Part shown: positions 1 to 20,000 of the stretch, in pieces
How positions within the stretch are numbered: position 1 is the first letter of the stretch
Layout of the letters: every line of letters starts with the position of its first letter
Notes under the pieces: generated by a model
What the model was told of the DNA's origin: nothing
Databases searched by the model: none
The model's input: the letters and a program-made list of their open reading frames with translations, nothing else
Virus record (IMG/VR): IMGVR_UViG_3300048592_001370
Origin: an uncultured virus (IMG/VR IMGVR_UViG_3300048592_001370)
Lineage: Duplodnaviria; Heunggongvirae; Uroviricota; Caudoviricetes
Reading direction: 5' to 3' (one strand)
Length of the DNA: 20,000 nucleotides
Translations under genes and position numbers: made by a program

Positions 1-1075
1 AGACCAGAATCGTACTAGCAACAAAAGACCACGCTAGCACCCAAAGGAATTTGTCGTCCCTCAGAACGGTAGGCGAACCCAACTCCATTCCGAAGGTCAT
101 GCAGATTGCCATCATTACGGCCGCGAAGGGAGCTCCGGGAACTCCGAACAGGATCGCCGGGATCAAGCTGCTGGCCTTCTGACTATTGTTCGCACCCTCC
201 GGACCGATCACTCCCTTGACGTTACCTGTCCCGAATTCGATTTGTTCCTTCGGATGCTTCGACGTTGTCCAGGTGTAGGCCAGTAAATCGCCAATGCTGC
301 CACCCACTCCAGGAAGCATTCCTGTGAAGAATCCTATAGCTCCGCCTTGCAGAGCAAGTTTCCTATTGATCCAAACGTCTCGAAAACCTTGTCGGACTTG
401 TGACCAGTAATCAAGAATGAGGGCGTGTTTCTGATTTCTGCCTTTCCAACCGTCGACTATTTCCGGTATGCCGAATAGTCCCGCCACTATGGGAAGGATT
501 TGAATACCCGCGTTCAAGTAGTCCCAACCACCTGTCAGACGCGGTACGCCAGTTCCGGCATCTAGTCCTACCAGGCCGAGCAAGGCTCCTATCCCGATAG
601 ACGGCAAGCTTAGCACAGGGTTCTTGCGTGTGATGAAAGCAACGCAGCACAAGCTGAGTATGGTGAACGCAGCGAATTCAGGTACGCCCAAGTAGAGTAT
701 GACTTGTCGATAGAAGGGTAGCAACCCAAAAGCTAGGAGCCCCCAGAAAACACCATTGAACGTAGAAGTGAGAAGGGCTGCAGAGATAGCTCGGGCCGCC
801 TCACCGCGCAAGGCCATGGGATAGCCATCGAAAACCGTCGACGCCGTCGTGTTTGACCCGGGAACACCTGTTAGGATAGACGAGAACGAATCTCCTGTGC
901 TTGATGCTGCAATGAGCGACGTTAGGAAGATGATTCCGAGATAGGGATTGGCTAGGAAATGGTCAGACAATGCAAAAACCGTTATCAGACCTGTGGTTGC
1001 ACCGGCAACGGGAACGACACCGATGAAAAAGCCGTACAGCGTACCCAGCAACAAATACAGCAGCTCATCCAACAT
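1..1075 (-). CDS. tctA: Tripartite tricarboxylate transporter TctA-family permease (runs off the window at position 1)
   Basis: Not in the ORF track (no stop in window). Manual translation from ATG 1075: MLDELLYLLLGTLYGFFIGVVPVAGATTGL...ILTGVPGSNTTASTVFDGYPMALRGEAARA...FGTGNVKGVIGPEGANNSQKASSLIPAILFGVPG. Contains the TctA-typical PG..DGYPMA and PEGANN..PG motifs and many TM segments. Confidence 0.9.
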   Translation of the reverse strand, partial: MLDELLYLLLGTLYGFFIGVVPVAGATTGLITVFALSDHFLANPYLGIIFLTSLIAASSTGDSFSSILTGVPGSNTTASTVFDGYPMALRGEAARAISAALLTSTFNGVFWGLLAFGLLPFYRQVILYLGVPEFAAFTILSLCCVAFITRKNPVLSLPSIGIGALLGLVGLDAGTGVPRLTGGWDYLNAGIQILPIVAGLFGIPEIVDGWKGRNQKHALILDYWSQVRQGFRDVWINRKLALQGGAIGFFTGMLPGVGGSIGDLLAYTWTTSKHPKEQIEFGTGNVKGVIGPEGANNSQKASSLIPAILFGVPGAPFAAVMMAICMTFGMELGSPTVLRDDKFLWVLAWSFVASTILV

Positions 1076-1361
1076 TGAGCTGCTCCTTGGTCTGGAACGG
1101 CCAGGAACGCTCCATTATTGGCTGCACCCAATGTCCGAAAAGAGCTTCTTCCTGTCCGCGTACAGAAGTAACGAGATGGAGGGCGTAGGCGCGAGCCTCT
1201 TGTTCCGACAGGTACCGAGTGGCACTGGAAAAGAGTTCGGCATCGAGGCGTTTGATTCCCGCCTCGGTGAACGGATACTTCATCAAGCTTGGGACTTGCC
1301 GTACTCGATATTCCTTTTTTGGTCCATCGTTGTTTGCGAGGATGTAGACGTAGGCCGACAT
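1065..1361 (-). CDS. Hypothetical protein (98 aa, MSAYVYILANNDG...)
   Basis: Trimmed from track ORF 1065..1484 to the ATG at 1361, which has an AGGGA RBS; its stop overlaps the tctA start. Confidence 0.65.
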   Translation of the reverse strand: MSAYVYILANNDGPKKEYRVRQVPSLMKYPFTEAGIKRLDAELFSSATRYLSEQEARAYALHLVTSVRGQEEALFGHWVQPIMERSWPFQTKEQLNVG

Positions 1362-2071
1362 ATATGTTCCCTTGGTGGTTTCTTGTAGCGAAATACCAAG
1401 CGGCCATTGTCTTCTGTCTGGATAGGACCGATCACTTCGACATTGAACAGTTTTGCAAAGTCGGATATCCAGACTTCGTCCCAAGGAAAATATTCCATCT
1501 CAGGATCGGTAGGATGTGATAGTCCAGGATTGACACGGAAGATAGCCAAGCCGCTTGGTGCCAGGATTCTAAGGACCTTTTCCACGCTTGCATGAATAAC
1601 GTGAAAGGATCCGAAGTTGATGCTTCCTAGTGCTAAAACGACATCGTAGAATTCGTCTTCACAGTCGAACTCTAAGAAATCGACCACGCGGTCGGCGTTC
1701 GGATTGAACTTGTCGATACCGTACAGGTTCGGTATCTTGTCACGGAAGGGGTTATCTCCACAACCTATGTCGAGAACGCGTCTCGGTTGGAGAGCGTTCA
1801 CTTCTTCAACAAGGTTGCACCCGCTATATTTGAGGGATTCGATGTTTGAGACATACACGCCAGTGAAATGCTTCTTGAGCATCTCTTCCTCGTTTTGCGT
1901 GTACCCCGTTAAATTACAGTCACTCAGAATTTTCTCGATCCCTTTGTGATGACGACTACTAGCCGCGGCCACACCATGCGCGTAGTCACTTTCGCCCGCG
2001 CAATAGTCAGACGCTACCATCTCACGTATGCGATACAGGGCTCGTTCCAGACGAGCTTCTCTGTCACTCAC
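1283..2071 (-). CDS. Class I SAM-dependent methyltransferase
   Basis: Motif I RVLDIGCG, then LYGID and YDVVLALGSINFG..LAPSG. Probable GTG start at 2071 overlaps the upstream TGA (GTGA). Confidence 0.85.
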   Translation of the reverse strand: MSDREARLERALYRIREMVASDYCAGESDYAHGVAAASSRHHKGIEKILSDCNLTGYTQNEEEMLKKHFTGVYVSNIESLKYSGCNLVEEVNALQPRRVLDIGCGDNPFRDKIPNLYGIDKFNPNADRVVDFLEFDCEDEFYDVVLALGSINFGSFHVIHASVEKVLRILAPSGLAIFRVNPGLSHPTDPEMEYFPWDEVWISDFAKLFNVEVIGPIQTEDNGRLVFRYKKPPREHICRPTSTSSQTTMDQKRNIEYGKSQA

Positions 2072-2862
2072 CGATTTGCCAGTTTCTGGACGTTGTTCCT
2101 TATCTCGTTCCATTTTTGGACATGCCTCGCGACGTTGTGAAAGTTGACTTGGGCCCAATTGTTCGTCTTGACTTGCTTGAGTTTGCGCAGACGCTCGATA
2201 GCTTGTGTCATCCAGTGAGTACGCATCCACTTGCCGTACGATGTGAAGTATTGAACGCCGGTAACAAACTTTATCTGCCCATCGAGGTAACTGCTCCACT
2301 TCGGGAAGTCGAACGTATCCGATACTATTTCGTGATACAGGCCAAGAAGCAGTTCCTGGCCTTCGGCGTCGTGCAGATGGAATGGAAGAAACACGTCCGC
2401 GTCGCGCAAAGCCTTCTCGATCAGGGTAGTAGGTTCTTTCGGAAAATAACCACCGTGATATACGGTCTTCCGAATGGCTTCTGCTATTGTATCACGGTTC
2501 GACCGGTCCAGGAATGCGATTTCCTGCTCTTGGCACGCCTGTCGGAGACAGTAGACAGCGATTTCTACGTTCTCGGGATCGGAGAGTTGACCAACCGAAT
2601 GGCCGCAGTCGTGAAACATGGCCGCAACAACACCTAGCGTCTGCGAATACTTTTTCGTCAGAGGACCGTCGTACTCTTCGTGGTCCAGAATAGCCATGAC
2701 GTCGCACACCATGTACTTCATGTGCTGCAATCCGTGATAGGGTGCCCCAGAAGCTGGATTGTGTATCAGCCACCAATCGTACAAGCTGGATAACCCCAAG
2801 TTCTTGATTATCAGATCGAAGCGATTCGGATGGTACAGAGCTAGGTGTTGTTTTGGGATCAT
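2068..2862 (-). CDS. HD-superfamily metal-dependent phosphohydrolase
   Basis: PYHGLQH...AAMFHDCGHS...LRDAD motif pattern. Confidence 0.8.
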   Translation of the reverse strand: MIPKQHLALYHPNRFDLIIKNLGLSSLYDWWLIHNPASGAPYHGLQHMKYMVCDVMAILDHEEYDGPLTKKYSQTLGVVAAMFHDCGHSVGQLSDPENVEIAVYCLRQACQEQEIAFLDRSNRDTIAEAIRKTVYHGGYFPKEPTTLIEKALRDADVFLPFHLHDAEGQELLLGLYHEIVSDTFDFPKWSSYLDGQIKFVTGVQYFTSYGKWMRTHWMTQAIERLRKLKQVKTNNWAQVNFHNVARHVQKWNEIRNNVQKLANR

Positions 2863-3101
2863 TTCAGCAGACCAAGGAACATCTTGATGATGTCGAGTGC
2901 TTGTTGGAATTTGATCTGGCGTTCCACCGAATCCATCGAGTCCTTGATGCTCTCGATGTTGACGATGTCTTGTGCCAGTTCATCGTACTCGTCCTGGGTA
3001 ATGGAACCGGCATCCAACCGTTGCTTCAACTGGACAGCACGTTGGGCCGCTTCGGCGACGGGAACTTCTTCGTCCGACAACAGTTCGGTAATGGTCATCA
3101 T
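2859..3101 (-). CDS. Hypothetical helical protein (80 aa)
   Basis: Overlaps both neighbours by 4 nt; amphipathic helical sequence. Confidence 0.75.
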   Translation of the reverse strand: MMTITELLSDEEVPVAEAAQRAVQLKQRLDAGSITQDEYDELAQDIVNIESIKDSMDSVERQIKFQQALDIIKMFLGLLK

Positions 3102-3481
3102 TGCATTTTCCCTGTGGTAGTCAGAATCAGGTCAGCACCCCTTGCGATATTTGCTGCCTTCTCTTCGCAGTAGGCTTTCGTCGGAACAGCCGCTTGGGAA
3201 TAACGGGCTCGCATCTCAGACGTCATCCCGTACAACTCCTTCGCTGCGTTATACACATCTTCTCGACCGGCTTTGTGCTGGGTATAGACCACCGCGTACT
3301 GCGAGGTAGCCTCCATCTGGGCAACAAGCAACGAAGCCTCTTGCGGGCTGTTACACTTCTTGTGGATTTGATCGGCCAGAACGCGAACGCCGACGAAGGC
3401 TGAGTACTCGCTACTGTCAAACTTTACGCTGGCACAGGCAACCAAGAAGATTGCCACAGACAGCAGAAACAGCTTCTTCAT
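3098..3481 (-). CDS. Putative lipoprotein
   Basis: MKK + hydrophobic stretch + lipobox LVAC; AGGAG RBS. Confidence 0.75.
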   Translation of the reverse strand: MKKLFLLSVAIFLVACASVKFDSSEYSAFVGVRVLADQIHKKCNSPQEASLLVAQMEATSQYAVVYTQHKAGREDVYNAAKELYGMTSEMRARYSQAAVPTKAYCEEKAANIARGADLILTTTGKMQ

Positions 3482-3489
3482 AACTTCTC

Positions 3490-4029
3490 CTAAACGAATT
3501 TTGCAAACTCGATCATAGCAGCTAACGCATCACTGCCGTCTCTGCTATAACCACCGATAAGCCACCAGCCACCGTCAAGGTAGTACAACTTTGCGCCATT
3601 GTGAAACAAGAAAACTTCTTGGGGTTTGCCAAGGAACCAATTGATCTGAGGAAAGACAGAAGCCGTTTTGTGCTCGTCACACAGCTTCCGGACCACCTTC
3701 ATTACCAAATCCTTTTGTGCCTGGAAGCGAATCAAGCATTTCTCACTCGTGGGATTCTGAACCGAGAAGAGGAGTGGCTTGTCGGTCCTTTTTGCGAGCT
3801 GTTCGAGATGGCTGTCTGTTATTTTGTCACTGGATTGTGACAAAAAGTGCCGCAGATTGCTTCCGTACTCTTGGGGAAGCAGACGAGTGCCTATTCTTGT
3901 TGTGGCTACGGCCTGTGTATCCTCTAGTAGATGCGGCTCCTCTACTGCTTTCTCCTCTCCTGTGAGAACGCGTTTCTCCACCTTCTTCATATAGGACAGA
4001 AGTGGATTGATATTTATGCGCTCAACCAT
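3490..4029 (-). CDS. Hypothetical protein
   Basis: Trimmed from 3490..4149 to ATG 4029 (MVERIN), which overlaps the upstream stop; ATG 3990 is an alternative start. Confidence 0.65.
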   Translation of the reverse strand: MVERININPLLSYMKKVEKRVLTGEEKAVEEPHLLEDTQAVATTRIGTRLLPQEYGSNLRHFLSQSSDKITDSHLEQLAKRTDKPLLFSVQNPTSEKCLIRFQAQKDLVMKVVRKLCDEHKTASVFPQINWFLGKPQEVFLFHNGAKLYYLDGGWWLIGGYSRDGSDALAAMIEFAKFV

Positions 4030-4240
4030 CGAGATACTTCCCACAGCAGCGACACGCCAATTGCATCTTCTCTCCCGGATCGGCCGCGTTGTATTTTTCG
4101 TGTCCGAAGATCCAGCAGATGACACGTCCGAACGTGTCTTTCCACACAAGGGACTGGAATCGTTTGCGCTTCAGATCCGAAAAGAAGTTCTCCCGGCCGT
4201 GTTTGTTGAAAAGATCATAGCTTGGTCTGGATGCTCCCAT
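4022..4240 (-). CDS. Hypothetical protein with C..H..CxxC possible Zn-binding motif
   Basis: GAGGA RBS; ICWIFGH...CRCCG. Confidence 0.65.
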   Translation of the reverse strand: MGASRPSYDLFNKHGRENFFSDLKRKRFQSLVWKDTFGRVICWIFGHEKYNAADPGEKMQLACRCCGKYLDG

Positions 4241-4247
4241 GTGTTCC

Positions 4248-4523
4248 TCACCGTTTAACTCGAACCGTCATGCCATCGCGTATCATCAGGCCGGTCCGCT
4301 CGAAGAAAGCAAGGCACTTTGCCAATTCCTCTTCGGACCGCCAGTCGACCCCTAGGACTTTCAGTTGGAAACCGATCTGGAGCATGTTAATGTTCCGCAT
4401 GTGCGTCCATGTCTCGGGCAAAAGCTTCTTGATCTTGTCTGTGTTCTGCTTCATCCACTCCGGATTGCCTAACGTAGCGGACAGAGGAATGAGACCGTTA
4501 CTTGACGTGGGGTTTTCTTGCAT
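4248..4523 (-). CDS. Hypothetical protein (91 aa)
   Basis: AAGGA RBS; fits the co-directional gene packing. Confidence 0.7.
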   Translation of the reverse strand: MQENPTSSNGLIPLSATLGNPEWMKQNTDKIKKLLPETWTHMRNINMLQIGFQLKVLGVDWRSEEELAKCLAFFERTGLMIRDGMTVRVKR

Positions 4524-4950
4524 AGATCAGTCCTTTTTCGTTCGCATATAGGTCGCGCGTCTTGAAATCCTCAAAGACACGTCGTTCAACGGCATCGAGA
4601 TCCACGTCGATCTCGAAGGCCAGACGCTTGGCCATGAGAACAACATCTGCGCACTCGCCGGCCATATCCACAATGCTGTGTGCTCGTCGCAGGTCACTCG
4701 GAAAGACCGTTTCACCCGAGTGATAGGATTCTTTGACAGCCTGATTGTAGACGGAATCCGCGATGTGACCAAATATTTGGTCAACGGTCAGCCCACACGC
4801 TATGCCAAGCTCGGCGGCTTCCTCCAAGAGGCGTCCGGCCAAGGCAGATACATCAGGAGAGTTGCCTGCGATGGAGCGGCAGAACTCGCCCACTTCTTTA
4901 GGGTGGACAGGAACTACTGCGTCCTTTCCTTCGTCGAAAAGTTTAACCAC
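4498..4950 (-). CDS. MazG-like nucleoside triphosphate pyrophosphohydrolase (putative)
   Basis: EExxE (LLEEAAEL) and ExxD (GECADV) acidic helices followed by DLD..F..R, typical of all-alpha NTP pyrophosphatases; AGGAGGAG RBS, GTG start. Confidence 0.65.
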   Translation of the reverse strand: MVKLFDEGKDAVVPVHPKEVGEFCRSIAGNSPDVSALAGRLLEEAAELGIACGLTVDQIFGHIADSVYNQAVKESYHSGETVFPSDLRRAHSIVDMAGECADVVLMAKRLAFEIDVDLDAVERRVFEDFKTRDLYANEKGLIYARKPHVK

Positions 4951-5173
4951 GTCGTTCTCCTCCTACCAAGGTTACCTCGGTTAAAGATGCTACAACTACT
5001 TCGCCGCGTCGCAAGTTCTTTCGCAGCAGAACACGGTGTGTGACAACAAAAGGAACACCGCCCCTTGCTAAGACCGAGGCGGCGGATTGCAAACGGGAAG
5101 GATCTGAATCGGCTATCCGAATGCAGATATCGACCAACTGATACGTCAAGTGATCGTTGCGTTGTTCTGACAT
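4943..5173 (-). CDS. Hypothetical protein (MSEQRNDHL...)
   Basis: Trimmed from track ORF 4943..5245; fits packing. Confidence 0.55.
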   Translation of the reverse strand: MSEQRNDHLTYQLVDICIRIADSDPSRLQSAASVLARGGVPFVVTHRVLLRKNLRRGEVVVASLTEVTLVGGERRG

Positions 5174-5448
5174 AGGAGTGCCTGTCTGGTTCGTTCCTCT
5201 TGAGCCGCTACTCTGAGTTGAGATCTTGCCATCCTCAAACCCCAAGCGACATATCTGCGTTCTCGCATGTGCTGACGTGTGAAAGACACGCTGAGGGATA
5301 CGTATCTGTCACCTACCAATCTGCGCATGTGATAGACCACAATGTTGGTTTCCCTATCAAGCCCATGCTCATTGGAGAATACGCTAACTTGCGACTTAGC
5401 ATTCGTCACCGTCACTGCTGAAATGTTGGGCTTGTCAGGTATCCGCAT
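5146..5448 (-). CDS. Hypothetical protein (100 aa)
   Basis: ATG 2 nt after the upstream stop. Confidence 0.6.
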   Translation of the reverse strand: MRIPDKPNISAVTVTNAKSQVSVFSNEHGLDRETNIVVYHMRRLVGDRYVSLSVSFTRQHMRERRYVAWGLRMARSQLRVAAQEERTRQALLCQNNATIT

Positions 5449-5450
5449 GG

Positions 5451-5828
5451 TCAGTACCCGCTCGTAATCAAATCCATGAAAAAGTTCCCTTCTCTCGCAT
5501 CGGACAACTGGCTCCAGCGATTCTTCAGACTGGAAGTCGCGTTGTCCTTGGCCTTGAGGAAGGCTATTCCTTTTGGCGTCGCGAGAAGGAGCTTCTCCAA
5601 CTCGTGTTCGCTCTCGTCGTTACCCCAGATGGTGACAAACTCCCAGAGCATCCGTTTGAAGCGTCGATTGAGTGCGATGATCTTGTCGCGCTGGATAACA
5701 AGGTCTTCCTCTGTGCGTGTCCGGTCAATGTCGCGGACTATTTCGCTGAAGGAACAATTCATCCAGTGAATGTACCAGTCTGCGAGTTCCCTCCACGTGA
5801 TGGCTTTGTCTAGTGCTTCGCTCTTCAT
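5451..5828 (-). CDS. Hypothetical protein (125 aa)
   Basis: Co-directional ORF just downstream of tRNA-Thr. Confidence 0.7.
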   Translation of the reverse strand: MKSEALDKAITWRELADWYIHWMNCSFSEIVRDIDRTRTEEDLVIQRDKIIALNRRFKRMLWEFVTIWGNDESEHELEKLLLATPKGIAFLKAKDNATSSLKNRWSQLSDAREGNFFMDLITSGY

Positions 5829-5853
5829 TGTGTTCTACCAAAAATGGTGGATG

Positions 5854-5929
<76 letters not shown>

Positions 5930-5933
5930 TGTT

Positions 5934-6503
5934 CTAAAGCGCCGCTATTTCGCCAAACTTTGTTGCGTCTATTTCGGCCAACTTGTATCTAAGTGACGCA
6001 TACGTCATACCCAGACCTAGCGCTTCGGCGTTTGGCAAATCTCTACCTAGAGTAGTTGATAAGCTTGTCAAATAGGCTCCACGCAAACACATAAGCTTCT
6101 TGTGTTCTCCCTCCGGCGTAACAAAGCCAATCTCGGCGTAGGTCTCTTCCTGGACGATCGCCTTTTCTACGAGCGTTTTGTAGAAATTCGGATCACTTGA
6201 ACCAAGGGTCATCGTTTGATATACCGATTGTATATCCAACCACACTCCAAGAGACGTAGCGATTTGCGGGAGTGGTTCCCACTCCAACCCCAACTCTCCA
6301 TCTAGGAGGAAAGTCTGCCCGAACAAGCGAGCATAGAGAGTACCGAGTACGTCCGAGAATTCCGCTAAGTAGGTCGGATCCTTGACTTGCTCTTTCGCAA
6401 CCCAATCCGTGAGTTCCTTGTCCGGAGCCGCCACGGCGCTAATGGCAGGAAGGCCCAACAGGGCCGTGAGAGTTTGCAGAAATTGTCGACGGTTGACTGA
6501 CAT
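5934..6503 (-). CDS. Hypothetical protein with N-terminal twin-arginine-like signal; C-terminus weakly tail-tube-like
   Basis: NRRQFLQ + hydrophobic segment + AVA; C-terminal beta-rich GFVTPEGE..LRGAYLTSL..LRY. Confidence 0.7.
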   Translation of the reverse strand: MSVNRRQFLQTLTALLGLPAISAVAAPDKELTDWVAKEQVKDPTYLAEFSDVLGTLYARLFGQTFLLDGELGLEWEPLPQIATSLGVWLDIQSVYQTMTLGSSDPNFYKTLVEKAIVQEETYAEIGFVTPEGEHKKLMCLRGAYLTSLSTTLGRDLPNAEALGLGMTYASLRYKLAEIDATKFGEIAAL

Positions 6504-6504
6504 A

Positions 6505-6963
6505 TCAGCGATCCTTTCGGTAGTGAAACTTGACGAGAGCGTTCGTATGAACTGACATTGTGCTACAGTCTACGATCATTTCGCTTGTACCCCGCGCTGA
6601 GGTGTGACCGAAGATAAGGTGGGTGCCTTTCAACTCGATCAAAAGCCTCGATTCCCCGTCCATGTCACAGAAACCCCTTACTGTGGGCTTCCCGTATTTG
6701 TCCTCGAACTGTTTGAACGACCGATGGAAGTGCGGGAAACTGGTCTCGATCAAAAGTTGTGGAATCTCGAAACAGAAAACTCCCTTCGGTTCTGACGTTC
6801 GTTGAATGAGAGCATTCTTGACGAACAGGCTATTCTCGTAGGAGGATCGCTCAAGCATCGACTCCCTATCGAGAGGATGGCACACATTCAGCAATCCAAC
6901 GGTCGAGCAAAATTTGCTCGGCACCGAGACAGTTAGAAAGGGCAGACCCGTTTCCGGTTTCAC
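6505..6963 (-). CDS. Hypothetical protein (possible distant paralog of 5934..6503)
   Basis: Shares GF...(D/E)GE..L..L(K/R)G pattern with the neighbour; GTG start overlapping the upstream TGA, GGAG RBS. Confidence 0.65.
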   Translation of the reverse strand: MKPETGLPFLTVSVPSKFCSTVGLLNVCHPLDRESMLERSSYENSLFVKNALIQRTSEPKGVFCFEIPQLLIETSFPHFHRSFKQFEDKYGKPTVRGFCDMDGESRLLIELKGTHLIFGHTSARGTSEMIVDCSTMSVHTNALVKFHYRKDR

Positions 6964-7355
6964 CTCCGTACCTCGATGTCGGGTACAATCGCCAAGGGCT
7001 TGAACACCACACGGTAATGATACACGCTCGTTTTCGCCGGTTCAACCTGTTCGGCGAAATAAGTCACGTTGTCTGATAACCCAAGGAAATGCTTCTTGTA
7101 GTCGCTCGGCCCGGTCTTGCACGTCACAGTTACGGCCTTTGTTTCGCTGGCACTGCCTAGAGAGCAGAGTCCCTCGATGCTCAGCATGTATTCCCCGGTA
7201 ACTCCGTTGTAGAACACGACACGCCGATTGATCTCAAAGTTGTCCGCAGCCTTCGAGAGATTGGTTGAAGCGACATGAGCATCGCTACAGGCGGCAATTC
7301 CAAGAATCGCCAGGAACAAGGAGCCGGCACTAATAAACCCCAGAATGTCTTTCAT
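6960..7355 (-). CDS. Conserved phage lipoprotein
   Basis: Lipobox IAAC followed by SDAHVASTNLSKAADNFEINRRVVFYNG..EGLCS..KKHFLGLSDNVTYF, which I recognise as a widespread phage lipoprotein family. Confidence 0.8.
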   Translation of the reverse strand: MKDILGFISAGSLFLAILGIAACSDAHVASTNLSKAADNFEINRRVVFYNGVTGEYMLSIEGLCSLGSASETKAVTVTCKTGPSDYKKHFLGLSDNVTYFAEQVEPAKTSVYHYRVVFKPLAIVPDIEVRR

Positions 7356-7366
7356 TTCTCTACTCC

Positions 7367-7384
7367 TATTTACAAGTGAAATTA
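7367..7384 (-). promoter_or_regulatory. Repeated intergenic motif TAATTTCACTTGTAAATA (candidate phage promoter), copy 1
   Basis: 17/18 identical to 14137..14154; both are intergenic, same orientation and upstream of an RBS. Confidence 0.55.
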
Positions 7385-7387
7385 CGT

Positions 7388-7684
7388 CTAGCCCTGTTTC
7401 TTGATCTTGAAGTATTTTTGGTTGACCTGCAGTATCTCACCACTCACCAGACGTACATCGATCCAGGGTTTGCCGCGCTTCGACGGCCGAATGGCATTGG
7501 CAAAATGCTCGAACAGGGTTGCTTTCTCAAGACCTGTGATGAATCCATTGGATTGCTCACACAGAAGACGTTTCAGCCGTTTCTTCTTCTTGTCGTCCTT
7601 GTGGTATGAGACGATGAGTGGAGCGCGACAATAAATCCGGTAACGGACCTTCAAGGTATTGGTCTTGGTTCGCAATTTCGACAT
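7388..7684 (-). CDS. Hypothetical basic protein (98 aa)
   Basis: ATG abuts the upstream stop; K/R-rich. Confidence 0.65.
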   Translation of the reverse strand: MSKLRTKTNTLKVRYRIYCRAPLIVSYHKDDKKKKRLKRLLCEQSNGFITGLEKATLFEHFANAIRPSKRGKPWIDVRLVSGEILQVNQKYFKIKKQG

Positions 7685-8125
7685 TCAAGCCGCCTGTTTA
7701 AGATGCGTGTCCAGTATAACGATTCCGGAGATTTCAATACGAAGCGGCTTCGGTCCGTATTCGCCACCGATCAGTTCCTCTTTGCCGTCCCAAACATGCC
7801 ACAGCTCCCAACCGGAGACCTTGCTGCATCGGAGATGATACGCAAAGTTCCCGGACAACTCGTACCGAACGCCTCCGCAATAGCACTGCACATCGTGATA
7901 GGACAAAGGTTGTTGCCGAGAAGCTATTGCTCCGTCCAGAGCATTGGACAAGTGGTGTTCCAACGTCACCTGATTGACTTCCGGGAACGCTTCCTCCCAA
8001 TAGAGAATAACGTCCTTGATGATGTCCTGTACTACATCGAAATGTTTTTGCTGCTGGACAGAACGTCGCAATAGACGACGCAGAAAGAAGCGCTCAAGCA
8101 AGGTCATGAACGATTTCGTTACCAT
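7685..8125 (-). CDS. Hypothetical protein (MVTKSF...)
   Basis: GGAGG RBS before ATG 8125. Confidence 0.7.
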   Translation of the reverse strand: MVTKSFMTLLERFFLRRLLRRSVQQQKHFDVVQDIIKDVILYWEEAFPEVNQVTLEHHLSNALDGAIASRQQPLSYHDVQCYCGGVRYELSGNFAYHLRCSKVSGWELWHVWDGKEELIGGEYGPKPLRIEISGIVILDTHLKQAA

Positions 8126-8652
8126 ACGTCCTCCGTGTATAAAGTGCCGAAACAAACCAGAGTGCTGTGCTTCAACTGCTTGGCTGCCGTCGCGATAACA
8201 GCTGCCGTCTTGCGATCAACGAAACTCCCGTAGCTGGTGACAAATCCTTGCTCACCACGAATCGGCGTTGGAAGTCCTTCCTCGGCCATTAGATGGATGA
8301 TATGGTGATGCCTTGCCGGTATTGGCAGTTGCCATACGCGACCCGATTCGTCACGAATGGCGGCGGCAATGATGCAAAGCTGCTTCTGGTACAGACGTAC
8401 CCGTTTGACCGCTTTGCGGAAGCGCTTCTCTTCCGCTTTTCTCAACTGACTCAAGCGCTCGTCAGCCAATTGATCCACTCGACGACGTTGGATTCGACCC
8501 GTAGGACTACCTATCTGCGTAGGCTCGGGCGCGGGATCTATAGACGGTTCCGGAGGATCCTCGTGCCGACGAATAGGAAGGGCCGTGAACGGTAGATCGG
8601 TTAGGGCTGCTCCGAGTAAAGCGGCGGTAAGCAATGTGGTTCGTCTCGTCAT
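8119..8652 (-). CDS. Hypothetical phage protein
   Basis: C-terminal domain IIAAAIR..RHHH..QGFVTSYGSFVDR..LYTEDVW resembles a common uncharacterised phage family. Confidence 0.75.
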   Translation of the reverse strand: MTRRTTLLTAALLGAALTDLPFTALPIRRHEDPPEPSIDPAPEPTQIGSPTGRIQRRRVDQLADERLSQLRKAEEKRFRKAVKRVRLYQKQLCIIAAAIRDESGRVWQLPIPARHHHIIHLMAEEGLPTPIRGEQGFVTSYGSFVDRKTAAVIATAAKQLKHSTLVCFGTLYTEDVW

Positions 8653-9344
8653 TTGATCGCCATGTACTCAAAGGAATTGGCAAGGAATTCGGGCAACCGT
8701 TTCATGAATTTGTTGTTGAAGCTAAACATGACGTGGTTGTCGACGTCCCACCAGAAGTTGGTCTTGTCCGGCTCGGTATGTGCGTCTTCCGACTTTCCCT
8801 CTTGGCGCAAAGCGGCCCTGGCGTCGAAGGAAAGCCGGTTCCCAATCTCCAGACGCGTCCATTCTTTGGGGTGGCTTTCATTGTTGATGATCTTGTTCAG
8901 CCAATCCAGGTATTGGGTCCGATCTTCGTCTGTGTCAAAGTTGGCGAAGACCTGCAACGGCGTCATGTGTTCTTCATGATAGACCCAGATATCAGCGAAC
9001 GTGTGTGTCTGATACAGATGGAACTGTGACTCGATGCAACGCAGAGACTTGGGTAGGGCACCAAACTCAAACTCCGCAGCGCCCATGTAGTCCAACGCCA
9101 CGGCTTCTGTCAAGCGGCTCCTTTTGGACAGACGGTTAATGCTTCCGCGCTGGATGAGGTGTGGCTGACGGAACCGAAGTACATCATGGTCGTCATGCGG
9201 CGCGTTTGTTTTGACCGACTTTCGGATAGCGACAAAGTCTGGCTTCGGCGTAGGAAAGGCACTATCGAACACGATCCAACCAGCCTTGATGTACTCCTCG
9301 CTGCGAGCAGCCGGTACATTTTTCGTCATACGATATTGCGGCAT
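8649..9344 (-). CDS. Hypothetical phage protein (DYMGAAEFEFGALP motif)
   Basis: GAGGG RBS before ATG 9344; long ORF with a motif I recall from uncharacterised phage proteins. Confidence 0.75.
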   Translation of the reverse strand: MPQYRMTKNVPAARSEEYIKAGWIVFDSAFPTPKPDFVAIRKSVKTNAPHDDHDVLRFRQPHLIQRGSINRLSKRSRLTEAVALDYMGAAEFEFGALPKSLRCIESQFHLYQTHTFADIWVYHEEHMTPLQVFANFDTDEDRTQYLDWLNKIINNESHPKEWTRLEIGNRLSFDARAALRQEGKSEDAHTEPDKTNFWWDVDNHVMFSFNNKFMKRLPEFLANSFEYMAIK

Positions 9345-9357
9345 TGTCGTCCCTCTC

Positions 9358-9783
9358 TTATTCAACGGGTTTGTATTCCTTGCCTACCAAGCGGAAAGCT
9401 TGCTCCCACGACTTGGGCTGAAGAATACGATAGCTCTCATCTTTGCCATGTTCGTCCTTGTGCTCTTTCAACAGAACAAGGTTGAGCAGCGCGTCGGCCT
9501 TGTCCGAAAGCTCTCGCTGCCGCTTCCTTAACTCCAGTCCAAAACCACCCTTCTTCAAATGGACGTTGACACTGAAGCGCGACGCCAACAGGAACCAATT
9601 GCCGTTCAAGCAGACGGCGTAGCGTTTCCCAACCTTGGCCTCGTTTGCCACCGCACATTGTTTGGCTTCTTGCTCGTCCTCGAAAAGGTTGATCGCAATA
9701 CGAGTACTCCAAGTTCCGCCTCGCGGGATTTTGAACACTTCAAACACTTCAAGAACACCGTCGGAAGAATGAGCTTTTGTCAT
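9358..9783 (-). CDS. Hypothetical protein (141 aa)
   Basis: AGGAAG RBS; co-directional. Confidence 0.7.
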   Translation of the reverse strand: MTKAHSSDGVLEVFEVFKIPRGGTWSTRIAINLFEDEQEAKQCAVANEAKVGKRYAVCLNGNWFLLASRFSVNVHLKKGGFGLELRKRQRELSDKADALLNLVLLKEHKDEHGKDESYRILQPKSWEQAFRLVGKEYKPVE

Positions 9784-9824
9784 CGTGGACTTCCTACATA
9801 AAAGATTTCACAGCGACCTATCTC

Positions 9825-10061
9825 CTAGTCAAACCAAGAGAAGCCGCACTTGGTACAAGTAGTCTCGGAAGCTCCAGTAACTCCTCCGACAGCTTTCAAT
9901 TCATGGTCACAGATAAGAACACGTCGGGCTTGTTTCAAGTTCTCTTCCGCATCTTCCAACCATTGTCGGGCTTTTGCTACGCTACGTTCGCAGGACACTA
10001 CATTGTTCCGCACCGTCTGTTTGCCATGTTCGCTTAACGTCGGTTTCTGCGTTGCCATCAT
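9825..10061 (-). CDS. Hypothetical coiled-coil + Zn-ribbon-like protein
   Basis: CDH...CTKCG at the C-terminus; 4-nt overlap with the upstream gene. Confidence 0.7.
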   Translation of the reverse strand: MMATQKPTLSEHGKQTVRNNVVSCERSVAKARQWLEDAEENLKQARRVLICDHELKAVGGVTGASETTCTKCGFSWFD

Positions 10062-10441
10062 TTTCTCCCGAACGTCTTTGGGTCCATGCCTTCGGTGATG
10101 TAACCATAGGTACCCTTGTTGTACAGAACAGCCACGCGCTTCTGGTTTTGCCTAATTTCGGACTGGGCTTTCGCTTCTCTTTCCGCCATTTCGCCAACGT
10201 AGACTTTGCGAAGTTGCGGCTTTTCCGGAGCCGTCTGAATACTAGGCATTGTAGACACGAGTCGGGACGCGTGCCGTTTCAGCACCGTCCCTAGTGTATC
10301 GGGCAACGCCTTGGCAGGTGGTTTCGCCGAACTGACAGGCCACTTCTGCAACAACTCCTGCCAGTCTCGTCGTAGCTCCTGACGCTTGCGCGTATTCTGT
10401 AGCTTCTTCCGCGGCTTAGACGGAGTGAAAATGATGCCCAT
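10058..10441 (-). CDS. Hypothetical basic phage protein (YNKGTYGYI motif)
   Basis: ATG 10441 lies 1 nt after the AAA ATPase stop. Confidence 0.7.
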   Translation of the reverse strand: MGIIFTPSKPRKKLQNTRKRQELRRDWQELLQKWPVSSAKPPAKALPDTLGTVLKRHASRLVSTMPSIQTAPEKPQLRKVYVGEMAEREAKAQSEIRQNQKRVAVLYNKGTYGYITEGMDPKTFGRK

Positions 10442-10442
10442 G

Positions 10443-11438
10443 TCAGGACTTGGCAAAACCAAAGGCTGGACGGTCTGGCGATTTGTCAGACGAAGGCTTT
10501 GTCCGGAACTGGTCCAGTCTTTCGATAGCCTTCGGTATCGGCATGTTGAAGCAACGTGTCAAGATGATCAACTCACGCAAATGAGCGATTGAGTAACCCT
10601 CGCTCAGCTTCACAAGCTGTGCCAGCTCCAATTCGGAGTAACTCTTCTCCTTGTGTTCAAGGAATGTTTTGCGAGCCTCCGGTGACGGCATGCCGATGTA
10701 GCGAATGGTATCGAAACGGCTGGGACGATCAACAAAACGTCTGTCGAGGCGTTCCGGGTAGTTTGTTGTAGCGACGTAGACGATGTTGTCCACTTGTGAC
10801 TCACCATCCAGCAGAGCGAGGTACTCGTTCTCGCCGTACCTCTCGATCAGGGCATCGATGTCTTCCATGATGGCAATGACAGGTCTCTCAGATTCCACCT
10901 TGCGAAGCATCTGGAGACAGGCTGCCGCACGAGAGGGATGGTCGATAAACACAGCTATCCCATTGCACGTATCGACGATGAGTTTGATTAGGAGTTGTAC
11001 GGTACTGGTCTTTCCGGAGCCCGGTGGCCCCCAGAGCATGATGCCGCGCTTGTGGAGGAAACCCCGGTGTTTGAACGCTTCCTTCATATTGCGGAAGTCG
11101 TCGATCTCTTGCAGGATCTCTTCGCTGACAGTATCTGGAAGAGTGATGAGTTCATCTGTCTTGTTGATCTGCTTGTCGAGATAGGCACCAATGTTTGGAC
11201 TCTCGCCACAGCGGTACAAACCAGGAGGGAGGCTGTCGTAGGTCTGCTTCGACGGCCAGAAAATGTTGTCGGATGCCGACCACATGCGAGTGCCATCAAC
11301 GGAACCAAGATTGAAACTGCTAGTCGTCTCTACAACCGCCTGTGGCTGACACTCGTCTAGAGCGCGTTCTTTATTCCCAGCACTTCGTTTGGCTGTCCCA
11401 ACTTTGTCAAAGAAGCTGGGTTCGGCTTGATCGCTCAT
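10443..11438 (-). CDS. AAA+ ATPase (single domain)
   Basis: Walker A GPPGSGKT, Walker B IMEDID, sensor-1 TTN, arginine finger DRPSRFD. Start trimmed to ATG 11438, downstream of the terminator hairpin. Confidence 0.9.
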   Translation of the reverse strand: MSDQAEPSFFDKVGTAKRSAGNKERALDECQPQAVVETTSSFNLGSVDGTRMWSASDNIFWPSKQTYDSLPPGLYRCGESPNIGAYLDKQINKTDELITLPDTVSEEILQEIDDFRNMKEAFKHRGFLHKRGIMLWGPPGSGKTSTVQLLIKLIVDTCNGIAVFIDHPSRAAACLQMLRKVESERPVIAIMEDIDALIERYGENEYLALLDGESQVDNIVYVATTNYPERLDRRFVDRPSRFDTIRYIGMPSPEARKTFLEHKEKSYSELELAQLVKLSEGYSIAHLRELIILTRCFNMPIPKAIERLDQFRTKPSSDKSPDRPAFGFAKS

Positions 11439-11465
11439 CAATATCACCAATAAAGGTAGAGTCCA

Positions 11466-11508
11466 GAACAACGAAGACAAACCCCGGTGGAAATCCCACC
11501 GGGGTTTG
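11466..11508 (-). terminator. Intrinsic terminator-like hairpin
   Basis: 13-bp perfect stem CAAACCCCGGTGG/CCACCGGGGTTTG (11478-11490 / 11496-11508) followed by an interrupted U-rich tail. Confidence 0.7.
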
Positions 11509-11840
11509 CACAACGATCTCTTTGCTGGTATGCACCAGCCGGATTTTGAGAGGGGATTGGCTCACATCGTAGTCTCCTTCGGCCGGCACCTCGGTCCGGT
11601 ACCGAACAATTCGTTAATCATCCCGTATGTGCAACCGTCGCAAGTCTCCGCGGGTCCAACTCATGAGACTTGCCATGAACAATTTGTGTTTCAAGCCCTG
11701 GCATTAGATAATAGTCTAACGCGCTCTTGTCGCGGTTCTGGAAACGGTGGTCCGAGAGAGGCAGTTCGTACAACGTATAGTGAACGTGCCAGTCAGGGAT
11801 GCTCTTTACCTTTACCCAGACGACGCAACCGGGATCTAAG
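11478..11840 (-). ncRNA. Candidate ~360-nt structured ncRNA of unknown family
   Basis: Gap without a convincing CDS, flanked by TATAAT (11842-11847) and a terminator. Contains many nested helices whose G-U pairs work only on the minus strand. Confidence 0.5.
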
Positions 11841-11871
11841 CATTATAACGTTCCGAGTATGGATTACGTGG

Positions 11872-12798
11872 TCACTCGAATGGTCTTCGCATGATACTTA
11901 GCTCCTTCCCGGTCTTTTTGGCTCCTGGTATCCACGCCGGGGATTCGTGATACCAGAAGAGGATTGTCAGTGCCGCGGCCGAAATGAACTCGGGCAACGA
12001 CGCCAACTCTTGCACTACTTTGCCTTCCCGGATCGTTCCTGTCTTGAAATACTTGGGCAAGTACTCCAATGCCAAGGCCCGATTGCGCGAAAGTCCATAA
12101 TTCGGGAATTGCTGGTTCTGCACCCGCCCCGCAGAGAACATCAAGTTTTCCAAGTTCCGTCCGCAGAAGTCTTGCACGTAGCGGTGGATCGTTCCCGCGA
12201 AGCCGGTGTCGAACAGGATGTCACCGTCGTTGGTCTCAACATTGATCAAGGCCTCGTACAAGTGAACAGATCCGGCAACCATCCGGGACACACAGGGTTC
12301 GTAGACATAGGGTACGGCATGTTTTTCACACAGGATAGCCCAAGGCCACACATCCCGTCCCAACAGTATTACTTTACAACCTGGACGCAGTCGGGAACGC
12401 AAGTCACGGACTGAATTCTTCACCATGGTGTGGATCAGATTGAAACGCCCGTATCCTTTCTGCGACGGCTGTACTACTATTGGATGGCTGCAGATGGAGT
12501 ATTCTTGTAGGGGGTAGTCATGTGCCGTCCTGAGAGCGAACATGTCCTGTACCAAGGAAGGCAGTTGCCAGAATAAAGGACAGGGCCGAGCATTCGGGAA
12601 CCTTGGTAGAGACCACGACAGCAGGGCGCTCTTTATCAGACCCAATTCCGGGTACCGACAGTGCTTGGCTATCCGGTGATTAGACGAGGCCGGCGGCAAT
12701 TGTTCGATCTTGCGGATAGAAGGAAGCACGAAATCTTCGACGTGCTTCCTTATCCAGGACGACTCAGGCGAGCTTGAAGCGTTTGTGTTTTGTTCCAT
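11872..12798 (-). CDS. Hypothetical protein with LLGRD / DTGFAGTI motifs (PRTase-like fold, tentative)
   Basis: VILLGRD...VSR...LFDTGFAGTIH resembles the FLARD..SR..DxGxxGTIQ domain. Confidence 0.65.
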   Translation of the reverse strand: MEQNTNASSSPESSWIRKHVEDFVLPSIRKIEQLPPASSNHRIAKHCRYPELGLIKSALLSWSLPRFPNARPCPLFWQLPSLVQDMFALRTAHDYPLQEYSICSHPIVVQPSQKGYGRFNLIHTMVKNSVRDLRSRLRPGCKVILLGRDVWPWAILCEKHAVPYVYEPCVSRMVAGSVHLYEALINVETNDGDILFDTGFAGTIHRYVQDFCGRNLENLMFSAGRVQNQQFPNYGLSRNRALALEYLPKYFKTGTIREGKVVQELASLPEFISAAALTILFWYHESPAWIPGAKKTGKELSIMRRPFE

Positions 12799-13096
12799 TT
12801 GAGATACTCGCAAACTTGCTGCCGAATGTCACTTTCAAGAACTTCGCCCCTTGTACCCGATAGAAGATGTGCTGCCGGGTTACGTAGATACGGGGCTGCG
12901 GATGCTCCGTCGTTCCTTTTGCGATATTCTGCTGGTACGCGGCAAGGTCTTCAGGAAGGGAGTTAAGCATACGCTTGCAACGCCGAAGGATCTTATCGCT
13001 ACTGGCCGAAGTAGCAACGACCGTCTCGAAATGAGACTCTTCGGCGAAGCAAGGGTTGCTGGAATAGCGGGAAGAAGGGAGTTGAATTTTTGTCAT
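12764..13096 (-). CDS. Hypothetical protein (MTKIQLP...)
   Basis: GAGGG RBS before ATG 13096. Confidence 0.65.
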   Translation of the reverse strand: MTKIQLPSSRYSSNPCFAEESHFETVVATSASSDKILRRCKRMLNSLPEDLAAYQQNIAKGTTEHPQPRIYVTRQHIFYRVQGAKFLKVTFGSKFASISNGTKHKRFKLA

Positions 13097-13109
13097 AAGT
13101 CCCTCGTTG

Positions 13110-13280
13110 TTAGTCGTCGAGAGAGGCAGTAACGATACTGGCCTGCAGGCGCTTGGCCGAACGCTTGGCATTGCTCTTGCTTGCGTAGCCCTCGCCACCG
13201 GTCGCGACCACCTTCTTGTTTTGAGCGATCACGCGCCAGTACCACAATCCGTTCACGGCTTGGAAGTACTCGAATTTCAT
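13110..13280 (-). CDS. YegP/DUF1508 family protein
   Basis: MKFEYFQAVNGLWYWRVIAQNKKVVATGGEGYASKSNAKRSA matches the DUF1508 pattern (WRW.L.A.N..IIA..EGY..K.NA); AGGAGG RBS. Confidence 0.85.
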   Translation of the reverse strand: MKFEYFQAVNGLWYWRVIAQNKKVVATGGEGYASKSNAKRSAKRLQASIVTASLDD

Positions 13281-13302
13281 GATTCCTCCTAAGTTGAAAG
13301 GA

Positions 13303-13672
13303 CCGGCCTTATTTGATAACAAGGAAAGGCCGGCGGAAACCCCGTCGGAGCCGAAGCTCTAAGGATTGCGCCTAGCTACCCTTATCAGGCAGCGAGGCGT
13401 GTCTCCCCGAAATAGCTGTCATCGTTGGCAACTATTGGTTTTGCGCTATTTACGTCAGGCGCCTGACGTGCCGTAACTCCAGGTACTCATTACGCCGTCG
13501 AAGCCATGTCACCCCCAACTGAACAGCCTAACGGCTCTCATAGCAATAGCGCCCACTCGCGGTTACCGCCGAGTTACAACGCTAGGCCGTTCAGGTGGAG
13601 GTGGGCGGAATCGAACCGCCGTCCGACATACCTTTCGCTTTCGTTTTTCGAGCTTTCGCTCACACGACAATT
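13303..13672 (-). ncRNA. ssrA: Circularly permuted (two-piece) tmRNA; tag ANDDSYFGETRLAA
   Basis: Acceptor piece (..GGACGGCGGTTCGATTCCGCCCACCTCCACC, ends 13594) precedes the coding piece (GGGGGTGACATGGCTTCGAC.., starts 13516). Acceptor stem GGGGGUG/CACCUCC has G3-U70. PK1 is ACGTCAG-GCGC-CTGACGT..GCGC. Tag ORF 13429..13385 ends TGA TAA. A 3' hairpin lies at 13303-13333; outer boundaries are approximate. Confidence 0.93.
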
Positions 13673-13674
13673 CT

Positions 13675-13751
13675 TGGTCGGGGTGGTCAGACTCGAACTG
13701 ACGACCCCCTGCTCCCAAAGCAGGTGCGCTACCAGGCTGCGCTACACCCCG
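13675..13751 (-). tRNA. tRNA-Pro(UGG)
   Basis: CGGGGTGTAGCGCAGCCTGGTAGCGCA-CCTGC-TT-TGG-GA-GCAGG-GGGTCGTCAGTTCGAGTCTGACCACCCCGACCA; 77 nt, encoded CCA. Confidence 0.97.
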
Positions 13752-13756
13752 ACGTG

Positions 13757-14074
13757 TTACCAATACCAGGAAGCGTTTCCTTTGCGATTAACCAGAACAG
13801 CGTCTTCGGCGAATCCACCGAGGTAGCGTGCCACCTGCTTCTTGTCTTCCTGGTCATATCGCCTATTATGCATCCGACGATACCAACGAGGAGGACACGC
13901 TTTCGAGTAATCACCGAATCCGTTGTCGCTGTGGAAACGAGCTATCCTTCGTTTTCCTTCTTCGCTGCGAATATCGATCAGGAAGCGCTGAAGAAACGAT
14001 CCAATGTATGTCCAATCGCGCAATTCCCAATCGTACAGATACTTCGCAGACTTCCTTCTGATGGTGCGAGACAT
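13757..14074 (-). CDS. Hypothetical basic protein (MSRTIRRK...), 105 aa
   Basis: R/W-rich ORF ending 5 nt before tRNA-Pro. Confidence 0.75.
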   Translation of the reverse strand: MSRTIRRKSAKYLYDWELRDWTYIGSFLQRFLIDIRSEEGKRRIARFHSDNGFGDYSKACPPRWYRRMHNRRYDQEDKKQVARYLGGFAEDAVLVNRKGNASWYW

Positions 14075-14096
14075 GTTTGCCTTTCGGTTGTTAAAC

Positions 14097-14119
14097 CTAG
14101 TGCGTCATGTCGACCTCCT
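14097..14119 (-). promoter_or_regulatory. Strong SD + 3-codon uORF (ATG ACG CAC TAG)
   Basis: AGGAGG at 14119-14114, ATG at 14108, TAG at 14099-14097. Confidence 0.5.
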
Positions 14120-14136
14120 ATGAGTTAGTTGACCTA

Positions 14137-14154
14137 TATTTACAACTGAAATTA
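14137..14154 (-). promoter_or_regulatory. Repeated intergenic motif TAATTTCAGTTGTAAATA (candidate phage promoter), copy 2
   Basis: 17/18 identical to 7367..7384. Confidence 0.55.
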
Positions 14155-14165
14155 CCACCCGCGGA

Positions 14166-14456
14166 TTACGGGAGTCTGTCCAGAACCGGGTAGTCTTCTT
14201 GCTGCTCCATGTCCGGTAGTTTCGCCAAACGTGGGTGCGACAGGCGAATGACCAACTTGGTCGGGGTGCTTCCCGGAATTTCTCCGATCTCAGCTTTCAT
14301 AAGCCAGCCTTGGCCCTGCTGATCTACCACCTGGGCCAGAATCTCGGTGTGCTCCGGGAGGAACACCGAGTCCTTGATGAATTTGCGCAGACCGTGGAGC
14401 GAGTGGATTTCGCTGTTCAACGTGTCGCGTTTAACGAATGTGTGATTGTCCACCAT
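14166..14456 (-). CDS. Hypothetical protein (96 aa)
   Basis: AAGGA RBS. Confidence 0.7.
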   Translation of the reverse strand: MVDNHTFVKRDTLNSEIHSLHGLRKFIKDSVFLPEHTEILAQVVDQQGQGWLMKAEIGEIPGSTPTKLVIRLSHPRLAKLPDMEQQEDYPVLDRLP

Positions 14457-14470
14457 CTGTAGTTCCTTGT

Positions 14471-15517
14471 TTAATCGTAATCACGCGTGTCTTCTTCTAC
14501 GTCATCCTCGTCCTCGTCATCGACGTCCTCGACGTCCTCGACTTCCTCGTCATCGTCCGCTTCTTCCTCATAGTCCTCGTCTTCGTCCTCGTCTGCGACG
14601 ATGTTAATAAAAGCGTTCCGCGCAGCCGGAGGGAGTTGGCTTTCAAAGACAGCCGAACGTCCGGGGAACGCCGCCTTGAGCGCCTTCATAGCTAAGGCCA
14701 AGATTTCCTTGGTTGGCTTGGCGTTCGAGTTGGCCTTAGCCTGCCTTACGATGACATAGGGCACCATCTCCCCTGTTGCGGGCCGCAGTCTGCTTCGTAC
14801 GCTGCCGCGGTTATCGTGACTGAATTCCCACACTTCAAGGGTGAGCACTGGATTATTGTCCAGCGTCCGCACCGAGTAGATTTCGTATGGTCGTCGACCC
14901 GCTGATCCCTTCGCATGAGTTTGCCAGTACGTCTTGACGCAATTGTTCATGCGCTGACCTTCGAGGATGTAGGCATCCCTCGCGTCGAGCCGAACTAGGC
15001 GATATTGGTCGTTTTCCCACAGCGAGGTAATGTTCTTGAGATCCTCGGACAACACCTTTTCGCGTTGCAGCCGTTTGACCCACGCTTCCGTCTGCTTGCC
15101 CATTTCCGCGACCGTGATGCGCGAAATGTCTTTGTCTGCGAGATCGGCCCGCACATAGTCATACCAGTGCCCGATGCGAGATTCGTACTCCTCCTCGTTT
15201 ATGGAGATGTAGTGAATATCGTCCCCTTCGGCAAACGCTCGCTCGAACCACTCCGGCTGTTCGCTCTTTTTGAGGAAGCGGAACTTGTTTTTCATGCGGT
15301 CCGGTGTGCCGCCTACAGCCACCGCCATAGCGTGTAACAGACTACGCAGGTTGGCAGGCAAACAGAGCAGTGACTTCTCCTCTTTGAGGATGTAGTTTCT
15401 CAGATTTCTGCGAAGCCACTGCTGGAAAGGTTTCGACTTTCCGCGTATTTGGAGATCGAGGAAGGCCTCGATCTCCGCGACGTTAAGGATGTTGCGACCA
15501 TTGTTTTCTTTCTTCAT
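14471..15517 (-). CDS. PcfJ-like domain protein with acidic C-terminal tail
   Basis: LEGQRMNNCVKTY..IYSVR..LTLEV..QAKANSN matches the PcfJ-like EG..M.HCV..Y signature; ~38-residue D/E-rich tail. Confidence 0.75.
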   Translation of the reverse strand: MKKENNGRNILNVAEIEAFLDLQIRGKSKPFQQWLRRNLRNYILKEEKSLLCLPANLRSLLHAMAVAVGGTPDRMKNKFRFLKKSEQPEWFERAFAEGDDIHYISINEEEYESRIGHWYDYVRADLADKDISRITVAEMGKQTEAWVKRLQREKVLSEDLKNITSLWENDQYRLVRLDARDAYILEGQRMNNCVKTYWQTHAKGSAGRRPYEIYSVRTLDNNPVLTLEVWEFSHDNRGSVRSRLRPATGEMVPYVIVRQAKANSNAKPTKEILALAMKALKAAFPGRSAVFESQLPPAARNAFINIVADEDEDEDYEEEADDDEEVEDVEDVDDEDEDDVEEDTRDYD

Positions 15518-15541
15518 GGTAAGAACCTCCGAAACAGAGGG

Positions 15542-15781
15542 TTAGAGCAGTTCGCCGTCCCGTAGTTTGGTCAGCAGGGTCTGCGCTTGGGACGGAGTTG
15601 AGAACGCGAGCGTTGCCAGCGCCTGGACCGTTTTGGGAATACGGCGACCGGACTCGTAACGCGAACCACCGCTTTGTGTCACGCCTACCCGTGACCAGAA
15701 AGTCTGCTGGTTGACGCCGAGTTCCTTGCGGGCCTTCTTCACTTCCTCGCCGGTGCTGATGAGCTTGATTTTTGCAGCCAT
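15542..15781 (-). CDS. XRE-family helix-turn-helix regulator
   Basis: RKELGVNQQTFWSRVGVTQSGGSRYESGRRIP, the pattern of the small betaproteobacterial XRE/RsaL-like regulators; AGGAG RBS. Confidence 0.9.
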   Translation of the reverse strand: MAAKIKLISTGEEVKKARKELGVNQQTFWSRVGVTQSGGSRYESGRRIPKTVQALATLAFSTPSQAQTLLTKLRDGELL

Positions 15782-15818
15782 GCTATTCTCCTAAGTTAAG
15801 GGACTACGGGTTTACAAC

Positions 15819-16419
15819 TGGTGGGCCTTGTTGGATTCGAACCAACGACCAAGGAATTCGTACCACTATAGTTTTCACTACCTAGAGGCGTAGCCAGCCA
15901 GTAGTTTCCTACGTGCCTCGTGTCTGTCTAGTTTGTGGTCTGGGCTATGCCTTTACCTTGGGTGAATCGTTGCCTTGACTTGAAAGTACAAGCAACAGTT
16001 TATAGTCATCCACCTTTAGGTATCTGCCGTCTAGTCTCTACACCTTCCTAACCGATAAGCAGAACTCAACTTACACTGAACCGGATTTACGGCATAGTTA
16101 GGCTTGGCTCGGTCGTTAGCATATTTAATGGTTAGGATTTATGATTGCCGGTTTTAAACTTCAACTGGTATATCACCTAGCCAAACAGCCTTCGCCGACT
16201 TTGACAGAATTCACCACAATCTACGGTTGCCAAATTACATGGCAACGGCTAGGCCCTGTCGAGATTGTTTTACCGCCTTTCGGTTGTGCCGTTACGCCGG
16301 CCTACTTAGGTTCGCCTTTCGGTATCCACCTGTTCGGTTTCCGACTACCAGCACATTTTTCGGTGGTGCACAACTTGCGTTAATGAGTTCCCTGCTCTAA
16401 CCAACTGAGCTAAAGGCCC
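15819..16419 (-). tRNA. tRNA with CAU anticodon (probably tRNA-Ile2), exons 16419..16383 and 15858..15819, interrupted by a group I intron
   Basis: Joined exons give GGGCCTTTAGCTCAGTTGGTTAGAGCA-GGGAA-CT-CAT|AA-TTCCT-TGGTCGTTGGTTCGAATCCAACAAGGCCCACCA (77 nt). Confidence 0.93.
15859..16382 (-). ncRNA. Group I self-splicing intron (IC3, Azoarcus tRNA-Ile-like), 524 nt, no homing endonuclease ORF
   Basis: 5' splice site follows U (CAU|), IGS GUG, terminal G at 15859. Core motifs: GUCAAAGUCGGCGAA, CCGAGCCAAGC, GAAGGUGUAGAGACUAGACGGCAGA, AAGGCAUAGCCCAG. Confidence 0.93.
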
Positions 16420-16423
16420 GTGT

Positions 16424-16996
16424 TCATTTCTTCACTATACTGCGGATTTCCTCAAACAATCTTTGATGCTTCTCGGACAAATGCCAAGTCGACATATCCG
16501 TATCGGGAGCGCCTTCCAGCAATCTCTGGATGTCGGCCTTGTCTTGCAACGCCCGCTTGGGATTGTCTGCTCCATACAATTTTAACGCGATCAATCCTTC
16601 ACGCGATGCAATCCGCAGACCCAACGGAGCAACCCAGGCGGTGCGAAAGACCTGCTCCACACAAGTTTGCGGAATATGAACGGAGACAGGTGTTACCGTT
16701 TCTACCTCTACCTGCGTTTCGTTTTCCTCGAAGGCTCCGCGTCTTTTCTGTTTGAAACCCGGTACCTCCTTCGGAATGTCCGCGTTCGACAAGAACAACA
16801 GATCGACGTCCTGAGTGGCTCGCGGGGGCGCATAGAATGACATTGCAAGACCACCGATCAAAACACCCGGCACCTTGTTATGCACTTTGTTCTGAACCCA
16901 GCGAACCAAGGCTAATCCAACTTCAGGGATCAGCGCCGCGTCTTCAATACTGGAAACAGCGGCTCGCGCAAAGCGCATATTCCGGAGAACTTTCAT
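16424..16996 (-). CDS. Pol-beta superfamily nucleotidyltransferase (AbiEii/DUF6036-like)
   Basis: LIGGLAM..Y..PRATQDVDLL (GG..RxTxDxD) and LIALKL...R..QDKADI motifs. Start trimmed to ATG 16996 (AAGGA RBS). Confidence 0.85.
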   Translation of the reverse strand: MKVLRNMRFARAAVSSIEDAALIPEVGLALVRWVQNKVHNKVPGVLIGGLAMSFYAPPRATQDVDLLFLSNADIPKEVPGFKQKRRGAFEENETQVEVETVTPVSVHIPQTCVEQVFRTAWVAPLGLRIASREGLIALKLYGADNPKRALQDKADIQRLLEGAPDTDMSTWHLSEKHQRLFEEIRSIVKK

Positions 16997-16998
16997 GG

Positions 16999-17097
16999 TC
17001 ATTCCTTCTTCGGCTTCGGATGCCACAGAGCATTCGGATGATTGCGGCACCAGACAGTGCCATCCGGCCAAACAACTTCCTCGTAATACTCGGACAT
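16999..17097 (-). CDS. Unannotated 32-aa microprotein MSEYYEEVVWPDGTVWCRNHPNALWHPKPKKE
   Basis: GGAGG RBS 4 nt upstream of the ATG; stop lies 2 nt before the nucleotidyltransferase ATG; below the ORF-track length cutoff. Confidence 0.6.
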   Translation of the reverse strand: MSEYYEEVVWPDGTVWCRNHPNALWHPKPKKE

Positions 17098-17101
17098 ATG
17101 T

Positions 17102-17578
17102 CCTCCGTGTTAAGTAGCGGATGCCGGGCTGAGATCGGTATGCCCGGTACCCTTCCGTCCGATCTACGGAGGTTCTTCTCAAAGTTCTGACCGGTGGAGA
17201 ACCACTTCAACGAGGCCAGCTTGGACTCTTCTCGCGACCCAAGTTACGTCCTGCTGCAACAGACAGCTTTCAGTAATGCGCTTCTACGGACTGGGTGTCT
17301 AATCCAACCCTCCACACAAAACGTCTGTTCCATCGCAACATCTACCGGAATCAAAGCTTCACGTTGAACGAGGCAGCTCCGCGCAACGTATATGTCCGAC
17401 GTTATCTGACACGCCCGACATGGGACAGTACCGAACCAACCGGAGCCAATTCGGCCTTGCCTGCCCACTCGGTTTCGTCTCCTCTAGACTACGATGTACC
17501 CTCGTCTCAACCTACCCAGGGGTTAGCCAGATAGTCTACCACGTGGCCTTGCCGTATCAAGGGCGCTAGAGGCACCCT
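17102..17578 (-). ncRNA. Candidate ~470-nt structured ncRNA with a 3' pseudoknot
   Basis: No convincing CDS. Multiple helices, including H-type pseudoknot AGAUCGG/CCGAUCU + CCGGGC/GCCCGG enclosed by CCUCCGU/ACGGAGG. Confidence 0.55.
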
Positions 17579-17803
17579 TCACTCCTGCGAGTTTTTTCGG
17601 TTCGCGTTCCAAAACATTGCAAAGATCAGATATATGGCCGTTGTGAGAAACACGAACAGTATTGTCCGATCCAGGGCATACATCAGAGCCGCGTACTCTT
17701 CCTTGACGCCTATCATTCCGATCATGCGAGGCAAGCCACCTACACCGCACCACGCAAGAGATAGCAGGAACACTGTCCAGAAGGGTTCGTATCTTAGTTT
17801 CAT
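17579..17803 (-). CDS. Small membrane protein (2 TM)
   Basis: ATGA overlap with the deaminase stop, GGAGGAG RBS, two hydrophobic segments. Confidence 0.7.
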   Translation of the reverse strand: MKLRYEPFWTVFLLSLAWCGVGGLPRMIGMIGVKEEYAALMYALDRTILFVFLTTAIYLIFAMFWNANRKNSQE

Positions 17804-18285
17804 GTTTCTCCTCCGCAGCAATCTTTGCTGGGAGGCAAGTCCTCCAACATGATGATCTGGACACCGGCCTCAGCCAGCATTTCCTTCGAACGCTTGTGGT
17901 TCTCAGCCCACCTGCTGGCCGGGTTCGGAGGCGGAGTAACCACACAGACCATGCCGGTCTGAATAATCGCCCTTGCACAGTCCGTGCAGGGGAAGCGACT
18001 AACCACGATCTTGCAGCCGCGTAAAACTTGGCGAGCTGCCGAGTAGATTGCGTTTCTTTCGGCGTGCTCAAACCAGTAATCCTTCTCGGGCTTTACCCAG
18101 CGCTCCGGCCGTTCATCACTCACGTTTCGCGGGATGCCATTATACCCCGCGAAGAGGAATTCGTTGTCGTGCCCGAGAATTTGCGCCCCTACCTCGTTCG
18201 TCTCGTCCTTGGACAGCGTGTTACCTATAGCAACGGCGATCTCCAGAAACTGACGCGCCTTTTTGCCGCTGATCGGAATACTCAT
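17800..18285 (-). CDS. dCMP deaminase
   Basis: SKD..VGA..GYNG.P..HAERNAI..PCTDCARAIIQTG zinc-deaminase motifs. Confidence 0.92.
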   Translation of the reverse strand: MSIPISGKKARQFLEIAVAIGNTLSKDETNEVGAQILGHDNEFLFAGYNGIPRNVSDERPERWVKPEKDYWFEHAERNAIYSAARQVLRGCKIVVSRFPCTDCARAIIQTGMVCVVTPPPNPASRWAENHKRSKEMLAEAGVQIIMLEDLPPSKDCCGGET

Positions 18286-18764
18286 TCGCCACCTCCCGAG
18301 CTAGACGAGCTACTGTCGCTGCTAGAACTCGACGAGCAATCAGACGAGTCCCAGGAACCGGAGGCACCTCCACCTCCAAACTCGCCACCACGTTCTACCC
18401 GCTCGGGTTCCTCAACCGAGGAACCGCTATGACCGATAGACTCAGCTAACAAAGCGAGGGCTGCCAAGTCGGAGGCCGTAAGTCCGCCATCCTCCTCCAC
18501 GCTCGATACGGAGCGGCCTTCCTTGATAATGCGCGCCGGAGGCGGTGGCGGAGGCGGTGGGGCGGGTCTATGAATTCCCGTGCCTGGACGAATCCGAGGA
18601 ACACGTGGAGGCGACGAGAGGAAGAGCTGTCGCCGCAACCAGTCCTCATGTTCCTTTCTGCGCTTGCGTTCCTTCAACTTGAGGAACAGATAACCCAGGA
18701 TGGCGGCAGAACATCCGGTTACGAGCACCAATAAGAAAATGACAACAGCCGTATCACCCCACAT
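18282..18764 (-). CDS. Single-TM protein with poly-Pro and Gly/Ser-rich tail
   Basis: N-terminal TM, PPPPPPPP, GGEFGGGGASGSW (resembles TPM/YgcG-family tails); GGAGG RBS. Confidence 0.75.
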   Translation of the reverse strand: MWGDTAVVIFLLVLVTGCSAAILGYLFLKLKERKRRKEHEDWLRRQLFLSSPPRVPRIRPGTGIHRPAPPPPPPPPARIIKEGRSVSSVEEDGGLTASDLAALALLAESIGHSGSSVEEPERVERGGEFGGGGASGSWDSSDCSSSSSSDSSSSSSGGGE

Positions 18765-18888
18765 GCTGTAGTCCTCCGTAACTGACGGCCGCTTTCACAA
18801 GCAGCCACAGCAACAGATTGAATGATGCAAGTCCCAACAGGACCAGCGCGAACGATTTCCAGGAATAAGGGTCGTCCGGTTTGCTCAT
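18754..18888 (-). CDS. Unannotated 44-aa single-TM protein MSKPDDPYSWKSFALVLLGLASFNLLLWLLVKAAVSYGGLQHVG
   Basis: ATGA overlap with the radical SAM stop, GGAG RBS; fills the gap exactly. Confidence 0.65.
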   Translation of the reverse strand: MSKPDDPYSWKSFALVLLGLASFNLLLWLLVKAAVSYGGLQHVG

Positions 18889-20000
18889 GGCATTATCTCC
18901 ACGTAATCGTAGACGGCAGCGTTCTTCAAGTGCTCCTGATCTGCCGGAGTCAATTCCTTGAAGTATGAGGCCAAATCGTGTTTGTCGATTTCTTGGCCCA
19001 GGAACCGAGTCAATTCACAGACCGGCTCGGTAATTCCGATTCGGTGATTAATGTCGCCTAGCGTGTAAGCGACATGCAGGTTCTTGATGCACGTATGACG
19101 ACACCACTTGTAGGCTTCACAAGTCCAGCAAGGGAACTTGTCCGTAGCTTGCAGCGGGCTGTCGCGTAGCTCCTTCTTCGCAATGTTGCCCATGTACATC
19201 TCAGACATGTGCGTCATGTCCGGGCACGCATAGATGTCACCATTCGGCAGCACGTTGTACAGATGCGTGCTGGCGCGGCATTGCGTCTTTCCGCCACAGA
19301 CTTCTACTGCCTTGTGAGGGAACAACTTGTTGCGAACGATTCCCATTATGGGAATCATGCAGTAGACCGAGTGGTAGGTGAAAAACTTTTCCACCAATCG
19401 CCGCAATTCAAACTTGCGCTTTTGTAGGGAGCCTAGTCCATAGGCTCCAATCTTGTGAGCGAACTGGAAGTAGACGTAGTCGAACGTCTTCAACATTTCA
19501 TCCAGTTCCTCCATCGAGGTATCCGGGGAAGACCAAGTTACGCGTCCAATCGTAGACGCGGTGAAGCGATCTCGGTCCGACAACTCTTTGACGTGCGCCA
19601 ATACTTTACTATACACGCCGGCGCCGCGCGCCTCGTCTGTGTGTTTCTCGGAACCGTCGAGCGAGACCAGGATGTTGGACATCCGACAGATGATGTCGTT
19701 GTCCGTCTTTGCAAGCAACGTTCCATTGGTCTGCAGCTGAAACTTTGCGAAAGGAAAGGCCTCGATGACTTCAAATATGAAGTCCCTGTTCAGCAACGGC
19801 TCCCCGCCGTAGAACGTAAAGAGCAATTCGCGGTCTCCCAGACAGGTCGCAACGAATTCCTTCAATTGCTGAATCGAGTACGTTGGCTTGCCTTGCGAGT
19901 TGAGCTGGCTGCCCTCGCGGAGGGAGCAGTAGCTGCAAGACAGATTGCATTGAAGCGTAGTGAACAGTTGGAGTTCAGCGCGGTTACGGTAGAGTTCCAT
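18885..20000 (-). CDS. Radical SAM/SPASM domain protein (resembles TIGR04084/AF0577 family)
   Basis: CNLSCSYC, YGGEPLL, QTNG, SLDG, C-terminal C..ACP..CxxC..C..C cluster and terminal EIMP. Confidence 0.88.
   Translation of the reverse strand: MELYRNRAELQLFTTLQCNLSCSYCSLREGSQLNSQGKPTYSIQQLKEFVATCLGDRELLFTFYGGEPLLNRDFIFEVIEAFPFAKFQLQTNGTLLAKTDNDIICRMSNILVSLDGSEKHTDEARGAGVYSKVLAHVKELSDRDRFTASTIGRVTWSSPDTSMEELDEMLKTFDYVYFQFAHKIGAYGLGSLQKRKFELRRLVEKFFTYHSVYCMIPIMGIVRNKLFPHKAVEVCGGKTQCRASTHLYNVLPNGDIYACPDMTHMSEMYMGNIAKKELRDSPLQATDKFPCWTCEAYKWCRHTCIKNLHVAYTLGDINHRIGITEPVCELTRFLGQEIDKHDLASYFKELTPADQEHLKNAAVYDYVEIMP

Follow-up and report, generated by a model that had tools for sequence, protein, structure and literature searches.

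The minus-strand gap at 11439–11871 is, in a reading to which we give about even confidence, a transcribed non-coding spacer carrying a leaky terminator. It lies in the window, the whole 20,000-nt stretch of DNA analysed here, and spans 433 nt by the ORF list and the sequence, between a 313-aa gene of unassigned function upstream and an AAA ATPase gene downstream, both on the minus strand. No Rfam family, tRNA, tmRNA or protein family was matched in it, and it is annotated as a putative transcribed spacer or leader. A sequence-only reading had placed here a multi-branched non-coding RNA between a TATAAT box and a terminator. Both the gap and the terminator hairpin (11509–11477) are real; no support was obtained for the multi-branched RNA, and a novel structured RNA is quite unlikely.

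Setting of the gap and neighbouring RNA genes

Almost all open reading frames of the window are on the minus strand, abutting or overlapping one another (ORF list), and the earlier description of a 430-nt gap in a tightly packed genome proved accurate. The upstream gene (11872–12813, −) has its stop at 11872. Its protein has 34 unannotated relatives of about 240–390 aa with the invariant motifs GRDVW, FDTGF.G, EY.PKY and ESPAW, and returned no Pfam, PHROG or confident Atlas match. The downstream gene (10443–11438, −) encodes a classical-clade AAA ATPase of 331 aa (Pfam PF00004, E 1.3e-13), and its start at ATG 11438 agrees with the nearly invariant N-termini of 25 aligned homologues. The protein as called by the gene caller (P0001, 280 aa) covers 85% of the 331-aa frame and probably starts ~51 codons late, the homologues backing ATG 11438 (affected part 11285–11438). 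The longest contig given for this called protein has 207,582 bases, and the window looks like a section of a large phage. Among the window's PHROG matches are a radical-SAM protein, a phosphohydrolase and phage ATPase families.

RNA genes of the window comprise tRNA-Thr, tRNA-Pro and a permuted tmRNA (Rfam, ARAGORN) together with an intron-split tRNA; the tmRNA and tRNA genes lie 1.4–1.9 kb from the gap. The two-piece tmRNA (13294–13751, −), with the tag peptide ANDDSYFGETRLAA and tRNA-Pro directly after it, stands ~1.9 kb upstream of the ATPase gene. Permuted tmRNAs are typical of Alphaproteobacteria, and the genomes with ATPase homologues are largely of that class (Undibacter, Rhodomicrobiaceae, Parvibaculum, Bradyrhizobium), which together give a hint at the host. 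In a second large gap (15819–16419, −), a tRNA gene is split by a 524-nt insert in its anticodon loop, as ARAGORN detected with introns allowed; at default settings neither Rfam nor ARAGORN picked it up. Intron_gpI aligns with the insert at 15928–16252; its 31.6 bits (E 4.1e-06) fall short of the gathering score, which is 50. ARAGORN assigns the split gene as tRNA-Arg(ACG). In group I introns the upstream exon ends in U and the intron in G, and junctions placed by this rule would instead give the anticodon CAU.

An intron or lost exon in the gap was considered and ruled out. The frame of the upstream gene continues into the gap as a 60-codon frame; the upstream protein has a complete C-terminus (alignment of 18), ending where 17 aligned relatives end, 10–35 residues after the conserved ESPAW motif, and the N-terminus of the ATPase is the usual one. 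Intron_gpI had no match in 11300–12000 at E ≤ 10, a permissive setting at which the same model detects the tRNA intron at 15928–16252.

Open frames in the gap and related strains

Related strains recovered from public runs keep the gap colinear at about 86–92% identity. Contigs of run X8 cover 11499–11743 with 33 differences in 245 nt and one gap, and 11721–11873 with 12 differences in 153 nt and two gaps; contigs of run X1 cover 11353–11584 with 20 differences and 11716–11988 with two. The X8 strain carries 1-nt deletions at 11561, 11778 and 11781. No indels are listed for any run in the covered pieces of the flanking genes (10443–11438 and 11872–12813), and the deletions in the gap thus speak for non-coding DNA. 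Colinearity itself may reflect constraint. Run X8 contains two strains, with 6 differences in 204 nt and 93 in 790 nt of the ATPase gene, respectively, and a contig of the more distant one ceases to align at 11458, leaving 44 letters beyond this point without a match. The X8 pieces of the gap have low depth, like that of the nearer strain, which could mean that the gap diverges more quickly than the ATPase gene. An argument from purifying selection on the gap was dropped as ambiguous because of this two-strain mixture.

An SD-like GAAGGAGA lies at 11580–11573 (−), followed by an ATG (11567–11565) directly before a TGA and by a GTG (11565–11563) that overlaps this ATG, the whole arrangement occupying 11562–11580. 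The GTG, which GAAGGAGA precedes by 7–8 nt, opens a 52-codon frame to 11407 that has both a start codon and a ribosome-binding site, and most ATG-started genes of the window carry a similar SD. A good SD with an ATG or GTG at 11580–11563 counts against a spacer. A 60-codon version of the frame (11589–11407, −) is a called gene on the window's own contig (P0121). We nevertheless hold a small protein gene in the gap, with the 52-codon frame as the best candidate and a 51-codon frame (11773–11618, −) as the other, to be unlikely. P0121 had no match other than itself in a collection of 5.8 billion proteins, even though contigs of close relatives (those of P0002 and P0122) are in that collection. 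The 60- and 52-codon frames run through the perfect 13-bp hairpin and overlap the ATPase start by 32 nt, and the deletion at 11561 falls in codon 2 of the 52-codon frame. By the protein search and this deletion, P0121 is probably no gene. The 51-codon frame contains none of the three deletions of the relative, but it begins with TTG and lacks an SD. Codon-usage scores of the small minus-strand frames, at 0.05–0.13, do not fall clearly short of the scores of real genes, in a window in which this score fails to separate real genes from antisense frames.

On the plus strand, one frame is free of stops over the whole gap (11431–11901), which has a chance probability of 0.003–0.012 and counts against a spacer. 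Its codons are in register with the antisense of the frame used by the upstream gene, and antisense frames of more than 120 codons are common in the window. A plus-strand gene of 131 codons (11506–11901), with the palindrome at its 5' side acting as operator in a divergent promoter region, would account for both the missing stops and the perfect palindrome; we regard it as extremely improbable. An exhaustive search of 1.84 billion representatives returned one match for the 131-codon ORF, a 618-aa protein aligned over eight short stretches (E 5.5e-7), and this match is repeat-like and defines no family. The codon-usage score of the frame is ~0, no SD precedes its in-frame ATG 11530 (by eye), the three deletions of the X8 strain would break it as they break the 52-codon frame, and the window has almost all of its genes on the other strand.

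Neither Pfam nor PHROG matched any open frame of the gap. A decayed gene was also ruled out: 18 stop-free segments were compared with 191 fetched loci, and the best E value, 0.013, is at chance level. The claim that the gap is non-coding is thus reasonably supported, in that no frame has a relative or family match and three 1-nt deletions occur in a relative.

Folding, candidate promoter and terminator-like hairpin

The nine helices of the proposed RNA and its terminator are complementary where they had been placed. Checked pair by pair, CAUCCC/GGGAUG, GGCAC..UGCC, GUUC/GAAC, ACCGU/ACGGU and GCAAGUCUC/GAGACUUGC consist of standard pairs throughout. The remaining four were read from the sequence: CGGUACC/GGUGCCG (11604–11598/11590–11584), GCUGGU/ACCAGC (11539–11534/11529–11524, present also in the MFE fold), UUAGA/UCUAA and CGCG/CGCG. 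Of all these helices, the terminator hairpin alone goes beyond chance. Measured as folding energy against dinucleotide shuffles, the stretch 11478–11847 has z = −2.41 with the terminator, and its 338-nt body without it (11510–11847, −) has z = −0.24 (−0.22 on repeat; −0.30 on the plus strand), so the whole score of the longer stretch is due to the terminator. Six coding stretches of equal length gave z from −2.06 to +1.49, a range that includes the body of the gap, and the tmRNA of the window gave −4.97. The test has limited power: the core of the window's real group I intron reaches −1.78, or −0.77 when its tRNA is included, and at z −0.2 a genuinely structured RNA could thus be overlooked. 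For the helices that close the fold, CAUCCC/GGGAUG and ACCGU/ACGGU, the ensemble pair probability is 0.00. Once the terminator is removed, the elaborate fold is no better than chance.

Local hairpins of the gap have ensemble pair probabilities of 0.95–1.00. One (11760–11790, −) pairs GGCACGUUC with GAACUGCC around a 14-nt loop at 0.98–1.00; another (11640–11673, −) pairs GCAAGUCUC with GAGACUUGC in nine perfect pairs around a 16-nt loop at 0.95–0.96, and by a rough estimate ~0.05 perfect 9-bp hairpins of this kind are expected by chance in 433 nt. In the spacer reading, the helices other than the terminator are ordinary local hairpins expected of any sequence of such composition, which do not add up to a defined multi-branched RNA.

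Known families gave no alternative identity. At gathering score, Rfam 15 has three matches in the window and none in the gap, including none to a cis-regulatory model. At E ≤ 10 on 701 nt around the gap, three weak hits (E 0.31–3.2) aligned mainly on the terminator hairpin: rnk_pseudo with 21.9 bits (gathering 55) and P15 with 14.8 and 13.5 bits (gathering 70). These are terminator-driven noise. ARAGORN, also with introns and tmRNA allowed, detected no tRNA or tmRNA in the gap. Repeats or iterons beyond chance-level short matches were not found in it, nor was a second copy of the gap within the window.

As 5' boundary of the RNA, a TATAAT box had been proposed. The hexamer is present (11847–11842, −), but it has no −35 partner: hexamers 16–18 nt upstream match TTGACA at none to two of six positions (by eye), and a promoter scan returned no sigma-70-like site in 11200–12100. 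In the 20 kb, TATAAT has two occurrences on the minus strand and none on the plus strand, with ~5 per strand expected from length alone. A stand-alone structured phage RNA of 330–370 nt, transcribed from a promoter of its own near 11847 and ending at the terminator, is a quite unlikely reading, which lacks a promoter match and a Rfam match as well as excess stability (z ~−0.2 without the terminator) and has closing helices of probability 0.00; DNA like it was found neither in 50,697 phage records nor in 191 loci or the rest of the window. In its favour are the boundary elements, with TATAAT at the 5' end and a terminator at the 3' end, the stable local hairpins, the RNA genes nearby (permuted tmRNA, two tRNAs and the intron-split tRNA) and the low power of the z-test, as gauged by the intron control. 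The region is also colinear in relatives, and two of the three deletions there (11778 and 11781) fall in or at the edge of the loop of the 11760–11790 hairpin.

The terminator-like hairpin itself was borne out. By repeat search, the hairpin has 13-nt perfect arms (11478–11490 and 11496–11508) 5 nt apart; the terminator scan counts 15 pairs including flanking ones, nine of them G-C, and a loop of 3. Its stem is the longest among the 28 terminator-like sites of the window (mean 19.7 in shuffles), which makes it the strongest such site in the 20 kb. With the G+C-rich stem and short loop of intrinsic terminators, the hairpin is, as far as its sequence tells, intrinsic-terminator-like. Its tail is U-rich and passes the rule of the scan (at least five T in eight), but is interrupted by G and C (UUUG UCUUCGUUGUU) and forms no clean U-run, so termination at this site may be weak or absent.

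Past the stop of the 313-aa gene, 360 nt precede the hairpin, and 38 nt separate its end from the ATPase start codon. Since 38 nt are too short for a promoter and a leader, and no promoter site was found, the ATPase message most likely crosses the hairpin rather than starting within these 38 nt. An RNA library, X4, contains a 215-nt contig of a relative that spans the hairpin and the ATPase start (11541–11330), with 15 differences in 212 nt. This contig is compatible with read-through, or with DNA carry-over in the library; the public-run data are assembled contigs, in which RNA ends do not show. Parts of the stretch are without cover in X4.

A long leader with a terminator shortly before the start codon is the usual layout of a transcription attenuator, and the earlier suggestion of a leader controlling the AAA ATPase stands as to this geometry. 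A riboswitch-like or protein-bound leader that decides whether the terminator forms could also draw on the failure to find a separate ATPase promoter. It is nonetheless quite improbable, with no Rfam cis-regulatory match at threshold and no convincing antiterminator: a 16/22 match to the 3' arm and a 6-nt CCACCG ~240 nt upstream are both estimated to be at chance level. Nor is the layout shared by the ATPase family. The distance to the nearest upstream ORF (counted if at least 80 codons long) is at most 150 nt in 65 of the 77 viral loci in which it was measured, out of 80, which argues that a leader is not a trait of the family.

Homologues, interpretation and known systems

The ATPase belongs to a large family, with 1903 relatives at E ≤ 0.001 and AFG2, Cdc48 and p97 D2 domains and YjoB as best solved relatives; the gap found no counterpart among the loci of such homologues. 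Blastn detected no DNA like it in 50,697 phage records, nor did any occur in the 191 fetched loci. In IMG/VR, neither flanking protein as query returned a locus; the ATPase alignment returned 80 loci with no DNA similarity to the gap and no shared neighbour, and the upstream-protein alignment four loci, none with the ATPase within 3 kb. Two DNA patterns of the gap returned two and five IMG/VR loci, matching the pattern itself only. In JGI metagenomes, the ATPase alignment returned 95 relatives with a best identity of 48% and no syntenic locus, the patterns being generic AAA motifs. In GTDB genomes, a single protein query returned nothing, and the alignment 20 loci without synteny or DNA similarity. 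P0002 for the ATPase (82%) and P0122 for the upstream protein (53%) are the closest relatives. A contig of 7629 bp is listed for each, and by this equal length it seems to be the only relative keeping both genes together.

Twelve ATPase loci have a larger upstream space, 11 of which are among 12 loci scanned with Rfam. In three of these 12, tmRNA or tRNA genes lie directly upstream of the ATPase homologue: a tmRNA in L038 (1744–2470), a tmRNA in L077 (1897–2248) and a cluster of three tRNAs in L050 (2048–2293). Nine large upstream gaps were inspected by eye (L066 left out) and appear to contain small ORFs or to be too short to compare. A recurrent link of this ATPase family with phage translation RNAs may exist; its position behind tmRNA or tRNA genes in three of 12 scanned loci hints at such a link with phage-encoded RNAs.

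As a transcribed spacer, the gap would serve as 3' trailer to the 313-aa gene and as 5' leader to the AAA ATPase gene, read in the direction of both, and the hairpin, acting as a leaky intrinsic terminator, would be its sole working element. The hairpin would stop part of the upstream transcription, and the rest would enter the ATPase gene and the ~10 kb of packed minus-strand genes behind it. Transcripts ending at the hairpin would carry a stable 3' stem-loop, and the leaky terminator would fix the proportion between transcription upstream and downstream of it. Little or no structural role would fall to the remaining 330 nt. Against this reading, it gives no role to the 360 nt between stop and terminator, a length that is long for a packed genome.

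If the spacer reading is true, the element amounts to common punctuation of phage transcription, of use mainly for annotation: a unit boundary would stand before the AAA ATPase block, and the gene call P0121 would probably be spurious. The wider claim, of an undescribed 330–370-nt phage RNA formed by a string of hairpins and a terminator in a narrow clade of ~200-kb sludge or wastewater phages, acting in trans or as a sensing leader of the ATPase, we consider rather unlikely. Large phages carry many unexplained RNA genes, and covariation among relatives would raise the importance of the element. An explanation outside all those set out here is very improbable. Transcript-mapping studies of Pseudomonas phages (PMC10914365, PMC9163698, PMC8244752) and survey literature on huge phages (PMC7162821) are available as context.

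Among known systems, large structured RNAs offer a partial likeness. GOLLD and ROOL are large phage-associated structured RNAs represented in Rfam, and the gap shares with them a phage context near tRNA genes and a length of several hundred nucleotides; unlike them, it matches no Rfam 15 family at gathering score, and at E ≤ 10 the sole hits are terminator noise. The tRNA region of phage T4 reportedly contains two extra small stable RNAs of unassigned function. Like these, the gap is non-coding and lies in a large phage at 1.4–1.9 kb from tmRNA and tRNA genes, but it does not adjoin them and bears no sign of a discrete stable RNA or structure. Attenuation leaders, such as riboswitches, T-boxes and protein-dependent leaders, resemble the gap in having a long leader with a terminator right before the gene; the gap differs from them in having no aptamer or T-box in Rfam, no detected antiterminator, no excess stability and no conservation with the ATPase family. 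Relative to intrinsic terminators between phage genes, the interrupted tail is atypical, and the placement, 360 nt past a stop and 38 nt before a start, is more attenuator-like than that of an operon end, with termination here predicted from the hairpin. The likeness to these terminators lies in a G+C-rich stem of 13–15 pairs, a short loop, a U-rich tail and co-directional flanking genes.

Follow-up and report, generated by a model that had tools for sequence, protein, structure and literature searches.

We propose that the locus described here encodes a stand-alone, MenT1-like phage enzyme that acts on tRNA and is co-transcribed with tRNA-Ile2(CAU), with the RNA upstream of it being a separate element; we give this reading somewhat better than even credence. 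The locus is found in a 20,000-nucleotide stretch of DNA from an uncultured virus (the window; IMG/VR record IMGVR_UViG_3300048592_001370), whose genes, by our own reading, are all on the minus strand in a tightly packed array. The locus belongs to the translation-RNA island of a phage of huge size; in a protein search, the longest contig listed for the nucleotidyltransferase described below has 207,582 bases. A sequence-only reading had proposed a new system in which a structured RNA gates a 32-residue peptide and an AbiEii-like nucleotidyltransferase (NTase) directly upstream of an intron-containing tRNA. Such a new system is not demonstrated; the locus is a known type of enzyme, in a variant form, in a phage tRNA island, together with one unexplained RNA. 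The features, in transcription order, are as follows.

17098..17578, minus: non-coding gap of 481 nt between an 80-aa ORF (17821-17579) and the 32-aa ORF; no ORF of convincing length
17559..17579, minus: 8-bp G+C-rich hairpin whose first base is the final one of the preceding stop codon; a U tract does not follow (sequence reading)
17196..17566, minus assumed from context: candidate orphan RNA or terminated leader (371-nt metatranscriptome contig)
17100..17175, minus: hairpin of CCUCCGU (17172-17166) with the Shine-Dalgarno (SD) sequence ACGGAGG (17108-17102), enclosing two crossing stems (17165-17124) (fold)
16999..17097, minus: 32-aa ORF (MSEYYEEV...KPKKE) (ORF list)
16424..16996, minus: 190-aa MenT1-like (DUF1814/AbiEii) nucleotidyltransferase (Pfam, profile, model, Foldseek)
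16420..16423, minus: 4-nt spacer, ACAC, that separates tRNA nt 1 from the stop codon of the NTase (sequence reading)
16383..16419, minus: 5' exon of tRNA-Ile2(CAU), nt 1-36, with the anticodon CAU at its end (E. coli tRNA-Ile alignment)
15859..16382, minus: probable group I intron of 524 nt between tRNA nt 36 and 37 (Rfam, intron-less contig)
15819..15858, minus: 3' exon of tRNA-Ile2, with encoded CCA at 15821-15819 (alignment)
15542..15781, minus: 79-aa RsaL-like HTH protein (Pfam HTH_92, E 1.3e-22), the next protein-coding gene past the tRNA

When the sequence was re-read, everything that the sequence-only reading had named was found where it had been placed, that is, the peptide ORF (17097..16999) and the NTase ORF (16996..16424) on the minus strand, the 4-nt gap (ACAC, 16423-16420), the tRNA start at 16419 with its anticodon (CAT, 16385-16383) on the minus strand, and the SD sequence with its upstream complement (CCTCCGT in the DNA).

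By sequence and predicted structure, the NTase is an AbiEii/MenT-type nucleotidyltransferase that retains every catalytic residue, as the sequence-only reading had recognized. It matches Pfam AbiEii (PF08843) with 22.6 bits (E 1.1e-4), that is, 0.1 bit above the cut-off of 22.5, and a profile constructed from 30 NTase sequences has a sole match in the PDB, 8an4 (MenT1; E 4.9e-11). The AlphaFold model (pLDDT 93.4) has strands at residues 45-101 followed by four helices; the predicted fold is bi-lobed, with a β-sheet NTase domain and a C-terminal helical bundle. When this model was searched with Foldseek, ranks 1-4 were all MenT1 chains (probability 1.00, TM 0.48-0.52), with 8an5_A the best match (E 5.4e-5), followed by 8an4. 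In the 30 sequences, T61, K139, D152 and D155 are invariant, and conservation is 90% or more at D63 and D65. The residues T61, D63, D65, K139, D152 and D155 align with T39, D41, D43, K137, D149 and D152, the catalytic residues of MenT1 (HMM alignment and the residues named in section 7 of PMC10435456 and in the available part of PMC11375011). These comparisons establish the family, the fold and the catalytic residues of the protein. An alternative start at 17002 would extend it to 192 aa.

The NTase resembles MenT1 (Rv0078A of MenAT1; PDB 8AN4, 8AN5) in size (190 vs 196 aa), in the T/D/D/K/D/D catalytic residues that go with its best structural and only PDB profile match, and, in the present window, in having a small ORF directly upstream. 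It differs in that the two proteins share ~18% identity in the structural alignment (TM about 0.5); also, MenT1 is encoded in a bacterial two-gene operon, whereas the NTase is found in huge-phage tRNA arrays, and its family, with nucleotidyltransferase activity and toxicity that are putative, is without a MenA1-like or other conserved partner. The likeness to AbiEii of AbiE is the Pfam match to the DUF1814 nucleotidyltransferase superfamily; however, its score just reaches the cut-off, the locus lacks a gene for an AbiEi-type antitoxin, and it belongs to a phage instead of a host defence locus. The PADLOC models gave no match on the locus. Relatives of the NTase were found at 10 loci in IMG/VR, and the highest-ranking cluster in the Atlas consists of Viruses only (100%); tblastn against GenBank phages gave no match.

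The tRNA that follows is tRNA-Ile2(CAU), interrupted in its anticodon loop. Its 5' exon is 89.2% identical over 37/37 nt to genes annotated as tRNA-Ile (in 5424/5426 E. coli genomes), and the joined exons align end to end with E. coli tRNA-Ile(CAT), with neither gap nor overlap at the junction; a contig of the uninterrupted tRNA from run X9 skips exactly 15859-16382 (524 nt). The alignment and the intron-less contig establish the identity of the tRNA and the borders of the insert. The insert is probably a group I intron, with self-splicing that is putative: Rfam Intron_gpI matches 16252-15928 over the full model (1-253) with 31.6 bits (E 1.3e-5), below the gathering score of 50; U16383 precedes the 5' splice site and G15859 is the last intron base. 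No P1 or internal guide pairing could be assigned by eye, the intron holds no ORF of at least 30 aa on the minus strand, and no similar intron was found in GenBank phages at blastn sensitivity. Among the contigs of the sequencing runs, none represented RNA of this tRNA after splicing. In bacteria, self-splicing group I introns occupy the anticodon loops of cyanobacterial tRNA-Leu and tRNA-fMet and of proteobacterial tRNA-Ile(CAU) and tRNA-Arg. The present intron is like these in having its predicted core in the anticodon loop, a U at the exon end and a G at the intron end, and in interrupting Ile2(CAU); it differs in its 524 nt with long segments on either side of the Rfam core, in scoring below the Rfam gathering threshold, and in its location in a phage. 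It is a probable case, from a phage, of a group I intron in tRNA-Ile2.

Relatives of the NTase recur beside tRNAs. A same-strand tRNA is located within 250 nt of the NTase in 10 of 36 dereplicated lineages (present window counted); the other 26 show no adjacent tRNA; several of these 26 are represented by short contigs, and tRNAs split by an intron, e.g., the present one, escape ARAGORN. The tRNA-adjacent lineages are scattered over the NTase tree (of 7 changes, 5 or more are forced); in lineage L015, tRNAs flank the NTase on both sides, and in L013, L015 and L038 the end of a tRNA is only 8-22 nt before the NTase start, so that there is no room for a leader or an upstream partner. Because the relatives recur within phage tRNA arrays, a link between the NTase and tRNA is plausible; the adjacency is, in our judgement, enriched. 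Phage tRNA regions may also just gather accessory genes. The neighbors of the NTase are highly variable between lineages, and no conserved partner is found on either side, nor an upstream partner ORF common to the lineages (36 lineages). None of the 10 flanking window proteins was matched at any homologous NTase locus, and single-protein locus searches of IMG/VR with the NTase, dCMP deaminase and PcfJ-like protein identified no close relatives of the phage. The earlier observation that no HTH antitoxin is directly adjacent is literally correct; nevertheless, the gene for the RsaL-like HTH protein (15781-15542) starts 37 nt past the tRNA, and this protein is absent from every NTase locus examined.

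In the reading that we favor, the NTase would most likely, by homology to MenT1, add nucleotides to the 3' acceptor ends of tRNAs, its presumed substrate. The NTase and the tRNA-Ile2(CAU) that begins 4 nt past its stop codon are probably on one transcript, and the mRNA would acquire its 3' end when RNase P cuts at the 5' end of the tRNA. Before that tRNA can serve, it would have to shed its 524-nt, putatively self-splicing intron. Our leading guess is that the enzyme would disable or re-tune host tRNAs while the phage provides its own. The recurrence of its family in phage tRNA arrays, together with the lack of a conserved partner gene, makes it look like a stand-alone phage enzyme that acts on tRNA and not like a classical toxin-antitoxin pair.

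The gap upstream of the peptide ORF is, by our own reading, the sole large non-coding gap in the window, RNA genes aside. From run X10 (an RNA library from an unrelated metatranscriptome), one free-standing contig aligns over its whole length (1-371) with 17196-17566, with 10 differences (97% identity) and a depth of 19.4; the flanks are absent, that is, the NTase, the peptide ORF and the 80-aa ORF are not covered, and the habitat label of the run differs from that of the runs in which the DNA is best represented. The evidence is one contig from one run, and contigs reveal no strand, ends or level; the runs X1, X4 and X9 show near-identical DNA and generic tRNA pieces, nothing more, and no weight is placed on the parts that they leave uncovered. 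The DNA of a diverged relative could in principle produce the same picture in X10. The segment behaves as a separate RNA, expressed or strongly conserved. It probably represents either an orphan RNA that is expressed or a leader that is terminated, for which we infer the strand and the ends. Several identities for it were considered and rejected. ORF74 (17244-17468) within it is not coding, in our reading, because all four sites of change in X10 (three single bases and one three-base block) alter the protein. Rfam identified no family at gathering score in the 481 nt; we took an s2m match (RF00164, 23.7 bits) as chance, and a two-part s2m-like motif had 1 match in IMG/VR, with flanks that lack similarity. 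RNase P, T-box and tRNA mimic had no support when judged by eye against their motifs and no Rfam match.

A cis-regulatory leader is one explanation for the 481 nt: as one structured 5' leader, it would sense a signal and gate the peptide and the NTase, either through the SD hairpin or through a weak terminator near 17200-17181, and the 371-nt contig would be this leader after premature termination or processing. A leader that terminates is typically present in larger amounts than the gene behind it, and the contig ends at 17196, ~100 nt before the ORF, at a weak 5-bp hairpin followed by UUU. The SD sequence is in a 7-bp closing helix that is kept in both the MFE and centroid structures of 17100-17175 (76 nt; z -2.08, with 10/200 shuffles folding as well), and the overlap of the peptide stop with the alternative NTase start (ATGA, 17002-16999) would couple the translation of the two. 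The perfect 10-nt complementarity of the peptide start region (17090-17099) with 17390-17399, also pointed out in the sequence-only reading, is seen in only 18/2000 shuffles.

However, the pairings that were claimed for this RNA are near chance level. A 7-mer complementary to the SD region occurs within 200 nt upstream in 193/2000 shuffles; the SD helix is present, with z -2.08, and its pairing is at chance level. The 10-nt complement is one among 23 inverted repeats of 9-22 nt in these 2 kb, and it also follows from GGACATATGTCC, a 12-nt palindrome over the peptide start codon; it is perfect, as claimed, and not confirmed to exceed chance. (GGACATATGTCC was also considered as a repeated operator and rejected, because it is unique in the window; its half-site, with at most 1 mismatch, has 8 matches vs 3.15 expected, with at least 8 in 4/200 shuffles.) Both crossing stems of the proposed pseudoknot are present (AGAUCGG 17165-17159 with CCGAUCU 17138-17132, and CCGGGC 17147-17142 with GCCCGG 17129-17124). 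Among 500 shuffles, 9.4% contain one or more pairs of crossing 6+6-bp stems, and 4.4% reach the count observed. The third loop, which connects the 3' arms of the two stems, has 2 nt, too few by general pseudoknot geometry to span 7 bp; in our view, the full pseudoknot is thus sterically doubtful.

The RNA also does not fold better than shuffled sequence (z -0.99 for 496 nt; z +0.21 for the minus and +0.69 for the plus strand of the 371-nt segment); the changes in X10, the one near-identical variant known, would break MFE pairs, with no compensation among those listed. Around the 8-bp hairpin, the fold of 17520-17582 has z -2.42, with 3/200 shuffles as good. No relative of the RNA was detected with blastn at 58 homologous loci or in GenBank phages (where only the tRNA exon matched), the matches in three whole huge-phage records all have E of at least 0.7, and the exact pseudoknot pattern and a 19-mer had 0 matches in IMG/VR; in GTDB genomes the 19-mer had 5 matches (by our own estimate, ~4 are expected by chance), none extending beyond 20 nt. 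The length upstream of the NTase is at most 214 nt in 33/34 other lineages (410 nt in one). Riboswitches and RNA thermometers that sequester an SD sequence provide a parallel, in that the SD pairs with an upstream complementary 7-mer; the present RNA differs in having no conserved aptamer or relatives and a pairing at chance. We conclude that the upstream 481 nt are not a conserved riboswitch for the NTase, and we regard a regulatory leader as unlikely.

The enzyme could instead repair or mature tRNAs, restoring or completing 3' ends on tRNAs of the phage or the host, e.g., after a host defence has damaged acceptor ends, and so aiding translation and not poisoning it. Its location within tRNA arrays favors this, as does the setting: the available part of Al-Shayeb et al. 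2020 (PMC7162821) reports that phages >200 kb carry tRNAs, tmRNA and tRNA-acting enzymes, and names CCA-adding enzymes among their translation genes, with no mention there of a MenT or AbiEii-type enzyme. CCA is not encoded in the L016 arrays and most of those of L029; against this, CCA is already encoded by most tRNAs in the window and, by our own count, in about six other arrays. MenT1, the nearest characterised enzyme, needs an intact CCA: it extends intact CCA ends and is inactive on ends without A76 or CCA (PMC10435456). Also, what the NTase has in common with CCA-adding enzymes of class I or II is the fold alone (Foldseek E >0.2). Repair is, in our estimation, rather improbable.

We assign a comparably low probability to the absence of any functional link, under which the NTase would be an accessory gene that came by accident into a tRNA region, a common site of such insertions; the gap would hold a promoter or decayed sequence, and ordinary read-through or the DNA of a diverged relative would account for the RNA contig. 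The 26/36 lineages without an adjacent tRNA, the variable neighbors, the sigma-70-like site at 17560-17533 and the absence of a structure signal in the fold z-scores are consistent with this. However, the tRNA association extends over at least five well-supported branches, and gaps of only 4-22 nt between NTase and tRNA imply common transcripts; also, the X10 contig is 97% identical, comes from another habitat and lacks the flanks, and the catalytic residues are all conserved.

A toxin-antitoxin pair like MenA1-MenT1, in which the translationally coupled 32-aa peptide would neutralize the NTase for phage exclusion, addiction or the timing of host shut-off, is more doubtful still. The nearest solved relative of the NTase, MenT1, is neutralized by MenA1, a small protein (68 aa) encoded upstream, and the first 32 residues of MenA1 suffice for the inhibitory phosphorylation of T39 (available parts of PMC10435456 and PMC11375011). 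T61, the equivalent of T39, is invariant, and the peptide ORF has both the ATGA overlap and a preceding GGAGG; this motif is 4 nt before the ATG, a spacing below the about 7-9 nt that we read for several other genes in the window, which argues against the pairing. Because small, unrelated ORFs stop 3-10 nt ahead of the NTase in L003, L005, L012 and L047 and MenA antitoxins are diverse (PMC10435456), a peptide antitoxin stays conceivable. However, no relative of the peptide was found at the 58 homologous loci, no partner is conserved on either side of the NTase, the tRNA immediately ahead of the NTase in L013, L015 and L038 excludes an upstream partner there, and, in our view, the Pro/Gly-rich peptide is unlike the N-terminal helix of MenA1. 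An identical peptide sequence is present in the ESM Atlas and gave no usable match; a predicted NTase-peptide complex scored 0.00, which weighs neither for nor against pairing.

RNA and peptide are thus both absent at all 58 homologous loci, a lack of co-occurrence that the sequence-only reading had itself listed among the outcomes against its proposal, and the proposal that RNA, peptide and NTase constitute one co-inherited, RNA-switch-gated system is unsupported; the peptide ORF is specific to its lineage, as is the hairpin at the SD, and a peptide or RNA regulator may be specific to the lineage of this phage. In type III toxin-antitoxin systems (ToxIN-like), the RNA antitoxin consists of tandem repeats and the toxin is an endoribonuclease. 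The present locus is similar in having a non-coding RNA upstream of a toxin-like gene; it differs in that there are no tandem repeats (0 rows from Tandem Repeats Finder in 15700-17700), the enzyme is a nucleotidyltransferase and not an endoribonuclease, and gene and RNA are not conserved together.

Least probable, and in our opinion very unlikely, is that the ~370-nt RNA and the NTase form a joint phage device against host translation, in which the RNA, as an antitoxin or decoy, would hold the NTase in check until needed or, as a leader that senses the state of tRNA, would release it, whereupon the NTase would disable host tRNAs and the intron-bearing tRNA-Ile2 and other tRNAs of the phage would take over decoding. 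If true, this would be an RNA-controlled MenT-type enzyme wielded offensively by a virus, a use that, to our knowledge, is known for neither MenT nor AbiE.

In bacteria, MenT and AbiEii are known as toxins, which extend the ends of tRNAs and thereby stop translation, and AbiE is an anti-phage defence. In a search of the literature outside subscription journals, we found no paper linking DUF1814 enzymes to phage tRNA clusters. The RNA segment, if real, would be one further unclassified phage RNA. The stand-alone MenT1-like enzyme has a wider meaning: the presence in huge phages of a family whose predicted catalytic residues are intact suggests that phages may use the same chemistry as the bacterial toxins, and its role could be in host takeover or in tRNA maintenance; this bears on why large phages carry so many tRNAs.

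The minus strand carries every gene of the 20-kb window, and the packing is tight. The features around the nucleotidyltransferase (NTase) are, from 5′ to 3′:

17821-17579, minus: 80-aa ORF
17578-17098, minus: non-coding gap, 481 nt
17097-16999, minus: 32-aa ORF (peptide)
16996-16424, minus: 190-aa nucleotidyltransferase (NTase)
16423-16420, minus: spacer of 4 nt between NTase and tRNA
16419-15819, minus: intron-interrupted tRNA
15781-15542, minus: RsaL-like HTH gene

The other RNA genes of the window are a permuted tmRNA, a tRNA-Pro and a tRNA-Thr; the two-piece tmRNA (13294-13751, minus; tag ANDDSYFGETRLAA) overlaps the end of tRNA-Pro(TGG) by ~11 nt. Elsewhere on the minus strand, a 160-aa ORF (18282-18764) has a hydrophobic N-terminal stretch, an eight-proline run and long serine runs, and a PcfJ-like protein of 348 aa (14471-15517) has a long acidic tail.

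The AbiEii-like assignment of the NTase, first made by eye, holds: Pfam AbiEii matches with a score at threshold (PHROGs and PADLOC give no match), a profile built from 30 of the 106 relatives found by protein search has a single match in the PDB, MenT1 (8an4; E 4.9e-11), and the best structural matches of a confident model (pLDDT 93.4) are MenT1 chains. The toxicity of MenT1 requires D41, K137 and D152 (PMC10435456); these catalytic positions are common to both proteins, falling in invariant or nearly invariant columns of the family, and the positions of T39, D43 and D149 are likewise kept. The family comprises 169 representatives at E ≤1e-30 and 1955 at E ≤1e-3. Ten contigs of IMG/VR carry a relative, and several of them are 277-500 kb long; tblastn found none in GenBank phages. 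The nearest Atlas cluster is entirely viral, and the longest contig that the protein search gives for this protein has 207,582 bases. Seven members of ~340-370 aa (P0129, P0131, P0147, P0149, P0152, P0166 and P0188) have two matched stretches each, which suggests tandem-duplicated or fused forms.

The intron-containing tRNA(CAU) proposed 4 nt after the NTase is also confirmed, having been missed by ARAGORN and Rfam. Both exons match E. coli genes annotated as tRNA-Ile at 89% and align end to end on that tRNA (anticodon CAT), exon 1 ending at CAT and exon 2 starting at the next base. When contigs from four public sequencing runs were aligned to the window, one from DNA run X9 contained an uninterrupted tRNA that skips exactly the 524 nt. 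The intervening sequence aligns with Rfam's group I intron model over the model's full length, scoring 31.6 bits with E 1.3e-5, which is under the gathering threshold, and has no same-strand ORF of ≥30 aa. Introns of this type occur in tRNA genes of bacteria, tRNA-Ile(CAU) among them. The intron (15859-16382) extends ~130 nt before and ~69 nt after the aligned core, and these segments are presumably peripheral helices; the leading part contains two copies of ACCGAAAGGCG, 39 nt apart.

After dereplication at 85% identity and retention of matches of ≥120 aa, the NTase loci compared fall into 36 lineages. A same-strand tRNA lies ≤250 nt from the NTase in 10 of these (a raw count) and anywhere in the locus in 12, with gaps as short as 8, 11, 18 and 22 nt (loci L038, L026, L013 and L015, respectively); in L015, tRNAs lie on either side of the NTase. 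On a tree of 33 full-length rows (long or fused L032, L039, L042 and L046 and partial matches left out), the tRNA-adjacent rows need seven changes, at least five of them forced by well-supported branches. In our judgement, the NTase appears to be enriched beside tRNAs. Most tRNA arrays near the NTase encode CCA (it is missing in L016 and most of L029), so a simple CCA-adding role is not favored. Like the window, L013 (1-5227, an activated-sludge contig) also holds a two-piece tmRNA, tRNA-Thr and tRNA-Met; there, the NTase lies 18 nt after tRNA-Pro and is followed by the tmRNA (betaproteobacterial type), tRNA-Thr and tRNA-Met, that is, the RNA gene set is identical to that of the window, the order is different, and no flanking proteins are in common.

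The sequence-only reading had joined a structured RNA, the 32-aa peptide and the NTase in one RNA-gated system. In 10 viral NTase loci and 47 metagenomic ones, the peptide has no relative (best E 0.16-0.34, chance level), the RNA has no match at E ≤1, and none of the window's flanking genes was found; by the criterion of co-occurrence set out with the sequence-only reading, this refutes the three-part system as a conserved unit. The sequence upstream of the NTase is ≤214 nt in 33 of 34 other lineage representatives and 410 nt in one. No family of adjacent ORFs, upstream or downstream, is common across lineages except one protein of ~120-155 aa, the sole recurrent neighbor found (six loci: L016, L021, L029, L030, L031 and L036; three upstream, three downstream).

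The sequence features named for the switch are all present; their statistical weight is small. The 7-mer complementary to the peptide's Shine-Dalgarno (SD) sequence exists, but such a 7-mer occurs ≤200 nt upstream of the SD region in 193 of 2000 dinucleotide shuffles. The two crossing stems claimed as a pseudoknot are likewise present; however, a 2-nt loop would have to span a 7-bp helix, which we judge sterically implausible, so the stems are more likely mutually alternative pairings (of 500 shuffles, 9.4% contain a pair of crossing 6-bp stems and 4.4% reach the number observed). The 10-nt complement of the start region (17090-17099 with 17390-17399) is found, but 18 of 2000 shuffles also give one, and it is 1 of 23 inverted repeats in the same 2 kb. 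It arises because a perfect 12-nt palindrome, GGACATATGTCC (17092-17103, once in the window), has its center at the ATG of the peptide ORF; CGGACATAT farther upstream (17390-17398) is thus at once a direct repeat and a complement. The whole leader (496 nt) is no more stable in folding than shuffled sequences (z −0.99), and neither is 17196-17566 (z +0.21 minus strand, +0.69 plus strand); the 76-nt SD hairpin, the sole fold tested to stand out, is mildly unusual (z −2.08). The locus is not a demonstrated new regulatory system.

In the metatranscriptome X10, whose habitat label differs from that of the best DNA holders, one 371-nt contig aligns full length to 17196-17566 with 10 differences at a depth of 19.4 (a contig shows neither the strand nor the real ends of a transcript), and the adjacent genes have zero cover. 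This single contig from one run would be expected of a terminated leader or of a discrete RNA of fair abundance; a less simple possibility is a relative that retains the segment at 97% identity, with flanks diverged beyond 80%. Under either reading, the segment is special. The X10 changes disrupt minimum-free-energy pairs without compensation and so lend support to no structure. ORF74 (17244-17468) is unlikely to be a gene, since all four listed change sites within it alter its protein. Within 17268-17293, the variant has a three-base block (AAA to UUC, minus strand) and three single changes exactly 3 nt apart, a spacing that no open frame explains. Rfam gives the segment no family match except a weak one to the coronavirus-type s2m (RF00164; 17489-17557, minus; 23.7 bits, where the gathering score is 50). 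It keeps both conserved halves of the motif, but has 37 inserted nt in place of the 11-nt apex, and a two-half motif scan of IMG/VR returned one unrelated match and did not refind the site; the match is probably due to chance.

The 32-aa ORF might encode a peptide antitoxin of the NTase, a possibility raised by MenT1, whose antitoxin is a small upstream protein with its first 32 residues sufficient for inhibition (PMC10435456; PMC11375011). The ORF has GGAGG just 4 nt before its ATG (~7-9 nt in several other window genes), and its stop codon and a possible start codon of the NTase share an ATGA; however, it is unconserved at the relatives' loci, and no conserved feature backs this reading.

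The best reading of the locus is a tRNA island of a phage, in which a tRNA-Ile2 with an intron lies beside a stand-alone, predicted MenT1-like tRNA nucleotidyltransferase. It varies on known kinds and leaves one real loose end, the RNA segment, which is unexplained.
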